From a virus (Duplodnaviria > Caudoviricetes), in IMG/VR virus record IMGVR_UViG_3300025398_000635, positions 1 through 64,000 of that record: 64,000 nt of DNA; one strand, 5' to 3'. Positions 1 through 64,000 of the stretch are shown here, piece by piece. How positions within the stretch are numbered: the stretch's first letter is position 1; the number at the start of each line of letters is the position of its first letter. The notes beneath the pieces are model-generated. The model had not been told where the DNA came from and made no database searches. It worked only from the letters and a program-made list of their open reading frames with translations. Made by a program: the position numbers and the translations under genes.

Positions 1-325
1 AGCTGTCACTACCGTATTTTCCAATACCATATAACATTGTAGCATCATTGCCGTTCCAGGTCAAATAGTCCTTACTCATACGGATTAGTCGTTCATAACG
101 AACATTCATCATACCCAAGGGTGCTAGGATAGTTTTGACAAAATCCGGATCAGCATTGAGCAACGCCTGCGGTGTAGGAAACCAGTATAAGAATTCCGGT
201 AAGGTCATCTTAACTGGCTTACGACTAGTTTGATTGAGCATGATAACACCGACCATATGCTCCCAGGCATTTGATACCTGTTGTTGGACCATTAGGTCAT
301 CGCGCAAGGGCTCAAAGAATTTCAT
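1..325 (-). CDS. MBD4-like HhH-GPD DNA glycosylase (3' part runs off window)
   Basis: Hand translation MKFFEPLRDDLMVQQQ...IMLNQTSRK...FPTPQALLNAD...LAPLGM...LYGIGKYGSDS; LYGIGKYG HhH motif typical of MBD4; ATGA overlap with upstream ORF; not in ORF track. Confidence 0.7.
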   Translation of the reverse strand, partial: MKFFEPLRDDLMVQQQVSNAWEHMVGVIMLNQTSRKPVKMTLPEFLYWFPTPQALLNADPDFVKTILAPLGMMNVRYERLIRMSKDYLTWNGNDATMLYGIGKYGSDS

Positions 326-768
326 TTAACATTAGATGTATCGTAGGTTTGAGCAAAAATATCTTTCTTCACTACACCGTAATCATTAGCACCGTGTCGA
401 ACAATATAGTCTTCTCCTGACTTATAAGCCAAATCACCCCAGCTAGCATGTACTACGCCGTCGTGATCTGCTAGTTTGGCATGCTTATGTATCTGCTTTG
501 GAGTAGCAGTGCCATCACCGTTGTCATCATAGAGTTCAGCAAATTTCTCAGCACTTACTGGATATTGTTCACCTTTAGGACCTGTGATAATTTTGTGCCC
601 AGCCAAATAGCTAACTGGGCCTTCTAACGTGTCTACAGTTCCGGAGGAGATAGCTGTTTTATAATGTATAGGTGCAGATTTTTTGTAAGTTTCAAATGCT
701 CCAGTCTTAAACCAATTGTCAGTAATACCTTCCATTGATTCTACGATATTAATAAATTCTTTAATCAT
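322..768 (-). CDS. PGDYG-like protein, internally duplicated domain
   Basis: Two related halves (TLEGPVSY..GHKIITGPKGEQYPV / ASWGDLAYKSGEDYIVRHGANDYGVV..DIFAQTY). Confidence 0.5.
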   Translation of the reverse strand: MIKEFINIVESMEGITDNWFKTGAFETYKKSAPIHYKTAISSGTVDTLEGPVSYLAGHKIITGPKGEQYPVSAEKFAELYDDNGDGTATPKQIHKHAKLADHDGVVHASWGDLAYKSGEDYIVRHGANDYGVVKKDIFAQTYDTSNVK

Positions 769-1322
769 TGTTTGTCCAATTCTTTAAATGCTTCCGGAGC
801 ACGTTTTTCGGCAAGTTGACGCTGAGCTTGAGCATCGTGTGCTTTGCGTAAAATATTAGCATCACCTGTAGGTAAGGCAACCAATACATATACCCGGAAA
901 CGGCCGCCTTCTGCTACACGCTTGATATCACGCACTTCAACACCAGTTAAGTCGACACTCTTACAGCTGGTACGCAAAGCCATTTCGCTGACTTCAGTAC
1001 TGGTTGCTTCTGAGTCTGTACGATAAATCTTAGTTTGCTGACTAGCAGTACCGCCAGCTGCCATACAGATCTTACCATATGCATCTGCTTTGGCCTTATG
1101 ATCTGCCATACTAAAGTCAGCACTAACAGCACTACCAGATTCAAATACTGCTGAATTTGAAATTGGAACTTCAGTCATCCATTTAGGAGCCTGACTAATT
1201 GCCTGTTCAACATATCGCTGTTGGAGATACCGTTCATTGTCGGCACGTTTTTGATAGGGATCAGTTGTACCACATGCAGCCAATGCAGCCACGATTGGTA
1301 ATAGTGTTAGATATTTTTTCAT
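765..1322 (-). CDS. Lipoprotein (LPP20-like)
   Basis: Signal peptide with lipobox LAAC. Confidence 0.55.
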   Translation of the reverse strand: MKKYLTLLPIVAALAACGTTDPYQKRADNERYLQQRYVEQAISQAPKWMTEVPISNSAVFESGSAVSADFSMADHKAKADAYGKICMAAGGTASQQTKIYRTDSEATSTEVSEMALRTSCKSVDLTGVEVRDIKRVAEGGRFRVYVLVALPTGDANILRKAHDAQAQRQLAEKRAPEAFKELDKQ

Positions 1323-1447
1323 TTAGAATTTCCAGTCATTTGATCTTTGGTCCAATTAGCGGCACCTGAAATGTCGTTGCCAAAACCGGCAACTGTGCCA
1401 CATGCTGTTAGACTACTTAAAAGTAAAGCAACAATTAATTTTTTCAT
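1319..1447 (-). CDS. Entericidin EcnA/B-like small lipoprotein, 42 aa
   Basis: Hand translation MKKLIVALLLSSLTACGTVAGFGNDISGAANWTKDQMTGNSK; lipobox LTAC followed by GTVAGFGND; ATGA overlaps on both sides. Confidence 0.65.
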   Translation of the reverse strand: MKKLIVALLLSSLTACGTVAGFGNDISGAANWTKDQMTGNSK

Positions 1448-1572
1448 TTTGCCAACTCCGTGCTTTGTGTTTTAACTGTTTCGACGCCCTTGTCTAACAT
1501 TTTAGCAATGCCGGTGAAACCTACGGTGGCTAATACCAGTCCAAAAATTGTGCCTGCGATAAATGCCTTCAT
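1444..1572 (-). CDS. Small membrane protein, 42 aa
   Basis: MKAFIAGTIFGLVLATVGFTGIAKMLDKGVETVKTQSTELAK; RBS AAAGGC; first gene after the promoter. Confidence 0.55.
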   Translation of the reverse strand: MKAFIAGTIFGLVLATVGFTGIAKMLDKGVETVKTQSTELAK

Positions 1573-1613
1573 ATAGTGCCTTTCTTTTTATCAAATTACA
1601 TACTACAATACAT

Positions 1614-1642
1614 ATTATACTGTCAGAGACTTAGATTGTCAA
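1614..1642 (-). promoter_or_regulatory. Sigma70 consensus (early) promoter
   Basis: TTGACA-17 nt-TATAAT on minus strand. Confidence 0.85.
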
Positions 1643-1643
1643 C

Positions 1644-2177
1644 CTACCATTTATCTACTACAATCCAATTGGCAGCAGAATTATCTAATTGGCAAATAAC
1701 ACCGTAATAGACTTTCAGTTCACCTTTGGCTTCTAAGTGTTCGCTGAATAATCTACAACGACTATTTTGGTAATTAAAGTATTTGGTTACTCTAGCTGGT
1801 CCAACTTCATTTTCTAAAATTACATCACCAATCTTAGTCTTATGATTAATCTTTTGGCCTTCACTACAAACTGTTACTGATTCGGTATTAAATGTTCCAC
1901 CTAGCCCTACTAATAGATTTTTTCGAGCTTTTTCTTGTGCAATCCGGCATAGCGTATCTTCAGAATCAGCACCAGTGTGGCTATCAGTTAAATGATGAAC
2001 TACGCCGTCTACAGTTAGATCAAATGTGACTGCACATTTACCTTGCGATATATTTTTGGTTAAATTGGTTACTGCACTTACAGTATGTTGACTAGCCAAT
2101 TGACTAGCCGAACGTATGTCACAATCTGCCCACGCAAGTTGACTAGCCAAAAGAGGTATTAGTAGTAGACGTTTCAT
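1644..2177 (-). CDS. Secreted hypothetical protein
   Basis: Signal peptide (AWA/D), several Cys. Confidence 0.55.
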   Translation of the reverse strand: MKRLLLIPLLASQLAWADCDIRSASQLASQHTVSAVTNLTKNISQGKCAVTFDLTVDGVVHHLTDSHTGADSEDTLCRIAQEKARKNLLVGLGGTFNTESVTVCSEGQKINHKTKIGDVILENEVGPARVTKYFNYQNSRCRLFSEHLEAKGELKVYYGVICQLDNSAANWIVVDKW

Positions 2178-2449
2178 GATTTATCGCACGAATATGAGTA
2201 CCACCAAATGGTAGCTTTTAACTTACTATTGTATTCACGATCCACTAGGCTTAAATTATCCGGATCTGGATCAAAATTTTTATCTTGTTTGATCTTTTTA
2301 AGATGTGCCAATTGCTGATCGGCTAGCTCACAGCTAACTGGATAGTTAGCTAGAGCTTCGTAGGTTAGTGGTCCGGCCCAGGGGTTTGGACTTTCATGCT
2401 CGTAGCACCCTGCTAGCAGTAGTACTACTAAACACATTGCCAATTTCAT
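2174..2449 (-). CDS. Hypothetical lipoprotein
   Basis: Lipobox LAGC; coupled to neighbours. Confidence 0.55.
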   Translation of the reverse strand: MKLAMCLVVLLLAGCYEHESPNPWAGPLTYEALANYPVSCELADQQLAHLKKIKQDKNFDPDPDNLSLVDREYNSKLKATIWWYSYSCDKS

Positions 2450-2670
2450 TTTACATACTTTCTAATAAGATTCCAGCACTCTTCATTACTAGTATTATAA
2501 AACAATTTGGCTGCGCTGTCAACATCTTGTCCACTTTCTGTTGCAATTTGTTTCCGTATTATGGTCGGACACCAATTGAGAAATGCTTGCCCGACTCGAT
2601 AATCTGGATTACGCATGTACTCCCAATTATAATGTTTGACAAACTCATCAAACTCTTGCGGGCTGAGCAT
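2446..2670 (-). CDS. Hypothetical protein
   Basis: ORF track; tight overlaps with neighbours. Confidence 0.55.
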   Translation of the reverse strand: MLSPQEFDEFVKHYNWEYMRNPDYRVGQAFLNWCPTIIRKQIATESGQDVDSAAKLFYNTSNEECWNLIRKYVK

Positions 2671-2834
2671 TACTGACTAAATTTATAATTGATTCCGGCT
2701 AGAATAAAACTAATGGCAGCACCGGTATAGTCACCTTTGCCTAAATCTTCAAAACCACAAAGGGTTAGCCACCCAATTAGAAACCAAGTAATTTCTGTTT
2801 GATTATTCAAATACCATGATCTAAAGCTATTCAT
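2670..2834 (-). CDS. Small membrane protein, 54 aa
   Basis: Hand translation MNSFRSWYLNNQTEITWFLIGWLTLCGFEDLGKGDYTGAAISFILAGINYKFSQ; fills the gap exactly. Confidence 0.5.
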   Translation of the reverse strand: MNSFRSWYLNNQTEITWFLIGWLTLCGFEDLGKGDYTGAAISFILAGINYKFSQ

Positions 2835-3070
2835 CCTCTTACTCCTGTGTTTGTTATTGTTACTTCGGGTCCTTCACTTTCAAAATCCATTCCGCTGCCT
2901 CTTCCTTCATAGCAACGACCGTTCCATTTTAATTTCAACTTGATTGCCTTGTTAATGATTACATCAAGTTGCTGTTGAAATACAAATTGATCAACAACTG
3001 CTTCAGTTAATTTGGCACTCTTAGCCATTTTAACCTTGCAGGTATTACTGTGGCGAACTATCTGCGACAT
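2831..3070 (-). CDS. Hypothetical protein
   Basis: Likely start MSQIVRH (3070). Confidence 0.5.
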   Translation of the reverse strand: MSQIVRHSNTCKVKMAKSAKLTEAVVDQFVFQQQLDVIINKAIKLKLKWNGRCYEGRGSGMDFESEGPEVTITNTGVRG

Positions 3071-3227
3071 TGCCCGCCTCCAATTCTGCAATGCGATTTT
3101 CAAGAGCATCAATATGATCGGCCATCTGCATTAATAAATTGTTAGTATTTTGACTAGTTGTTCGTAGCATATCTGCCACACTAATTTTTGGTTGTTGTTC
3201 TTCTACAATTTTAATTTCTTCTGACAT
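3045..3227 (-). CDS. Small coiled-coil protein
   Basis: Start MSEEIK after GGAGA RBS; IDALENRIAELE heptads. Confidence 0.5.
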   Translation of the reverse strand: MSEEIKIVEEQQPKISVADMLRTTSQNTNNLLMQMADHIDALENRIAELEAGNVADSSPQ

Positions 3228-3228
3228 T

Positions 3229-4077
3229 TTAAATCTCCAATAAAATATTTGGGTTCCAGCCGCTTTCCTCGTAGCCATCATAGCCGCGTGGATTACATAC
3301 TATTCTAGTAGTACCGATCATGTAGTCAAATGGATAATGCGTATGCCCGTGTGTCCATAATTTAATCTGCGGGTGGTCAAGGATAAATTCATTCAAATCG
3401 CTGTGGTACCCGGCATTCATTATAGTTTCGTGTGCGTACATTTCATGCACACTAGCAAAACTTGGACTATGATGACCAACAACTACATATTTGTTAAATG
3501 GGTTACTTTCTACTACTTCTTTGATATAGGCTTTAGTACGACTGTGTCGGTCCATGATATCGGCAGCCTTAAGCGGACGATATCCAGCATGTTCTACCCG
3601 AATGATTTTAAAATCATTCATCATAGAGGGCAAGGCATGCATAGTCAATGGATCACCTTTATTACAATCAGTCCATAATGTTCCGCCCACAAAAGTAACA
3701 TCGTCAATTACCTTGGTATCACGTTCCAAAAAGTAGATGTTGCTAAATGATTCCTCACACTCCTGTCTTAGGATATCTATAGTTTCCGCCCACTTGCCGT
3801 CATAGAATTCATGATTGCCGGCTATGTAGATAACATGTGGAAATTGGAAGCTACAGCGTTTAAGGAATTCTCTATAACGTAAGGCGGCCTGTTGACGATA
3901 ACTCATACTATCAACCAATGCTTCACCGGCCCACGCCATGCTCACAGGCTTCGCTCGCTTAAGATGATCAGCGACCATGATATCTCCGCCTAGAATAAGG
4001 ACGTCATAGTCGTTGTCATTTTTAATCTGTATGTCAGCAAACTCTAAATGTAGATCGCTGACTAGTTTAATTTTCAT
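3229..4077 (-). CDS. Calcineurin-like metallophosphoesterase
   Basis: SDLH, GGD, GNHE, THH/HH and HGHTH motifs. Confidence 0.85.
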   Translation of the reverse strand: MKIKLVSDLHLEFADIQIKNDNDYDVLILGGDIMVADHLKRAKPVSMAWAGEALVDSMSYRQQAALRYREFLKRCSFQFPHVIYIAGNHEFYDGKWAETIDILRQECEESFSNIYFLERDTKVIDDVTFVGGTLWTDCNKGDPLTMHALPSMMNDFKIIRVEHAGYRPLKAADIMDRHSRTKAYIKEVVESNPFNKYVVVGHHSPSFASVHEMYAHETIMNAGYHSDLNEFILDHPQIKLWTHGHTHYPFDYMIGTTRIVCNPRGYDGYEESGWNPNILLEI

Positions 4078-4481
4078 TGCTCAAACCCTTCTCGCAGAAG
4101 TTTTGCCTCTTCACGGCTATTCTCACAGGACTGACACAACACGCGGATCCATCCACCTCGTCTAGTTTCACCAGGTACTCCGCAACTTTCACAAGTAACA
4201 CCAGACATTGACTCCGCCATGCTAACTAACCCAGCAACATATTCATCTCCGCCTTGATAATAGAATCGTAGCGAACCGAACTTTTCTTTGACTTGTTGTA
4301 CAACTACCTGTGGAACAATTTCGCCATCTTTATTTTTCCAATCTAAGTGATGTTGGATGTTTTGGCATAACTGAACTAGGATATTAGCCCAGCCTGCACC
4401 CACAGCAATACCACCGTACTTACCTACAAACATTTTTGGATATACTTTTGGAAAGTATTCTTGCATTTCTTGTTCTGTCAT
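4074..4481 (-). CDS. Conserved phage hypothetical protein with C-terminal Zn-ribbon
   Basis: QVKEKFGSLRFY; CESCG...LCQSC. Confidence 0.6.
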   Translation of the reverse strand: MTEQEMQEYFPKVYPKMFVGKYGGIAVGAGWANILVQLCQNIQHHLDWKNKDGEIVPQVVVQQVKEKFGSLRFYYQGGDEYVAGLVSMAESMSGVTCESCGVPGETRRGGWIRVLCQSCENSREEAKLLREGFEQ

Positions 4482-4505
4482 AGCTTGCTCCTTGTATTAT
4501 GTATT

Positions 4506-5159
4506 TTACATGAAAATGCAGTCGGTGTCAATCTTTTGTAACCTTATATAGACCTTTTTGGCTAGGCGTTGTATTATTGGATTTGAGATATTGCCAAATT
4601 GTTTAACATATGAATGTAGAGCAGGACTAACATATTGACTATTGAATTTTAATTTACTCAGGCTGGCAAATGTTGGCATGTATCTTAGCGCACGAGTTTT
4701 ACCTAGACTTCTACATAATTCGATGGCTATGCTAATCGCGTAGGCATCTATTTCGTCAGGGTCTTCTAGATAGGTATTACCATTATAAAAAACTTCAAAG
4801 ATTCTTTTACGGCTTTGGCGTTGATGTCTAAACTCGTGTACAGTGGCATCAAATATTTGTATTAGCAAATTAGTTATATGCAATTCGTCCCAAACTAAGT
4901 CTTTGGTGAAATTATGATATATGCTTATTTCTATTGCTATTTCTCGACGATGATCATCGATCGGGTCATAAAATGCATTAACACAGAATTCGTCTAAATC
5001 TAGTGTTCGATCTCTCAGACTCTTTATTCTAATATCAAACCCTTGGGTTCGAAATTCTCTGCGTAGGCTAGTTAGTAATGATTGGAAACTTACACCCGAT
5101 TTGCTTTTGTTCCTTACGGTCTTACAAACTAAACAAACGGATTCCATTACGCTATTCAT
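4506..5159 (-). CDS. Hypothetical protein with HExxH metallopeptidase-like motif
   Basis: VHEFRH plus downstream DEIDAYA. Confidence 0.5.
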   Translation of the reverse strand: MNSVMESVCLVCKTVRNKSKSGVSFQSLLTSLRREFRTQGFDIRIKSLRDRTLDLDEFCVNAFYDPIDDHRREIAIEISIYHNFTKDLVWDELHITNLLIQIFDATVHEFRHQRQSRKRIFEVFYNGNTYLEDPDEIDAYAISIAIELCRSLGKTRALRYMPTFASLSKLKFNSQYVSPALHSYVKQFGNISNPIIQRLAKKVYIRLQKIDTDCIFM

Positions 5160-5161
5160 TA

Positions 5162-5380
5162 CTATAACCTATAAGTTATCCTACCTTTAGTTAAATCATA
5201 AGTGCTGACTTCTAATCTAACTGAATCACCTTCGATAATTCTTATTTTATGCTGTTTAAGTTTCCCGCCCAGGTAACACAGTAGTAAATCGGGCATATTT
5301 TCTACACGCACTCTAAACATATTAGCAGGTAGAACTTCTTCTACAGTACCGGTTAATTCTAATAAATCGTCTTTACTCAT
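5162..5380 (-). CDS. infA: Translation initiation factor IF-1
   Basis: MSKDDLLELTGTVEEVLPANMFRV...IRIIEGDSVRLEVSTYDLTKGRITYR. Confidence 0.93.
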   Translation of the reverse strand: MSKDDLLELTGTVEEVLPANMFRVRVENMPDLLLCYLGGKLKQHKIRIIEGDSVRLEVSTYDLTKGRITYRL

Positions 5381-5544
5381 GCATTTACTTTTTGAATAGT
5401 CCAACTACCATCATGGTTATCAGTCCATTCCAATGTATCCCCTTCTTTCCAACCCTGAGTTTCTAAAAAATCATCCGGAAACGGCAATAATAAATCGCCT
5501 GTTGCAGGATCTTCTTCTACAGTTATAGTCCAATTTGTTTTCAT
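5377..5544 (-). CDS. AbrB/MazE-like small DNA-binding protein, 55 aa
   Basis: Hand translation MKTNWTITVEEDPATGDLLLPFPDDFLETQGWKEGDTLEWTDNHDGSWTIQKVNA; ATGA overlap with infA. Confidence 0.55.
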   Translation of the reverse strand: MKTNWTITVEEDPATGDLLLPFPDDFLETQGWKEGDTLEWTDNHDGSWTIQKVNA

Positions 5545-5557
5545 ATTATTATTTAAC

Positions 5558-5968
5558 CTAGTGTTTATCTTTAGGCCATGGAACTGGAATCCAACCTAAT
5601 CTGTTGAAATCTCTTTCGATTTCATCGGTTACTGTACCTTCTGGAACATATTTTTTGGCAGCAAATTCTGCTTGTGCATCATGCTCCTGTTCATTTGATA
5701 GTGCCGCAAATCCACCCATACCACTGCAATACCAATCCATATAGTCGCCCTTACCTATGAAGTCAGATACTAGTCCGCCGGCGGCACGCCAACTACAGGA
5801 CCAATATTCTTCTTTTAGTATGGGCCATAAATCACGTGGGCAATATTGCATATTGCATAATGCCGCATAGAGATTTTGAGCATAGTCATCACGAGTCCTA
5901 ATTTTATTCAGGATCTCGTCATCACGCCAAATATCTTCTATGAGATTATATTCCTTCATTCGTGCCAT
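5558..5968 (-). CDS. Conserved phage hypothetical protein
   Basis: YAQNLYAALCN, WSCSWR, YMDWYCSG motifs. Confidence 0.55.
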   Translation of the reverse strand: MARMKEYNLIEDIWRDDEILNKIRTRDDYAQNLYAALCNMQYCPRDLWPILKEEYWSCSWRAAGGLVSDFIGKGDYMDWYCSGMGGFAALSNEQEHDAQAEFAAKKYVPEGTVTDEIERDFNRLGWIPVPWPKDKH

Positions 5969-6285
5969 GCGCCCTGAAAACAGTGCCGAGTTTCGTGACC
6001 CAGGGTGTGCATTGTTGGGTTTTTAAAGGTATAGATAATACAGTTATTCACGCCGTTAACTGGGGCATCATTAAATGAACAGGCTTGCACAGCCATTTTA
6101 AATCCGGTTCCACCTCTGCGTCGGCTTTCTTTATCACAAGCTGCCTGTACATCATCAACAGGGATCCATCGGATATTGCTTTGAACTGCAATATTTTTAG
6201 CGGTGGAAAATGGCATGATCGGATTATCTTCAAATCCGTATGCAGTGGAACTTACCATTAATACTAAAAATAAAAACTGTTTCAT
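5956..6285 (-). CDS. Secreted protein with HExxH motif
   Basis: Signal peptide; LGHETRHC. Confidence 0.55.
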   Translation of the reverse strand: MKQFLFLVLMVSSTAYGFEDNPIMPFSTAKNIAVQSNIRWIPVDDVQAACDKESRRRGGTGFKMAVQACSFNDAPVNGVNNCIIYTFKNPTMHTLGHETRHCFQGAWHE

Positions 6286-6307
6286 ACTAGCCTTTCTGTG
6301 CCTATTT

Positions 6308-6415
6308 TGGTGTAGACGGAAGGATTCGAACCTTCAAAGTCGCTCTAAGAGCTAGACCCTTGCCCTCCCCAACAAATGCTGGGGAGGAGGTATACCAAGT
6401 TCCACTCACGTCTAC
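6308..6415 (-). ncRNA. tRNA-like RNA (108 nt) without a canonical anticodon loop
   Basis: Acceptor GTAGACG/CGTCTAC+A+CCA; T-arm GAAGG-TTCGAAT-CCTTC; anticodon arm replaced by a ~10-bp stem; long variable arm. Confidence 0.7.
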
Positions 6416-6421
6416 ATTGTT

Positions 6422-6450
6422 ATTATAGTGCCTTTTGTAAATACTGTCAA
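6422..6450 (-). promoter_or_regulatory. Sigma70 consensus promoter directly upstream of the tRNA-like RNA
   Basis: TTGACA-17-TATAAT. Confidence 0.85.
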
Positions 6451-7406
6451 TGCAATTTTCTACAATACCCTTCGATAAGATTACATATTTTGGACAGCAA
6501 ACCATGCTGGATCGTCCATTATTTAACACGAGTTGGATATTGGGCCGTTTTTGTAATTATAAATGTAGCTATTGCTGGCCCTATGCTCGCAGTGACAAAA
6601 TGGACTATCAGCCATTTGAAGTCTATACTCACGCAATAGATGAGATTAAACGTCAAGCTCGCCAAAATGGATTTACTCAATTTCACTGGTCATTCAGCGG
6701 AGGCGAACCTACAGCATACAAGCAACTGCCCGATTTAGTAAAACATCTAGATGAAACAGAAAGTCCCTATCAAAGCATACACATGACAACCAATTTGAGT
6801 CCGGGATCAAAATGGTGGAAGACATGGTGTACTAATACAGCTTTATTACAGCGTCGTAGTATCACAGCTAGTTTTCATGCAGAGTTTGCTAAAGAGCAAG
6901 AGTTTGGTGACAAATGTCTACAGTTGATTTACGAAGGAGTATATGTTACAGTTAATCAAGTAATGGTTCCTGAACAGTTTTATGAAACACTAGAACGTTG
7001 TAATCGGTTACGTTCCAAAGGAATTAATGTAACACTTAAACCACAAAGCAATGATACTGCAACTGCTATCGTAGATGGATATACTCCCGAAATGATCAAG
7101 ATCATGCAAGATGACTTTGAACAACAAGAAGGTTATCAGATTAGATTAACAGACGGTCATCAAGATTATTATATCGATCAAGCAGAACGATTTAATGCGT
7201 TGGGTTTTAATCAGTTTACTGATTGGACTTGCAACAGCGGATACCAAAGTGTTATAATAAGAGGTGACGAAGTAAAACGAGCATATAGTTGTCAAGAAGA
7301 ATCTTTGGGCACAATAGAAAAATTTACTTTGTTTTCCAACCCTAAAAAATGTGTAACTACCAGATGTGTTAGCTCAGCAGATAGCAAGGTACCAAAATGC
7401 AAATAG
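6450..7406 (+). CDS. Radical SAM protein with C-terminal Cys (twitch/SPASM-like) region
   Basis: CNYKCSYC, SGGEPT; C-terminal CNSG...C...C...C. Confidence 0.85.
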   Translation: MQFSTIPFDKITYFGQQTMLDRPLFNTSWILGRFCNYKCSYCWPYARSDKMDYQPFEVYTHAIDEIKRQARQNGFTQFHWSFSGGEPTAYKQLPDLVKHLDETESPYQSIHMTTNLSPGSKWWKTWCTNTALLQRRSITASFHAEFAKEQEFGDKCLQLIYEGVYVTVNQVMVPEQFYETLERCNRLRSKGINVTLKPQSNDTATAIVDGYTPEMIKIMQDDFEQQEGYQIRLTDGHQDYYIDQAERFNALGFNQFTDWTCNSGYQSVIIRGDEVKRAYSCQEESLGTIEKFTLFSNPKKCVTTRCVSSADSKVPKCK

Positions 7407-7993
7407 ATACCGAACACTTACATTTTTGGATGCAGGCCATCCGACAAAGTCCAGATCCTATGAGAACTATGGACGCATTTTGGCAAGGGCAAATTAAAAG
7501 CAAAGAATGGTTAATAGACAATATTAAACCCTATGTTGCTAATGCCGTGAGTATAGATATTCACGGAGGATGGGTAGGTGTCTTGGCCAGTCTTTTATTT
7601 CAAAGTGATATCGCAATTAAATATCTGCGTAGTATAGACATAGATCCGGCATGCCAGCCGATCGCCACAATGATGAATAAGATAGAAGAGCAAGACGGAT
7701 ACTTTAAGGCTGTTACCGCTGACATGTGCGAAGTGGAGTCTACAAGCGATATCATAATTAATACCAGTTGTGAACACATCACACAGGAGCAGTACGATAA
7801 ATGGTTATCAAATTTACCAGACTCAAGTCTGCTGGTACTACAAAGTAACAATTACGATATTCCGGAGCATGTTCGATGGGCCAATGATCTCGGTGATTTT
7901 CAAAAACAAAGTAATATAAATGTACTGTGGAGTGGCGAGTTACCTACACAGTTGTATAATCGTTATATGTTAATAGGCTACAAACATGTTTAA
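7397..7993 (+). CDS. Class I SAM-dependent methyltransferase-like protein
   Basis: DIHGGWVG motif I, SIDID, ADM, INTSCEH. Confidence 0.6.
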   Translation: MQIDTEHLHFWMQAIRQSPDPMRTMDAFWQGQIKSKEWLIDNIKPYVANAVSIDIHGGWVGVLASLLFQSDIAIKYLRSIDIDPACQPIATMMNKIEEQDGYFKAVTADMCEVESTSDIIINTSCEHITQEQYDKWLSNLPDSSLLVLQSNNYDIPEHVRWANDLGDFQKQSNINVLWSGELPTQLYNRYMLIGYKHV

Positions 7994-9101
7994 ATTTAAT
8001 GAACTAAACGCTCTTCAAATTGAAATAACTAATCGCTGTCAAGCAGCCTGTCCACTTTGTGCAAGAAACGTGCATGGTGGGTTAGATAATCCTATAATGA
8101 AGTTAAATGATTGGTCTCTCGATGATTTCAAAAGAATTTTTAATAAAGAAGTATTGTTACAGATTAAATCTATTGATTTCGCAGGAACTGCTGGAGAGCC
8201 CACACTTAATAAAGATTTAATTGCCATGTGCGATTATGTTAAGACAACTAATCCAGCTATATTCATTAGTATTTTTACTAATGGTGGCGCACGAAATTCT
8301 AAGTGGTGGGCAGAATTAGCAACAGTAATGCCATTCAATCATAGCGTAGTTTTTGCATTAGATGGATTAGAAGATACTAATCACCTATACAGAGTTAACG
8401 TGACATATGATATGGTTATAAAGAACGCAAAGACTTTTATAGCAGCAGGTGGCTATGCAACGTGGCAGTTTATACAGTTTAAACATAATCAACATCAAAT
8501 TGAGGAAGCTAAACAACGAGCTAGGGATATTGGATTCAAAGCATTTTCATTAAAAACTAGCCGCAGGCACGGTGACGAACCATTTAAAGTACTAGATAGA
8601 GATGGTATTGTTACACATTACTTAGAATCTTCAGATTCTGCTCCTATCAAATTTATTAAGAAGGGAGACTTTGATAATTTTAAAAAATGGGATAAAGCTG
8701 ATGAAATCCATTGCTATGTTAAAAAGAATAGAGAAATTTATATTGACGCAAACTACATAACCCTGCCTTGTTGCATTATGGGATCGTTAACCTATTTAAA
8801 TATTGATTATAATAAAGAATATTATAAACAGTACAACGTCTACGATTCAGTGTCAAACTATGATGCCGGCACTGGATTAAATGAAAGTTTTTCAAAACTG
8901 GTAAATGATATGGGTGGATTTGATGCTATTGATGCTAGTAAAGTAGACATTAAAAGTTTGCTTGAATCGGAGATGTGGCAAACAATTATGCAGAAGAAAT
9001 GGAAGGATAAAGATTCTGATGTATGTATTAAGATGTGTAGTGCATCTAGTCCTTTTTCCACTATGGAAGATCAAGACACTTATGTAGAACGTTTTAATTA
9101 A
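7986..9101 (+). CDS. Radical SAM/SPASM-type protein
   Basis: CQAACPLC, GTAGEP, TNGG, LDG; C-terminal C..PCC..C..C. Confidence 0.85.
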   Translation: MFKFNELNALQIEITNRCQAACPLCARNVHGGLDNPIMKLNDWSLDDFKRIFNKEVLLQIKSIDFAGTAGEPTLNKDLIAMCDYVKTTNPAIFISIFTNGGARNSKWWAELATVMPFNHSVVFALDGLEDTNHLYRVNVTYDMVIKNAKTFIAAGGYATWQFIQFKHNQHQIEEAKQRARDIGFKAFSLKTSRRHGDEPFKVLDRDGIVTHYLESSDSAPIKFIKKGDFDNFKKWDKADEIHCYVKKNREIYIDANYITLPCCIMGSLTYLNIDYNKEYYKQYNVYDSVSNYDAGTGLNESFSKLVNDMGGFDAIDASKVDIKSLLESEMWQTIMQKKWKDKDSDVCIKMCSASSPFSTMEDQDTYVERFN

Positions 9102-9735
9102 AATACGTATCGAATCCGCGACCGGCCCTATTTGTTGTACCTCGTATAAAGAAATCAGCAGTTAAGCAAAAACGATTTTGTCCACTGTTGTTAACTTCGG
9201 CTTCGTGTTCTAAATGGCTAGGGAAGCAAACAGTCATATTGTTTTTAGGAGTTATTGAATAATCTTTGCAATTAATTAAATTTGTAGTATGATATTCAAC
9301 ATCTAGCATAGCAGGGAATAAATTTAAATAATGAGTATTCTTCTTAAAAATAAGATTACCACAGTTTTCGTATGTATCTAAGTAAGTAGTTAATACAAAC
9401 ACACAATTATTATGTATATGGGGTCTATTATATTGACCAGGTTTATGTCTTGTAATCCAACTATGCTTAATGCTAATACTTAAAGACAAATCTACACATA
9501 ATATGTCTCTCCAGTACGTGTTTGCAATGTTAATTGTATTTGCTTTTAGCTGTGCCAATTCTTGACAATCGGTTAATACTTGAAATGATTTTGAAATATC
9601 AAGATAGTGGTTTTCTTTACTATGCCATGGCATATATTCTAATTTGTTTTTTATAAAATCCATAGTGTCTACGGGTAATTCGGGTGATTCGAATATGGAT
9701 ATAGGAACTGGAAATAAATTAATAGTAGTTGACAT
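9094..9735 (-). CDS. Putative 2OG-Fe(II) oxygenase (TIGR02466-like)
   Basis: HIH, FPSHLEH, NRFCLTADF. Confidence 0.7.
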   Translation of the reverse strand: MSTTINLFPVPISIFESPELPVDTMDFIKNKLEYMPWHSKENHYLDISKSFQVLTDCQELAQLKANTINIANTYWRDILCVDLSLSISIKHSWITRHKPGQYNRPHIHNNCVFVLTTYLDTYENCGNLIFKKNTHYLNLFPAMLDVEYHTTNLINCKDYSITPKNNMTVCFPSHLEHEAEVNNSGQNRFCLTADFFIRGTTNRAGRGFDTYFN

Positions 9736-9771
9736 AAGAATATTTATGCCACTATAATCCTTAAATAAATA
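9729..9771. promoter_or_regulatory. Compact divergent promoter region
   Basis: Plus-strand TTGACA-18-TATAAT (9729-9758) and ATAAATA (9765-9771); minus-strand ATAAATA (9741-9747). Confidence 0.6.
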
Positions 9772-9778
9772 TGATGAT

Positions 9779-10870
9779 ATGTATAAATTTAAAGAAATAG
9801 GCGCCCTTCACGTTGAACTTAGTTCAAATTGTCAAGCCAGTTGTCCTATGTGCGCTAGAAATCATCACGGCGGCAAAGATAATCCCTTGCTCAAAGTTAA
9901 AGATATTGATCTTAGATTCTTTATTAGAATGATTCCTAGCAGGCTTGTAGAACAATTACACACTATAACAATGTGTGGAAACTTCGGTGATCCATTGCTT
10001 AATAATGACTTACTTAATATTGTCAAATATATTACTATGAACAATCCTAATATTAGGATTGATATACATACTAACGGAAGCCTACGTTCGACTAAGTGGT
10101 GGGCAGAATTAGCCGCAGCATTACCCGACAATCATCTTGTACAATTTGGTATTGATGGATTGGAAGATACTCACGCACTGTATCGTGTGGGGACGGACTT
10201 TAATAAAATCATTGACAATGCTAAAACATTTATTAATGCTGGCGGCAAAGCTCGCTGGAACTTTATTACATTTAGACACAACGAACATCAATTGGAAACC
10301 GCCCGACAGATGGCTAAGGATTTAGGATTTGATAGCTTCTATGAAAAGCAAACTAGCCGCTTTATAGGTAACCCTTGGTTTGATGCTTACGATAAAAATG
10401 GGAATGTAACCCATCGATTAGAAAATCCAACGGAACAAAAATTAGTGTTTGTAGATAAAAAGACTGTAGAAAACTATAGAGAATTAGTTGCTAGTGCAAC
10501 AATTAAATGTGAAGTTGAAGAACTTAATAGTGTATATATAGATGCACTAGGATACCTATGGCCTTGTTGCTTTGTTGGAGCCACTCCATATATACATACA
10601 ACAGAACAACAACTTGTTCATGATTTTCAAACAGATAGTAAATCAAGCCTTAATAGACTGCTAGAAAAATTTAAAGGTATTGAACAATTAAATTTACGTA
10701 AGAGGTCTGTTCAGGAAATAGTAGATAGTCCTGAATGGCAAAGTCAGTGGGACGAATCCTTTGAAGGTGATAAACTACATGTCTGTGTAAGAACTTGTGG
10801 TAAGTTTCCCGATGCTGTTATTAGTCAATGCCGCGATCAATTTGTAGACCTGGACACATTTAATGAATAA
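9779..10870 (+). CDS. Radical SAM/SPASM-type protein (paralog of 7986)
   Basis: CQASCPMC, CGNFGDP, TNGS, IDG. Confidence 0.85.
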   Translation: MYKFKEIGALHVELSSNCQASCPMCARNHHGGKDNPLLKVKDIDLRFFIRMIPSRLVEQLHTITMCGNFGDPLLNNDLLNIVKYITMNNPNIRIDIHTNGSLRSTKWWAELAAALPDNHLVQFGIDGLEDTHALYRVGTDFNKIIDNAKTFINAGGKARWNFITFRHNEHQLETARQMAKDLGFDSFYEKQTSRFIGNPWFDAYDKNGNVTHRLENPTEQKLVFVDKKTVENYRELVASATIKCEVEELNSVYIDALGYLWPCCFVGATPYIHTTEQQLVHDFQTDSKSSLNRLLEKFKGIEQLNLRKRSVQEIVDSPEWQSQWDESFEGDKLHVCVRTCGKFPDAVISQCRDQFVDLDTFNE

Positions 10871-12281
10871 GGTATTTTGGCTACAGCCCGAAACAACCCA
10901 ACTAGGTGATTGGCAAAAACAAATTACCGAGCTAACCGGAAGTCCTAGCTTTTGTGTCCTACCGTGGATACATCTGGCCACCCGCCCTAATGGTGATATG
11001 CGTATATGCTGCGTGGCAAATGCGTCAGGTGCCGATAGTGGTGAGTACGATGTGGGGCTTGTTAAAAAGGAAGATGGTACTCCTGCTAATTTTGGGCGTG
11101 ATTTGCCCACTGAGGCATTTAATAACAACTATATGCGATCGGTGCGTAAAACAATGTTAGCTGGTGAAGTGCCAGCTAGCTGTTTAAAATGCTATCAAGA
11201 AGAACAACAAGGTGTTGCCAGTAAGCGTATCTGGGAAACAGGCACCTGGCATTTACAAGAAAAAATCGATATTAAAGAATTAATTGCAGAAACGCAAGCA
11301 GACGGTTCTGTACCTTATAAGTTACAGTATTTAGATCTTCGCTTGGGAAATACTTGCAATCTCAAATGTATTATGTGTAGTCCACACGATAGTAGTTTAT
11401 GGACTCCCGAACATAAAAAAGTATATCCGCTCTTTCAAAGTCCGTTAATTAAAAAACAAATGGGCTGGGATAAAAAAATGCACAACAACAGCTGGCATGA
11501 AAATCCCGAGTTCTGGGAAGAAGTCTATGATCAAATTCCCAACATTAAACAGTTGTATTTTGCAGGTGGTGAACCGTTGCTCATAAAAGAACATAAGGTA
11601 TTTCTTTTAGAAATTATCAAACGTGGTTATGCTAGCCAAATTAGTTTACGGTATAATACTAACGGTATACTAGTCAATGATGAAATAATTGATATATGGA
11701 GCCAATTCCGTAAAGTAAAAGTAGGTGTTAGTTTAGACGGTATAGGACCGCGCGGTGAGTATATACGCTATCCCTTAGATTGGAAGACAGTAGAAGAAAA
11801 TTTAATTAAGTTAGATAATGCTCCAGACAACATACAGACTAACATTGCCATGGCTGTACAGATACTAAACATTATGCACGTTCCGGATTTTATTAAATGG
11901 AAAGTGCGTATGAATTTTAAGAAAGTTAACTTTGATAAGAATGCCGCGGGACATGTAATGGGTGGAGGTTTAGTAGGTGTACACTTGCTATGGATTCCTA
12001 CTTGGTTAAGTTTACGTGTATTACCTAAAGAAGATAAGGCAGAAGTACGTGAACTATTTTCTGAACTACAGCAATGGTTATGGGACAACTATACACAAGA
12101 TGCAGAGTTCTGGGAAGTTAATCCCTATGGATGGCGTCGCTGGGAAGGTATACTAGACTGGATGGACGCAGAAGATCATACTAATTTACTACCAGATTTC
12201 CGTGAGTACATTAATACAATGGATGCACAACGTAAAACTGATTTTAAAATTACATTCCCCGAGTTGACACATTTACTATGA
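10863..12281 (+). CDS. Twitch-domain radical SAM protein
   Basis: N-terminal CVLPW..CC..C..C; CNLKCIMC; FAGGEP; YNTNG. Confidence 0.85.
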   Translation: MNKVFWLQPETTQLGDWQKQITELTGSPSFCVLPWIHLATRPNGDMRICCVANASGADSGEYDVGLVKKEDGTPANFGRDLPTEAFNNNYMRSVRKTMLAGEVPASCLKCYQEEQQGVASKRIWETGTWHLQEKIDIKELIAETQADGSVPYKLQYLDLRLGNTCNLKCIMCSPHDSSLWTPEHKKVYPLFQSPLIKKQMGWDKKMHNNSWHENPEFWEEVYDQIPNIKQLYFAGGEPLLIKEHKVFLLEIIKRGYASQISLRYNTNGILVNDEIIDIWSQFRKVKVGVSLDGIGPRGEYIRYPLDWKTVEENLIKLDNAPDNIQTNIAMAVQILNIMHVPDFIKWKVRMNFKKVNFDKNAAGHVMGGGLVGVHLLWIPTWLSLRVLPKEDKAEVRELFSELQQWLWDNYTQDAEFWEVNPYGWRRWEGILDWMDAEDHTNLLPDFREYINTMDAQRKTDFKITFPELTHLL

Positions 12282-13363
12282 TTACTCGGATTGAATCAAC
12301 ACAACCCCGTAATAGATTAGAACTTCGATGGGCTTTGAACAACGTTTGTAATTTTAAATGTAGATATTGTTTTCCGGGTAGTAATGAAGGAAATTATCCA
12401 AGCCCAACAGATGTTGATTTATTAATTAAAAATTTTAATTACATGCTAGATTATTATAGCAAATATGCCGGTAAAGAAGTATTTGATTTAAAAATACTAG
12501 GCGGCGAGCCTACTATGTATAAAGACCTTGATAAATTTATTAGAGGAATTAAAAAAGAACATAATGTATATGTTAGTGTTGTTTCAAATGGATCTCGAAC
12601 AATACGATGGTGGAAAGAAAACGGTATGTTAATTGATAATTTAATTTTAAGTTATCATCAACAATTTGCTGATTTAGATCATACTATTAATGTTGCTGAT
12701 ATTATTCATGCGTATGGTAAAAAAGTTACAGTTCATGTGTTAATGGATGATCAGCACTGGGATGAATGTGTTGCAAGTGTAAATTATATCAAAGCAAACA
12801 GCAAATATCGTTGGATGATTCAAACCAAAGAGTTAGTTTCTACTTCTCGAGTTAACATCTCGTATACAGATAAACAAAGAAACTTTTTTAAATATGAGCT
12901 TAAACGATTTCCTAGCATAATATGGATTTTAAAAAATCTTCATTTATTGTTTAAAGGACACGTTAAATTATTTGAAAGCAAATATACAGTTAATGGTAAG
13001 AAGCGCCGAGCTACTTCTCAATATTATATAACTACACAAGAAAATAATTTTAAGGGATGGGAATGTGCAATCGGAGTGGAGTCAGTCTATATAGATTTTG
13101 ACGGTGAGTTAAAAGGTAGTTGTGGTCAATTAATTTTTAATAATACAAGATATAATATCTTAGACAAGCAATTTATTAGTATTTTTAATCCGCAACTATC
13201 ACCTAGCATCTGCACTATTAATAGATGTGTATGCCCGCCAGAAACACATTTATCAAAGTCTAATCTTAGTCAACGGAATGTCGGCAGCACACGTACAATA
13301 ATTCCGATCACAGATAATCGGATCTACAGGAATAGTAAAGTTTCCCTGGTAGATATTACCTAA
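12278..13363 (+). CDS. Radical SAM protein
   Basis: CNFKCRYC, LGGEPT, SNGS; C-terminal C..C..C..C.C. Confidence 0.85.
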   Translation: MITRIESTQPRNRLELRWALNNVCNFKCRYCFPGSNEGNYPSPTDVDLLIKNFNYMLDYYSKYAGKEVFDLKILGGEPTMYKDLDKFIRGIKKEHNVYVSVVSNGSRTIRWWKENGMLIDNLILSYHQQFADLDHTINVADIIHAYGKKVTVHVLMDDQHWDECVASVNYIKANSKYRWMIQTKELVSTSRVNISYTDKQRNFFKYELKRFPSIIWILKNLHLLFKGHVKLFESKYTVNGKKRRATSQYYITTQENNFKGWECAIGVESVYIDFDGELKGSCGQLIFNNTRYNILDKQFISIFNPQLSPSICTINRCVCPPETHLSKSNLSQRNVGSTRTIIPITDNRIYRNSKVSLVDIT

Positions 13364-14152
13364 ACTACCGCCCACTCGGCAGGTAGCGCGATGTACATCA
13401 CCATCCCAATTAATCATTAGACTTTCTATCCCGGCGTTGCACGACCAACCCTTGTACTGATTGCGATGCAGTTTAATAACATCGTTGGCATGCTGTGTTA
13501 TTTGTCCAAACTTATCATCGAGCCAAATAATAACGTTAGGAGCAACTGTTGCTTCACTATCTTTAATCCAATTTAAATCATCTGGGTGATAGCGCATATC
13601 ATCGAACAAATCGTGATCTCCTTCGGTCCAGCGTATTCTGCGTATAGTGTATGGTACTTTTATAATATCGAGATAATCAGCTGAATCTTTAACATCCTTC
13701 ATGTGATCATGATGTGCCATTAACTGTAACACTAACGATTTGCTACTATCTTTCAAGCTAGTGGCAGTATGTAAAACTCTCTTAAAATCATATTCAAAGT
13801 GTATACTGAATACATATTGATCAACTCGTTGTCGTTGATACCATTCAGGTGTGCGTGTACCATTTGTAGTCACGCTGATCCAACTGATACCGACATGTTT
13901 AGCATAGTTGATTAATTCTTCAAAGTTTGGATGTACTGTAGGTTCCCCACCTGTGAAACTTAGTCGTACAGGTTTGCCTATCTTTACTAATTGATCTACG
14001 GTATTCTTTAATATTTCTATATCAGTATGTTTACTATTATTATCATGTATACTGCTAGGACAATAACTACAATCGTAGTTACAACGCTTGCCGAGATTCC
14101 ACTCGACTTTAACACTATTTTGATGGGGCCAGCGGCTAGTAACTTTAAACAT
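13253..14152 (-). CDS. Radical SAM protein
   Basis: CNYDCSYC, TGGEPT, TNGT; C-terminal CNAG..C..C..CTC. Confidence 0.85.
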   Translation of the reverse strand: MFKVTSRWPHQNSVKVEWNLGKRCNYDCSYCPSSIHDNNSKHTDIEILKNTVDQLVKIGKPVRLSFTGGEPTVHPNFEELINYAKHVGISWISVTTNGTRTPEWYQRQRVDQYVFSIHFEYDFKRVLHTATSLKDSSKSLVLQLMAHHDHMKDVKDSADYLDIIKVPYTIRRIRWTEGDHDLFDDMRYHPDDLNWIKDSEATVAPNVIIWLDDKFGQITQHANDVIKLHRNQYKGWSCNAGIESLMINWDGDVHRATCRVGGSLGNIYQGNFTIPVDPIICDRNYCTCAADIPLTKIRL

Positions 14153-15410
14153 AGTCTTTGAATTCTTGTACTACATCAGTAAATGTTCGGCTGTTTCTAG
14201 TTTTATCTAACCGCCGATTAAACTCTACGCAATCTTCCCATAAATCACTAAGATCCTTAGCATTAAGAAAATTAATGTTATCTTGAATTTGTCCTAGTGT
14301 GTATTCTAATAGTTCAGGTCGTTCTTTAACTAGTTTGAAATTGGCCACTCGATCTTTAACTGCTTCCAGACGCATGATAGCTAACGATTTTAAGGGAGCA
14401 GGTAATACTTGCGCCGATAATAGATTAGGATAACTTACACGATGGGTGTGAAATATAATACCTAACTTGTCTAAAAACTCTTCTATAATCTTGTCTAATA
14501 TTAGTACGTTACTTACCTGAACAGTACAGGCACCTACTATACGACTAATGTTTGGTATAGATTGTATTTGCCGAATGTTAGTAACCACTTCCTTCCAGCT
14601 GGCATTTGATCTTATGTATTCATATACATCACCTATACCATCTATACTTACATTGACCGCTACACTTTTGAACTTGGGCCAGTATTGCCAAACAGTTCTG
14701 TTACTCTTGCCTAGCATACTTAAATTAGTAGCGTACTTTATTTCAATTTGATCACCGTACGGAGCAAGCATATCTAATATACGATAGTGCTGTGGATCCA
14801 TTAAGGGCTCCCCACCGGCAAATTCTACACGACGGAAGTGAGGTAATAGTTTTTCTAGACTAGCCCACCACGCTGGACTATCTTGGAATTTATCTAGATG
14901 GGGTTTACTTTCTAAATTATTTTCTTCTACAATAGCATACATTATATTGCTTTCTTTCTTGTAGAACTCTTTAACTTCATTCCAGTCTGTCCAACTAGTG
15001 CTATCCATAGGATGACACATACGGCAAGCAAGATTGCATAAGTTGTTTAATTTAAGTTCCATGGTAGGAATCTCAAACGGCATTGTAAAATCGTCTTGTA
15101 AACTGTTGAGTGCATCAGGATATAAATTAATCCTAGCTTCTGGTATCTTACCTGCTATATGACGCTGACGTAAACTTTCAACACCTTGATCTTCTAAACT
15201 AAAACATGGTTCACACTCGGGCGGACGTTCATCGTTGAGCACCTGCTGGCGAATACGTTTGATTGTATTGTTATTCCAAATTTCTTCTAACGATTGTTTA
15301 TCTATAAATCCAATAGGATGGCTGCGACAGCAGGCGCAGATAGCCCCATCTTCTCTTGTGGCTAATCCTGTAAAAGGATGCATACAGAATGTTTTACTGT
15401 TTGGCAACAT
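14145..15410 (-). CDS. Twitch-domain radical SAM protein (paralog of 10863)
   Basis: CMHPF..CCR..C..C; CNLACRMC; FAGGEP. Confidence 0.85.
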   Translation of the reverse strand: MLPNSKTFCMHPFTGLATREDGAICACCRSHPIGFIDKQSLEEIWNNNTIKRIRQQVLNDERPPECEPCFSLEDQGVESLRQRHIAGKIPEARINLYPDALNSLQDDFTMPFEIPTMELKLNNLCNLACRMCHPMDSTSWTDWNEVKEFYKKESNIMYAIVEENNLESKPHLDKFQDSPAWWASLEKLLPHFRRVEFAGGEPLMDPQHYRILDMLAPYGDQIEIKYATNLSMLGKSNRTVWQYWPKFKSVAVNVSIDGIGDVYEYIRSNASWKEVVTNIRQIQSIPNISRIVGACTVQVSNVLILDKIIEEFLDKLGIIFHTHRVSYPNLLSAQVLPAPLKSLAIMRLEAVKDRVANFKLVKERPELLEYTLGQIQDNINFLNAKDLSDLWEDCVEFNRRLDKTRNSRTFTDVVQEFKDYV

Positions 15411-16248
15411 ATCTTATTAGAGGACTTAGTCCCACTGGTTGGTTATCTTTAAGAGCAAGGTAAATGCTCTTAGTTGGTGTTAGATCAAAGTCCTTGCATA
15501 TCTTATAGTAAGTATCGCCGTAAGTATTCCACAAATAGTCTGGTAGAAGATTACGTAAGAAGTGTAAGCCAATCATCGCAGGTGCACGGAGATTCATATT
15601 AAAGTCATTCATAATAGTAACAGCATCTGGATCCTGACTTTTAGTCCAACGCAATCCTACACGATTCCAACCTAGACCCAAACCTTTACTGAGGCTGATA
15701 CCAACGCTACGAACAGCAGGATGCCCGACATCGAAAACAATATCCCTACAACAAGTAATCCAAGCGCCATCAATATGGACCGGAATTTCTTTATCCAAAC
15801 ATTCATCTAATATCTCCGTCATTTGATCATAGACTGCTCCTGTACCGGGAAAGGGCATGGCAATAATTAACGGTAAGTCTCGACGTAAGTATCCCGGTAT
15901 ACTGTAAACTAAATTAGGATTTAGTCTAGCGTGATATCTATAATCGCCCTTTAGAGTCTGCACAGGCCCTTGCATATAGATAGCATCGATAAATTGTGTA
16001 CAACCATTTATAATATCAACACGGTCAAATTTATCAAACCCAGTGATATTATTAAGTTTACTGGCAAATAACCATGCCGTCATTTCTTTTTTAAAATTGA
16101 TATAGACTTGATCAGTAATGTCTTTATCCAGGACTCCGTTTAATACATCTTGTTGCAGTTGCTCAATCCTAAGATCAGATAATGGTTGAGGACGATCTAT
16201 CTCTAGCCATTTGGAATCATATGAAGGAGCAACACGTTGTGGTTTCAT
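15394..16248 (-). CDS. PLP-dependent (fold type I) enzyme-like protein
   Basis: VHIDGAW (D-x-A) and SLSKGLG (Schiff-base Lys). Confidence 0.6.
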   Translation of the reverse strand: MKPQRVAPSYDSKWLEIDRPQPLSDLRIEQLQQDVLNGVLDKDITDQVYINFKKEMTAWLFASKLNNITGFDKFDRVDIINGCTQFIDAIYMQGPVQTLKGDYRYHARLNPNLVYSIPGYLRRDLPLIIAMPFPGTGAVYDQMTEILDECLDKEIPVHIDGAWITCCRDIVFDVGHPAVRSVGISLSKGLGLGWNRVGLRWTKSQDPDAVTIMNDFNMNLRAPAMIGLHFLRNLLPDYLWNTYGDTYYKICKDFDLTPTKSIYLALKDNQPVGLSPLIRYVAKQ

Positions 16249-16275
16249 GAATTATTTACACTATAATACTAGCAC

Positions 16276-16282
16276 ATAAATA
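16276..16282 (+). promoter_or_regulatory. T4-type late promoter (ATAAATA), back-to-back with minus-strand TAAATA at 16253-16258
   Basis: 4 nt upstream of ATG 16287; no SD. Confidence 0.55.
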
Positions 16283-16286
16283 TTTC

Positions 16287-16958
16287 ATGCTAGAGCTCAC
16301 TGATTATACTATATCTAACGAATTATTACAAGAGGCAATTAGTCTATTGCCCAAAATAGATGCACGGTTAGCTCTTAATCAACCTAGTGCTAGATTCTTT
16401 AAAGATCCCTGGAAAATAAAACCAGAGTTTAAAAACACAGTTTGGGAACAGATTCTAGATAGTATTGCTTGCGATAAAGGAGAAGCCAGACTAATTAAAC
16501 TATCTCCGGGTGAGGCATATCCTAGTCATGCTGATATGGATGATCGATGGCATTTGTCTATTTGCGGTAATCATTCATATCTAATAGATTTAGAAAATAA
16601 TCAAATGTTTCAAACTAAAGTAGACGGCTGTTGGTATAGTATGGACGCCGGAGTAAGACACACTGCTGCTAATTTTGGCAGCGAAGATAGATTGCAGTTA
16701 GTGGTCAGGAAGTTACTACCGACTAATATTCTTAAAGATCCGATTGATGTACATATTACGCTGAAAAATATCGTAGCAGATCGTAGATTTTTATTTGATG
16801 ATATTATTAGCCCGTGGTTGAATAGAGCGTTCAAACGTGGTATTGTTAGTGACTTTGATGGTCAAGATCTAATTGCAAAACTTACCATAGAAGTAGACTG
16901 CTTAGATGAGTTAGATGCGTTGACTAAAGATTATTTTATACTAACAATAGATGTATGA
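16287..16958 (+). CDS. Asp/Asn beta-hydroxylase-like 2OG-Fe(II) oxygenase
   Basis: SHAD, HTAAN, DRLQLVV. Confidence 0.7.
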   Translation: MLELTDYTISNELLQEAISLLPKIDARLALNQPSARFFKDPWKIKPEFKNTVWEQILDSIACDKGEARLIKLSPGEAYPSHADMDDRWHLSICGNHSYLIDLENNQMFQTKVDGCWYSMDAGVRHTAANFGSEDRLQLVVRKLLPTNILKDPIDVHITLKNIVADRRFLFDDIISPWLNRAFKRGIVSDFDGQDLIAKLTIEVDCLDELDALTKDYFILTIDV

Positions 16959-17647
16959 ATACAGATAATTGGAATCCCTTTTATAAAATCAATCCAGAAG
17001 ATAATAATCTGATTGAAACTAATTTAATATATACTCCTCTAGTAAGTCCTAGTGGTAATGTATTTTGTATGCATTTTGATCATACTAGCAAATACCAAAA
17101 TGAAGATCTAGCACACTGGTTACCTAATCGCCCGTACTATACTAAAGAGATGGTTAAATTTTTCTTCGATAGAGAAGTTGAGTATCTTACAGTATTCAAA
17201 GATAGAGTTTGGGCTCCAAGAAATATTTCAATAGACACAGAAGAACAAAAGATATTTTTCAGCTGGGTTGGAGAAACCTGTAATCAAATAGTATATACAG
17301 AGCGTAGTTTAGATGAAGAATGCCCCGATTGGAAAGAACAAATGTTTTCAATTTTAAAAGACATAGTTGATTCTGGATACTATAAAACTAGTCTATATCC
17401 GCATTGTTATTTTATTGATAACGGAGTATTGCGTACATTTGATTTTTATGGGTGTGTTAGAGCAAGAGATCCGTATGTCAAATTAGATCATATTCGAGGT
17501 ATGATCGGTGAAACGTCGGGACCTAGATTTGAAGCAGCGATAGAAGGTGATGTTCTTAATATTGAAATATTATTCAAACAGGCATTAGAATCATGGGTTA
17601 AGTGGCCAGACGATGTTTTACCAAAAATGTACAAACAGCTATTTTAA
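16955..17647 (+). CDS. Kinase-fold-like hypothetical protein (paralog of 23597)
   Basis: FFDREVEYL, WAP, KTSLYPHCYFID, FDFY resemble a degenerate kinase layout. Confidence 0.4.
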   Translation: MNTDNWNPFYKINPEDNNLIETNLIYTPLVSPSGNVFCMHFDHTSKYQNEDLAHWLPNRPYYTKEMVKFFFDREVEYLTVFKDRVWAPRNISIDTEEQKIFFSWVGETCNQIVYTERSLDEECPDWKEQMFSILKDIVDSGYYKTSLYPHCYFIDNGVLRTFDFYGCVRARDPYVKLDHIRGMIGETSGPRFEAAIEGDVLNIEILFKQALESWVKWPDDVLPKMYKQLF

Positions 17648-17676
17648 TAAAACTGTTATCAACCAAAAGATTATCA

Positions 17677-17684
17677 TATAAATA
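17677..17684 (+). promoter_or_regulatory. T4-type late promoter
   Basis: Perfect TATAAATA 4 nt upstream of ATG 17689. Confidence 0.7.
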
Positions 17685-17688
17685 TTTC

Positions 17689-18201
17689 ATGAATTGTTCA
17701 AATATTATAGATTGGAAACATGTAATTGATACCCTAAAGGATCCAGCAGTTCCTGCATATATCAAACCGGAAGAATGGTCCATGAAGAAAGATTATAATG
17801 AAATCCACAAGTTATGGATGGACGCTAATATGAATATTGCCGGCGTTCGAGTATTCAATTATGAACCATTCCAAATCGATGATAACGTTGTTCCTGCGAT
17901 GGAGAAGTTCTTAGGGTTGACTCATGTAGAATCTTGGATTAGTAGAATAGATCCTGGATGCATGGCCCCTTACCATTGGGACTTTGATAATCCTGCTATT
18001 GCAACACTGCCTCGAGAACCAAAAAGATATTCTGTACACATTAGCGAATTTTCATTTGGTCATGTTTTTATTGTAGATAATAGAATTTGTTATAATTTCC
18101 AAGTAGGTGATATAGTAGAATTTTCAAATTTTAGAGAGTGGCATGCTGGTGCCAACATGGGCCTTGTTCCGAAATACATGTATCACTTTATAGGATATTA
18201 A
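17689..18201 (+). CDS. AspH-like 2OG-Fe(II) oxygenase
   Basis: PYHWD, WHAGAN; start MNCSN chosen from the late promoter. Confidence 0.7.
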   Translation: MNCSNIIDWKHVIDTLKDPAVPAYIKPEEWSMKKDYNEIHKLWMDANMNIAGVRVFNYEPFQIDDNVVPAMEKFLGLTHVESWISRIDPGCMAPYHWDFDNPAIATLPREPKRYSVHISEFSFGHVFIVDNRICYNFQVGDIVEFSNFREWHAGANMGLVPKYMYHFIGY

Positions 18202-18753
18202 ATGAGTAAAGTTAAATTTGTAGGTAATTCTGCAGATATCATTGACTGGAACAAAGTTGTAGCAGAAGTTATCGATAAGCCGGGCAAGTTAGTCACAGCC
18301 GATAGATCCAAGTGGAAGATGGATTCTAATCCGGTCTACGGAGAACTGGTAGATCTATGGGAGCGAGCAAACTTTAACTTTGATTCTATCAAATGGATTA
18401 ACTACTACCCGGGACAAGACTTTGATAGCGAAGTTATAGTTAAACTAGAAAACTTATTAAAAGTTAAAACAATCAAAGTATGGCTGGCAAGAATAGATCC
18501 CGGATGGTGTACACCATGGCATTGGGATACTGATGATAATGAAGAAGAATGGAATAAACTAGGAAACACTCGTCGCTTTATGATATTCATTGATCCGCCT
18601 GCGGTGGGACATATACTTGCCATGGAAGAACAGTGTTTCTATAATGAAGCCATCGGCAACATGTATGAGTGGAGTGACTATAAACTATGGCATGCTGGAA
18701 CTAATGTAGGACTTACTCCTAAGTTTATATTACACTGGATGACTTACGATTAA
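18202..18753 (+). CDS. AspH-like 2OG-Fe(II) oxygenase (paralog)
   Basis: PWHWD, WHAGTN. Confidence 0.7.
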   Translation: MSKVKFVGNSADIIDWNKVVAEVIDKPGKLVTADRSKWKMDSNPVYGELVDLWERANFNFDSIKWINYYPGQDFDSEVIVKLENLLKVKTIKVWLARIDPGWCTPWHWDTDDNEEEWNKLGNTRRFMIFIDPPAVGHILAMEEQCFYNEAIGNMYEWSDYKLWHAGTNVGLTPKFILHWMTYD

Positions 18754-19325
18754 TCTAAATTATGATCAATGTAGAATTTAGGTTTATGATATGCATCATC
18801 GGTTTCATGAGTACTAAATTGAAAAGTCACTCTCGGTATCATGCTAAGATTAACTACTCCGTGTATTAGATCGGCCTGATCCCAAGTCCATAAATCACCA
18901 GCTTTATAATTAGTCATCATCTGGCCCCCTTCTGATACAAATACATGGCCTGGATGATAATCCATCATTGCCATCCAGTATCGTTTAGCAGTTTGATAAA
19001 TCTTTGTATGTGGGTCGTAATGCATACAAGCAACTGAGCCTGGCAGGAATTTAATGAACCACCAATCCCAAGTTTTATTCCCTAAATCAATAGGTGGTGT
19101 TATTACAAAGTCCTTAATATCTTCAGTATACTGATTATACATATTTGAGTAAAAGTTACGTTTATCGTAACCTGCTGCACAAAAAGTTTTATACCACGCT
19201 TCGTGTTCGGGGTGACCCTTCCATGTCAGTGGTTGATTTAACAGCGTCGGATCACCTTGAGTTTCTACTATTCTTTCTAGTAGCTCTGGCTGAATCCAAT
19301 CTTTAAAATTACCTAGATATTTCAT
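18750..19325 (-). CDS. AspH-like 2OG-Fe(II) oxygenase (paralog)
   Basis: MHYD, HGVVN, PRVTFQ. Confidence 0.7.
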   Translation of the reverse strand: MKYLGNFKDWIQPELLERIVETQGDPTLLNQPLTWKGHPEHEAWYKTFCAAGYDKRNFYSNMYNQYTEDIKDFVITPPIDLGNKTWDWWFIKFLPGSVACMHYDPHTKIYQTAKRYWMAMMDYHPGHVFVSEGGQMMTNYKAGDLWTWDQADLIHGVVNLSMIPRVTFQFSTHETDDAYHKPKFYIDHNLD

Positions 19326-19854
19326 TATAAAAACTCATCTGCAGACTAATTCGGGGATTCATACTGATATTTGCAGCACCGTGCAAACACATAGCATCAG
19401 GCCATAAAAACAAATCGCCAGCCTTATAATTATTTAATAACACATCATCGTAGACAAATATGTGTCCATCTTCAAAATCTGTTAGCATCATAGTATAACG
19501 CTGACAATCTTGTGTATCTATAACATGCGGATCAAAATGCATAGGCTGCATATCCCCACCCATGTATTTAACTATCCACCAATGATGTACTGGTGGCAAG
19601 TCAGGTAGATTAAATTTAAAATCAATTTGATCTAAAAACGGTTTTATACATTCTGTATTTTCAGTGTACTGATGAAAATGATAATCTAGTTTAGGATAGC
19701 CGGCATTTTCTAAAGCAATACGGGCAGCGTCCCATTCTGGTTTACCCGACCATTTTTCAGGCTGATATACCGGAGTAATTTCACCATCATTGTTTAATAC
19801 AGCATCAATTAATCCTGCTGGAATTTGATCTATGTAATTTCCGATATATTTCAT
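19309..19854 (-). CDS. AspH-like 2OG-Fe(II) oxygenase (paralog)
   Basis: MHFD, HGAAN, PRISLQ. Confidence 0.7.
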   Translation of the reverse strand: MKYIGNYIDQIPAGLIDAVLNNDGEITPVYQPEKWSGKPEWDAARIALENAGYPKLDYHFHQYTENTECIKPFLDQIDFKFNLPDLPPVHHWWIVKYMGGDMQPMHFDPHVIDTQDCQRYTMMLTDFEDGHIFVYDDVLLNNYKAGDLFLWPDAMCLHGAANISMNPRISLQMSFYNEISR

Positions 19855-20555
19855 TTTAATATAAATCTAAGATCGATATGCGTTTTTAAAAAATCTGCCA
19901 CAAGCTCGTGTCCATTTTCCAGGGGATGATCACCAGGACCCCAATCTATATTAGGGAAGTTCATTACATAATGCCTTAATGCCATAGTGACCATGTAATA
20001 AGTTAAATCCATTTGTGATACAAATAGGTCTTTTATATCTTGGCGCAACAACACCGTCTTTGTGTCAAACGTGTTAAGCATTAAGTAAGGAATATTATTT
20101 TTCTTTAGAAATGATTCTAATAATACTACTTGAGTTAAAAAATTTATAACATCAGTTTCATCGGAAGAATATCGTGTCCAAATTTTTTCAGCAAGTTTTT
20201 GATCATCCCCACGAGTCGATGCTGAAAAGTTAGTCCAGTTATTTTTTTCTTGACTAAACAATTCAAAACGATGTATCAATGTCCATGTAATAATAACAAG
20301 AGGTTTACGCCCTTCCAGTAATAATCTACTAATATCTTCAACAGTAGTTCTAACTATTCTTTGATTACTACCACCTGGTGAAGCAGAATTTAACAACGGT
20401 AAATTATAATGCTTTGATAACAAGCCTGGAAAGGAATATGCTAATCTATGTGCTTCGCTTTCATCACCTAGCTCTGATCCCCAAGCCCAACTATCGCCAT
20501 TACAATATAAAATGTCGGGTGTAATTTCTTGAGGTGAAATGGTTATATGCTTCAT
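19851..20555 (-). CDS. SGNH/GDSL hydrolase-like protein
   Basis: NGDSW, PGGSN, DHP..GH. Confidence 0.7.
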   Translation of the reverse strand: MKHITISPQEITPDILYCNGDSWAWGSELGDESEAHRLAYSFPGLLSKHYNLPLLNSASPGGSNQRIVRTTVEDISRLLLEGRKPLVIITWTLIHRFELFSQEKNNWTNFSASTRGDDQKLAEKIWTRYSSDETDVINFLTQVVLLESFLKKNNIPYLMLNTFDTKTVLLRQDIKDLFVSQMDLTYYMVTMALRHYVMNFPNIDWGPGDHPLENGHELVADFLKTHIDLRFILK

Positions 20556-22165
20556 TTACGATCCTTTAAAAATTTAAGTAATGGATTAAAATAATCACGC
20601 ATAACTTGCTTGTATATTAACAGCATATTTCCACTGACTTTCGGTACGTTTTCATACTCTTCCCATGATAGTGAATCGAGCTCTTCCCAGGACCAATCTC
20701 CGTGATCAAATGCAGTATGTTTAAATACCCACTTACCTTTGCGTTTGATTGTACTTAGCCTAGCTTCCCAGTAGTCTGATACCGCTTTGGCTTCATCGTA
20801 GTTGGTAATATCAGTACCGTCATTCTTTTCCCAATACCAGGGGCGATTTATTGGGTCAGGCCAACTATAACCCCACTTTTCAGCTTCACGTTCAAATTGA
20901 CTAGTGACCTTATATCTATCTAAGGGATCCGGGGCATACTGCCGTAGTGGAACAAGACCGATAGCATCGATAGGAGCATCTTCACGCATAAACCATTCGA
21001 CAGATTCTGCAACGCTGGCACTATCTTCCCCCGGTAAACCTGTGATAAATTGGCTACTGATTAACACATCTCCGCCCCATACTGCTTTACAATCTATCAG
21101 AGCTTGTTTAAGTTTATCCGGACTTGCTCCTTTTTTAATTGCGCGACCTGCTGTTTTATTAAACGTTTCGATGCCTACTACAATATCTTTAAATCCACAG
21201 TCTTTAATAAGTTGCATTTGTTCGGGGTGACTCGCTATTAGATCTAATCTAAAAAATCCCCAGAACGCAGGCTTAAATGGTAAACTTTTAACAATAGCTA
21301 AAAATGTTTCTAGTTTTTCTGTGCTGTCATTAAACGTGTCGTCGGTCACGTAGTATTTCCATACACCCCAACGTTCCCAATTCTCTATAAGTTCTTCACG
21401 AATAAGTTCCGGGGTCTTTGTGTAATCAGCTACATTCTTTTGTCCTATTAACGGCCAAGTACAAAAACTGCAACTAAAACGGCACCCCCTGCCAACTTCT
21501 AATCCTAATCCTTCGTACGACTGTATAAAATCTTCTTCCTGATAGCGTGTAGTGCTGTAGACATAGTTGAATTGTTCTTTGTTACCCTGAGCTTTAGTAT
21601 CGTAGTCCACAATAGTATTAAAGATGCGTTTGGGTCCTTGCCCACTAATGCTTAATACATAGTCAACAAACATAGTTTCGGCCATACCTACAAAGTAATT
21701 ATCAACTAACGGTGTACCAAAGTATTCCCAAGTCTTACTGCCGCCCATGACAATTTTGGTCTTAGGATTTAGATCTTTAATATACTGTAACCAAGGAAGA
21801 CTGTTACCGTTGGCAAACTGTAGTGGTAAACCTTTTGCATACCATTCTTCATCTTCTAATTTTAAAAAATCCTGTGAGCTAGTCCTGGCATAACTGGCCT
21901 GTAATAATCTTGCTTTCTTTTGTCCTTCTACATCCTGCATACGGTAAGGGAAGATACTAGTGCTAAATCCTACAAACAGTGTCTCTGGACCTATAGCTAA
22001 ATTCAATAACTCTTTGTACAAGTCAATGTCGATTGCAAAAGCCCAATCTAGTACAAGTATTTTAAATCCATAGCGGCGCAGTTCGTTAGCAAGACGATGT
22101 ACGCCATAGCCGCGACCGAGCCAATTTTGACTAGTACATTCTGTAATAAAAATTCCGTGGTACAT
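20552..22165 (-). CDS. Cobalamin-binding (class B) radical SAM protein
   Basis: N-terminal B12-like Rossmann region (KIVMGG); GRGCRFSCSFC; DDTF; GIET; FITGLPGE. Confidence 0.8.
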   Translation of the reverse strand: MYHGIFITECTSQNWLGRGYGVHRLANELRRYGFKILVLDWAFAIDIDLYKELLNLAIGPETLFVGFSTSIFPYRMQDVEGQKKARLLQASYARTSSQDFLKLEDEEWYAKGLPLQFANGNSLPWLQYIKDLNPKTKIVMGGSKTWEYFGTPLVDNYFVGMAETMFVDYVLSISGQGPKRIFNTIVDYDTKAQGNKEQFNYVYSTTRYQEEDFIQSYEGLGLEVGRGCRFSCSFCTWPLIGQKNVADYTKTPELIREELIENWERWGVWKYYVTDDTFNDSTEKLETFLAIVKSLPFKPAFWGFFRLDLIASHPEQMQLIKDCGFKDIVVGIETFNKTAGRAIKKGASPDKLKQALIDCKAVWGGDVLISSQFITGLPGEDSASVAESVEWFMREDAPIDAIGLVPLRQYAPDPLDRYKVTSQFEREAEKWGYSWPDPINRPWYWEKNDGTDITNYDEAKAVSDYWEARLSTIKRKGKWVFKHTAFDHGDWSWEELDSLSWEEYENVPKVSGNMLLIYKQVMRDYFNPLLKFLKDRK

Positions 22166-22968
22166 TAGTATGAATCCAAATGATCAATGCCCAGTTTTTT
22201 ACGGAACTCATCTGTAAACTTGCCATCAATACGTAGACTATAGCTCTGTTCCATTATACGTTCACCACCGTGCCAGTCCTGATCGTTCCACCAGGCAACT
22301 CGTGTATTTAGATATACCTTATTCTTAGTTTCCGGATCCCAGATATAAAATGCTTTTTTAGTGTTAGGACGTATGTGTATAAATTCATTACGGTGTAAAA
22401 ATGTTTGATTCATACCATTCTTAGCATCTAAGTCTCTATGCTCAAACGGAATACCATCTGCTTCGCAATGGAAGAATATAACACGACCGATATCTTCAAA
22501 CACTGTACCTACCAAACTTTCTATCCACTTAACTGTGTTGGGAAAATATTCTGCTTCAGGAGTTAGTTTGCGTGGTGCAGTACGATCATCCCACGATCCT
22601 TCTTCCCACAAATAGTAATATATGTAAGGGTCATATGCACCCATAGCCATTTTTAAAAATCTTGTAAACTTATTTCGCTGTTGGAAGTTTTTAAAATCTA
22701 ATGGCATTAGTTTCATACCTGCTTCTTTAATAGGATCCCCGTCGGGCAATGCTGCAAATTCTTCAGCTGCCTTGTAGATAGGTTTCCAGTGAGGCTGATA
22801 ACTCATATCTTCAAATGTAAAACCAGGAGCCATCCAAGTTCCTTCTTTGGCTTGATCACGTGCTAGAGCAAACCCGGTAAGTATTTCTGATTGTAGTTGA
22901 TCAAACTCTGCCATATCTACATATTGAGCCAGATCATAGTATGGTTGCTTGTTTATACCTATAATCAT
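22165..22968 (-). CDS. Cupin/2OG oxygenase-like hypothetical protein
   Basis: FEHRD, WHGG, LRIDG. Confidence 0.55.
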   Translation of the reverse strand: MIIGINKQPYYDLAQYVDMAEFDQLQSEILTGFALARDQAKEGTWMAPGFTFEDMSYQPHWKPIYKAAEEFAALPDGDPIKEAGMKLMPLDFKNFQQRNKFTRFLKMAMGAYDPYIYYYLWEEGSWDDRTAPRKLTPEAEYFPNTVKWIESLVGTVFEDIGRVIFFHCEADGIPFEHRDLDAKNGMNQTFLHRNEFIHIRPNTKKAFYIWDPETKNKVYLNTRVAWWNDQDWHGGERIMEQSYSLRIDGKFTDEFRKKLGIDHLDSY

Positions 22969-23567
22969 ATTTCACCCGTTATTGCTAGCAGATCTTCTAT
23001 TCGATCTTTAGGTATCCTTGCAATTAGATTAACTCTATCCTTATTAGAATTATTAACCGTATCGTGAGGTAGTTCTACATCTAATCCCCAAGCACTACCA
23101 TCGGGTGTAAATGTATAAGGAGTATTATTTAAAATAAACAAAGCATCTGATTCCCACTGTATGGGAATAATAATTACATATTGTCCCGGATCATTATGAT
23201 TAACAACCTGCCCAGTGGGTGGCAATACAAACAAAGTCCAACGGAACGCGAATGGTATACGGTCTTTTAATCTCTTTACAACTCCGAACATTAGTTCAGT
23301 ATCATACCAATCTACTGTAGGATGTTTAGTCTTTAACATTGATGGCGGCATAGACTTATCTGCCATATTGCTTTGCATCATCCATCCGTGCATTAAGGTT
23401 TGTGATTTTTCGGCACATTCACTAGCAGCCACATTATCTAAATGGATGCTGTTATTTTCCCAAGTCCAATTTAAATGACTATATTGAGTTTTAACTTTGT
23501 TGTAATAGTCTACTAGTTCTGTTGGATCTACAGTAAAATTTAATTTGGTGACTTCAGAAATATTCAT
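22965..23567 (-). CDS. AspH-like 2OG-Fe(II) oxygenase
   Basis: NHND, PHDTVN, DRVNLI. Confidence 0.65.
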   Translation of the reverse strand: MNISEVTKLNFTVDPTELVDYYNKVKTQYSHLNWTWENNSIHLDNVAASECAEKSQTLMHGWMMQSNMADKSMPPSMLKTKHPTVDWYDTELMFGVVKRLKDRIPFAFRWTLFVLPPTGQVVNHNDPGQYVIIIPIQWESDALFILNNTPYTFTPDGSAWGLDVELPHDTVNNSNKDRVNLIARIPKDRIEDLLAITGEI

Positions 23568-23575
23568 AGTAGAAC

Positions 23576-23583
23576 TATTTATA
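23576..23583 (-). promoter_or_regulatory. T4-type late promoter
   Basis: Perfect TATAAATA 8 nt upstream of ATG 23567. Confidence 0.7.
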
Positions 23584-23596
23584 GCTAAGTATTTTC

Positions 23597-24292
23597 ATGA
23601 TAAGCGGATACGAATACTACTATAATAATGTGCCAGGAGATGGCCTTTGCAGAAACAATCTCATTTATACCAGCCTCATTAGCCAGGATAAAAAAACATT
23701 TGTACAATGGTATCACAACGATACGGAGTATCATAAAGGACAAAATCAAGTAGTAGATCCAAAATTAATGACAGCCAAATGGGAAAGAGAAATGCATTTT
23801 CTCCACAATATGGCATATCATTATCCAGACATGGTTCCTGAAATATTAGAAGTAAACGTCCCCGAACGAAAAATATATCTTAAAATCGATGGGGTCGATT
23901 TTTGGCAACGGAGCTTAGACGGAGCTTGCAATTTTGATCAAATACTTCCAGACTGGCGTGAACAGATGTTAGATATGTTTCGTGCATACAAAGCACATGG
24001 TTGGTACAAGTATAGTTTACACCCTAGTAGCTATTTTATCGTAGATGGCCGTCTTAAAAGTATAAACTATTTCTTTACATATTCTAATAATGAAAAACCA
24101 ATCACAGTCGCTGATCACCTGAGTCATATTAGTGAAGAGCGTCAAGTGGCAATGAAGACTATAACAGATTATATGGGCATCGATTGGGATGAACCGCAAT
24201 CGTTGTTTACTATGCAGATGCTGGCATTTGAAAGTTTTAGAAATAACTATCCAGATGACTTTATAGATCAGGCTAAAGATGTCTGGCTTTAA
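23597..24292 (+). CDS. Kinase-fold-like hypothetical protein (paralog of 16955)
   Basis: NLIYT.L.S, WEREMHFL, KYSLHPSSYFI shared with 16955. Confidence 0.4.
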   Translation: MISGYEYYYNNVPGDGLCRNNLIYTSLISQDKKTFVQWYHNDTEYHKGQNQVVDPKLMTAKWEREMHFLHNMAYHYPDMVPEILEVNVPERKIYLKIDGVDFWQRSLDGACNFDQILPDWREQMLDMFRAYKAHGWYKYSLHPSSYFIVDGRLKSINYFFTYSNNEKPITVADHLSHISEERQVAMKTITDYMGIDWDEPQSLFTMQMLAFESFRNNYPDDFIDQAKDVWL

Positions 24293-24845
24293 AATAGTAC
24301 CCTGGTCGGAAGATCTAGACCTCACAGAGTTCTATGCTGATGCAGCTCGTAGAGGATTCGATAATAATTCAAGTCGTCAATCTCTAGTAGATTGTTTTCG
24401 TAACGAAAAATCGAAACAAGTATGGATACTTTATTATAATGATCGTGCAGTAGGTAGTGTTGCTGCCCATAGCTTTCCAGAAATGGGTGAAGATGCATTT
24501 AGGATTGCTGCTCGTACCTGTGTGTTTACAGATCAACTACCTGGGGCATATGGTTCGGCTTTACGTACAATAAGTGTTATTACAGAACATCAAAATCCCA
24601 CAGCACAATTTTTAATACCTGCTTGTATAGAATGGTGTCCACCTTGGGCTGATCTGTACATAACATCAAACGAAAGCCCTGTTGGCACACAGCGACTAGT
24701 ACATAATATATTTGGCCCCGCAATGGAACGACAGGGTGTTATGAAAAGAATCAAAGAGCTAGACTATAGAGGAACTAGGCAAACTGCCTGGCAATTTTTT
24801 CCTAATACCTTTTACGAACAATTAAGCATCTATCGACGCTGGTAA
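24279..24845 (+). CDS. GNAT-like acetyltransferase
   Basis: WILYYNDRAVGSVAAH, RIAARTCV; GNAT-like strand pattern. Confidence 0.45.
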   Translation: MSGFKIVPWSEDLDLTEFYADAARRGFDNNSSRQSLVDCFRNEKSKQVWILYYNDRAVGSVAAHSFPEMGEDAFRIAARTCVFTDQLPGAYGSALRTISVITEHQNPTAQFLIPACIEWCPPWADLYITSNESPVGTQRLVHNIFGPAMERQGVMKRIKELDYRGTRQTAWQFFPNTFYEQLSIYRRW

Positions 24846-25901
24846 TTTAAAATCTTTAATGTCTGCTAGATTTACATAGTAGGCCATTTCTTTATTATAA
24901 TCACTAATAAACGGTTCTTTCAAATACGGCTGCCATGGACCTGTTTGTAAATTACTATAGTCATGTTGTATGCGATAGCATAACCTATCCTTAATATCAC
25001 CTAGTCTACGATGTAGTGTAATACTATTGTCAAATAGACAAAAATCGTTATTGCTTTGATACCAATGATCGTAGATATATTTGTCTACAAATAGTTCTTT
25101 GTTTATTTCTGCAAATACACTATCACTTTCTTCTTTAGTCATACCTTTAATACTGTGAACTGTGTTTAATGAATAATGTAATCCTATGATACCCCCGGGA
25201 CTACGCATTACCATAGGAATCTCTGTGTCATCTTCCGGACACATGTTGGCATGCATAACTTCATCTTGATCTTGACGTAGACCCGGATTGATACGTCCGG
25301 GTGTAAATCTATGTACTAGTATCATTTCATCTAATTCACTACGGAACGCATTGCTGACATTTTCATAATAGTCAGGTGTAGTAAGAAATCCTGTACTAGA
25401 TCCTATCATGTTTTCAGCACCTAATAATGCCACTCCGGGTGTGAATGTTAATGTACCACTTTCATTGCTATGCCAAAGTAATTCACCTTCAGCAAACATA
25501 CCCAGTGGGTTACCGTCTGAATCCCGCTTGCCGGTTACACGCATAACATGTCTGCCATCTGGCATAAGTTCTTGCATACGACTAATACTTTGTAGTCGCT
25601 GTTTATCTATGTCATCTATGCTAGGATCATCCTGCAGAGCGGCACCGACGATTTCCTTCCAAGTCCTGCCTTGATATTTTTTAAGTAATAGATATCGAAC
25701 ACCGTATCGTGTATCACCAAATTGCTTGCAGAAATCTATCTCTCGATCCCAAGTTAGATTACAATCACGAATGATAGTAACTAGATTTTCTAAATGTAGA
25801 CGGCCAATTTCCAGCCATTCTTCATTGGTAATCGTAGTAAAGTCTACCTCATCGACAAAAACGCCGAATCTGCCTAATCCGGGTATCTTTGATACTTTCA
25901 T
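24822..25901 (-). CDS. TauD/TfdA-family dioxygenase
   Basis: LLWHSNE, GSSTGF, FDNSITLHRR. Confidence 0.8.
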   Translation of the reverse strand: MKVSKIPGLGRFGVFVDEVDFTTITNEEWLEIGRLHLENLVTIIRDCNLTWDREIDFCKQFGDTRYGVRYLLLKKYQGRTWKEIVGAALQDDPSIDDIDKQRLQSISRMQELMPDGRHVMRVTGKRDSDGNPLGMFAEGELLWHSNESGTLTFTPGVALLGAENMIGSSTGFLTTPDYYENVSNAFRSELDEMILVHRFTPGRINPGLRQDQDEVMHANMCPEDDTEIPMVMRSPGGIIGLHYSLNTVHSIKGMTKEESDSVFAEINKELFVDKYIYDHWYQSNNDFCLFDNSITLHRRLGDIKDRLCYRIQHDYSNLQTGPWQPYLKEPFISDYNKEMAYYVNLADIKDFKLPASIDA

Positions 25902-25963
25902 AAAAAAATCCTTAAATGTTTTTAGTATTTAAGGATTTTTCTAATGCTAGTTAGTGTTATTGA

Positions 25964-27007
25964 TTAAGGTCCAGTAAATGCCACCCAAGCAGTACCGTTA
26001 TACCCGTAGAAATGATTTAATTGTTGATCAAATATAATCATTCCCTTTGAAGGATTAGACGGATAAGATGAAGTATTGTATAAACCTGTTTGTATTACTG
26101 GAGCAGTTAATACACCAGTACTGCTGAATAATAATTGATTACGACCGCCACCTGTTTTAGTTGTAATTACAACAAACGATCCAGGCACTGCACCAGTTGC
26201 TACTGTGCCGTTCGAATCTACTTCTGCTCCAAATGCTACAGCTTGACTATAATTTGATCCATCGTGTCCATATACAATAATACCACTCATTGTATCACCA
26301 GCGTGGACAGCTGAAGGAGAAGCAGGTGTTCCCCTTGACATATTTAAACTAATCCATGAGTCAACTGGATAAACTTCTCCGTAGAAGTTTGCAAGAGGTT
26401 GACCGTTAGTAGTTTGGGATGAGCTTAATATTCCAGTAATACTGATATTACCGGTACCGGTGATATTATGACTGTTAAGTGATAAATTGCCGCCTAAACC
26501 TGTTGATGCATTAATAGTTCCTGCAATATTAATATTACCTGTACCTGTGCTGGTAATATTATAGTTACCCATATTTAAACTGCCACCAAGACTTGGGTTA
26601 GTATCTGCACTAACACTTAAAATTCCTTCGCCTGTAAAATCAACTGTTGCGCTAATTGAGTGACTACTTTGATTATAAACGAAACTAATATGTGAATGTG
26701 TACCGTTAGCGAATAATGCGGCTGCATCGCCTTGCGCTCTTGCTGTAGTATAAAATAAATTAGTCGATCCCTCAGTAAGTGAATCGCTACTTAGTGTAAC
26801 ACCATTTGCAGTAAAATCTATCTTCTTTGTAGATTGATTATATGTCAATCCGACACCTGCCATAGACGCCATAGCGTTAATACCGCCGGCATGTATGCCG
26901 TCTCCAACCCATAACTGATTGCTATCTGTAGTCCAGATTAGTTCACCTGGATCAAAGGTTTTTGAAAGTCTATCAGTTTCGTTTCCGCGTCTAATTTGTA
27001 GCGACAT
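25964..27007 (-). CDS. Virion fibre-like protein (Mtd N-terminal-like domain)
   Basis: LQIRRG..GELIWTTD..LWVGDG; G/N/T/S-rich body; GMIIFD..FYGYNGTAW C-terminus; late ATAAATA at 27054-27060. Confidence 0.65.
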   Translation of the reverse strand: MSLQIRRGNETDRLSKTFDPGELIWTTDSNQLWVGDGIHAGGINAMASMAGVGLTYNQSTKKIDFTANGVTLSSDSLTEGSTNLFYTTARAQGDAAALFANGTHSHISFVYNQSSHSISATVDFTGEGILSVSADTNPSLGGSLNMGNYNITSTGTGNINIAGTINASTGLGGNLSLNSHNITGTGNISITGILSSSQTTNGQPLANFYGEVYPVDSWISLNMSRGTPASPSAVHAGDTMSGIIVYGHDGSNYSQAVAFGAEVDSNGTVATGAVPGSFVVITTKTGGGRNQLLFSSTGVLTAPVIQTGLYNTSSYPSNPSKGMIIFDQQLNHFYGYNGTAWVAFTGP

Positions 27008-27083
27008 GTGCTATCTCCGTTATTCTCTAATCAGTCAAATGATTATTATAGTGTATTTATTAAACTGACAACTTTGTTAAGTC

Positions 27084-27110
27084 AAAAAAATAGGGCCCTA
27101 AGGCCCTATT
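27084..27110 (-). terminator. Rho-independent terminator
   Basis: AATAGGGCC-TTAG-GGCCCTATT followed by a T run. Confidence 0.8.
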
Positions 27111-27124
27111 AAACTGCTACTATA

Positions 27125-27730
27125 TTACATAGTAGGTCCGTTTCCGTTGCGAAACCCAATACTTCCACCCTCTGCTTCAATATTACGGATAACATCTTCA
27201 AACAAAATAGGTGCAAAATCGGGAGTTTGTTCTACGCAAACGCAATGGTAACGAACATCGTTTTCATCGCTGTATAAAACTTCACCAGTTCTAGCATCAA
27301 CTCCCCGGGCTTTTTTAACACGATTTGCGTGTAAATGTCCGTGAATGTTAACACCAAAACGTCCAAGACTTTCTGCGTGAACAGGAATATGGCTAAGGAT
27401 CATACCGTTCATAACGTGATAAGCCCTAAGCTCTCTAAAGTACTGACGGTATTCGTCATCTCTAAAGATATCGTGATTACCACGAATTAGTACTTTATCA
27501 CCGTTAAGTCTGGATAAGATTTTTAACGATCGACGATTGATGACAACATCACCTAAATGGTAGACTTTGTCAGCGGGCTTTACCCGTTCGTTCCACGCCT
27601 TAACCATTGCTTCGTCCATTTCCTCCGCAGAATCCCATGGACGGAGTTTTGTAACACCATCGCTACGAGTAAAGCGGCAAACACCAGCGTGACCAAAGTG
27701 CGTGTCGCTAACTAAAAATACACTAGGCAT
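27125..27730 (-). CDS. Calcineurin-like phosphoesterase
   Basis: SDTHFGH, HLGD, GNHD, SHIP, HGHLH. Confidence 0.85.
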   Translation of the reverse strand: MPSVFLVSDTHFGHAGVCRFTRSDGVTKLRPWDSAEEMDEAMVKAWNERVKPADKVYHLGDVVINRRSLKILSRLNGDKVLIRGNHDIFRDDEYRQYFRELRAYHVMNGMILSHIPVHAESLGRFGVNIHGHLHANRVKKARGVDARTGEVLYSDENDVRYHCVCVEQTPDFAPILFEDVIRNIEAEGGSIGFRNGNGPTM

Positions 27731-27901
27731 AAGCCCTCCTTTATTAGTGGACGGGCTGTTTTATCTCACATTCAACAACCCAGTTTTCAAAACGGGTAGC
27801 ACCCGTTACATCTACCCCTAGCCCAACTGCTTCATTTACAAAATGCTGTAGTAGTGAATTATACAGCTCGTCGGGCATAGTATCTTTATCAAATATAATT
27901 T

Positions 27902-28210
27902 TCATGCTGTTAGCCAATCCATTTCTTGTTCTAGTTCAATTGATTCGTTACCATCGTATTCATGAATACGAAACTTAGTACCAACAGGTATCCAGCTTAC
28001 TGCTAGGTCGTCAAAGCCTGAAACATATACATCTGGGTAGCGCATTGCCACGTAAGTATGGAACTCATCTTTTTTGTTATTCAAGATCATTTCAACTAGC
28101 ATAGGATCAAACACTAACTCAGGAGTTTTTAAATTCCAAGTGTACCAACCAGCACCGAAACCTGGGGAAAATATCACTGCTACTTTGTCGTCTTTGATTA
28201 GTTTTTCCAT
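27902..28210 (-). CDS. Conserved phage hypothetical protein
   Basis: SPGFGAGWYTW, FRIHEYDGNE; AAGGAG RBS. Confidence 0.6.
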   Translation of the reverse strand: MEKLIKDDKVAVIFSPGFGAGWYTWNLKTPELVFDPMLVEMILNNKKDEFHTYVAMRYPDVYVSGFDDLAVSWIPVGTKFRIHEYDGNESIELEQEMDWLTA

Positions 28211-28234
28211 ATCGCTCTCCTTACTCAATAATAT

Positions 28235-28263
28235 ATTATACTACCAAAAGAGCAATTTGTCAA
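28235..28263 (-). promoter_or_regulatory. Sigma70 consensus promoter
   Basis: TTGACA-17-TATAAT. Confidence 0.85.
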
Positions 28264-28276
28264 CCGAGCGTAAAAT

Positions 28277-28354
28277 TGGAGGTGCGGGTGAGATTCGAAC
28301 TCACGGTTTTAGGGATTTGCAGTCCCTTGCATTGGGCCTCTCTGCCACCACACC
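28277..28354 (-). tRNA. tRNA-Cys(GCA)
   Basis: Cloverleaf; loop CTGCAAA; encoded CCA. Confidence 0.9.
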
Positions 28355-28944
28355 TTAGGTTTTTTTAATTTTGAATTTATGTTTATTACTATTCTTCTTG
28401 ATGTTGTGTTCGGAGTTGAACTTGAATGATACTGTAGCCCATCAAACCAAACAAAGGTATTTTCCTTTGGAGTAACAGTTTCTTCAACATTGTATACACG
28501 ATCTGATTCGGACTCGTACCAATTGGTAGGTAAAAAATCAATACCATGCCTAAAACGTTCTTTATAAAAGATTGTATCCCCATCTGAATCATTTAGATAA
28601 ATCAATCCAGTCATGTGTGGAACATCCATATCAATGTGGGCTCCATGGACAAATGGGACATCTAATGCAGTAATCATTCCTAATCTAATACGATAAATCA
28701 ATGACAATGTTTGTCCGGTATTATCTAATGCAGATCTCACTGCTAGGTCCACTAGGTCATATAATTCAGATGAAGGGCGACCATCTCCGTATATGTGATG
28801 TACATAACTAAAATTTAAATGTGCATTGTCGGCTGAAGAAGGATAGGCAGTATTAGGAGTAAAGAACCAAGGTATTGAACCAAATACTTCCTGTTTTAAT
28901 CTTTGAAAAATTAATGGTGAAATAGCATCGTGTTTGATATTCAT
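28309..28944 (-). CDS. 2OG-Fe(II) oxygenase; stop codon lies inside tRNA-Cys
   Basis: HID, LIYLNDSDGDT, YHSSSTP, RRIVININ. Confidence 0.7.
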   Translation of the reverse strand: MNIKHDAISPLIFQRLKQEVFGSIPWFFTPNTAYPSSADNAHLNFSYVHHIYGDGRPSSELYDLVDLAVRSALDNTGQTLSLIYRIRLGMITALDVPFVHGAHIDMDVPHMTGLIYLNDSDGDTIFYKERFRHGIDFLPTNWYESESDRVYNVEETVTPKENTFVWFDGLQYHSSSTPNTTSRRIVININSKLKKPKVWWQRGPMQGTANP

Positions 28945-28947
28945 GCA

Positions 28948-29526
28948 TTATCCTAATACGCTGTTAAATGCTATACTGATACGATCATGTCCGCTACGAT
29001 TTGGTTGTGTATAGTGTAACAGCCAACTAGGAAATATAACTAATTTTCCAGCAGTCGGATGTTCACTCCATTCTGCACTATTATAAAAATTATAGTTTTC
29101 AACAACACCATTTGGAATGGTATATACATGTTCAGCTACAGGATTATGCCATTCTAATTGGCCTGCTCCGGGTTCGGCTTTGACATAGAACACTCCTGAG
29201 AAAAAGCAACCAGGATGCTTGTGTGGTTTATTGTAGTGTCCTTCTTGATTGATATTAACCCAAGAGTCCTGGATCACCTGCTTGCAGTTATTTTTAAAGC
29301 CTAACTGCTGATGGAGTCCGTTAACCACTTGATCGATTTGATCGAACAATGGGCTGATAGCCGAGTCATTAGTGTCTAGATAGTGGCTATGATAGCCGCC
29401 TTCGTTACTGACGAACACTCCGGAATCTTGTTGTTGTACGTTATAGCAGTAGTCTTCAATAGACTTAAGATCAACTGTTAAAAAATCAATAAAGATAAAA
29501 CTGCTAAAGATACTTTGTATTTGCAT
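28948..29526 (-). CDS. 2OG-Fe(II) oxygenase (TIGR02466-like)
   Basis: PHKH, SGVFY, FPSWLLH, RISIAFN; start MQIQS. Confidence 0.8.
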   Translation of the reverse strand: MQIQSIFSSFIFIDFLTVDLKSIEDYCYNVQQQDSGVFVSNEGGYHSHYLDTNDSAISPLFDQIDQVVNGLHQQLGFKNNCKQVIQDSWVNINQEGHYNKPHKHPGCFFSGVFYVKAEPGAGQLEWHNPVAEHVYTIPNGVVENYNFYNSAEWSEHPTAGKLVIFPSWLLHYTQPNRSGHDRISIAFNSVLG

Positions 29527-29535
29527 AAAGGTTCC

Positions 29536-29611
29536 TGGTAGGACGTGACGGGTTCGAACCGCCGACATTCACGGTGTAAACGTGACGCTCTACCAACTGA
29601 GCTAACGTCCT
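29536..29611 (-). tRNA. tRNA-Val(TAC)
   Basis: Loop TTTACAC; CCA. Confidence 0.92.
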
Positions 29612-29617
29612 AGATTC

Positions 29618-29851
29618 TTATTTTACTTTTTTAAAGTACTCTTGACCTTCGATCTGGCCATTTTGTAATTCTAGTAGTGCTGTGACAATAGTATGTGTAT
29701 ATTCATACTGAGTACTGGTCTTGTGATGACGACGTAGTTCTCGAGCGCGAGCACTAGCAGCCAAAATCATATCGTACATACCAGTGCCCATAAGACGTAC
29801 ACACTTTTCACGATCAATTTCTGGGCCACGACTTGGAATTAGCTTTTTCAT
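29618..29851 (-). CDS. rpoZ: RNA polymerase omega subunit-like protein
   Basis: YDMILAASARAREL and TIVTALLELQNG match RpoZ conserved regions. Confidence 0.65.
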   Translation of the reverse strand: MKKLIPSRGPEIDREKCVRLMGTGMYDMILAASARARELRRHHKTSTQYEYTHTIVTALLELQNGQIEGQEYFKKVK

Positions 29852-29873
29852 ATAGATCCTTAGTTAAAACATT

Positions 29874-29902
29874 ATTGTAACATCATTACGCCGGAATGTC
29901 AA
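29874..29902 (-). promoter_or_regulatory. Sigma70-like promoter for the rpoZ-like gene
   Basis: TTGACA-17-TACAAT. Confidence 0.75.
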
Positions 29903-30468
29903 ACATATTGTATATCAGCAGCCAAAATAAATCTATAGTCTTTACTTTGTGCAATGCCAGGTCTATGCCATTGATTACTTGGATAAATTAACCAAGAATA
30001 TTCTGTAGGACGTACAAAAAACTTTCCATCACCTTCTGGACCATTTGGTGCCATTTCAGTTCCGCATGTATCACGATCTTCAACATCTGTAGGAATGTGT
30101 AGATAGTATATGCCGCTGATACTGTTACCACCATGTTTGTCATGATGATGCCAGTAGCTATCTCTATTTTCCTGTGTATCTGTATTGGTCATAAAACTCC
30201 AAGCCATCATATTGGAAACCTTGACTTCGTGACCCAGATACATGAACACACTCATTAAAAAACTCATGCGATACTTTAACCAAACTGGTTCTTTACGGGC
30301 AAAGATATTTTCTTTGGTTTGAAATTTTGGGGAATTTTCAAAGTAATTACCGCTGTCAATTATGTCTTTAATAACAAACATAGCCTGCCAGTTGTCATCC
30401 TCTGTAATTATACTAGAGAAATCATACTTTTTAAAAGTATCGTTAGAATCAATTATAGTGTGCATCAA
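29899..30468 (-). CDS. 2OG-Fe(II) oxygenase-like hypothetical protein
   Basis: WHHHD, SGIYYL, WHRPG, RFILAAD. Confidence 0.6.
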   Translation of the reverse strand: MMHTIIDSNDTFKKYDFSSIITEDDNWQAMFVIKDIIDSGNYFENSPKFQTKENIFARKEPVWLKYRMSFLMSVFMYLGHEVKVSNMMAWSFMTNTDTQENRDSYWHHHDKHGGNSISGIYYLHIPTDVEDRDTCGTEMAPNGPEGDGKFFVRPTEYSWLIYPSNQWHRPGIAQSKDYRFILAADIQYV

Positions 30469-30725
30469 GCAGTACGATGGATTAAGTGAAAACCAAACTG
30501 TGTTTGCACAGGCTGGCTAATAGAGCCAACAGGGGTTGCTAGAGTAGCATCTTCAAAAGGCTTAACCATTTGGCCTGGACCAAAATCTCCTAGATCACCG
30601 CCACGAGCTTTGCTTGGGCATGAGCTATGTTGCATGGCCAGTTGACCGAAATTTAAAGGTGTTGCCTGTTCACGTAGTGATGTTGCTTGTTCTAATGTTG
30701 ATACTAAAATATGACTTGCTTTCAT
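30465..30725 (-). CDS. ppiC: Parvulin-type peptidyl-prolyl isomerase
   Basis: ASHILV, SSCPS..GGDLG.F..GQMVKPFE, TQFGFHLI. Confidence 0.92.
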   Translation of the reverse strand: MKASHILVSTLEQATSLREQATPLNFGQLAMQHSSCPSKARGGDLGDFGPGQMVKPFEDATLATPVGSISQPVQTQFGFHLIHRTA

Positions 30726-30748
30726 GTTTTTTCCTTTTTATAAAACTT

Positions 30749-30825
<77 letters not shown>

Positions 30826-30827
30826 AA

Positions 30828-30986
30828 TTATCTGCCTCTACCTGCTGATTTTTTAGCAGGTTTATTAACAATAACTTGATTGCCTCCGGCTGCCTTAGCG
30901 ATGTCGCCCTTATTCTTTTTACTGCTTTGATTTCGACTAGCATTTTTCTTTTCTAATGCCGCTTTCAAAATATCACTAGTTCCCAT
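30828..30986 (-). CDS. Small basic protein, 52 aa
   Basis: Hand translation MGTSDILKAALEKKNASR...KPAKKSAGRGR; AAGGAG RBS. Confidence 0.55.
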   Translation of the reverse strand: MGTSDILKAALEKKNASRNQSSKKNKGDIAKAAGGNQVIVNKPAKKSAGRGR

Positions 30987-30996
30987 ACTATCTCCT

Positions 30997-31070
30997 TGGA
31001 GCGGGATATCGGAATCGAACCGATGACGAAAGATTGGAAATCTTTAGTTTTGCCCCTAAACTAATCCCGC
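30997..31070 (-). tRNA. tRNA-Gly(TCC)
   Basis: Loop TTTCCAA; CCA. Confidence 0.92.
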
Positions 31071-31078
31071 ATAATACT

Positions 31079-31154
31079 TGGTGCCCCTTGTCCGACTCGA
31101 ACAGACCACCTACTGATTACAAATCAGTTGCTCTACCAGATGAGCTAAAGGGGC
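31079..31154 (-). tRNA. tRNA-Thr(TGT)
   Basis: Loop TTTGTAA; CCA. Confidence 0.92.
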
Positions 31155-31162
31155 AAAAATTA

Positions 31163-31396
31163 TTACTCTGCTACTACTTCTTCTACCGCCGACTCCACCA
31201 CTTCTTCTACAACAGCCGGAGCCTTGTAGCTTGGAAGACTTTTCATAAATGCAATTCTGCGTTGGATCATTGCCACGTGCTTTTTACGAGCACCACTTAG
31301 CAATTTTTCTAATTGCTCAATATTCAATGGCCCTAAACGAGTTTTACCGTTACGGGTTAGCATTGTACTTTTTGTTTTTTGTTTTGCGGCTGCCAT
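31163..31396 (-). CDS. Small basic protein with acidic tail
   Basis: ORF track; AAGGA RBS. Confidence 0.55.
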   Translation of the reverse strand: MAAAKQKTKSTMLTRNGKTRLGPLNIEQLEKLLSGARKKHVAMIQRRIAFMKSLPSYKAPAVVEEVVESAVEEVVAE

Positions 31397-31417
31397 AGTG
31401 TTTCCTTATTGTTTATT

Positions 31418-31561
31418 TTACTTAGTTTTAGGCTTTTTGTCTACTGGTCGTTTATGATCTTTTGTTTTTTTATTGCCAAAAATTTTATCCCAATTTTGAT
31501 CAAAAACTTCTTTAGGCACAGTAAATGGTCTTGCCTTACTACCTTTTCCGCCGTCACTCAT
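31418..31561 (-). CDS. Small basic protein, 47 aa
   Basis: MSDGGKGSKARPFTVPKEVFDQNWDKIFGNKK...; GGAGA RBS. Confidence 0.6.
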   Translation of the reverse strand: MSDGGKGSKARPFTVPKEVFDQNWDKIFGNKKTKDHKRPVDKKPKTK

Positions 31562-31573
31562 AATGATCTCCTA

Positions 31574-31960
31574 CTATCTTTTTAATCCTCTTGCTTGTCT
31601 ACCGTTACCTTTGTTTTTAGCAACAAACGTATCTGTTTGACTGTGGCAATTAGGACACATAAGTCTCAAATTCTTTGGAGTGTTATTACTAGCATCTCCG
31701 TCTATATGATCTAATTGTAATGCCAACGGCTGGTTATTGTAAACCCCAGTATTGCCACATTCAACACATTGATATCCAAATAGGTGTTTTAAAATTCGAT
31801 GTAATGTTCTTCTATTAGAAACTTCACCTTTTTTAAATTTGGGCAAAGTTTCGTGTTCTAATTGATAATCTTGTTGACAAGCATTATTACAATACTTGTT
31901 CATATGATTCTTCTTTTTTACATTTTCTTTTTTACAACTAATACATTTAAAATATTCCAT
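31574..31960 (-). CDS. HNH endonuclease with N-terminal Zn-finger
   Basis: LQLDHIDGDASNN..NLRLMCPNCHSQT; CISC..YCNNAC; perfect late TATAAATA at 31978-31985. Confidence 0.88.
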   Translation of the reverse strand: MEYFKCISCKKENVKKKNHMNKYCNNACQQDYQLEHETLPKFKKGEVSNRRTLHRILKHLFGYQCVECGNTGVYNNQPLALQLDHIDGDASNNTPKNLRLMCPNCHSQTDTFVAKNKGNGRQARGLKR

Positions 31961-32012
31961 TATGTAGTCCTCTGTACTATTTATACAGAGCTCTACATTT
32001 TCTACTAATTAA

Positions 32013-32088
32013 TGGTGGAGGTGACAGGACTTGAACCCGCTACCTTGACCTTGCAAAGGTCCTGCTCTACCAGATGAGCTACACCCCC
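32013..32088 (-). tRNA. tRNA-Ala(TGC)
   Basis: Loop TTTGCAA; G3.U70; CCA. Confidence 0.92.
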
Positions 32089-32136
32089 ATTATTCTTAAA
32101 ACACTACATTTAAAACTTGGCTCCCCGTGAATCTAT

Positions 32137-32901
32137 TTAATTTTTTACTAACAAGAATGTTTTAGATGTGGTTTGGACCCCGCCGTATTGGTCATCTATT
32201 ACTTCTAATATTTGGCATCCTGCATCTTCAGCTAATTCATCTATTAACTGTTCTGTAAGGGCATGCATTTCTATAAACGCATCAGTGCCTTTTAACCGAT
32301 GGTATGCTAGATGTTGATCAAGGCTGAATTGATATGGTCCATTTAATTGACTATCAGTTAATATTTGAAAATAAGCAATACCATTAGATTTAAGATTTCC
32401 CAAAGCTACATCTAACGTGTATAGTTGTATAGGTGGTGTATTATGCTGTAAGGTTATTACAGAATAAAAACAATCATAATCAACTATATTCTTAACATCA
32501 GTATATTTTTCTATTAATCTAGTCGATACATTGGTAATACTGTGATTACTAAGATAGTCTTGACATATTGCTAAATTATGCTGATCGATATCTGTCGCTG
32601 TAATACTATCAAAAACAGTGGACAGCTGACTAGTAACACGTCCGACACCGCAACCTAATTCAAAACAATGTCCCGAAGGTGTTAGACCATTACGGTCGCA
32701 TGCTGTTAGAAAATCTTCTAGATAATCTCCGCCAGATTGATAAAACTGTTTTATCTTGTCTTGATCCGACAAACTAATAAATTCGTCTTTGGCCAATACT
32801 GACCAATATGGCAAGTTTTGACTTACAAGACTGTACTGAGTACGAGTTATATCAAATAACTGATTGAGTATCGAATGTGATGCTGTAACATCTATCTTCA
32901 T
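32137..32901 (-). CDS. Class I SAM-dependent methyltransferase
   Basis: FELGCGVGR, ATDID, YSVITLQH, LKSNG. Confidence 0.8.
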   Translation of the reverse strand: MKIDVTASHSILNQLFDITRTQYSLVSQNLPYWSVLAKDEFISLSDQDKIKQFYQSGGDYLEDFLTACDRNGLTPSGHCFELGCGVGRVTSQLSTVFDSITATDIDQHNLAICQDYLSNHSITNVSTRLIEKYTDVKNIVDYDCFYSVITLQHNTPPIQLYTLDVALGNLKSNGIAYFQILTDSQLNGPYQFSLDQHLAYHRLKGTDAFIEMHALTEQLIDELAEDAGCQILEVIDDQYGGVQTTSKTFLLVKN

Positions 32902-32906
32902 AATGC

Positions 32907-32982
32907 TGGCTCCCCAACCAGGACTTGAACCTGGGACCAACAGATTAACAGTCTGCTGCTCTACCGACTGAGCTATCGGGGA
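32907..32982 (-). tRNA. tRNA-Asn(GTT)
   Basis: Loop CTGTTAA; CCA. Confidence 0.93.
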
Positions 32983-32989
32983 ATAATCC

Positions 32990-33193
32990 TTACTCTATTA
33001 CAGTTGCACTTGTACTAGTTTGAGCGTAGTTACCGCCTGGACGCTCTTTCTTAACTGTCTTTGGTACAACTGCCGCATATAATTCTGCTTCAATTAAACA
33101 CTTCTTCCATGCACCGCGCTTATTTTTGTCAGTGAATGTGGCTAATTGTCTTTTTGAATCTTTACTTAGGTTAAACGTCTTACCTGGTTTCAT
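32990..33193 (-). CDS. Small basic hypothetical protein
   Basis: ORF track; AAAGGT RBS. Confidence 0.55.
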   Translation of the reverse strand: MKPGKTFNLSKDSKRQLATFTDKNKRGAWKKCLIEAELYAAVVPKTVKKERPGGNYAQTSTSATVIE

Positions 33194-33214
33194 AATTTAC
33201 CTTTTTTTAAATTT

Positions 33215-33308
33215 TGGCGGAGAACGAGGGATTCGAACCCTCGATACAGGTTTAAGCCCGTATGCCTCCTTAGCAGGGAGGTGCCTTCGACCACTCGGCC
33301 AGCTCTCC
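33215..33308 (-). tRNA. tRNA-Ser(GCT)
   Basis: Loop CTGCTAA; long variable arm; CCA. Confidence 0.93.
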
Positions 33309-33473
33309 GTTATCTTGTTACCTTACGTATTAATTTATACCAATAAAATTTTATACCCCTAAAAGATGGCAGCCAGGAAAAAAAATCAAAATCGCTAGCT
33401 ACTTCTTTCGGGATACTTCCATAGGCCTTGTTTAATGTATCGTCTTGCTTTGACATACGACTTCCTTAGTTAT

Positions 33474-33558
33474 TGGTAGGACTGGGCGGGGTCGAACCGC
33501 CATGGCGTGAGCCGCAGCATTTTAAGTGCTGTGAGTATACCTGTTTCTCCACAGTCCC
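33474..33558 (-). tRNA. tRNA-Leu(TAA)
   Basis: Loop CTTAAAA; long variable arm; CCA. Confidence 0.9.
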
Positions 33559-33562
33559 GTTT

Positions 33563-33871
33563 TTATTTCCACAACTTCAGCAAGTTAATAAACTCGGGGA
33601 AGTCATTATTATAACGTGGACACAAGGCAATAGCAAGCTCTGCATTGTCCATACGGCTTTCAGTAACCACGACGTGATCGCTTAGTTGTTTAATCATAGC
33701 ATACTCTGCAGGCGTTACTGCACATGTTACTTTCTTAAAACTCGAAGCTAGCCAATCATGCATCACAGGTTTATCTTTAAATTCTAAGTAGCACATAAGT
33801 CCTGCATGTGCCGCGGCATTCATTGCCATGCCCGGAGCAGTACCTTCTTTGATACAAATATACATCTTCAT
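33563..33871 (-). CDS. Peptidyl-tRNA hydrolase type II (Pth2-like)
   Basis: KMYICIK...AAAHAG...W....FKKVTC...ES...AIALCPR. Confidence 0.75.
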   Translation of the reverse strand: MKMYICIKEGTAPGMAMNAAAHAGLMCYLEFKDKPVMHDWLASSFKKVTCAVTPAEYAMIKQLSDHVVVTESRMDNAELAIALCPRYNNDFPEFINLLKLWK

Positions 33872-34013
33872 TCTTCAACTCCAAAATGTTGTTTAAACAG
33901 GTCGAGCCGGATACTGTTATCTTTATACACACGAGATACTTCAACACCGTTCTCTACTACGGTGGTCATATCATCCCAGATGATGGTAGCACGATAGTTT
34001 AACTCTGGCTCGT

Positions 34014-34292
34014 TCATTCTTCGAATCCTAAAACTGAAATTTTCTTAACCATATCACCTAACCGTAGTTCCACATATAAACGACGCTCGTCTCCGTTAAA
34101 CATTCCGTCGCTAACTACAGCCGTATTGGCGATTTCATTAAACAATAACTCGGCGAACTTATCCAAGTATTCTTCAGGAGTATAGTTGTCTATCATTTCT
34201 CTGCCACTATCGTCCCATAATGTAAATCCTATACCAGCATCGAGAGCAAGTTTTTTAATCTTCTCGTTCATTGTGTTCTCCGCTTCATCCAA
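34014..34292 (-). CDS. Hypothetical protein
   Basis: ORF track; probable start MNEKIKK. Confidence 0.5.
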   Translation of the reverse strand: MDEAENTMNEKIKKLALDAGIGFTLWDDSGREMIDNYTPEEYLDKFAELLFNEIANTAVVSDGMFNGDERRLYVELRLGDMVKKISVLGFEE

Positions 34293-34495
34293 GTGTAATC
34301 TACGCCATCTGGTGTTTTACCATTAACTACTGCATCTACTCCCGGCTTGCCAATTGAGTTAGGATTTTCACTAACCATTGTGACAAATGTACGGCCTAGT
34401 GACCGATGGAATTGTGTAGCAGATAATGCTACACTCATATCCTCAAACACTTCTGCATGCGGAGTATCGTCTACTGTGTAATATACTTTAAACAT
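34268..34495 (-). CDS. Hypothetical protein
   Basis: ORF track; preceded by ATGACA-17-TATAAT (34501-34529). Confidence 0.55.
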   Translation of the reverse strand: MFKVYYTVDDTPHAEVFEDMSVALSATQFHRSLGRTFVTMVSENPNSIGKPGVDAVVNGKTPDGVDYTWMKRRTQ

Positions 34496-34535
34496 TCTTT
34501 ATTATACTTTCTCTATCTGTGTATGTCATTTTATT

Positions 34536-34611
34536 TGGCGTCCCCCCACGGTGACGATCCGCGCTCTTCGGTTTTGGAGACCGATGTTCTGCCAACATGA
34601 ACTAGGGAGAC
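34536..34611 (-). tRNA. tRNA-Trp(CCA) with non-canonical T-loop
   Basis: Loop CTCCAAA; T-loop ATCGTCA; CCA. Confidence 0.8.
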
Positions 34612-34615
34612 AATT

Positions 34616-34705
34616 TGGCGGAAACGGTGAGATTCGAACTCACGGAGCTTTTACACTCGACAGTTTTCAAGACTGTTGCAATAAACCGGACTCTGCCACA
34701 TTTCC
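34616..34705 (-). tRNA. tRNA-Ser(TGA)
   Basis: Loop CTTGAAA; long variable arm; CCA. Confidence 0.93.
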
Positions 34706-34710
34706 AATAT

Positions 34711-34784
34711 TGGTTGCGGGACCTGGAATCGCACCAGGGACTAGGGCTTATGAGACCCTCGAGATACTCCTTCTCTATCCCGCG
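34711..34784 (-). tRNA. tRNA-Met(CAT), initiator-like
   Basis: C1:A72 mismatch; loop CTCATAA; T-loop TGCGATT. Confidence 0.8.
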
Positions 34785-34789
34785 ATAGA

Positions 34790-34892
34790 TTAGTAACTGT
34801 TATTGTTGTGTCGGGAAACAGTTAAACCCCGTGAGCGCAGCCCATCCTGTTTTCGCGTCAGCGGATGCGGAATATGATTACAGGTCCGCATT
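34790..34892 (-). ncRNA. Candidate structured RNA in the Leu-Met spacer
   Basis: ATGCGGA/TTCCGCAT stem with loop CCTGT complementary to downstream ACAGG; TAACTGTT/AACAGTTA stem. Confidence 0.45.
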
Positions 34893-34898
34893 AAATTT

Positions 34899-34983
34899 TG
34901 GTGCCCCCCAAGGGACTCGAACCCTCACACCTTGCGATACCAGAACCTAAATCTGGCGCGTCTACCAATTTCGCCAAAGGGGC
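34899..34983 (-). tRNA. tRNA-Leu(TAG)
   Basis: Loop TTTAGGT; long variable arm; CCA. Confidence 0.92.
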
Positions 34984-35000
34984 ATGCTTTTACTTATACT

Positions 35001-35213
35001 ATTAGTTGTATTGTCATGTTATGGACTAGGCCCAACCCTAGTCGTTTGCTTTTACTGTCCTATGCTTACTATATGGGATGATCAGTCCGATCTCGTCATA
35101 GTCCAACTCGCGTTAGTTAGTCCACAGTCTAGGACCGTAGCATTTGCCGGCTCTCCCTAACGTTGAAAGTGCATTATGCGATACACGCATTTTTCCATAA
35201 CAATACAACTAAT
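35001..35213 (-). ncRNA. Candidate structured RNA (~210 nt) closed by a long terminal stem
   Basis: Perfect 14-bp inverted repeat 35001-35014/35200-35213, an 8-bp extension and internal hairpins. Confidence 0.55.
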
Positions 35214-35288
35214 GGCGCTCCCAGCGAGATTCGAACTCGCGTACTCACCGTGAAAGGGTGATGTCCTAGGCCTCTAGACGATGGGAGC
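35213..35288 (-). tRNA. tRNA-Glu(TTC)
   Basis: Loop CTTTCAC; CCA. Confidence 0.93.
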
Positions 35289-35332
35289 CATGTACTACTT
35301 GAATTGTTAATGAACTTAACTACTAAACAACT

Positions 35333-35361
35333 ATTATACATATTAGTTAGGTTAATGTCAA
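35333..35361 (-). promoter_or_regulatory. Sigma70 consensus promoter inside the tRNA array
   Basis: TTGACA-17-TATAAT. Confidence 0.85.
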
Positions 35362-35368
35362 CCTTTAT

Positions 35369-35445
35369 TGGCCGGCCCTGAGAGATTCGAACTCCCAACC
35401 GCTGGTTTCGAAGACCAGAACTCTATCCAATTGAGCTAAGGGCCG
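35369..35445 (-). tRNA. tRNA-Arg(TCG)
   Basis: Loop CTTCGAA; CCA. Confidence 0.9.
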
Positions 35446-36022
35446 TTAATTTGAATATGCCCTCAACGCCTGTGCTAGACCATCCGGGATAATCTTCTAA
35501 TTTAAATATTTTTCCTTTACTGTCATTTACACAATCTTCTTTGAGAAGAATGTGTGTATTTAAATTATATTTCTGAATAATATTAAAGAGTGATTCGTAT
35601 CCTAACGGTCTGACACGTACACATATGTCCATAGCGCCACCACACATATAAATGTTATCTATTTGATTATTCTTTATAAACATTTCAAATTCCCACGGAT
35701 AATGCATGGCGATTTGTTGTTTTTTGCTAGACCAATTTAATATAATTTTATCAGTTCTTTGAAATGATTTAGGGTCCACGTTTGCTAATATATTTTTATT
35801 ATTGTATAATTCCTCACCTAATAATTTTAGACTATTAGCATGCCATATTGTATTTGATTCATCGATAGAATCATACGTTGCTAGTATAATAGTTTTAATA
35901 TTGTCATTAGATTCTACAAATTTTTTAATTTTGTTGAACAGGATATAGTCGTAGTCAAATGGAATTTTAAACTTCGACAACCATGTTTCCCAACAATCGA
36001 TTAATATAGCGATATCATTCAT
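35423..36022 (-). CDS. Isochorismatase/cysteine-hydrolase-like protein; stop inside tRNA-Arg
   Basis: IAILIDCW and NIYMCGGAMDICV; start MNDIA. Confidence 0.5.
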   Translation of the reverse strand: MNDIAILIDCWETWLSKFKIPFDYDYILFNKIKKFVESNDNIKTIILATYDSIDESNTIWHANSLKLLGEELYNNKNILANVDPKSFQRTDKIILNWSSKKQQIAMHYPWEFEMFIKNNQIDNIYMCGGAMDICVRVRPLGYESLFNIIQKYNLNTHILLKEDCVNDSKGKIFKLEDYPGWSSTGVEGIFKLTALSSIG

Positions 36023-36043
36023 AATGTTACTTATTAAGAGTAA

Positions 36044-36126
36044 TGGTGCCCCTGACGGGATTCGAACCCGCAACCTAACTGTCTCTTGAACAGCCGCGTC
36101 TTCCTAGTATATTGCGCCACAGGGGC
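36044..36126 (-). tRNA. Atypical tRNA (Leu-like; AAG with C33, or 9-nt loop TTCAAGAGA)
   Basis: Acceptor GCCCCTG/CAGGGGC, T-arm and CCA intact; enlarged D-loop; irregular anticodon loop. Confidence 0.7.
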
Positions 36127-36128
36127 AT

Positions 36129-36223
36129 TGGTAGTAGATAAAGGTTACGATCCTTTCCGTTGCAGCCCATCTGACCACTCTCCCAGGTTTATAAAACCTA
36201 GCCGCACACCAGTGCTATCTACC
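36129..36223 (-). tRNA. Atypical tRNA with TAT (Ile) anticodon
   Basis: Acceptor GGTAGAT/ATCTACT; 4-nt D-loop; loop TTTATAA; 27-nt variable region; T-loop ATCGTAA; CCA. Confidence 0.7.
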
Positions 36224-36231
36224 GTTGTATT

Positions 36232-36308
36232 TGGGGTGGCTGATGGGAATCGAACCCACGAGTATCGGAATCACAATCCGAGGTCTTAACCGCTTGACGA
36301 CAGCCACC
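36232..36308 (-). tRNA. tRNA-His(GTG)
   Basis: G-1:C73; loop TTGTGAT; CCA. Confidence 0.93.
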
Positions 36309-36369
36309 ATTGTGTAGGGCTTCCACCTACTCCCACCTCGCTTTAAAGTCTGCGTGTCCAAGACTTAAT

Positions 36370-36444
36370 TGGTCCGGCTAGGAAGAATCGAACTTCCGTT
36401 ACAAGATTAGAAGTCTCGTGTATTATCCACTATACGATAGCCAG
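36370..36444 (-). tRNA. tRNA-Arg(TCT)
   Basis: Loop CTTCTAA; CCA. Confidence 0.92.
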
Positions 36445-36447
36445 GTT

Positions 36448-36521
36448 TGGCAGGGGATATAAGAATCGAACTTATACTGAGGGAATCAAAATCCCGTGTG
36501 CTACCACTACACCAATCCCCA
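36448..36521 (-). tRNA. tRNA-Gln(TTG)
   Basis: Loop TTTTGAT; 1:72 mismatch; CCA. Confidence 0.9.
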
Positions 36522-36582
36522 ATTGAAATAAAAAACTCCCCGCAGTGTGCTGTCTATGACAAGCAGGGGGAGGTGTGTGTTC

Positions 36583-36978
36583 TTAGTTTAGGGGAAGTCC
36601 TCTTGCGGCTCTTCCGCTACCTTTATTTCTTGCACTAAAAGTATCAGTTTGACTGTGACAATTAGGACATATTAATCTTAAATTACTTGGACTATTATTG
36701 CCAGCATTTCCATCAGTGTGATCGACTTGTAATGTTAACAGTTTGCCATTATGTTCGCTAATCCCACAACAACTACACTTGTATCCGCTGAGTTCTGTCA
36801 GCACTTTCCTAATTGTTTTGCGATCGCTTACTTCACCTCGATTAAATCTATTAATTGTTTCAGTAAACATTCCCTTAGCACTACAGGTATTGCTACAGTA
36901 TACATTCATTTTTTGATGAGACCATTTTGATTCGGTTCCACACGTTTTACAAAGATAAGTTTTGGTAGAGTTATTCAT
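36583..36978 (-). CDS. HNH endonuclease with N-terminal Zn-finger (paralog of 31574)
   Basis: LQVDHTDGNAGNN..NLRLICPNCHSQT; GKG.GR.ARGL-type C-terminus like the paralog; ATAAATA upstream. Confidence 0.88.
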   Translation of the reverse strand: MNNSTKTYLCKTCGTESKWSHQKMNVYCSNTCSAKGMFTETINRFNRGEVSDRKTIRKVLTELSGYKCSCCGISEHNGKLLTLQVDHTDGNAGNNSPSNLRLICPNCHSQTDTFSARNKGSGRAARGLPLN

Positions 36979-37007
36979 ATATTTATTTATCACTCTACCA
37001 AATAAAT

Positions 37008-37081
37008 TGGAGCGGGTAGCGAGAATCGAACTCGCGAATAAACCTTGGCAAGGTTTCAGGTTACCATTACATCATACCCGC
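37008..37081 (-). tRNA. tRNA-Gly(GCC)
   Basis: Loop TTGCCAA; CCA. Confidence 0.92.
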
Positions 37082-37087
37082 ATAAAT

Positions 37088-37337
37088 TGTTATTAGAAAA
37101 GGACCCTGAAAGTTTTGGTCTCCTGAAACGGAAAGACATGGCTGCCCGGACTTACAGATCCGCTTTACTGGTCCAGCAAACGTGGAGCATATATGTCATC
37201 AACAGATTTATGCTGTAATCACTATCTGTCATATTTGACAAGTGTAAAGTTTATAACTTTTGCTAGACTCTCCTTCCGGGATTGTCTATCCACCCTTGCG
37301 GGACACCGTTAATGCCTTGAGTCCTTTACTAATAACA
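37088..37337 (-). ncRNA. Candidate structured RNA (~250 nt)
   Basis: Ends pair (GTTATTAG..AAGGAC / GTCCTT..CTAATAAC); GNRA-capped hairpins CCC-GCAA-GGG and TCCC-GGAA-GGAG; further hairpins. Confidence 0.55.
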
Positions 37338-37360
37338 ACTAGATACTTATACTAATAACA

Positions 37361-37435
37361 TGGTGGTAATGGCTGGATTCGAACCAGCACCTTGCTCCGT
37401 ATGAAGGAGGTGCACGACCATTATGCTACATTACC
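37361..37435 (-). tRNA. tRNA(CAT): elongator Met or Ile2
   Basis: Loop TTCATAC; G1-C72; CCA. Confidence 0.88.
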
Positions 37436-37438
37436 ATT

Positions 37439-37516
37439 TGGTGCCTTGTGGTGGACTCGAACCACCGACCCCTGCGTTATCAACACAGTGCTACTAACCA
37501 ACTGAGCTAACAAGGC
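37439..37516 (-). tRNA. tRNA-Ile(GAT)
   Basis: Loop TTGATAA; CCA. Confidence 0.92.
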
Positions 37517-37520
37517 ATTT

Positions 37521-37597
37521 TGGCGGAACGGACGGGACTCGAACCCGCAACTTCCGCCGTGACAGGGCGGTGCTCTAACCAATTGAACTACCATTCC
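37521..37597 (-). tRNA. tRNA-Asp(GTC)
   Basis: Loop CTGTCAC; CCA. Confidence 0.93.
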
Positions 37598-37603
37598 TAA
37601 TTC

Positions 37604-37687
37604 TGGTGGGCTGTACTGGGATCGAACCAGTCATGCCAGAGGCGTCGGATTTACAGTCCGATGAATCACCATTGATTCTTCCAGCCC
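37604..37687 (-). tRNA. tRNA-Tyr(GTA)
   Basis: Loop CTGTAAA; long variable arm; CCA. Confidence 0.92.
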
Positions 37688-37694
37688 AGATATG

Positions 37695-37900
37695 TATTGT
37701 AACACTCTCTCGCTATGCTGTCAACCGGCCCCGAATGGACGCTCCGATAAGAGAGAGTGTGTAATAAAGCACACTCGTTGAATATGCTTTATTACGCTGT
37801 AATTTTTCACACCACAAAAGGTGCTTCATCCTACAGGCCGCCCATTCGCCCATGTTTTAAGTGCAGGCTAGGATCTCGTTTCCCATACACACTCTACTAC
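37695..37900 (-). ncRNA. Candidate structured RNA (~200 nt) upstream of tRNA-Tyr
   Basis: 10-bp stem 37702-37711/37751-37760; 11-bp stem 37761-37771/37785-37795; ATCCT/AGGAT stem. Confidence 0.5.
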
Positions 37901-37906
37901 TACTGT

Positions 37907-38074
37907 TTAATCTTCAATTTGATGATAAACAGATTCTTTTAGTGACTTGCGATATACATTCGCACGATCTAATTTTTCTTGAATCAGTTTTTGCTTCGCT
38001 TCGGCCGATAGGATATAGGCTTGCTCAACAATCCGTTCATTTAATTTTGTATAATCAATACCTTTATATTCCAT
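37907..38074 (-). CDS. Hypothetical protein, 55 aa
   Basis: MEYKGIDYTKLNERIVEQ...; AAGGAG RBS. Confidence 0.55.
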   Translation of the reverse strand: MEYKGIDYTKLNERIVEQAYILSAEAKQKLIQEKLDRANVYRKSLKESVYHQIED

Positions 38075-38092
38075 TTTAATCTCCTTAAAAGC

Positions 38093-38124
38093 AAAAACCC
38101 CAGGGTTTTTAATCCTGGGGTTCT
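38093..38124 (-). terminator. Rho-independent terminator/attenuator
   Basis: AACCCCAGG...CCTGGGGTT followed by a T run. Confidence 0.7.
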
Positions 38125-38150
38125 GTGTAATCTTATATTGTAAAACTAGA

Positions 38151-38261
38151 CTATACGGAACCCCTCAAACGATCATTACTTAGACCAAAGCATAACACTG
38201 ACCATGTTGGATAGGCCATGTGTTCTATATTGGAAATAATTATCTGTTGTAAGTGTTGCAT
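38151..38261 (-). CDS. Putative leader peptide, 36 aa
   Basis: MQHLQQIIISNIEHMAYPTWSVLCFGLSNDRLRGSV; ATG 7 nt after the -10 box. Confidence 0.4.
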   Translation of the reverse strand: MQHLQQIIISNIEHMAYPTWSVLCFGLSNDRLRGSV

Positions 38262-38268
38262 AATCTTT

Positions 38269-38297
38269 ATTATACTGTCTCTTATATTCGTTGTCAA
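38269..38297 (-). promoter_or_regulatory. Sigma70 consensus promoter heading the tRNA array
   Basis: TTGACA-17-TATAAT. Confidence 0.85.
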
Positions 38298-38363
38298 GTC
38301 TGCCTCGACTTTTTATTTAGCCTTTCGGCGAAATAGTGGTACTTAATATGGTATTTTAGTGTT

Positions 38364-39365
38364 TTATTTTTCTACTAGATTATCTTTAAAAATATTCCAG
38401 CATGACTGCCATGTCCATTTCTTACTATTAAGTTTAACAGTTTTTCGATCTAATGTCAATGCCGTTTGAACTGCTAATTTTAAATCAGTATTCATCGAAC
38501 CTGTGACACCTTCTTCGAGTATATCAATTGGTCCCGGAACCGGGTAACCTGCAACAGGAGTACCGCAGGCCAATGCTTCTATAATAACAATTCCAAACGT
38601 ATCAGTGCGACTAGTAAATACAAATACATCAGCATTGGCATAGTATTCAGCAAGACTGCTCCCTTTTTTTACTCCTGCAAAAATTACATCGGGATACTTG
38701 CTAGCTAGCTCTTTACGATACGGACCGTCACCTACTACAATCTTTGTAGCACTGGGCCAATCTAATTCGCAAAAATCATCTATTCCTTTTTCCTTGCTAA
38801 CACGTCCAACACTTAAGAGTATAGGACGACCTGCTATAGTTTTTCCTCTTAGATTACTTTTAAACACTGTGCGATCTACTCCGCGTGTCCAAGGAACAAC
38901 GTCACCTGTGAATCCATGGTTGCGTAGATCGCCGACCATGGTCTGTGTAGTGGTTAGCACACGACCCGAATGTTTATGGAACCAACGCACATACCAATAG
39001 GTCCATTTTATAGGTATACCATAAAGCTCTTTTAGGAATTCTGGAAACTTTGTGTGATAGCTGGTATTGTATTTGTAACCTTTACGATCACAGTATACGC
39101 GAGCAGCAAACCCTAAGGGGCCTTCTGTGGCAATGTGAATATAATCCGCATCCATCGCCTCAATCTTCTTGCCCATCGATCGGGGGAACGAGAGTTTAAC
39201 TTCAGGATAGCCAGGGCAATCAATATAACTGAACTGCCCGGGATCAAGATATACAATATTATAGCCACTATCGCTAGCCAGAGTTTCGATGCTTTTGAAA
39301 GTTGTGACCACTCCATTAACTTGATCTCTTAAATTGTCAGTTACTATCAGTATCGTCTTGGGCAT
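38364..39365 (-). CDS. GT4 glycosyltransferase (Agt-like glycolipid synthase)
   Basis: ILIVTD..QVNGVV; HIATEGPLG; SYHTKFPE; VGRVSKEK; DTFGIV.IEALACGTPV. Confidence 0.85.
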   Translation of the reverse strand: MPKTILIVTDNLRDQVNGVVTTFKSIETLASDSGYNIVYLDPGQFSYIDCPGYPEVKLSFPRSMGKKIEAMDADYIHIATEGPLGFAARVYCDRKGYKYNTSYHTKFPEFLKELYGIPIKWTYWYVRWFHKHSGRVLTTTQTMVGDLRNHGFTGDVVPWTRGVDRTVFKSNLRGKTIAGRPILLSVGRVSKEKGIDDFCELDWPSATKIVVGDGPYRKELASKYPDVIFAGVKKGSSLAEYYANADVFVFTSRTDTFGIVIIEALACGTPVAGYPVPGPIDILEEGVTGSMNTDLKLAVQTALTLDRKTVKLNSKKWTWQSCWNIFKDNLVEK

Positions 39366-39437
39366 CTTTGTTTATAAAATAATTTAAAAAACTAGCAACT
39401 ACTAATACTATGGCAAGACCTAAAATAAAATATCCCA

Positions 39438-40322
39438 TTATTGTATCCTAAATTTAACGTACTCTGTTATTATATCTGCTACATCTACTGAACAGTATTT
39501 TTCAAACCCACTGAATCCAGGATTTGAATTAGCTTCACATACACGGAATCCACGCTTGTCAAATAATAGATCGACACCAGCAATGTCTAGATTTAAGGCA
39601 CGAGCAGTTTCACGAGCTAGATATTCTATTTCTTCAGTTAAGGGATAGTTCTCTCCAGTACCACCATTTGTGATATTAGCACGGAAATCACCATCGGGCG
39701 CTGTACGCTTCATAGCCCCGACGACCTTGCCACCGATAACCAACACACGTAGATCTTCTCCAGGATGATCATTTAGATATTCCTGTACAACCATGGTTTT
39801 CTTATTGCCTAGGTTGTCAATAAATTCCATTAGTTTTTTGTAGTCACGCTTCTTTTCGCAGAGATAAACACCTTCACCATATGATCCAGTAACAACTTTG
39901 ACCACGCAAGGAAACCCAATATTATTTTCTACAAGATGATCGTCGATAGGTAATCGTACCATCATAGTGTTGGGAATAGCGATACCGGCACGACTTAAAA
40001 TCTGACTAGTACGTAATTTATCTTTAACTGTTTCTATTGGTAATGATCCGTTGATACAAGGAACACCAGCTTGTTCAAAATGTCTAACAACTGCTAATTG
40101 GAACGGCAGTATACCAGCACCTAACCTTACTAATACTAGTTTAGGTAGTTCCATATCTTGACCTTGATACTTAATGCCCTTATGGATATCACGGTCGACG
40201 ATGATATCAAAATCATCAGGATGACACATGCGAGCTGTAATGCCCTTGGCTGCAAAACTTTCTACTAGTCTATTTGATTCGTATTCGTTACGATCAAGTT
40301 TAGTTAGGATTATTACGGTCAT
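39438..40322 (-). CDS. rimK: RimK-family ATP-grasp ligase
   Basis: KDKLRT, VVKVVTGSYG.GV, QEY, DLRVLV, FRAN, GVDLL, CEANSNPG. Confidence 0.85.
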   Translation of the reverse strand: MTVIILTKLDRNEYESNRLVESFAAKGITARMCHPDDFDIIVDRDIHKGIKYQGQDMELPKLVLVRLGAGILPFQLAVVRHFEQAGVPCINGSLPIETVKDKLRTSQILSRAGIAIPNTMMVRLPIDDHLVENNIGFPCVVKVVTGSYGEGVYLCEKKRDYKKLMEFIDNLGNKKTMVVQEYLNDHPGEDLRVLVIGGKVVGAMKRTAPDGDFRANITNGGTGENYPLTEEIEYLARETARALNLDIAGVDLLFDKRGFRVCEANSNPGFSGFEKYCSVDVADIITEYVKFRIQ

Positions 40323-41077
40323 TAATCATGTCCTTTCGTCCATGTAATTATCTCCCAACGACCATCATGGTGTTCAACTAAGGCCGTCATTGACTCTACC
40401 CAGTCACCGTCATTCATGTATGTAACACCATCGATATCTTTAATTTCTGCGTGATGTATGTGTCCACATATTACACCATCAAATCCACGTTTTTTACAGT
40501 AAGCGGCTAGATTACGTTCAAATTGAAACATAAAGTCTGCGGCCTTCTTAACTCTGTTCTTGAGATACTTACTCAAACTCCAATACCCGAGCCCAAGTTT
40601 ATGCCTAACAAAATTAAATCTGCTGTTCCAATCTAACACCAGGTCATACAACTTATCGCCTAAAAATGCTAGCCAAGGAGCAAGACGAGTAATGCCGTCG
40701 AACAAGTCCCCGTGAGTTACAAGGTAATGTTTACCGTCTAGTCCTATATGTTCTGTTTGATTGACTATTTCAACTTGTCCGAATCCTAAACCATAAGGAA
40801 TAAGTGGACGTAAAAATTCATCATGATTACCTGCTACATATATTACTCTTGTACCTCGCTTGGCATGACCTAGGATACGACGTATGGCATTTGAATGACT
40901 TTGTTTCCAACGCCACTTGTTTTGTTGGATCTTCCAAGCATCGATAATGTCGCCTACAAGGTAAAGTGTTTCACAGGTGTTGTGTTTGAGAAAGTTGTTG
41001 AGCTCTTCAGCTTTGCAGTCTCGAGTACCGAAGTGTATGTCCGAGACGAAAATACTGCGATATGTAGTTGGTTTCAT
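40322..41077 (-). CDS. plcP: LpxH2/PlcP-like metallophosphoesterase (phospholipase C)
   Basis: SDIHFGT, LYLVGDIID.W, GNHDE, HGDLFD, CGHIH, NDGDWVES.TALVE. Confidence 0.75.
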   Translation of the reverse strand: MKPTTYRSIFVSDIHFGTRDCKAEELNNFLKHNTCETLYLVGDIIDAWKIQQNKWRWKQSHSNAIRRILGHAKRGTRVIYVAGNHDEFLRPLIPYGLGFGQVEIVNQTEHIGLDGKHYLVTHGDLFDGITRLAPWLAFLGDKLYDLVLDWNSRFNFVRHKLGLGYWSLSKYLKNRVKKAADFMFQFERNLAAYCKKRGFDGVICGHIHHAEIKDIDGVTYMNDGDWVESMTALVEHHDGRWEIITWTKGHD

Positions 41078-41324
41078 GCCAATATTTATCGCTAGTTATT
41101 CTAGTGCTATATTACATTTATTTTACAGCTTCAGTATGTTTGTGATCAAGACTTTTCTTTAGTAGTTTGAACCAGATCTTTTTGGCTTTCTCGAGATTGT
41201 GTTCAATTTCGGCCTTGTATAATTTCATAACTAGTTTTTTAACTTTCATGATTGACTCCTCTTTGTAATCAAAGTGTAACATATTATTTACTCAATGTCA
41301 AGAAATAAAAGATTACAGTCAAAA

Positions 41325-41346
41325 GAAATGGAACCGAAGTTCCACT
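41325..41346 (-). terminator. Rho-independent terminator
   Basis: TGGAAC-TTCG-GTTCCA-TTTCTTTT. Confidence 0.75.
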
Positions 41347-41403
41347 GTGGATTACGGATCCCACGACACCTTATTTTGTGCCCGCATTTTATTTAGCGTG
41401 TGA

Positions 41404-41541
41404 TCAGAATTCCAGTGTTACTAATTCATAATCCGATTTGCTAACACCGCATTCTGGACAACATACATCATCTGGTAAACTGTTATAGTCTTCTACTGAT
41501 AAAATATGTCCACATACTACACAACGATATACCTGTTCCAT
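41404..41541 (-). CDS. Rubredoxin, 45 aa
   Basis: Hand translation MEQVYRCVVCGHI...CCPECGVSKSDYE; TAATG coupling to rubrerythrin. Confidence 0.8.
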   Translation of the reverse strand: MEQVYRCVVCGHILSVEDYNSLPDDVCCPECGVSKSDYELVTLEF

Positions 41542-41990
41542 TATAGGGTCTCCTTTACTTTTTGATATGCTTCTGCATGACGCTTCTCAACTTTAGCCAG
41601 CGCGGCAAAACGTTTTTCAGCTTTGGCCAACACTTGAGCAAATTGATCAGCATGTTCTTTTGATTCATCAATTTGATGTTGTGCTTCGACGGCAGCTTGT
41701 TGATTACCTTCTTCAACTGCTTCTGCTAACATTGTTGGATACATGTGAGTATATTCTTCAGTCTCACCATCAATAGCCAACTGTAGACATTCTTTAGTTG
41801 AAGGTTTACCAATTAGTAATTCTAAGTGACCCCAAGCATGCAGGATCTCTTGATCTGCTGTGTGTTCAAAATGTTTAGCTACATCTTCAAAACCTTCTTC
41901 TCGAGCAATTTTTGCAAAATAGCGATATTTGATGTGTGCCTGACTTTCACCAGCAAGTGCATCTGCTAAATTTTTAAGTGTGATAGACAT
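41541..41990 (-). CDS. Rubrerythrin (ferritin-like di-iron domain)
   Basis: ALAGESQA..KY..FAKIAREEG; QE..HA; GE.EE..HMYP; ES.EHA. Confidence 0.9.
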   Translation of the reverse strand: MSITLKNLADALAGESQAHIKYRYFAKIAREEGFEDVAKHFEHTADQEILHAWGHLELLIGKPSTKECLQLAIDGETEEYTHMYPTMLAEAVEEGNQQAAVEAQHQIDESKEHADQFAQVLAKAEKRFAALAKVEKRHAEAYQKVKETL

Positions 41991-42082
41991 AATATCTCCT
42001 TTGTGTGTAATGTCTGTAATAACTCAGTACTAATACTGATATGTTATTGTAATAGTATTTACTAATAAGATCAAGCATTTTA

Positions 42083-42131
42083 ATTGATTTTTTCAATAAT
42101 TATTTTAATAACGGTAATTGATTTTTTTAAT
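42083..42131. promoter_or_regulatory. Candidate LysR/OxyR-type operator repeats
   Basis: ATTG-N7-CAAT (42083-42097) and ATTG-N7-TAAT (42117-42131). Confidence 0.35.
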
Positions 42132-42141
42132 AACGAAATTG

Positions 42142-42167
42142 AAAAAGAAACCCGCCGAAGCGGGTTC
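42142..42167 (-). terminator. Terminator after tmRNA coding piece
   Basis: AACCCGC-TTCG-GCGGGTT followed by TCTTTTT. Confidence 0.85.
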
Positions 42168-42174
42168 TGCTATT

Positions 42175-42530
42175 TTGGGTGACAAGGTATAACTACCTCG
42201 CAAGTGCAGTTTCTTAGGCTGCTAGTGCAAATGCGTCGTCGTTAAGAGCGACATCAACTTGCATGTACTTGAATGTATTTGCTTTTGCATTTACGATATT
42301 TGCTTGATTTACAGTCATCGCCTACTCTGTTGCCTCTTTCGCTATCTCACCATGTCGAAACCTTGTCATCCCCATCATAAAGATACATATCGCATAGTTT
42401 ATAAAACAGGCTATGCCCCACATATACTGCCAGTGCCAGTTTTCAAACATACTATATCCTTATGGTGGAGATGCCGGGAATCGAACCCGGGTCCACAGTG
42501 CCTTCACTACGAAGGAATTACAACAATTCT
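42175..42530 (-). ncRNA. ssrA: Circularly permuted (two-piece) tmRNA
   Basis: Acceptor piece ends GGTTCGATTCCCGGCATCTCCACCA (42463); 89-nt spacer; coding piece begins GGGGATG..TTCGAC (42373); G3.U70; tag 42288-42214 AKANTFKYMQVDVALNDDAFALAA*. Confidence 0.9.
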
Positions 42531-42605
42531 TTACTTACGCTTTTTCAACGTTCTGCGGGCAGTTGCCTTAACAGATCGTGAATGATGCGCACGAAACTTT
42601 GCCAT
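42531..42605 (-). CDS. Arg/Lys-rich micropeptide C, 24 aa
   Basis: MAKFRAHHSRSVKATARRTLKKRK; TAATG overlap. Confidence 0.6.
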   Translation of the reverse strand: MAKFRAHHSRSVKATARRTLKKRK

Positions 42606-42706
42606 TACTTACGTTTGGCACCACGACTTGCCATAGTTTTTAAACTTTTAGCTCGTGGTGGTTTTTTACCTTTTAAAATCTGACTTACTCTACGTGGACT
42701 GGGCAT
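42605..42706 (-). CDS. Arg/Lys-rich micropeptide B, 33 aa
   Basis: MPSPRRVSQILKGKKPPRAKSLKTMASRGAKRK; TAATG overlap. Confidence 0.6.
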   Translation of the reverse strand: MPSPRRVSQILKGKKPPRAKSLKTMASRGAKRK

Positions 42707-42777
42707 TATCTGCTCCTTGCTTTACGAACTGCTCGCATTGCACGTGCCCGCATAGTTTTTGGTTTTCCTCTTGCCAT
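42706..42777 (-). CDS. Arg/Lys-rich micropeptide A, 23 aa
   Basis: MARGKPKTMRARAMRAVRKARSR; AAGGAG RBS. Confidence 0.6.
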   Translation of the reverse strand: MARGKPKTMRARAMRAVRKARSR

Positions 42778-42961
42778 TTTGCCTCTCCTTTAAAAGTCAA
42801 CCCAATCCTTAAGCTCTATAAGGGCATATACTATTATTGCCGCAAAGATCATTAAGGCTATCATTAACATAATGTATTTATTATAGCATCTTTTAATTTA
42901 GATAGCAATGATTTTGAGTAATAGTAGCATAAATACTTGTACAACCGGGAGCGAATCGGAA

Positions 42962-43243
42962 ATGGGCGAAATTTTCAAAATTATCGGGGATCTAGGATTC
43001 CCTGTCGCGGCTGCAATGGCTGGCGGCTATTTTGTTTTCTTAACTATCAAACTACTTTTGGGCGGAGTTTTAGGCTCAGTAAAAGGCATGGCTGGTATTA
43101 TCACAGCACTTGATAATCGTGTAAAAACCATGAATCACGATGTAATACGTATCGATACAGTAGTATCAAACGCACTTGGACTACGTCCAGATGTAGATCG
43201 TATTGCTCGTGCAGATGGTAAGAACGATGCAAGGAGAGACTGA
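42962..43243 (+). CDS. Small membrane protein, holin-like (paralog of 45242)
   Basis: GFPVAAAMAGGYFVF transmembrane segment followed by a coiled coil; ATAAATA upstream. Confidence 0.5.
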   Translation: MGEIFKIIGDLGFPVAAAMAGGYFVFLTIKLLLGGVLGSVKGMAGIITALDNRVKTMNHDVIRIDTVVSNALGLRPDVDRIARADGKNDARRD

Positions 43244-43431
43244 TGAAATACTACGATTATGAGTGGGATTTAGAACCCAACAGAATACTACTAGATGAAG
43301 AACTTAATGTAGATGCACTAGGTTGGAAAGGTGGCGATTATTTTAAGTTAGTCAATCGCAACGGCAGATCTATGTTAGTAAAAGTAGACCCGATAGAAGT
43401 TTTTTCAAAAGGATATAAAGTAAATGAATAA
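43243..43431 (+). CDS. Hypothetical protein (AbrB-like features)
   Basis: LGWKGGDYF; coupled to neighbours. Confidence 0.5.
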   Translation: MKYYDYEWDLEPNRILLDEELNVDALGWKGGDYFKLVNRNGRSMLVKVDPIEVFSKGYKVNE

Positions 43432-43582
43432 ATGGCAAGCATGGTGGGACAGTTTAGATCCCAACACACAAAAATATTTAAACAATCAACCACTATGGAA
43501 AGATGCTGATCTAGCAAAAGTTGCAGTGGGATCATTTTTTCTAGGTTTTCTACTTTGTCTAGCAATGACAGGTCAACTATAA
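43424..43582 (+). CDS. Small membrane protein, 52 aa
   Basis: MNKWQAWWDSL...GSFFLGFLLCLAMTGQL. Confidence 0.45.
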   Translation: MNKWQAWWDSLDPNTQKYLNNQPLWKDADLAKVAVGSFFLGFLLCLAMTGQL

Positions 43583-43591
43583 GGAGCAATC

Positions 43592-44152
43592 ATGAGTTTA
43601 TTAGACAGTGCATTAAATTTAATCAGTAAAGGTCGCAAAGAACCATTAACAGGATCACGTTCAGAACGTGAAGCAAAGATCAAAGACAAAGCCGGTATGG
43701 TTATCAACGTGTTTGCTGCCTTGTTGGCATTTAACACAGTAATCAGCGGCGGGTTAAGTTCAACAGTAATGAACAATACTATTAAAGCAAACGATCTTTG
43801 GAACTTTTATCAAGCCAAAAGCATCAAGCAAACACAATATGAACTAACTGCATTAACAGTTAAAGATCCTGTATTGGCAAAAAAGTTTAGCGACAAAGCC
43901 GCTAGTTATGAAGATGGCGACGAAGGTAAAAAAGCCTTGTACGCCACTGCTAAAAAATTAGAAGCAGAACGTGACTTGGCCAAAAAGAAATCGCCATGGA
44001 TTGGCTACGCAAGCACAGCATACCAACTGGCAATCGTATTACTATCCGCTAGTATTTTAGCAGTGCGTATGGAATTATTTTGGAGCAGTTTCCTTGTTGC
44101 AGGTATAGGTGTTATACTAATGAGCCAGGGACTTTGGTTGTGGCTACCTTAA
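43592..44152 (+). CDS. DUF4337-like membrane protein
   Basis: NDLWNFYQAKSIK; LAIVLLSASIL. Confidence 0.6.
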   Translation: MSLLDSALNLISKGRKEPLTGSRSEREAKIKDKAGMVINVFAALLAFNTVISGGLSSTVMNNTIKANDLWNFYQAKSIKQTQYELTALTVKDPVLAKKFSDKAASYEDGDEGKKALYATAKKLEAERDLAKKKSPWIGYASTAYQLAIVLLSASILAVRMELFWSSFLVAGIGVILMSQGLWLWLP

Positions 44153-45231
44153 CACTTGTAATTCAAAATAATATGATTGGTTGTAAATTTCATGGGGATC
44201 ATGGCCCTATGAATATTCATATAGAACCTCAACCTTTACCTATTGCACAAGTAATACCCCAGCCCATGCCTTTTGTAACTGATCTATCTGTTGTAACCGA
44301 GGAAGAAATTGTGAATCAAGATACTATATTAACATATTACGAAACATTAAGTATAACCGATCGTAAGACATTGCGTGATGCACTAGCCGCTGATGAAATA
44401 ACTATCCTAGCCCAAGAACGAGAAGCCGCAAGGTTAGCTCGAATTGCCTTGGGTGTCCCAACTGGGCTAGAGCCAGAGCTTGCTGGTAAAAGTGCCTATC
44501 AAATCAAACAAGACTATCCAGATAGTCCAGATGGAGTATATTGGATACAGAATGATGATATCAACAACGGTCAACCCTTCCAAGTCTACTGCGATATGAC
44601 TACCTTAGGTGGTGGTTGGACTTTAGTATTACAAAACAACGTAGGCGAAGGTTGGACTCCAGAACTAGCATTATCACGTAACGCACTAACTCCACCTAGC
44701 ACACTAGTCCCAGAAGGTCAATATATGACTAACAACGGCGCTGATGCTTACAGCATATATGGTTGGGCTGATAAGATTAAAAGATCAGCATCAGGCTTTG
44801 ACTATATGATTGATGCGTATGCTCGAGGACACAATGGTGGTGCATGGACAGTTAATCAAGAGTATAACTTTATTGATGACGCTGACTCTACAACTGACTG
44901 GGGCGCCACGGACGATGTTAGAGGCAGTGATGGTTTCCACCAAGATATTACTGAAATTGTCAAGTTCCCTACAGGCAGTTCAAACGGTACGGGTACTTGG
45001 GACTACGATAATCAAAGTATGGAACACCGCATGCCTTGGTTTGCCGATACTCGTACATTCAGTGTTGGACAAGCCCTAATCACTACCACACACAAAGATG
45101 ATTACTCTTGGTGGGGCACACTGGTAACTTGGGGCGGTGGTTGGACTCCAGCACCGTGGATGGCTAGTAATACATCAAACAGCGATCGTGATGTTAGCCA
45201 GCCACAAGTAATATGGTTATGGGTAAGATAA
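44080..45231 (+). CDS. Fibrinogen-like domain protein (start uncertain)
   Basis: SAYQIK..PDGVYWI..VYCDMTTLGGGWTLV. Confidence 0.75.
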   Translation: MEQFPCCRYRCYTNEPGTLVVATLTLVIQNNMIGCKFHGDHGPMNIHIEPQPLPIAQVIPQPMPFVTDLSVVTEEEIVNQDTILTYYETLSITDRKTLRDALAADEITILAQEREAARLARIALGVPTGLEPELAGKSAYQIKQDYPDSPDGVYWIQNDDINNGQPFQVYCDMTTLGGGWTLVLQNNVGEGWTPELALSRNALTPPSTLVPEGQYMTNNGADAYSIYGWADKIKRSASGFDYMIDAYARGHNGGAWTVNQEYNFIDDADSTTDWGATDDVRGSDGFHQDITEIVKFPTGSSNGTGTWDYDNQSMEHRMPWFADTRTFSVGQALITTTHKDDYSWWGTLVTWGGGWTPAPWMASNTSNSDRDVSQPQVIWLWVR

Positions 45232-45241
45232 GGAGTAAGAT

Positions 45242-45553
45242 ATGGATTATGTAGAACTAGTCAACAAATACGGATTTCCTATAATCATGGCCATCGGTAT
45301 GGGCTACATAATCCATTATGTATGGGAGTGGTGTACTAAAGAAGTTAAGCCAGTATTATCAGATGCCAATACAGTTCTTATCGCTCTCATTGATCGCATT
45401 CGTATGCTGGACAACGATCTAATCCGTTTAAATCAAAAGGTCAATACTGTACTGCATCTACGTGGTAAAACTATTGATCACGAGCGTGTGGTTGCAGAAA
45501 TGACCATCAACAAATCAGAAGATGACAATGTTGCCTCTGGGGGTAACGACTAA
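45242..45553 (+). CDS. Small membrane protein, holin-like
   Basis: YGFPIIMAIGMGYIIHYVW; DRIRMLDNDLIRL. Confidence 0.5.
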   Translation: MDYVELVNKYGFPIIMAIGMGYIIHYVWEWCTKEVKPVLSDANTVLIALIDRIRMLDNDLIRLNQKVNTVLHLRGKTIDHERVVAEMTINKSEDDNVASGGND

Positions 45554-45554
45554 A

Positions 45555-45646
45555 GAATCACCTTAGGACCGGTACTAGTTACCGTAGGTGGGGCGGCTGC
45601 TGCCCTGGGACAACTGATTCGCTACCGGGAATCCCTAAAGTGAGCA
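45555..45646 (+). ncRNA. Candidate structured intergenic RNA
   Basis: GC-rich island; CACCT/AGGTG enclosing CGGTA/TACCG; GGGCGG/CTGCCC; GGGA/TCCC; followed by a T run. Confidence 0.45.
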
Positions 45647-45668
45647 TTTTTTTTGACTAAATATCTTT

Positions 45669-45923
45669 ATGAAAATACGTGAATTGCTAGAAAATATGGA
45701 TCACAAAAAGGACAGTCAAGCTGTTCCTGAACTTAAAGCGGCCCTTCTAGCTCAAAAGAAAAAAATTCAATCAGTTAAAGATGATAAAGATGCAGTGTAT
45801 GATATCATTGACAGTATCATGACCAGCATCGCCAAAGCTCACGGAATGTCAGGACAACGAATCCATGACCTGTGGGTAGATCAATATAAAGAAATCCCCG
45901 ATACCTGGATCATGCACAAATAA
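45669..45923 (+). CDS. Hypothetical protein with MKIRELLE N-terminus
   Basis: TAAATA 5 nt upstream. Confidence 0.55.
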   Translation: MKIRELLENMDHKKDSQAVPELKAALLAQKKKIQSVKDDKDAVYDIIDSIMTSIAKAHGMSGQRIHDLWVDQYKEIPDTWIMHK

Positions 45924-45985
45924 ATCTGTTTGTAATCATTATATTAGTACATTATCATAAATAGTGTATTAAGAAAGATTATCAA

Positions 45986-47035
45986 ATGAAACGAGTGCTA
46001 TTCATCCTCAAACGTAGACCAGACTTCAATGCCAAAGTCCATACACACATTGGTCTAAGCACAGGTCTATATAATAGTGCTAAATTTATGCACGACATGT
46101 TATGTGATCGTGGCGTAGATAGTAGAATCGAGGTTGCTATAGATAATAACTGTATCGATCGACTAGTTACTAAACATCGCCCCACACATGTAATTATAGA
46201 AGCCATTTGGGTAGTACCTACTAAATTCGCTATCCTACAAAAATTACATCCAGACGTAACTTGGGTGATTCGCATCCACAGCGAAACTCCTTTCCTAGCA
46301 GGTGAAGGTAATGCACTCGATTGGATTGGAGATTATTCTGGATTTAAAAATATTGTGATATCGGCTAATGCACCTAGGATGTTGCATGAGACAAAACTAT
46401 ATCTACAGCATCGTAATCAATGGACTGATCAAGAAACAGAACAGCGTGTGGTCTATTTGCCTAATTTTTATCCTCAAGAATATAAAACTAAAGAATTTGA
46501 TAAAAACAAGTGGTGGGTTGATATTGGATGTTTTGGTGCTGTTCGACCACTTAAAAATCATCTAGTACAGGCTTTTGCAGCCATAGACTTTGCTGAAAGT
46601 ATGGGCAAGCAGTTGAGATTCCATATCAACGCCGGCCGTATTGAAATGCAAGGTGGTCCAGCTATCAATAATCTCAAAAGTTTATTCCAACAAATTAGTG
46701 ATCACGGGCATCAACTGATCAATCATCAATGGCGTCCTAGAGAAGAATTTTTAGAATTATGTTCAGAAATGGACATAGGATTACAAGTTAGTTTCAGTGA
46801 AACATTTAACATAGTAGGCTGCGATATTATTAGCTCGGGTGTTCCACTAGTTGGTAGCAGTGAAATTCCTTGGAATTGTAGCTTATTCAATGCTGATCCA
46901 ACAGACAGTAAGGATATTGCACGTATGCTAAAAAGGGCCTATAATCATCCTCAATTAAATGTCAAAGCAAATCAGTATCTAATGACTCGATACACAAATA
47001 ACTCAGCTAAAATTTGGACTAAATATTTCAGTTAA
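45986..47035 (+). CDS. GT-B fold glycosyltransferase-like protein
   Basis: GCFGAVRPLKNH; DIGLQVSFSETFNIV..D..G.PLV. Confidence 0.7.
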   Translation: MKRVLFILKRRPDFNAKVHTHIGLSTGLYNSAKFMHDMLCDRGVDSRIEVAIDNNCIDRLVTKHRPTHVIIEAIWVVPTKFAILQKLHPDVTWVIRIHSETPFLAGEGNALDWIGDYSGFKNIVISANAPRMLHETKLYLQHRNQWTDQETEQRVVYLPNFYPQEYKTKEFDKNKWWVDIGCFGAVRPLKNHLVQAFAAIDFAESMGKQLRFHINAGRIEMQGGPAINNLKSLFQQISDHGHQLINHQWRPREEFLELCSEMDIGLQVSFSETFNIVGCDIISSGVPLVGSSEIPWNCSLFNADPTDSKDIARMLKRAYNHPQLNVKANQYLMTRYTNNSAKIWTKYFS

Positions 47036-47045
47036 GGTTATCAGT

Positions 47046-47285
47046 ATGAGCATGCATAAAGTTAAATCGTCTTATTGGAAGCAAGGAATATTACAAACCC
47101 TTGAGCATTGGTTTGAATCAGTTGAAGAAGCTATAGATTTCGGTACAACTGTGCCTGCTTCTAATGTAAAAGTATTTGATCCAGAAGGCATGCTAATACA
47201 CGCACAAGACAATACAGTAGCATTAGTAAGCAGTTATGACTACAATGATAGCGGTTATAACTACAATGACAACAGTTATACTTAA
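47046..47285 (+). CDS. Small protein, tandem family copy 1
   Basis: HKV..W..G.L...H.FES.EEAI...VKVFD.EG; ends SYT. Confidence 0.65.
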   Translation: MSMHKVKSSYWKQGILQTLEHWFESVEEAIDFGTTVPASNVKVFDPEGMLIHAQDNTVALVSSYDYNDSGYNYNDNSYT

Positions 47286-47296
47286 AGGATAAAATT

Positions 47297-47488
47297 ATGA
47301 GCAAGCATCATGTAAGACATCATCACTGGGTTGGCGGAATTCTTAGCACAGTAGAACACTTTTTTGACACATTAGAAGAAGCTATTGAACATGCTAATGA
47401 TAGTGAAGCACATACTGTAAAAGTATATAGTCCGACTGGAGAACTACAGCATATTGTAACTCCGACCGGTACTGAAACCTACGCTTAA
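47297..47488 (+). CDS. Small protein, tandem family copy 2
   Basis: Same motif, His-rich N-terminus; ends TYA. Confidence 0.65.
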   Translation: MSKHHVRHHHWVGGILSTVEHFFDTLEEAIEHANDSEAHTVKVYSPTGELQHIVTPTGTETYA

Positions 47489-47497
47489 GGGAAAAAT

Positions 47498-47695
47498 ATG
47501 GCACATCGCAAACATAAGGTTAAAACACAAAATTGGTATAATGGTCAATTGCTTACTGTTGAAGAATTTTTTGACAGTATCGAAGACGCCATGGTTTATG
47601 CAGCAGCACAAACAGCACCACAGATTAAAGTGTACGACGACGAAGGAATGTTGGTTACCGCAATGTCACCAGCAAATCCAATTACCTACGCCTAA
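47498..47695 (+). CDS. Small protein, tandem family copy 3
   Basis: Same motif; ends TYA. Confidence 0.65.
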   Translation: MAHRKHKVKTQNWYNGQLLTVEEFFDSIEDAMVYAAAQTAPQIKVYDDEGMLVTAMSPANPITYA

Positions 47696-47701
47696 ATTAG
47701 T

Positions 47702-48403
47702 TTGATTATCTATACACTAGTGGTCACGCATATTACCATAGTATGCGTGACTTTATTTTTACATCGCGGCCAAGCACATAAAGGAATAGAATTCCATCCT
47801 ATTCTAAGTCACTTTATGCGATTCTGGTTATGGTTAACAACCGGCATGATTACACGCCAGTGGGTAGCTATACATCGTAAACATCATAGATTCAGTGATG
47901 TTGAAGGAGATCCACATTCGCCACACGTGTTCGGCTTTTGGAATATTCTATCTCGAGGTGTAATGTACTATGTTCAAGAAGGTAAAAATACTCAAACTAT
48001 AATGAGTTATGGCAAGGGAACACCCAACGACTGGATCGAACGTAATTTGTATACCCCATACAATTTCTACGGAATTCTCTTAATGCTAGTTATAAACTTA
48101 TTGTTATTTGGTCTGTGGGGATTTGTCATATGGGGTATACAACTTGCATGGATACCTTTCTGGGCAGCCGGAGTGATCAACGGAGTAGGGCATTGGTGGG
48201 GTTATAAGAACGGTGATACTAAGGATCAAAGTCGCAACATAATTCCTTGGGGCATTGTCATTGGCGGTGAAGAGCTACACAACAATCATCATATCAATCC
48301 AGCCAGTGTTAAGCTAAGTCGTCGTTGGTTTGAATTTGATATTGGGTATATGTGGCTACGCTTATTCAGCCTAGTAGGACTTGCTAAAATTACTTTGAGG
48401 TAG
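47702..48403 (+). CDS. Acyl-CoA (delta-9-like) fatty acid desaturase
   Basis: His boxes LHRGQAH, HRKHH, HNNHH. Confidence 0.9.
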   Translation: MIIYTLVVTHITIVCVTLFLHRGQAHKGIEFHPILSHFMRFWLWLTTGMITRQWVAIHRKHHRFSDVEGDPHSPHVFGFWNILSRGVMYYVQEGKNTQTIMSYGKGTPNDWIERNLYTPYNFYGILLMLVINLLLFGLWGFVIWGIQLAWIPFWAAGVINGVGHWWGYKNGDTKDQSRNIIPWGIVIGGEELHNNHHINPASVKLSRRWFEFDIGYMWLRLFSLVGLAKITLR

Positions 48404-50405
48404 CAACATAGGTGCCTGCCCAATTACTTGGGACACCTTCTTTTAAGCGTTCTTCCATCTTGTGATAATATTCAGCTAGTTCAGGATTAGCTGTTTGGCA
48501 AGACTCAATCAATCCCAATGCCTTAGTCCACTGTCCACGATAGTATAAATCTAAGAACTGTTCATGTTCTTTTGTGCTATTGCCCGGAGTATAGATCTTT
48601 AATCCGATCGTTTTACCTTTAACAGCAATACAATCTAATTCTACAACAGGAATTTCGTCACGTACTAGTTCAGCAGTGCGTGGACCAATAATTAATAAGA
48701 CACCGTAGCCTTTTGTTTGACCTTCTAAGCGTGCCGCAGTACTTACTGAATCTCCCAAGACATCATAGCCAAACTTGGTCTTAGCGCCAATGTTACCAAT
48801 GAGTGTTTCACCAGTGTTGACACCTGCGCCCATGCCCACTGGTGGACGTCCTTTGGCAGTTAATTCGACATTAAAATCAGCAATAGCCTGTATCATTTCT
48901 TGTGCTGTGCGTACCGCAGTTTTAGCATGATTGGCATCATCTAATGGAGCACCGTGTACATGTAGACTTGCATCACCAATGAACTTGATAAGTGTACCAT
49001 CATTTTTAAGCACAGGAACACTGAGAGCTGTCATGTAGTCGTTCATGATTTGTGTTAGCCCTTCTACGTCATCTCCAAATGATTCACCTAATGTAGTAAA
49101 GCCGCGCAAGTCAGTCATAACAATACTAAGTTCTTTACGCTCGCCACCTAGTTTAATTAGGCTAGGATCTTTCTGTAAGCGTTCTACAATAGTAGGATTA
49201 ACATAACTACCAAACTGTTTCTTGATCTGTTGTTTCTGTAAGAACTCGCTTACAAATTTGACCCCGTAAGTATGGAGACTAACAAGCACAAGCCCACTAA
49301 CCAAACCAGTAACGTCGACAAGCCAAGCATTAGTCGAATACAACAAATTAGAAAGGGGAATACTACCACCAATAATAATAACGCTAGTAAAAATTCCAAC
49401 ATAAGTCCACCTTGATAAAAAGATTAATAATATACCTAGAGCTACAAGTAATAATACTTCTCCGCCTTCTGCCCAGTCTGGACGAGTAATAGCTGATCGA
49501 TCCTTGTTGGCAATTACAGTACCTAGTACAGCCGCTTGTAAATCTTGTGGTAACATTTCACCTAGACTAGTAGCAACTGGATTTGCTAAGCCTTGTGCTG
49601 ACACACCTACAATAACTATTTCACCTTCAAAGTCTTGAGGTAAATCTGTTAGGCTATACTTGCTTGGTACTAGACTCCAATCAATCCAGATGCGACTTAG
49701 GCTGTCTGTTGTTATAGGGCCAAACTTAGGAATACGCATTTTCTCAACGCCATTCTCGTTGATCTTAACTTGGAATGTTGAATCGCCAGCAGCTACACGC
49801 AGTACTTCCATAGCAAGGCTAGGATATAGTTTACCGTCATGTGCAGCAACCATAGGCATACGGCGCACAACACCGTCAACTTCGGGCAAGGTATTGACAA
49901 GTCCTACACCGGCAGCAGCGGATTCTATACTAGACTGATTAGCTACAATTCCCGGATAGGTTACAAAAGAGTCCAAGCCATAAGGTCCAATAATAACAGA
50001 ACCAGGGTTCCGGGCTTGATTGCGATTATTTGTTGACCCAACTGCTGGAAGAATTGTGGGATACTGTCGGAGTGCTTGTATGTATTCCGCATCGTGCCCC
50101 ATGCGATCTCTATCAGGAGTAAGAACATTGAAAACCACAAGACCAGCATTACGGCGGTATAAGTCTCGGATGAGCTGGGCATATACATCTCTACTAAACG
50201 GGAATTGTCCATATTTTTCTAAAGCCTTTTCGTCAATGTTTACTACACTAACACCTATAGTCTCAGGTGCTTTGCTAGTTACTAGTGTATCAAAGTAACG
50301 TAGGCGTACTGATTCTACAAATGATGGGTCTGCTACACGTAAGCCCACTACTAACGCTAGTGTTAGCAGAGCAGTCCAGGGGCTAGTTAGGATTTTTTTC
50401 AGCAT
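48390..50405 (-). CDS. CHASE2-domain class III adenylate/guanylate cyclase
   Basis: VVNIDEKAL..WP-like FPFSRD (CHASE2); TM segments; TDLRGFT, KFIGDA, GVNTG, YDVLGDSVSTAARLEG. Confidence 0.92.
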   Translation of the reverse strand: MLKKILTSPWTALLTLALVVGLRVADPSFVESVRLRYFDTLVTSKAPETIGVSVVNIDEKALEKYGQFPFSRDVYAQLIRDLYRRNAGLVVFNVLTPDRDRMGHDAEYIQALRQYPTILPAVGSTNNRNQARNPGSVIIGPYGLDSFVTYPGIVANQSSIESAAAGVGLVNTLPEVDGVVRRMPMVAAHDGKLYPSLAMEVLRVAAGDSTFQVKINENGVEKMRIPKFGPITTDSLSRIWIDWSLVPSKYSLTDLPQDFEGEIVIVGVSAQGLANPVATSLGEMLPQDLQAAVLGTVIANKDRSAITRPDWAEGGEVLLLVALGILLIFLSRWTYVGIFTSVIIIGGSIPLSNLLYSTNAWLVDVTGLVSGLVLVSLHTYGVKFVSEFLQKQQIKKQFGSYVNPTIVERLQKDPSLIKLGGERKELSIVMTDLRGFTTLGESFGDDVEGLTQIMNDYMTALSVPVLKNDGTLIKFIGDASLHVHGAPLDDANHAKTAVRTAQEMIQAIADFNVELTAKGRPPVGMGAGVNTGETLIGNIGAKTKFGYDVLGDSVSTAARLEGQTKGYGVLLIIGPRTAELVRDEIPVVELDCIAVKGKTIGLKIYTPGNSTKEHEQFLDLYYRGQWTKALGLIESCQTANPELAEYYHKMEERLKEGVPSNWAGTYVATSK

Positions 50406-50421
50406 TGAATATTTATCCGTG

Positions 50422-50444
50422 AAAAAGCCCTCTTCGGAGGGCTT
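50422..50444 (-). terminator. Rho-independent terminator
   Basis: AAGCCCTC-CGAA-GAGGGCTT-TTT. Confidence 0.8.
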
Positions 50445-50582
50445 GTGAAATGAGCTATGCCCGAATGTGTGTATTATTAGAAATTAATTCTTGCCTGAAG
50501 TGATGCCAGTGTTTTCGCTCGTCTAGGTAATACCATATGTAAGCAGTGCCAAAGCCAAATAAGCCGCCTAGTATTTGTGCTA

Positions 50583-50858
50583 TTATTGTACCCATTCTTC
50601 TGTAGTCTCCTCTATCTCAGGATGCTTCATTAATAAAAAATCAGCATACTTTTCTGGCACTCGAAATTCTATAGTGTACTTGCCAATTTCCATACTTCCG
50701 TCATGGGCTTGTACATACTGCCAGATGTCTTCTTCCAGTAGATTATATTCCGGAGTATTCCTACCCTTACGCCATAGTTTAAAAAATCTCATGTTCGCTC
50801 TCATGATTAATTCCCCTGTCTTACTGTAATAGGTTGACAACCACCAGCAGTTACACAC
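50583..50858 (-). CDS. Hypothetical protein
   Basis: ORF track; probable start MRANMR. Confidence 0.45.
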   Translation of the reverse strand: MCNCWWLSTYYSKTGELIMRANMRFFKLWRKGRNTPEYNLLEEDIWQYVQAHDGSMEIGKYTIEFRVPEKYADFLLMKHPEIEETTEEWVQ

Positions 50859-51931
50859 ACGGTATTGATATAATAATTCTGTCCACCAGTTTGTGTTAAG
50901 TTTACACTACCCGGACCGCCAGCATTGGTAATGCTAATGCTGGCGTTGTTTGCTGTGCTACCTGATTGATTAACTGTGGCAGAATTTCCGGTGCCTAATA
51001 AGTTAACACTTAGATAATGTTGGCCGAGACCGCTTTGGCTTGTTGATACTGTATTCAAATCTCCTTGTACATTGACAAAGGATGCTTTGGCTGTATTGTC
51101 AGTTTGACTTGTATTCACAGTATTGTAATCTCCATTAACAGTTGTTGACAAATAATGCCCACCACCACCTGTATTAGTCTGCTCGCTATTGACTTGGTTG
51201 CCTGTTCCAGTTACACTTATCGCTTGATAATGCTGTCCGTTATCTTGTCCGTTAGTTTGATTACCTAAGGTCGTTCCTTGGTTAAGTCCTAGGGTATTAT
51301 AGCTACCATATACTTCAGCTTCAATTAAGTTCTGTCCGTAGGGATTACTTGGATCCCCTTGACGGATTTTAACAGTATTGCCCGAACCTTGTATTGGCAT
51401 GCTCTGTTGTCCTAATCCTGCTACACTGTTTTGTGTACCATTTTGTTGTACGATAACTGTATTGTTAGAGCCAACTTGATCTATATAGATACTATTTCGA
51501 GTAATATAATTAACTCTAGCACGGGCAGAATCTATTGCGGCTTGTTGATCAGCGGTAATAGCACTGACTGGTGTTGTTGGTGGCGGATAAAAAACATAAG
51601 TGGCACCGGATTCTCCCGGCACATTTAAATTTATTACTGCCCAATCAGCTGGATTACCTATAGAGTTTAAAGAAGCACCTGTTACAGTTCCGGCTTGCGG
51701 GCCTGTACAATTATTGCAGGTCCATACCCAACCGGGACCTATTCTAGAGACTGCGGATCCATTCCAGTCATGCATGCCAATGCTTCCAGACCATAGACCA
51801 ACGTAGGTGTTATTGCCGTTTACATTTTGTATCGAGCCGGTACTACTATCCGTAGTTGCGGCATTTTGAGCATGAGCGTTACCGCACATATTGAGTCCTG
51901 CGACAAGAAATAATATCATTAAGTATTTCAT
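50807..51931 (-). CDS. Secreted curlin-repeat protein
   Basis: Signal peptide; repeated xxQxGxxNxxxxxQ units (IYIDQVGSNNTVIVQQNG etc.). Confidence 0.7.
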   Translation of the reverse strand: MKYLMILFLVAGLNMCGNAHAQNAATTDSSTGSIQNVNGNNTYVGLWSGSIGMHDWNGSAVSRIGPGWVWTCNNCTGPQAGTVTGASLNSIGNPADWAVINLNVPGESGATYVFYPPPTTPVSAITADQQAAIDSARARVNYITRNSIYIDQVGSNNTVIVQQNGTQNSVAGLGQQSMPIQGSGNTVKIRQGDPSNPYGQNLIEAEVYGSYNTLGLNQGTTLGNQTNGQDNGQHYQAISVTGTGNQVNSEQTNTGGGGHYLSTTVNGDYNTVNTSQTDNTAKASFVNVQGDLNTVSTSQSGLGQHYLSVNLLGTGNSATVNQSGSTANNASISITNAGGPGSVNLTQTGGQNYYINTVCVTAGGCQPITVRQGN

Positions 51932-51932
51932 G

Positions 51933-53063
51933 TTAGTTCTGCTTTACAGTTATAGTAGTACCGGCACCGGAGTTGATACGGTTCTTAAATGTATACTGCC
52001 CTTGAGTCATGTAGACTGTAGCAGTTTCATTCTTGTTTACTGTTACACTTTCTTTGTTACTGCCATCATCACGATATAGTGTAACTGATAGATCATCCAC
52101 GTAGGCCTTGATACCTGTACTGGCACGATAATCTGGTAATAGTCCTGTATTAGTGGAATTTAGTAATTTCAATTCAGCGGCCAGCTCTTCATTTAACATA
52201 GTCAATACATTGGCTAGAAAATCCTGGTCTAGAAAGTTCTGAGCTAGCTTATTGGCGAATATCTGACGTTGTTGGTCAGCGAGCACGTTGCCCAAGTCTG
52301 CTTCTTTAAGAAAATCTTGACTTAATAAACTTACTGTGGTTCGTGATTGTTCTTGTTGTGCTTTCTTAAGTTCAGGGGGTGGTGATAGAATCAACAGATT
52401 ATTCATAGCATCTAGACTAAGATTAATGGTTACCGGTTTAGTTGGGGGTTGACTGCGGCTTTCAACCTTAGTGGCTTGGAACGCTTGATCTAGTGTAACC
52501 GACCCTGCGTCAGTAATAACGTCAATAATTCCAACCTTACAATCTCGCTTTACATCTGCCCATCCATTAGGACAGCTAGGCAATAGGATAACTGTACTGG
52601 CACCTAGTTCGTCTACAGTAGCAGTAAAATCAGTACCACGAACAGCAATAGTAGCTGTAGGGGTATTGATGGCGACTCGATTAGGATTATTATGAGCAAT
52701 AGCACCTGAAGCGTACCTGACAGTACCTTGCGCCATATTGAGAGCAAGTTTGCCTGCGGCAGGTTTTTTAGGGTCGTAGACAAATTCGTCAATAACTAGT
52801 CGACTATTTTCATTTACCTGTACCCTTGTATCGTCCGCGAATGTAATACCAACCTTACCTTGGTTGGTCTTTACCGCGTCCTCCATTTCCACTCCGGTTC
52901 CCTTGGTTCCAGTTAGAGTCGTCTTCGATCGTTGTATCGAAGCTGGGCTGTTCAATTGTTCCGTTATGGTCCCGATCGCGGCTTCGCAATTCGTGAATGT
53001 ACTCCCTAAGAGTACGCATAGTAGTCCCGTCCATATTAGTCTCCTTTTATAAACCATGAGCAT
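51933..53063 (-). CDS. FecR-domain secreted protein
   Basis: ITFADDTRVQVNENSRLVIDEFVYD; TPTATIAVRGTDF. Confidence 0.85.
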   Translation of the reverse strand: MLMVYKRRLIWTGLLCVLLGSTFTNCEAAIGTITEQLNSPASIQRSKTTLTGTKGTGVEMEDAVKTNQGKVGITFADDTRVQVNENSRLVIDEFVYDPKKPAAGKLALNMAQGTVRYASGAIAHNNPNRVAINTPTATIAVRGTDFTATVDELGASTVILLPSCPNGWADVKRDCKVGIIDVITDAGSVTLDQAFQATKVESRSQPPTKPVTINLSLDAMNNLLILSPPPELKKAQQEQSRTTVSLLSQDFLKEADLGNVLADQQRQIFANKLAQNFLDQDFLANVLTMLNEELAAELKLLNSTNTGLLPDYRASTGIKAYVDDLSVTLYRDDGSNKESVTVNKNETATVYMTQGQYTFKNRINSGAGTTITVKQN

Positions 53064-53206
53064 TTTTGTAACTCTCGCATAACTTGATCAGCAGTGGTTC
53101 CATTTACACGAGTCACTAGTTCCACAAAGTCCAACCAATTGTGTGCATAGTCATTCATACCATGACTCCACTGTTGGTACATGTGTTCTAGGAATCGTCG
53201 ATCCAT
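53036..53206 (-). CDS. Hypothetical protein, 56 aa
   Basis: Hand translation MDRRFLEHMYQQWSHG...; follows the curlin stop. Confidence 0.45.
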   Translation of the reverse strand: MDRRFLEHMYQQWSHGMNDYAHNWLDFVELVTRVNGTTADQVMRELQKCSWFIKGD

Positions 53207-53208
53207 GA

Positions 53209-54138
53209 TTAATTGTGATTACTTTGGTTTATAGTTGTAGTATTACTACTACCATTAATCTTTAGGTTAAGTATATTACTATCACTGGTAGTATTATTCT
53301 GTGTTACATTGACAGTATTACTGCTACCAGTCATGCCTAGGGCAACACTATTATTACCAGTTTGACCGATAGTAACACTATTACTGTTACCTACCATTGA
53401 ATCACCTGAGGCATAACCACCAATGCTGACACTATTCAAACCATTTTGATTGATTGTATAAGTGTTACTAGCACCATCGGATTTAATACCAACTGAGTTT
53501 CCACCCTGCATAGTGACCGAAGCAGTATTGTTGCCTCCGCCTATTAAGCTGATAGCGGCACTGCTATCACCACCAGATAGGTTAACATTTACTTGGTTGC
53601 TTGAACCTCCAGCTGTAGCGATATTAACATGATCCCTACCACCTATCATTTTAATATTAACACCGGCATTATCACCAACTTGGACAACATTGACACTACT
53701 GCTGGTAAAGCTGTTTTGTCCATCGCCATTAAGATCAATTATGGCTGTAGCACTATTACCTGTTACGCTATAGTTTACAGCAGGTGCCTGATAACCTCCC
53801 ATGGTGCTACCCACCATGCTAATATCTAATTTATTTTGATTACCTACTTGATTAATGTTGACTCCGGCATTATCACCGTAGAGTTTGGCTGAGACTGTAT
53901 TATCATCCCCACCCTGGATCGGTTGTACTCCTCGGACAACGTTTCCAAATCCATCCTGTGTGATAGCCACAGTTGCGCCACTACCGGATTGATCCACGTA
54001 GATGCTGTTATCTGCTGCCATTCCCAATGTTGGCATTGCAGCCACCATCAGAGTTGTAAGTAATTTTCTCGACAACTTACCAGCGCCTTTTAGACTTGAT
54101 GTATTCATCATCATTTTTTGATTTGGGTTGGAACTCAT
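53209..54138 (-). CDS. Curlin-like (CsgA/CsgB) repeat protein
   Basis: Signal peptide; NSIYVDQSG, NQVGNQN, GQTGNNS repeats rich in N/G/S/Q. Confidence 0.75.
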   Translation of the reverse strand: MSSNPNQKMMMNTSSLKGAGKLSRKLLTTLMVAAMPTLGMAADNSIYVDQSGSGATVAITQDGFGNVVRGVQPIQGGDDNTVSAKLYGDNAGVNINQVGNQNKLDISMVGSTMGGYQAPAVNYSVTGNSATAIIDLNGDGQNSFTSSSVNVVQVGDNAGVNIKMIGGRDHVNIATAGGSSNQVNVNLSGGDSSAAISLIGGGNNTASVTMQGGNSVGIKSDGASNTYTINQNGLNSVSIGGYASGDSMVGNSNSVTIGQTGNNSVALGMTGSSNTVNVTQNNTTSDSNILNLKINGSSNTTTINQSNHN

Positions 54139-54273
54139 TGTTTGTCATTTAAGCCAAACGCTTAGTTTATCCCCTCATCGCTCCTGGAGTCTCTGCTCCT
54201 TTAATTTTCGCTACTATCTTTCCTTTCTTAAAATATTTACTGCATTTGCAACTAAGATTTTATACTACTACTA

Positions 54274-55458
54274 CTATTGTTTTACTTCTTCCAACTTCTC
54301 TACAAGTATCCAACCGCCTCGTGATTGATTATCTGATACTTTTATCCATCCTTCGCTACCAGCCTGTTTTATTTCTACTACGGTGCCTTTCTTAAATTGC
54401 CAAGTTTTTTGACTCTTATCATTTGATTCTCTATAAATGAATTCAGCTTCTTTTAATCTGCGTTGGCCAACTAATTCTTTAGGTTCTTCTTTTTTTACTT
54501 CTATCTTAGGTTCTTCTTTTTTTACTTCTATCTTAGGTTCTTCTTTTTTTACTTCCGTATCTACTGCAACCGGTTGAGTTAGGGTAGGTGTCATAACTAC
54601 TACAGGTAGTTTACGATAATCCCATACTCCTTTGCGCTCACCTTCTTTGATCATTTCTACCACTGCGGCTTCGACGGTAGTCTTAACTGCTAGTGTTGCA
54701 GGTTCATTAATAGTCAATCCGCTTTCAAATTCAAATATTCCTGCTGTAGCACTAGTTGATCCTGTGTTGCCATTAAATACCTGCTGAAGTATGCCGCCCC
54801 CTGGATCAATACTTTTTAGGATGGCTACGCTATCTGCTGTTGAGTAAATGATCTTAGTTACTGTTACTGCTGCAAGTATCTTACCTGTGTTTACACTAAT
54901 AGCTCGTAAACTTACAGTAACAATATCTTTCGAGTATTGTGTCTGTGGACCTACACCCAAAAACTTATATGCCGCGCCTCCTGATTCTAGGCCTGTATCG
55001 TAACCAATGATACCACCTTCCATAATAATACCAGCGAACTGCATTGGCATTAGGGGTTTAGCATCCTTGCCTTCATATGCTTCACGCATCTGTTTGATGA
55101 TTAAGCGTTCTTTAGTAAGTGCATCGATGTTGCCACGCTCAACTACATCAAACCAACGGCCCTGTCCTACATCTTGTAGAGCTTTGATTAGGAACACCTC
55201 GGCACCCTGTGTGACCGCAGTTGAAAAACTAGCAACACCCGGAGTAGGTTTACGCTGTCCAGTTTTATCTGCAAACTGATAAACAGCAACACTGAGTTTA
55301 GGCCCCGCAGGTGGAGGAAGCAAATCAAATTCTTTTTGCATCTTATTCTCTGCTAACTTGGGCTCATGCTCTATGCCCGCAAGTTGTCCTGTCTTTTGTG
55401 TTATCGCACAACCGGACATTAATAAAACTGTAGAAAAAATAATTACTATTTTTTTCAT
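54274..55458 (-). CDS. csgG: Curli secretion channel CsgG with C-terminal extension
   Basis: Lipobox MSGC; VAVYQFADKTGQRK; STAVTQG; WFDVVER; LTKERLII; GGIIGYD. Confidence 0.92.
   Translation of the reverse strand: MKKIVIIFSTVLLMSGCAITQKTGQLAGIEHEPKLAENKMQKEFDLLPPPAGPKLSVAVYQFADKTGQRKPTPGVASFSTAVTQGAEVFLIKALQDVGQGRWFDVVERGNIDALTKERLIIKQMREAYEGKDAKPLMPMQFAGIIMEGGIIGYDTGLESGGAAYKFLGVGPQTQYSKDIVTVSLRAISVNTGKILAAVTVTKIIYSTADSVAILKSIDPGGGILQQVFNGNTGSTSATAGIFEFESGLTINEPATLAVKTTVEAAVVEMIKEGERKGVWDYRKLPVVVMTPTLTQPVAVDTEVKKEEPKIEVKKEEPKIEVKKEEPKELVGQRRLKEAEFIYRESNDKSQKTWQFKKGTVVEIKQAGSEGWIKVSDNQSRGGWILVEKLEEVKQ
54479..54555. repeat. 27-bp tandem repeat (2.9 copies) encoding KKEEPKIEV
   Basis: Unit TTAGGTTCTTCTTTTTTTACTTCTATC. 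Confidence 0.9.
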
Positions 55459-55459
55459 C

Positions 55460-55939
55460 TTAGTTCATATTAAAGGAATTAAGTGGTACGTTGATTACTG
55501 TAGTGTTACCTACGTTATCTCTAACAGTTAATAAAATATTAGTTGGGTTAGTTGGGTCTTTCATCCAACTTAATGTATTGCCCTGGAAGTTAATTGTGCC
55601 GCCGCAAGCTGATGCATTTGCACTACAGGCGCCTCCTGCAAACATCTGTGTGGCTACGTTTTGACTAACCTGTGCGTAGATACGAGATTCTAAATTAGTT
55701 AAGAATTGATTAATGGGTTGATTACTAGCCGCACTTGCGGCTGCATCTTTAGCTGATTGTAATGCACTCAATACTGCCTGCTGACGTGTATACTGTTCAT
55801 TCTCTATAGTCAGCACATAGGTACCGTATCCATTGCCGTTAAAACTTGGACTTTTAAATGAATAATCAGCCAAGGGCGTTGCTGCTACAAAAGCAGGAAA
55901 CAGTAGAAGTACTGCAAGAAATTTTGCTGCTTTAGACAT
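55460..55939 (-). CDS. csgF: Curli assembly component CsgF
   Basis: YSFKSPSFNGNG; FLTNLESRIYAQVS. Confidence 0.8.
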   Translation of the reverse strand: MSKAAKFLAVLLLFPAFVAATPLADYSFKSPSFNGNGYGTYVLTIENEQYTRQQAVLSALQSAKDAAASAASNQPINQFLTNLESRIYAQVSQNVATQMFAGGACSANASACGGTINFQGNTLSWMKDPTNPTNILLTVRDNVGNTTVINVPLNSFNMN

Positions 55940-56007
55940 GGATTCGCCCCCACTAGGTCTTATTAGTATTTAATATACCTACATATTAAATAATACTAGC
56001 GGTTTTC

Positions 56008-57297
56008 TTAGGGTACTTTTACCTGCATGCCATTCTGACTGCCAGTGTTGAATCCTAGTTTCTGAATGGTTAGGTTAGACTCAAATTCGTCGGGTGTTTG
56101 AGTATAAATGAAATTACCAGTAGTGCCATTTAAAAATAAAATACCCTGGAACTTATCATGTTTCTGATAGTAAGCATAGGCAAATCTTTTTAAATTTGGA
56201 ATAAATGCATCAAAGTTTATTACACCCTGATCTGTAATACTAGGGTTTACTACAGCCGCTACATCACTATCTGATGCTTCTAAGTATAGTGATTGAAAAA
56301 TGGAAGTAATTGATGCTTTTACAAATGCTGCAACGTCTTTAGGTTTTGCACCTTGTTGTATTAAAGCAGGACCAAAGCCGCTCCAAAATGGATTTGTTGA
56401 TCCTACACTGACTGCATCTTTACTAGCTATAATTTGTGAAGCGGTAGTTCCTGGTGCAATCTTAGCTCCACGTGCTTCAGCTACTGCTGTTGGATTTTCT
56501 TCCTCTGCTGTGTCTGCCTCTGGTTGAGGTGCAGCAGCCGGAACTGGTCTTCCAGTCCACTGTGGAGCAGTAGGTTTAGTATCAGGCTTAGTTGGATCAA
56601 TAGCCTTTAATGGTTCTGATTTTTTCGTTGTCTTTGCTAATTTAGTAGTCAGAGTTGAAATAAATTGGGCAGCAGATTTTCTTACTTGTGATATAGCTTG
56701 ATTAGTAGTGCCGTATCCTCGCACACCTATAATACGGGCACCGTTGCCTTTTACTTCAACTAGTCGACCGTTAATAATAAGGTCCCCAGCATCTTTACTA
56801 AGCATGATCTTTGGACTGGCAATCGCTAGGAAAAATTCTCCTTTGCCTTTATTAGTAGTAGTTTTTCCAGATTTAAATTTTCCAGAAATATTTAATAAAT
56901 CACTTGAAACCTGTTGATACACTGTAGGATATTTTGTCTGTACAACATCATCTAAATTTTGCCAAACACCGGGAGTTAATAATTGTTTAATATTAATAAT
57001 TCCCTTGGTTGCTAATTCCTGTGCGAATGCCATTTTATCATCGAATGGTGCTTTTGCATCTATAATTGCACGAGATATAATAGTGTGGACTTGTTTTAGA
57101 TCTTCATCTTTTGATAAAATGTTATCAATACCGCTACCGATATCAATTTTTCTTATGTAAGAATAAATCTGATGTAACTCATCAATATCTAAAATATTAG
57201 GTATTTGCTGAATAATATGTTGTTGAACCGCGGCAACTCGAGGGTCAACACCTGGTTCTTTTTTTGATCGTTCTAGTAAAATGTCAATTACACGCAT
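56008..57297 (-). CDS. Hypothetical protein with PD-(D/E)xK nuclease-like motif
   Basis: GKGEF..AGDLIINGRLVEVKG; perfect late TATAAATA at 57305-57312. Confidence 0.5.
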   Translation of the reverse strand: MRVIDILLERSKKEPGVDPRVAAVQQHIIQQIPNILDIDELHQIYSYIRKIDIGSGIDNILSKDEDLKQVHTIISRAIIDAKAPFDDKMAFAQELATKGIINIKQLLTPGVWQNLDDVVQTKYPTVYQQVSSDLLNISGKFKSGKTTTNKGKGEFFLAIASPKIMLSKDAGDLIINGRLVEVKGNGARIIGVRGYGTTNQAISQVRKSAAQFISTLTTKLAKTTKKSEPLKAIDPTKPDTKPTAPQWTGRPVPAAAPQPEADTAEEENPTAVAEARGAKIAPGTTASQIIASKDAVSVGSTNPFWSGFGPALIQQGAKPKDVAAFVKASITSIFQSLYLEASDSDVAAVVNPSITDQGVINFDAFIPNLKRFAYAYYQKHDKFQGILFLNGTTGNFIYTQTPDEFESNLTIQKLGFNTGSQNGMQVKVP

Positions 57298-57307
57298 AGT
57301 GTAATAT

Positions 57308-57988
57308 TTATACTATTTCTGGGAACAGGCAATCTTGTATGAACACTTGTACATCTGCTTCGTTTAGGCCTAAACTAGCCATAACTTTAGGTGTATGCGG
57401 GTTACATTTCTGATTTAGGCAGTAGTAGTTTTGTGCTTCTGTAGTATCTACTGCTGTATTATTAGTTTCTGCCACAGTTTCTAGGTAATGGGCCAAAGTA
57501 GTGCGAGCCATGGACATAATTTGCTCTAATTCAGCTTCATCCTGTACATTGCCCGCAGCCACCATACTAGGGCTGAATATGTTAGTAGCCCACTCGGGCA
57601 ATGTTCTAGGTTTACGCCATTCTAACTTGCTAATTTCTTCAGCAAACCACGACATCATTGGATGATCGGGATCCCCAGCTTTTGAATAGTCATGGAAACA
57701 GCCAGTCATTTTGTTTTTACCAGCTACTACATCAAAGCCGTAAATTGGAGCAGGATTATGAGTATGTGGGAAGATGCAACAGTGCATCATCCAAAGTCCT
57801 TTAGTTTCTCTCGCATCCACCACGTCAACGTGAGCACGGCGATAGCGATCACTAGTCCATACCCTATTAATCCAGCCAGGTTGGTTAAAACGATCCATCC
57901 CAGGTTCGAAAATTTCAGTGCCTGTAAGATCAAAACTTTCTTCCAGCAAATGCTGTATTTCTATTAGTGTGTCCCAGACCTTACTCAT
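57308..57988 (-). CDS. pcyX: Ferredoxin-dependent bilin reductase (PcyX/PcyA-like)
   Basis: RRAHVDV, MMHCCIFP, PIYGFDVVAG, FHDYS, WATNIFS, Q..NPHT. Confidence 0.8.
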   Translation of the reverse strand: MSKVWDTLIEIQHLLEESFDLTGTEIFEPGMDRFNQPGWINRVWTSDRYRRAHVDVVDARETKGLWMMHCCIFPHTHNPAPIYGFDVVAGKNKMTGCFHDYSKAGDPDHPMMSWFAEEISKLEWRKPRTLPEWATNIFSPSMVAAGNVQDEAELEQIMSMARTTLAHYLETVAETNNTAVDTTEAQNYYCLNQKCNPHTPKVMASLGLNEADVQVFIQDCLFPEIV

Positions 57989-58535
57989 CCTGATATTCTA
58001 CAAGATCCATCATTTCTTTAAAAAAATCAGTAGCAAATTCAAAACAAATTTTAGCTTCATCGGCCATATCATCACTGATCTTTTCACGGACAGCAGCCTT
58101 GAGTGCTTCTGGATTTTCAAACTGATACATGCGTCCAGCACCTGGAATTTTTTTGGCAATCATCTGTCCACCAGCAAGATCTCCCATGTGGCGCACATAG
58201 ATATGTGCCATTAGTTTTTTTGGATCATGTTTAATACTCATGATATGATCCATATAGCGTTTGACTACCGGTAGAATTTGTGGATCACCGTCTTTTTCAT
58301 CATCCCACAATTCCATAAAGTCTGCAAGTATATGCGGTGCTCTGCGAATTTCAGGCATGCTGTTTAACAAACCATGCGGCATTGCGCATACTTCTAACAA
58401 CTCATATTGTGGGTGTTGATTTTTTAAATATACCGCGTAGAGTTTAGGATTAATCGTTCCCGAAAATAAAATCTTTACAAACTCTTGACGTTCTGCATTC
58501 TGATGTGCTTCGTGGGTTAGGTCTCTTAAGCTCAT
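57981..58535 (-). CDS. hemO: Heme oxygenase
   Basis: LRDLTHEAHQNAE; AHIYVRHMGDLAGGQMI. Confidence 0.9.
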   Translation of the reverse strand: MSLRDLTHEAHQNAERQEFVKILFSGTINPKLYAVYLKNQHPQYELLEVCAMPHGLLNSMPEIRRAPHILADFMELWDDEKDGDPQILPVVKRYMDHIMSIKHDPKKLMAHIYVRHMGDLAGGQMIAKKIPGAGRMYQFENPEALKAAVREKISDDMADEAKICFEFATDFFKEMMDLVEYQDE

Positions 58536-58834
58536 TCTTCTTCCAATTTAATTTGTAAGGGGAAACCATTTGTTCGGGCAAGATTAGTTGCTTCTACTGC
58601 TTTGACTTCAGCGATTTCAAAACTATAAACACCTGCTATTCCACTACCTTGCTCGTGAACTTGTAACATAATATCTCTAGCTGTAGATTCATTATGTTTA
58701 AAAACTTCAGTCAGTACCGATACTACAAATTCCATAGGAGTGCTATCATCATTCACAAGTATAACCTTCCAACGCTTTGGTTCTGTGATAATTACTTTAA
58801 TTTTTTCATCTAATTGAATATCTGTACTTGACAT
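58532..58834 (-). CDS. clpS: Clp protease adaptor ClpS
   Basis: VILVNDDSTPMEFVV; MLQVHEQG.G.AG.Y..EIAE.K; FPL. Confidence 0.93.
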   Translation of the reverse strand: MSSTDIQLDEKIKVIITEPKRWKVILVNDDSTPMEFVVSVLTEVFKHNESTARDIMLQVHEQGSGIAGVYSFEIAEVKAVEATNLARTNGFPLQIKLEEE

Positions 58835-58878
58835 GATTGCTTTCTTTTAATGTTGGGGGAGTTGCCTCCCCCGGTTGA

Positions 58879-59310
58879 TTATTTAACCTTAATGATACGA
58901 GGTTTTAATGCTTCTGGAACAATACGTTCGATATTAATAATCAACATACCGTCCTTGACTTCTGCATCCTTAACTTCCATGTATTCAGCCAAAGTCCAAT
59001 TCTGTTCAAAGTTACGGCTAGCTAAACCACGGTGCAAATATTCTTTGCTCTCGTCTGTAGTTTCAGCTTGTATACCACGAACAACTAATTGATCCTGATC
59101 TATTTCAACTGAGATTTCATCTTTGCTGAAACCTGCAACTGCTACTTCGATAGCATAAGCACTATCACTATACTTCACAATGTTGTGTGGAGGATAGTTT
59201 CCGTTTACTTGTTGTAATCTTTGATTAAAGATTTGATCAAAGCCAACTAGAGCTCTGCTTAGATTAGCCAATTCGGCTGGTGTTACTGTTTTTAATTGCA
59301 TTGTTGCCAT
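58879..59310 (-). CDS. Small heat shock protein Hsp20 (IbpA-like)
   Basis: YPPHNI, AVAGF, YLHRGLA.R.F, DGML.I. Confidence 0.92.
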   Translation of the reverse strand: MATMQLKTVTPAELANLSRALVGFDQIFNQRLQQVNGNYPPHNIVKYSDSAYAIEVAVAGFSKDEISVEIDQDQLVVRGIQAETTDESKEYLHRGLASRNFEQNWTLAEYMEVKDAEVKDGMLIINIERIVPEALKPRIIKVK

Positions 59311-59375
59311 TTTTAATCTCCTTATAGTAAGCAAGAATGTGCAGGGCCCCGAAGGCACCCTACATTTTTATTATA

Positions 59376-61286
59376 TTACTTCTCTTCTTTAGGGTCAACC
59401 TCTGTAAAGCTCGCATCTACTGTTTGCTCAGCAGCCTGTGGTTGGGCTTCAGCTTGAGCTTTAGCCTGTTCAGCAGCCTGTTTTTTAGCAGTCAGTGGAT
59501 TAGCAGCTTCAAAGAATGACTGTACAGCTTTTTGGATAGCCTCTACATCTTCACCGGCCATTGCAGTGTTAACAGCGTCAAGCGCGGTTTGGTATGCAGT
59601 CTTTTCCTCTTCAGTTAATTGATCTTGATATGCATCAAAATCTTTCTTAACTGTATGTAGTGAAGCCTCAGCTTGATTACGTGCTTCAATCAATTCCTTG
59701 GCTTTCTTATCAGCTTCAGCATTTTCTTCAGCTTCTTGTACCATGCGTTGGATTTCAGCATCAGTCAATCCTGAATCAGATTTGATAGTAATCTTGTTTT
59801 CTTTGCCAGTGTTTTTATCTCTGGCACTTACATTCAAGATACCATTAGCATCTAGATCGAGTGTAACTTCAATCTGTGGCATGCCACGCATTGCAGGAGC
59901 AATACCTTCTAAGTTGAACTCGCCCAGTTGCTTATTATACTTGTACAACTCACGCTCACCTTGTGCAACCTTAATGGTCACAGCTGGTTGATTGTCTTCT
60001 GCTGTTGAGAAAACTTGTGAGTGCTTAGTTGGGATAGTAGTGTTCTTAGGAATCAATTTGGTAAACACACCGCCCATTGTTTCAATACCCAATGTTAATG
60101 GTGTAACGTCTAACAACAATACGTCTGTCTTGTCGCCAGCTAGAACAGCACCTTGTACTGCGGCACCTGCGGCAACTGCTTCGTCTGGGTTAACGTCTTT
60201 ACGTGGAGCCTTGCCAAACAGTTTCTCAACTGCTTCTTGTACTTTAGGCATACGTGTTTGACCACCAACTAGGATAACTTCATCGATATCACTAGCACTT
60301 ACCTTAGCATCGGTCATAGCAATCTTACATGGCTCAATTGAACGTTGGATTAAGTCTTCAACCATTTGTTCAAACTTACTACGGGTAATAGTAATGTTCA
60401 TGTGCTTTGGACCGCTTGCATCAGCAGTAACATATGGAAGATTTACTGTAGTCTGTTGTGTGCTTGACAGTTCAATCTTGGCTTTTTCAGCGGCATCTTT
60501 CAAACGCTGTAAAGCAAGCATATCATTTTTCAAATCAATACCGTTGTCTTTCTTAAACTCGTCGACTAGGTGATCCATGATACGTTGGTCAAAGTCTTCA
60601 CCACCTAAGAATGTATCACCGTTTGTGCTTAATACTTCGATCTGTTTATCGCCGTCGATATTTGCGATTTCAATGATCGATACGTCGAACGTACCACCAC
60701 CAAGGTCGTAAACAGCAATTTTGCGATCTCTTTTATCAGCTTTATCAACGCCATAAGCAAGAGCTGCCGCAGTAGGCTCGTTAATAATACGGAGTACTTC
60801 CAAGCCGGCAATTTTACCAGCATCTTTAGTAGCTTGTCTTTGACTGTCATTGAAGTACGCTGGTACTGTAATGACTGCTTGTGTAACTGTTTCACCTAGA
60901 TAATCCTCTGCTGTTTTTTTCATTTTACGAAGTACTTCAGCTGACACCTGTGGTGGAGCCAGTTTTTCGCCATTTGCTTCAATCCATGCATCGCCGTTGT
61001 CGGCTTTGACAATAGCGTATGGCATAAGGTCAATGTCTTTCTGTACTTCTTTTTCGTCAAATTTACGCCCAATCAAACGCTTGGCCGCATAGATTGTATT
61101 TTTTGGATTCGTGACTGCTTGACGTTTTGCTGTTGCACCAACTAAAATTTCTTTGTCAGTGTATGCAATGATTGACGGTGTTGTTCTAGCACCTTCGCTG
61201 TTTTCGATTACTTTTGCAATTCCATTTTCTAGGATTGCTACGCAGCTATTTGTTGTACCCAAGTCGATACCGATGATTTTGCTCAT
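59376..61286 (-). CDS. dnaK: Chaperone DnaK
   Basis: [12 protein letters not shown]; full-length Hsp70; start MSKII. Confidence 0.98.
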
Positions 61287-61354
61287 AATTTTCTCCTTAT
61301 AATTAAGCAAGTAAATATGTACAGCCCTTACGGCGCTCTACACATTTATTTATC

Positions 61355-61639
61355 TCAGACATTCTCTAAATTCTTAATATTAGACCACTTTTTAAGCCTT
61401 TGGAATTTGGCAAGTTTTGCTGCCTGAATATTATCGTGGCCGATAATATCCATAGAATACAGAATATCTATCATGGCTAGTACATCACCAACTTCGTCTT
61501 CTAGGTGTTCTCTATTAGTTTTAGGTTTGCCCGGTTTATAATTGTCCAATCCAAACCTACTAATTTTGCTAACTGCTTGAATCACTTCAGCACATTCTTC
61601 TTGCAATATATCTAATACTTCTTTAGTTTGACTGTCCAT
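61355..61639 (-). CDS. MazG-like nucleotide pyrophosphohydrolase
   Basis: LQEECAEVIQA..K; LEDEVGDV. Confidence 0.75.
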   Translation of the reverse strand: MDSQTKEVLDILQEECAEVIQAVSKISRFGLDNYKPGKPKTNREHLEDEVGDVLAMIDILYSMDIIGHDNIQAAKLAKFQRLKKWSNIKNLENV

Positions 61640-61798
61640 TTTGTGCCTCTTGTAAAATTTCAATTAATTGTGGAATAATTTTTTCATCTAACACTACACT
61701 ATATCCTTTAGCTGACCCTGTATTAAGTTTAATTTTAATAAGTGAATCTACGATGTCTACCCAACAGTAGACTTCTCCATCGGGTTTAGTTATTTCTC

Positions 61799-62380
61799 TC
61801 ATCTTTGGTTTATAAATGGTTGTAGCATTTTGCCTTCGTATGTAGTGCTAGTACGAAGTGTATTGTAGACATTCTGAATGCCTACTGCCTGGTTCCATGC
61901 ATCTTCTAATGCATGGTGGGCCGTTACAGGTGGACGTTTAGGATCGATGCCTAGGTCAAAGGCTGTGCGAACATCTCTGACTTCCCAAAACTTCCAAGGA
62001 ATTGCCTTGTTAATTTTACGGAACACATGCTCGCAAATGATAATATCAAAACATGCACCATTTGCCCATACACGCTTGGCACCCCAACAAAATTTATACA
62101 GTTGATTAAATGCATCAACGATATCAATCCTTCCATCTGGGTCAAAGGCAGCTTCCTGTGCCTCCTTGCTTTGATTAGCCCACCAGGCGATTGTATCATC
62201 ACTAGTGGTTAATCCAATTCGATCACAACTATCTATATCTACCTTGACATAAAAACTTTCCATTGCTGGCTCTTTTAATTCAGCACCGAATGGGTCAAAT
62301 TTTACTGCGCCAATTGTAAGAATAGTAGCGTCTGGAGTTGTATTTAGAGTCTCCAAATCTATCATAATGTCTGTTAGCAT
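61799..62380 (-). CDS. DEDDh 3'-5' exonuclease (Rv2179c-like)
   Basis: MIDLETL; WANG..FD; RDVRT; HHALEDA. Confidence 0.85.
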   Translation of the reverse strand: MLTDIMIDLETLNTTPDATILTIGAVKFDPFGAELKEPAMESFYVKVDIDSCDRIGLTTSDDTIAWWANQSKEAQEAAFDPDGRIDIVDAFNQLYKFCWGAKRVWANGACFDIIICEHVFRKINKAIPWKFWEVRDVRTAFDLGIDPKRPPVTAHHALEDAWNQAVGIQNVYNTLRTSTTYEGKMLQPFINQR

Positions 62381-62386
62381 ACAGTT

Positions 62387-62415
62387 ATTATAACAGATTT
62401 AAATTGACATGTCAA
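62387..62415 (-). promoter_or_regulatory. Sigma70 consensus promoter
   Basis: TTGACA-17-TATAAT. Confidence 0.85.
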
Positions 62416-62645
62416 TACATTTTTTTAGGAAGTTGTTGATCGCGGAGTTTTTTCTTCCAACGAGCTTTAGCCGCACCCTTTTTGCGTTTGCGTTCTGTGG
62501 TGGGTTTTTCGTAGGTTTCTTTTTGGCGGAGATCGTCCAATTTACCAGAATCTTCAATTTTACGTTTGAAACGACGTAGGGCCTGATTGATATTTTCACC
62601 GTCTTTAACGGTAATACCAGTTCCTCTACTCTTCTGATGCATCAT
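62412..62645 (-). CDS. rpsU: 30S ribosomal protein bS21
   Basis: ALRRFKRK...[18 protein letters not shown]...QQLPKKMY. Confidence 0.92.
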
Positions 62646-63060
62646 CTTGGTTATCTTCCTCTTGCTGATTCTTTAATTGTTCTACAATCAAGTCTAAATT
62701 ATATATCCGATTTTTACTAATTAAGTGGTACGGAGTGAGTTCATCACCGGTAATATAATGAGTATTTGGTGCAGACAGCAACAAAGTAATGAATTTTTGG
62801 GTAATAGGATCACAATTATCAACATCGACGATTACACAATCTACCTGTTGAGCAACACTGAGCATCCAGCTGATATCCGAATCATCTTGATCAAAAATAA
62901 ACACATTAAGATCTTCTATGCTTTGGCTAAGAATTGTCTGAAACTGTTCTTTAACTAATTGGCTTGGTTTTATCAAAAGATATGCCAAGTTCATGTTGAA
63001 CAATCTATCAGGCGGTGTTATTAGAGTTATTTTTCCTAAGTTCATGTATACGCTCTTCAA
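62626..63060 (-). CDS. Hypothetical protein
   Basis: ITLITPPD; ORF track. Confidence 0.55.
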
Positions 63061-63337
63061 AGTATTCTATTTTTTCCATCGGATAGTCACTAAATCTAGG
63101 ACCATGCAATTTTGTCTCTTTTACAAATGCTGCCAATTCTGGTTCAGTTTTTTCATCAACATTAAAATCTGTAAATTGATGATCACCATATTCCTTGTAC
63201 AACTGATCAATGGGTTGTAATCCTATTATTTTACTCCAAATACTACCTGTACCTTGTTCTTGATTTTGTATATAGCCTATGTTCGATTCTTGGTAATCAG
63301 ATTCCCTTCCGAGTCCTTGATCATGTAAGTCTTTTTT
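63008..63337 (-). other. -1 frame extension reachable through an A_AAA_AAG slippery site
   Basis: -1 frame open from the TGA just before the A9G run (63331-63340) to TGA at 63008; no ATG in its first ~80 codons. Confidence 0.55.
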
Positions 63338-64000
63338 TTTGATTCATCGACAGGAAGATCGATGTCAGGGACAGCTAACTGAGGTTCTTCGATTTCAGCT
63401 TCTTCCAATGCTGAAATTTCATTACCTTCGTTATCAATATAAGTTTCGCCTTTAGCCACACGTTCTTCTACTGTAGTTTCCTGTGATTTGGCCACTTCGC
63501 GTTCCGCCTCTTCAATCATTTTATTCCAACGATCGAGTTCAGTCTCTTCTTCAATTTCAGGAGTATCTGTAACGATTGTTTGTTCTCCAATTTGAACCAG
63601 CTGATCAGCAGTTAGCTCTGTATCAGTTTGTTCATCTTGAGATTCTTGTTTCTTATCCCAGAATCGGGCTTTCTCTTTAGCACGAGTAAACCATTCGCTA
63701 ACAGTAGTATCGTTAAATGCCTCAGTTAATTCATCGGCTTGGTCATCTAACCATGTATGTTCTTTTTCTTCTTTAGCCCAAGCAAAGGACATCTGTGCCG
63801 CCAACAGCATAATAACTGCCAGTGGATCGAACACAATAACAATCATAATAATAACCCAGGTCACTGCTTTTTCTAGTATCGTAGCATCGGGATTAACACC
63901 GTAGATCAGTGCGGCAATATATTTGATTGGTCCGACTTCTGCTTCTACCTTACGTAGATCCTTAGCAATAGGAGCACGTTCTTCGTTTAATGAAGCGATT
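63277..64000 (-). CDS. Coiled-coil membrane protein with acidic C-terminal region (5' part outside window)
   Basis: Frame open to the window edge: ...EVGPIKYIAALIYG...VIIMIVIVFDPLAVIMLLAAQ. Confidence 0.7.
   Translation of the reverse strand, partial: IASLNEERAPIAKDLRKVEAEVGPIKYIAALIYGVNPDATILEKAVTWVIIMIVIVFDPLAVIMLLAAQMSFAWAKEEKEHTWLDDQADELTEAFNDTTVSEWFTRAKEKARFWDKKQESQDEQTDTELTADQLVQIGEQTIVTDTPEIEEETELDRWNKMIEEAEREVAKSQETTVEERVAKGETYIDNEGNEISALEEAEIEEPQLAVPDIDLPVDESKKKTYMIKDSEGNLITKNRT

Follow-up and report, generated by a model that had tools for sequence, protein, structure and literature searches.

Can the stretch in front of a phage tmRNA gene be a set of genes in its own right and, if so, what would the products do? 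The question is raised by a window of 64,000 nucleotides, the whole stretch of DNA analysed here, which belongs to a viral contig of 73.7 kb from IMG/VR with a rated completeness of 20%. A two-piece tmRNA gene is preceded there by three tiny open reading frames, ORF1, ORF2 and ORF3, that would encode strongly basic peptides. A preliminary description of this DNA had interpreted them as an undescribed micropeptide operon that is co-transcribed with the tmRNA and serves ribosome rescue or ribosome binding.

The anatomy of the locus is summarized in Table 1. The described chain of 23-, 33- and 24-aa ORFs behind an AAGGAG ribosome-binding site is present on the minus strand. The ORF1-ORF2 and ORF2-ORF3 junctions both read TAATG, as had been claimed, so that stop and start have one base in common. 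Also correct is the claimed absence of acidic residues: ORF1, ORF2 and ORF3 contain neither Asp nor Glu, and Lys plus Arg (K+R) make up 36-43%. The AAGGAG site of ORF2 is embedded in the coding sequence of ORF1; for ORF3, the window shows no separate Shine-Dalgarno site. The last stop had been said to abut the tmRNA acceptor piece, and indeed no more than 5 nt separate it from the tmRNA, whose first paired base is 42525. The tmRNA was also recognized in an Rfam scan by the beta_tmRNA model RF01850 (114.2 bits over 42585..42146) and by ARAGORN, which made a tmRNA* call at 42555..42123 on the minus strand. A further small gene, ORF0, lies between the promoter and ORF1. It is near-leaderless: the predicted transcription start precedes its ATG by no more than about 3 nt. 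Homologs of ORF0 are present in two related loci, L024 (64% identity) and L009, and its slot holds longer forms of 31-36 aa in L031, L035, L094 and L155.

Table 1 Features of the micro-ORF/tmRNA operon, its divergent neighbour and the bS21 gene of the window.
Feature	Coordinates	Strand	Description
Neighbour gene	42908..43243		111 aa, divergent
Promoter	42908..42880	minus	sigma-70 type, TTGCTA, 17-nt spacer, TG-extended TATAAT; 10/12 matches
ORF0	42870..42790	minus	26 aa, hydrophobic, single transmembrane-like; first gene of the operon
Shine-Dalgarno site of ORF1	42790..42785	minus	AAGGAG, 7 nt before the ORF1 ATG; overlaps the ORF0 stop
ORF1	42777..42706	minus	23 aa, charge ~+10, family D
ORF2	42706..42605	minus	33 aa, charge ~+12, family B
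ORF3	42605..42531	minus	24 aa, charge ~+10, family A; start overlaps the ORF2 stop
Spacer	42530..42526	minus	AGAAT, 5 nt, between the ORF3 stop (42533..42531) and the tmRNA; kept in relatives
tmRNA	42525..42214	minus	circularly permuted, two-piece, 24-residue tag; Rfam RF04321 tmRNA_permuted, 130.9 bits, E 1e-26
Terminator	42167..42148	minus	intrinsic, ends the transcription unit; 8-bp stem, 5 GC pairs, T-run
Ribosomal protein bS21	62412..62645	minus	77 aa; PF01165, 60 bits

The first point to settle was whether these ORFs are genes at all. All three are shorter than the usual gene-calling length, and a c-di-GMP-I riboswitch model matched over ORF2, with 21.8 bits below its cut-off of 35; they could thus be accidental ORFs of an A/G-rich pre-tmRNA leader or the remains of a decayed riboswitch. 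We defined basic micro-ORFs as ORFs of 18-45 aa with at least 34% K+R and at most one acidic residue. On both strands of the window there are four, and ORF1-ORF3 are three of them. Base-shuffled versions of the window contained 0.63 on average and 3 at most, and adjacent ones never occurred, so the real micro-ORFs exceed the expectation from base composition. The fourth polybasic micro-ORF of the window (59690-59761, minus strand, 23 aa) is unrelated in sequence to the families described below.

Relatives of the locus are numerous. The divergent neighbour gene has more than 590 relatives in IMG/VR, and in their loci the stretch between this gene and the tmRNA is a mosaic that includes homologs of ORF1, ORF2 and ORF3; the relatives of ORF1 in L025 and L155 are 52-62% identical. 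In addition, IMG/VR was scanned with degenerate DNA patterns that covered only the first 17-18 codons and left the C-terminal tails unconstrained. This gave 33 loci for ORF3 and 32 for ORF2. The length of the ORF was kept in all matches, 37 of 37 in family A, to which ORF3 belongs (24-26 aa), and 35 of 35 in family B, that of ORF2 (33-38 aa), and the pattern-free tail was kept in every one of them. Family A comprises 28 distinct nucleotide versions with 16 of 24 positions invariant, family B 26 protein variants whose first 17 residues are fixed by the search pattern.

Nei-Gojobori estimates gave pS 0.67 and pN 0.10 for family A (dN/dS ~0.06) and pS 0.66-0.76 and pN 0.09-0.12 for family B (dN/dS ~0.07-0.15). 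In the tails outside the search pattern, pS was 0.67-0.80 and pN 0.16-0.22, with synonymous sites close to saturation, and subgroups of families C and D, found by adjacency alone, had a dN/dS of 0.10-0.20. Variable sites are distributed over the three codon positions as 12/9/23 of 24 in family A and 11-14/7-12/30-31 of 33-35 in family B, and homologs differ by synonymous swaps that need several steps, for example CGT to AGG or AGT to TCG. The signals for translation are kept as well: an SD-like motif precedes 67 of 92 genes, homologs standing first in an array each have their own SD site, the stop is TAA in 90 of 92, and the intergenic gaps are almost all between -4 and +3 nt. Frame conservation in related phages had been set as a check by the preliminary description, and the ORFs are indeed kept across about 50 clusters of uncultured phage contigs. 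On this comparison of sequences, ORF1-ORF3 are almost certainly translated genes under strong purifying selection. That they are not genes is barely credible in view of the codon-position pattern, the conserved stops, a dN/dS far below 1 and the occurrence of these ORFs also where no tmRNA is near. A structured RNA or riboswitch in the leader was rejected separately, on the low c-di-GMP-I score and a folding z of -1.7 against shuffles.

The basic micro-ORFs in the roughly 50 distinct clusters from related contigs in IMG/VR were sorted by motif into five polybasic families of 21-38 aa. Family A has an AHHPRS motif, family B starts with MPSPRR, family C starts with MAYRAK, family D, that of ORF1, is of the AAKRAT or ARAMRA type, and family E has a GWRATKS motif. 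All have a similar basic segment at the C terminus, of the form K-A-x-A-R-R-x-L-K-K-R-K. Through this segment, local hhalign comparisons linked A with C (93%), B with D (85%) and A with B (76%), values that call for caution, the profiles being short and of low complexity. The genes stand in arrays of one to four, packed tightly or overlapping, and order and membership shuffle between phages: A alone was found 11 times, C-A 7, B alone 7, C-B 5, B-D 3, D-C-A-B 2 and C-B-E 2 times, next to others, and the order D-B-A of the window is unique among the ~50 clusters. In L082, what remains of the N-terminal part of ORF0 continues in frame into a family C peptide. AlphaFold2 predicts for family B a helix (residues 4-11), a loop and a second helix (22-32) with a pLDDT of 88.

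Are these peptides versions of something known? For ORF1 and ORF3, Pfam, PHROGs and NCBIfam gave no match. No Pfam or NCBIfam match of the micro-ORF peptides to the fold or the basic tail of SmpB (PF01668) was found, and the 73.7-kb record contains no SmpB gene. The micro-ORFs did not match bS21 (PF01165) in Pfam at E <= 10, and hhalign assigned families A, B, C and D and pooled sets probabilities of 0.1-0.6% against 60 bS21 sequences from phages; with values below 1%, mimicry of the bS21 tail was rejected. Profile searches against all chains of the PDB returned nothing significant: families B and C had no match, and family A matched no ribosomal protein. The only natural matches of family D were N-termini of bL35, at a non-significant E of 1.6-3.2. 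The best match of family A was a segment of Dap1b (E 0.11); it lies in the N-terminal region of Dap1b, outside the part inserted in the exit tunnel, and this likeness was dismissed. Designed repeat proteins were dismissed, too, as their good scores arise solely from summed weak repeats. The suggested kinship with tiny ribosomal proteins of the bS22/eL41 type or with the SmpB tail thus finds no support in the Pfam, NCBIfam, PDB-profile and hhalign searches.

Wider searches led to the same picture. A family B profile run against 1.84 billion representative proteins found only six tiny proteins, unnamed or hypothetical; two longer proteins (60 and 71 aa) from that search have the same segment plus extra sequence. 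The ESM Atlas offered no informative neighbours (best score 0.85), and tblastn with the low-complexity filter on found families A and B in none of 50,697 cultured phage records. The exact patterns of A and B, which divergent homologs would escape, had 0 hits each when 185,579 bacterial and archaeal genomes were scanned. The claim that these genes were undescribed is thus upheld by the absence of relatives in Pfam, PHROGs, NCBIfam, the PDB and cultured phages, and on current evidence the five families are a phage-specific, previously undescribed group. They were found only in an uncultured jumbo-phage lineage distantly related to Methylophilales phage Melnitz and Pelagibacter phage HTVC008M; the CHASE2-type cyclase of the window phage is 40% identical to that of Melnitz and 36% to that of HTVC008M. 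Since a 265-kb relative is 72% complete according to CheckV, the lineage would be that of a jumbo phage of about 370 kb. Routine gene calling sets length limits that genes of this size do not exceed, and so a whole conserved phage group escaped notice.

One likeness bears on function. Family B resembles the Cro/C1-type helix-turn-helix (HTH_3, PF01381) over positions 22-46 of 55, the half with the recognition helix. ORF2 of the window scores 13.5 bits (E 0.077; cut-off 23 bits), and all 26 family B members stay below the threshold (best E 9e-4); as the search pattern had fixed the first 17 residues, these 26 matches do not count as independent. A complete five-helix Cro/C1 domain was rejected for family B, since the match covers half a profile, the model has two helices only and Foldseek of this model against the PDB found nothing. 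Together with the composition of ORF1-ORF3, rich in Lys and Arg and free of acidic residues, the partial likeness and the predicted helix-loop-helix would suit polycations directed at DNA, which either compact or silence the host nucleoid early in infection or neutralize the charge of packaged DNA in the manner of phiX174 protein J or adenovirus mu. We nevertheless consider this quite unlikely. Half a helix-turn-helix is not a DNA-binding domain, the genes stand in operons for RNA, translation or auxiliary functions and not in structural modules, and their promoters are of the consensus sigma-70, early type and not of the late type, which argues against co-expression with virion genes.

The promoters also bear on the relation to the tmRNA. 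Co-transcription of ORF1-ORF3 with the tmRNA from an early promoter used by the host RNA polymerase, as had been postulated, is very probable from the anatomy of the operon: there is a single sigma-70 promoter upstream, no terminator was found on the minus strand between 42880 and 42167, and the 5-nt gap leaves no room for a tmRNA promoter. In 25 of the 50 clusters the micro-ORFs precede a permuted tmRNA encoded on their own strand, as judged by ARAGORN, the T-arm motif and Rfam. Fourteen of the clusters are in direct contact with the tmRNA, their last stop being 4-12 nt (in one case ~30 nt) from its conserved start, a distance into which no conserved promoter fits; the Rfam beta_tmRNA model has a promoter-like leader at that upstream position in host-type tmRNA genes. 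The last gene before the tmRNA can be A, B, C or D, and as its stop nearly touches the tmRNA, the bases just upstream of the tmRNA are whatever the last peptide encodes. In at least eight related clusters a perfect or near-perfect TTGACA-17-TATAAT promoter is located 50-60 nt upstream of the first micro-ORF.

Such tight packing could mean that the act of translation matters, up to the tmRNA or, in other loci, into an IscU gene, and that the peptides are by-products. Translation in cis might keep the leader unfolded, block Rho, time the processing of the pre-tmRNA or deliver ribosomes to the next gene. The stops 4-12 nt from the tmRNA in 13 clusters, the TAATG and ATGA overlaps throughout, also onto IscU, and the lack of an SD site for ORF3 would fit. 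But amino acids, length and charge are kept while the codons are scrambled, which is not expected for an irrelevant product, and the same peptides occur in differing positions and operons. Moreover, we found no terminator/antiterminator or aptamer of a leader-peptide attenuator between the micro-ORFs and the tmRNA, and the leader RNA folds no better than shuffled sequences. A purely cis-acting leader is, in our opinion, very unlikely.

Synteny with ssrA in related phages, also proposed as a check, held in part: half of the clusters are linked to the tmRNA as described, but 17 of 50 adjoin phage IscU/IscA, and several related tmRNA loci (L024, L027, L035 and L066) have no basic micro-ORFs. In most of the IscU-side loci the Rfam scan detected no tmRNA. 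At these loci a family A micro-ORF often overlaps the start of IscU, as in L106 (3418-4173, plus strand) and also in L109, L111, L112 and L151; the IscU of L106 (NifU_N, E 2e-55) is followed by IscA. The 265-kb relative mentioned above (L025 / G001, 265,680 bp) has B and D at its tmRNA and no family A. The microproteins are therefore not obligate partners of the tmRNA; their genes are accessory and not tied to tmRNA function, and a role specific to ribosome rescue finds no support in this distribution, so that the earlier reading as a ribosome-rescue operon holds only in part. The linkage may in part be synteny inherited within a hyperplastic region.

The neighbourhood of the tmRNA is variable in other respects. 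Between micro-ORFs and tmRNA, other clusters have a CSD cold-shock gene, a 22-aa membrane peptide or a Seg-like GIY-YIG endonuclease. A CspA-type CSD gene is present on the micro-ORF strand in 12 of 50 clusters, and it shares an operon with micro-ORFs and tmRNA in L032 (2722-2922, minus strand) and also in L027, L105, L108, L139, L149, L152 and L162. The Seg-like homing endonuclease is encoded directly upstream of the tmRNA in L032 (1783-2412, minus strand) and also in L031, L033, L034, L070 and L073; its insertion there suggests that homing endonucleases drive the mosaicism of this locus. These phage tmRNAs encode tags of unusual length, 23-31 residues, whose N-terminal part is conserved (window 42214-42290, minus strand; L024-L035, L082, L094, L139, L143); sister phages have short tags of ~10 residues ending in ALAA.

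A hyperplastic region with Seg-like homing endonucleases, early consensus promoters, a patchy accessory spread, shuffled arrays of putative paralogs and the lack of detectable cellular homologs would also suit microproteins for host takeover or anti-defence whose target is a host protein and which diversify in an arms race. The 26-aa early peptide Stp of T4, which is not polybasic, acts in this way on the restriction/anticodon-nuclease complex. Like Stp and the hyperplastic regions of T4-type phages, the loci described here have tiny early genes, strong sigma-70 promoters and modular shuffling between related phages, but the microproteins have no sequence relation to Stp. Very strong purifying selection with near-invariant cores (two thirds of the positions in family A) is unlike fast-evolving counter-defence genes, and the extreme polybasic, low-complexity make-up is better suited to polyanions than to a specific protein interface. 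A takeover or anti-defence function of this kind is therefore unlikely.

The view we favour, with a probability of about one half, is that the microproteins bind RNA as basic helical peptides and have the translation apparatus or structured RNAs as their site of action. It is derived from the composition, the early promoters, the linkage to tmRNA and cold-shock genes, the translation-rich genome and phage precedents. According to this view, a strong host-type promoter would drive, early in infection, one transcript that carries in this order the small membrane peptide, the three microproteins, the two-piece tmRNA precursor and the terminator. With a single transcript running through the tmRNA, the microprotein mRNA would be the translated 5' leader of the pre-tmRNA, to be cut away at tmRNA maturation. 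The peptides would be short basic RNA-binding helices, with rRNA, tmRNA or other structured RNAs as the likeliest targets, and would serve early as accessory factors in the takeover of translation by the phage, alongside the 24 tRNAs encoded in the window, the tmRNA and bS21; in the relatives, the cold-shock RNA chaperone of the same operon would join this set. Their synthesis on the pre-tmRNA transcript would put the peptides beside the nascent tmRNA, and because microproteins are also encoded in other operons, they could act in trans.

It is tempting to go further and to speculate that the microproteins are translation cofactors that load in cis on the nascent pre-tmRNA, or on host ribosomes, and retune trans-translation or the selectivity of the ribosome in favour of the phage, but this is rather unlikely. 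If it were so, a coding 5' leader would make the partners of a structured RNA on the same transcript.

Cellular proteins of such size and charge are mostly rRNA binders. Like bL34, bL36, bS22, bTHX, eL41 and the N-terminal extension of bL35, the microproteins are small (21-38 aa), consist to 35-45% of Lys and Arg, have almost no acidic residues and are predicted to form short helices. Unlike the tiny ribosomal proteins, the micro-ORF families are confined to phages, vary in presence and come in several copies in shuffled arrays. In the arginine-rich-motif RNA binders, such as the N proteins of lambda and P22 or Tat and Rev of HIV, Arg/Lys-rich helices of about 15-20 residues suffice to bind RNA hairpins; there, the motif belongs to a larger protein that also has effector regions, whereas here the peptide is the whole product.

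Phage precedents point in the same direction. bS21 is encoded by HTVC008M and by freshwater phages (PMC6375957, PMC9723584), and phage bS21 enters ribosomes (PMC6375957). As with the microproteins, this is a small, basic, translation-related auxiliary gene in the same phage lineage, but the homology of bS21 to a cellular protein is clear (PF01165). The bS21 of the window has more than 4000 close metagenome relatives, many of them on large viral contigs. A second precedent is PhiKZ014, an early jumbo-phage protein with demonstrated binding to the host ribosome (PMC10914614). Common to both cases are a jumbo phage, early expression, here deduced from promoters, and a proposed action on host translation right after infection; PhiKZ014, however, is much larger, folded and not homologous, and the microproteins are putative ribosome binders. 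The organization of the operon has a counterpart in the related myophage Melnitz, in which a two-piece ssrA stands behind an early promoter in an operon shared with protein-coding genes; microproteins were not reported, and the leader was described as a glutamine riboswitch (PMC9004378). Early promoter and two-piece tmRNA are thus the same in both phages, but in the window the leader consists of arrayed coding micro-genes.

A phage pre-tmRNA can therefore have a coding array as its leader, which gives a hybrid mRNA-tmRNA transcript, and next to bS21 and PhiKZ014 the microproteins are new candidates for phage factors that possibly act on the host translation machinery. Should they prove to bind ribosomes, no smaller virus-specific ribosome ligands would be known, and they would help to explain why large aquatic phages carry a tmRNA. 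Peptides of 21-38 residues are easily synthesized, so that direct binding assays with ribosomes, tmRNA or DNA do not require the phage in culture.

Immediately downstream of the tmRNA terminator, at 41404-41990 on the minus strand, the window encodes a rubrerythrin (PF02915) together with an overlapping Cys-rich, rubredoxin-like ORF of 45 aa.

Follow-up and report, generated by a model that had tools for sequence, protein, structure and literature searches.

A run of nine adenines followed by a guanine (A9G), located near the 3′ end of a phage gene for an inner-membrane protein, is very probably a conserved, programmed recoding site that gives this protein two alternative C-termini; from the sequences of the phage and its relatives, we estimate the probability of this reading at approximately 0.87. 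The site is retained in more than 100 related contigs, which argues for programmed recoding and not for an error. The analyzed stretch of DNA, hereafter the window, is 64,000 nucleotides long and comprises bases 1–64000 of a virus record of 73,665 bp. Because a record of this length was judged to be only about 20% complete, the source, a large uncultured phage, is regarded as a jumbo phage. An earlier note on this DNA had placed a candidate −1 frameshift at positions 63008–63345. The sequence feature itself was confirmed, while its strand and extent had to be corrected: the gene lies on the minus strand and is cut by the end of the window. Its full 0-frame ORF encodes 415 amino acids and reaches base 64524 of the virus record. 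The features of the region are as follows:

63331–63340, minus strand: recoding tract A9G (tcA AAA AAA AAG), defined by the sequence and by family conservation.
63277–64000, minus strand: 3′ part of the gene for the 415-aa membrane/coiled-coil protein, 0 frame (ORF listing, AlphaFold model, relatives).
63280–63330, minus strand: 0-frame tail of the putative short isoform (TYMIKDSEGNLITKNRT), 17 codons, a dual-coding overlap with the −1 frame.
63344–63346, minus strand: TGA of the −1 frame, one codon (ATC) before the first AAA (sequence).
63011–63331, minus strand: −1 extension of the putative long isoform, 107 codons, DLHDQG...NNTA (sequence, tblastn relatives).
63236–63277, minus strand: linear motif GY[VI]QNxEQ....[LI]W in the −1 frame (invariant columns in relatives).
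63023–63214, minus strand: predicted small three-helix domain ending the long isoform (AlphaFold).
62626–63045, minus strand: next gene, about 139 aa (ORF listing; same position in relatives).

At the site, the minus strand reads gat gaa tcA AAA AAA AAG act tac atg. The nine adenines occupy positions 63332–63340 and the guanine position 63331, so that the heptamer A_AAA_AAG (63331–63337), named in the earlier note, stands in the 0 frame. The 0 frame continues as ...DESKKKTYMIKDSEGNLITKNRT and ends with a TAG codon (63277–63279). The −1 frame is shut immediately upstream of the A run by the TGA at 63344–63346. The frame had been reported as open for about 110 codons and devoid of an early ATG; it was found to be open for 111 codons, until the TGA at 63008–63010, with the first ATG only at codon 90 and the first TTG at 63202, opening a 64-aa ORF (63008–63202). 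The first codon of the GY[VI]QNxEQ motif overlaps the 0-frame TAG. At the other end of the extension, the first 12 codons of the next gene overlap it (63011–63045), which partly accounts for the conservation of the terminal ELRKNNSNN sequence.

According to the proposed scheme, standard expression would yield a short isoform of 415 amino acids, ending with a conserved 17-residue tail (hereafter, the TYM tail). A fraction of expression events would involve a shift to the −1 frame within the A run, resulting in a long isoform of 505 amino acids, in which the TYM tail is swapped for a variable linker, the invariant GY[VI]QNxEQ..W motif, and the three-helix domain. The same junction, ...ESKKK/DLHDQ... 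(the slash marks the junction), would result whether RNA polymerase inserts one extra A or the ribosome slips by −1 at A_AAA_AAG. The production of both isoforms, the mechanism, and the isoform ratio we infer from sequence data.

In one genome considered alone, the A run does not exceed chance expectation: the window contains one A9/T9 run, the recoding site itself, with 4.6 expected, and 23 AAAAAAG heptamers versus 23 expected. The significance of the run therefore derives entirely from its conservation in relatives. Relatives of the 415-aa protein were encoded in 217 IMG/VR stretches; the 80 best were retained, and the removal of duplicates left 69 unique junction sequences (IMG/VR relatives, approximately 45–70% protein identity). 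Relatives of the −1 frame protein were detected by tblastn in 50 IMG/VR loci (42–100% identity). An A run of eight to ten nucleotides was present in all 69 unique junctions, none being shorter than eight; it was exactly A9 in 61 of them and A9 in the same codon register in 60. These 60 canonical junctions have the form nCA AAA AAA AAG ACN TAY ATG, with TCA (57), CCA (2), or GCA (1) as the first codon. The nine others comprise three with TCT + A8, one with TCT + A10 + C, one with A9 + C shifted by one position, and four frame-swapped A10 junctions. A_AAA_AAG or A_AAA_AAA stands in the 0-frame register in all canonical relatives, and the −1 frame opens 2–27 codons before the end of the run. The conservation of the slippery site and of both frames in homologues, which the earlier note had named as a check, was thus evident, and its suggestion of a short and a long membrane-protein isoform made by a −1 shift at the A9G run gains support from it.

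Selection acts on the run at the nucleotide level, beyond the needs of the protein, as follows from two features of the preceding codon: serine is encoded there by TCA in 57 cases and by TCT in four, although TCA makes up only 25% of the serine codons of the family, and the C preceding the run is invariant across serine, proline, and alanine codons.

The length of the run was also followed by scanning 2.9 million viral contigs for exact matches to C-A9-GACNTAYATGA and its length variants. A9 was found in 115 contigs and A10 with the same flanks in one; the only match to the A8 pattern (L253) was unrelated DNA. These counts exclude both an artefact of assembly and a hypervariable DNA tract and answer the concern, raised at the outset, that reads of A8 or A10 might expose the run as erroneous. 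Homopolymers are error-prone in some sequencing chemistries, so a sequencing or assembly error, or else a recent pseudogene, had to be considered; given that 115 contigs, assembled independently from many samples, share an identical A9, that both frames are conserved, and that stop-creating synonymous codons are avoided, this explanation retains almost no credibility. According to another explanation, phase variation at the DNA level, the homopolymer changes its length during replication, and individual phages are genetically either short-form or long-form. It would account for the sporadic A10 genotypes among A9 relatives (L011/P0001, P0003, P0005), but the same count of 115 A9 contigs against one A10 contig, together with the purifying selection on the 0-frame tail behind A9, makes it very improbable.

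Both frames downstream of the run bear signs of coding. The consensus of the 0-frame tail is KKKTYM[IT]K[DN]xxGQIQ[IV]KNR followed by a stop codon, with K396–398, Y400, and K403 invariant, and this tail is under purifying selection. Thirteen columns are invariant in the −1 frame, including Y20, Q22, N23, E25, Q26, and W32. Variable nucleotides of the overlap region fall mostly at 0-frame third positions, and past the 0-frame stop most of the variation is at third positions of the −1 frame. In a dual-coding test, the 0-frame tail was replaced by synonymous codons drawn according to the codon usage of the family: the −1 frame was open in all 60 canonical sequences versus approximately 10% of the synonymous recodings (4–27% per sequence). 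The fourth codon after the run is particularly indicative. ATT or ACT at this place would create a TAA in the −1 frame and was used in none of 59 sequences, while ATT accounts for 50% of isoleucine codons and ACT for 37% of threonine codons in the family.

In 56 of 58 relatives, the stretch from the upstream −1 stop to the Y[VI]QN motif contains neither ATG, GTG, nor TTG; hence, separate initiation cannot reach the motif. In about ten relatives, the −1 extension is only 36–42 codons long and ends just after the GY[VI]QNxEQ....[LI]W motif, indicating that this motif is the core of what the shift adds. These data bear on the reading of the region as two independent genes, the downstream one having its own start (e.g., TTG 63202) and the A run being incidental. 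The 64-aa ORF beginning with this TTG and the position of the helical domain downstream of it would agree with such a reading. However, conservation at the protein level begins with the A run, any start in the same 56 of 58 relatives comes only after the invariant GY[VI]QNxEQ..W motif, relatives with short extensions retain the motif alone, and in-frame fusions exist. Two separate genes are thus a highly unlikely arrangement, and the condition set in the earlier note, an own start at 63202 with no slippery site in homologues, does not refute the recoding.

A search for longer proteins containing the extension returned seven clusters. Four of them (P0001, corresponding to L011, P0003, P0005, and P0006) are fused at KKK/DL[HY], the sequence that one extra A would yield. 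The L011 contig has A10, while L134 (P0006) has TCT + A9. A10 genotypes reading directly into the extension were found in L011/P0001, P0003, P0005, and a distant clade formed by L120–124 (five contigs) and L130. The junction of this clade is cAA AAA AAA AAc/t; its genomic frame enters a short-type extension, and a TYM-like tail is located in the +1 frame. Since the +1 frame in frame-swapped A10 lineages stays open by chance (P 0.8–1.0), these lineages do not prove a continued use of the alternative tail. Clusters P0002 (13 sequences, 6 contigs) and P0004 have no A run and the same synteny; in them, the TYM motif is followed by the GYVQN domain in frame, within one ORF. In P0007/L048, the acidic region is joined directly to the helical domain. 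These natural fusions indicate that the extension belongs to the membrane protein and that the split is one of several arrangements explored by the family. In a midpoint-rooted FastTree phylogeny of the N-terminal domain, the unsplit orthologues fell inside the canonical clade; the tree was built without an outgroup or support values, and so no direction of evolution is drawn from it.

Regarding the mechanism, slippage of RNA polymerase is slightly favoured over ribosomal shifting as the main route, and both may contribute. The polymerase would add one A on the A9 tract, and the resulting A10 mRNA would be translated normally; a ribosomal −1 slip at the embedded A_AAA_AAG could act as the alternative or in addition. 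Runs of nine A or T induce efficient slippage of bacterial RNA polymerase in vivo (PMC5009743), and the length of the tract equals the 9–10 bp RNA–DNA hybrid. This length, the retention of the upstream As and of the preceding C, and the lack of a conserved RNA stimulator all favour the polymerase, as does the persistence of the run where the frames are swapped and where the guanine is replaced: in some relatives, C or T follows a run of at least nine As. The length of the run is not decisive for the mechanism, because A9 contains two overlapping heptamers and the KKK sequence is itself conserved.

Stimulatory elements were sought on both sides of the run. RNAalifold analysis of 45 junctions revealed no conserved pairs. 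No conserved downstream stem–loop or pseudoknot was found; the z-score in the window was +0.94, and the mean minimum free energy downstream of the run in 59 relatives was −6.77 versus −6.81 for shuffled sequences. The upstream shuffling test and single-sequence folds were negative as well. A 7-bp hairpin located just upstream of the run in the window (63345–63364) was not conserved. SD-like 4-mers 5–18 nt upstream of the run were present in 6 of 60 sequences, which does not amount to a conserved SD-like stimulator. The earlier statement that no convincing stimulatory hairpin is present thus extends to the relatives. Among −1 ribosomal sites in general, a downstream structure is common and not obligatory, and the same lack of obligation applies to the SD-like stimulator.

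Purely ribosomal programmed −1 frameshifting of the dnaX/IS type at A_AAA_AAG, with a minor part left to polymerase slippage, is the main competing mechanism, and we consider it possible, though doubtful. A_AAA_AAG in register is the most shift-prone bacterial −1 heptamer, and a perfect heptamer stands in the 0-frame register in every canonical relative. The guanine following the run is invariant in 45 aligned canonical sequences, an observation that ribosomal frameshifting explains no less well than does a limit on the run length. Frameshifts of the phage lambda G/GT type function with a bare heptamer (PMC5009743). A host tRNA-Lys(CUU) would speak against shifting at AAG; among the 24 tRNAs encoded in the phage array, none is for lysine. 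On the other hand, the three As upstream of the heptamer, among which is a four-fold degenerate position, are also conserved, and neither a downstream hairpin nor an upstream SD-like element is conserved around it. In A10 lineages, a ribosomal −1 shift would meet a stop codon after 0–3 codons. Finally, slippage is expected on any A9 run transcribed by bacterial RNA polymerase (PMC5009743).

An AlphaFold model of the 415-aa protein was built from 45 relatives. It contained N-terminal transmembrane helices, an antiparallel coiled-coil hairpin (residues 64–141 and 145–208, pLDDT above 90), a further transmembrane helix (214–255), and then an acidic, poorly ordered region. The protein is predicted to have four transmembrane helices, TM3 and TM4 being separated by a long antiparallel coiled-coil hairpin. 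Two similar beta-hairpins were predicted in its C-terminal part, ETYIDNEGNEI (361–371) and the TYM tail (400–412), the latter being a repeat of the former. By the positive-inside rule, given a positively charged loop preceding TM3, the coiled coil would be periplasmic and the C-terminal region cytoplasmic; the two isoforms would then differ on the cytoplasmic side. The extension was modeled as disordered through the GYVQN motif, followed by helices 40–51, 64–76, and 85–103 (pLDDT 73–80).

Pfam and PHROG searches with both frames, the full protein, and the neighbours revealed no family for the recoded gene and no match to holin or spanin families. The match to Pfam DUF4407 (PF14362; residues 105–242) reached 19.2 bits with an E-value of 7.9e-4, below the gathering cut-off of 31.3 bits. 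One neighbour cluster in the ESM Atlas was automatically named DUF4407; the similarity in architecture to this family is only a lead. The Tetraspanin profile (PF00335; cut-off 32.1 bits) scored 32.3 bits with the window protein and 13.3 bits with the L087 orthologue, which probably reflects transmembrane composition. PDB profile search and Foldseek with both models returned only generic coiled-coil or helical matches (E > 0.09), and the three-helix domain had no PDB match by sequence or by fold. Among cultured phages, tblastn found no match to the extension; only the N-terminal membrane/coiled-coil part was matched (Mosig, XacN1, Xoo-sp13, RsoM2USA, SCTP-2, and huge phages).

The gene order around the site was conserved: endolysin, small membrane protein, a protein of 200–230 aa, the recoded gene, a protein of about 140 aa, bS21, exonuclease, and MazG. 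The gene of the endolysin (Hydrolase_2/phrog_938) lies two genes upstream and has the same orientation, and a small membrane protein is encoded in the interval; the endolysin–membrane protein arrangement was the same in L132 and L133. In the Pelagibacter phage Mosig, the homologue of the N-terminal part directly follows a glucosaminidase. The gene neighbourhood, that is, the endolysin and the small membrane protein, is the ground for our best guess on the recoded protein, a tentative one: a role in lysis or envelope handling. A bolder idea, which we regard as rather unlikely, is that the A run is a long-kept two-way stuttering switch: the genomic frame would encode the TYM tail in some clades (A9) and the GYVQN extension in others (A10), the second product being reached by polymerase stuttering, and the isoform ratio would set the timing or extent of envelope handling or lysis in a holin/antiholin-like manner.

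By analogy, the site may act like known slippage sites, those of Thermus dnaX, spa13, and tssM1, or like the E. coli dnaX and lambda G/GT sites. In Thermus thermophilus dnaX, tau and gamma are produced by transcriptional slippage on nine A/T (PMC5009743). As in that case, a nine-base homopolymer lies within a coding region, two C-terminal variants are expected, and no RNA stimulator is required. The other shifted frame closes quickly in both: here, an insertion of two As leads to KKKRLT and a stop codon in all canonical members. The genes belong to different families, the one considered here being a phage gene; moreover, the genomic frame of Thermus dnaX encodes the long form and slippage truncates it, whereas in the majority of the phage relatives it encodes the short form, to which slippage would add about 107 residues. 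Transcriptional frameshifting on A11 was described for tssM1 of Citrobacter rodentium and tssM of Yersinia pseudotuberculosis (PMC4256274). There, too, an inner-membrane gene is interrupted just after a poly-A run, a C-terminal domain is added, and two length variants result. However, tssM is a bacterial secretion gene, known in this form from a few strains, and its frameshifting was described as the rescue of an interrupted gene, whereas in the phage family the split is maintained in more than 100 contigs, and the short form has a conserved tail of its own. The transcriptional slippage in Shigella flexneri spa13 gives a 112-aa C-terminal extension overlapping the next gene (PMC5009743), which resembles the extension of about 110 aa found here, with its end overlapping the start of the next gene; spa13 is a type III secretion gene of an unrelated family, in contrast to the phage membrane protein.

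In E. coli dnaX and IS911-type elements, −1 frameshifting occurs at A_AAA_AAG (PMC5009743, PMC4066793). The heptamer in register and the lysine–lysine shift are identical to those of the phage gene, but these systems employ an SD-like element and a hairpin or pseudoknot and do not need nine As, while no stimulator is conserved here. Similarity to lambda G/GT consists in recoding that is conserved across many phages and gives, or here would give, a short and a C-terminally extended product in a fixed ratio without elaborate stimulators. Lambda G/GT differs in that it is a tail chaperone gene with another slippery sequence, for which a ribosomal shift was demonstrated (PMC5009743). The presence of two tails in swapped frames in A9 and A10 lineages resembles the P/V editing of paramyxoviruses (PMC5009743), where the polymerase of an RNA virus acts on a G run and lineages differ in which product is encoded in the unedited frame, the other one being reached by stuttering; in the swapped phage lineages, whose +1 frame is chance-open, use of the alternative tail is putative.

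No report of the recoded gene family, or of recoding in it, was found in the literature. To our knowledge, few examples of conserved recoding are documented beyond the classic ones in phages (tail chaperone, capsid, T4 gene 60). Gene callers split or truncate recoded genes, and the annotation of the present region is corrected accordingly: the start-less frame of 111 codons is a part of the membrane protein gene and not a separate or missing gene. The family is suited to telling slippage of the polymerase and of the ribosome apart at an A9G tract, and its natural controls, i.e., in-frame fused, frame-swapped, and unsplit orthologues, make it a favourable system in which to study why selection would maintain a fixed isoform ratio. 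For the phages themselves, a single slippery tract, kept in more than 100 contigs of a widespread freshwater jumbo-phage group, would provide a conserved membrane protein, encoded beside an endolysin, with two C-termini.

The two C-termini of the recoded gene, which encodes a membrane/coiled-coil protein, were compared with the remainder of the protein and with its relatives.

Window 63280-63330 and 63400-63440 (protein residues 361-371 and 400-412), minus strand: TYM tail, i.e., the 0-frame C-terminus of the short isoform, and its upstream motif

The upstream motif ETYIDNEGNEI recurs as the TYM tail (TYMIKDSEGNLIT), and a beta-hairpin was predicted for both. The GYVQN motif of the -1 extension, with which the long isoform ends, is possibly a third copy in degenerate form.

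The following was found among the IMG/VR relatives.

L132:1501-3036 and L133:1501-3093: unsplit orthologues, single ORF
L120-L124 about 4340-4349 and L130 about 4268-4277: A10 clade
L102, L103, L105 and L106 at about 4419, 3038, 3789 and 4386, respectively: A9 of a divergent branch

The unsplit orthologues have the same synteny as the window and lack both the A run and the split; a single ORF of 511 or 530 aa contains the TYM motif together with the GYVQN domain. The A10 clade has a codon register differing from that of the window: the genomic frame leads into a short-type extension and the TYM-like tail is in the +1 frame, and thus the two frames have exchanged places compared with the window. 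The more divergent branch retains ctA AAA AAA AAG, with a 0-frame tail of KKKDLTYLEKxGxxQ[IV]QKxLK and a -1 extension that starts with ..SYHQNSEQ..IW and continues into a different C-terminal domain.

Two features related to slippage were also considered.

Window 63345-63364, minus strand: 7-bp hairpin (CAUCGAU...GUCGAUG) ending 4 nt before the A run
Window 28277-37687, minus strand: phage tRNA array, 24 tRNAs for 18 amino acids

A nascent-RNA hairpin in this position could stimulate polymerase slippage; the hairpin was not conserved in relatives (mean z of +0.22; z < -2 in 4 of 60). Lys and Phe codons form the most slippery homopolymers of all amino acids. The array in the window contained tRNAs for neither, and further tRNAs are possible beyond the window.

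The surroundings of the recoded gene were as follows.

L136:2248-3311 (virus record 65247-66310, beyond the window), minus strand: Hydrolase_2 endolysin (233 aa, phrog_938), then a 117-aa protein
L136:6946-7554 (virus record 69945-70553), minus strand: NUMOD3 homing-endonuclease-like gene
Window 62412-62645, minus strand: phage-encoded ribosomal protein bS21, 77 aa (phrog_21469, E 3e-16)
Window 63011-63045, minus strand: overlap of the -1 extension end with the start of the next gene (63045)

The endolysin and 117-aa protein genes, located a short distance upstream of the recoded gene, represent a possible lysis cassette; the 117-aa protein, with its hydrophobic, membrane-like stretches, is a holin candidate. 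The NUMOD3 gene is inserted between the genes of the large and small subunits of ribonucleotide reductase. Another NUMOD3 gene adjoins bS21 in L132. Counted from the recoded gene, bS21 is the second gene downstream, and its position is unchanged in relatives (PF01165 in L132-L134).

The next gene begins within the final 12 codons of the -1 extension, and both readings of the overlap are conserved in relatives. Judging from this conservation, there may be coupling between long-isoform translation and initiation at the next gene, of the kind known from Shigella spa13/spa32.
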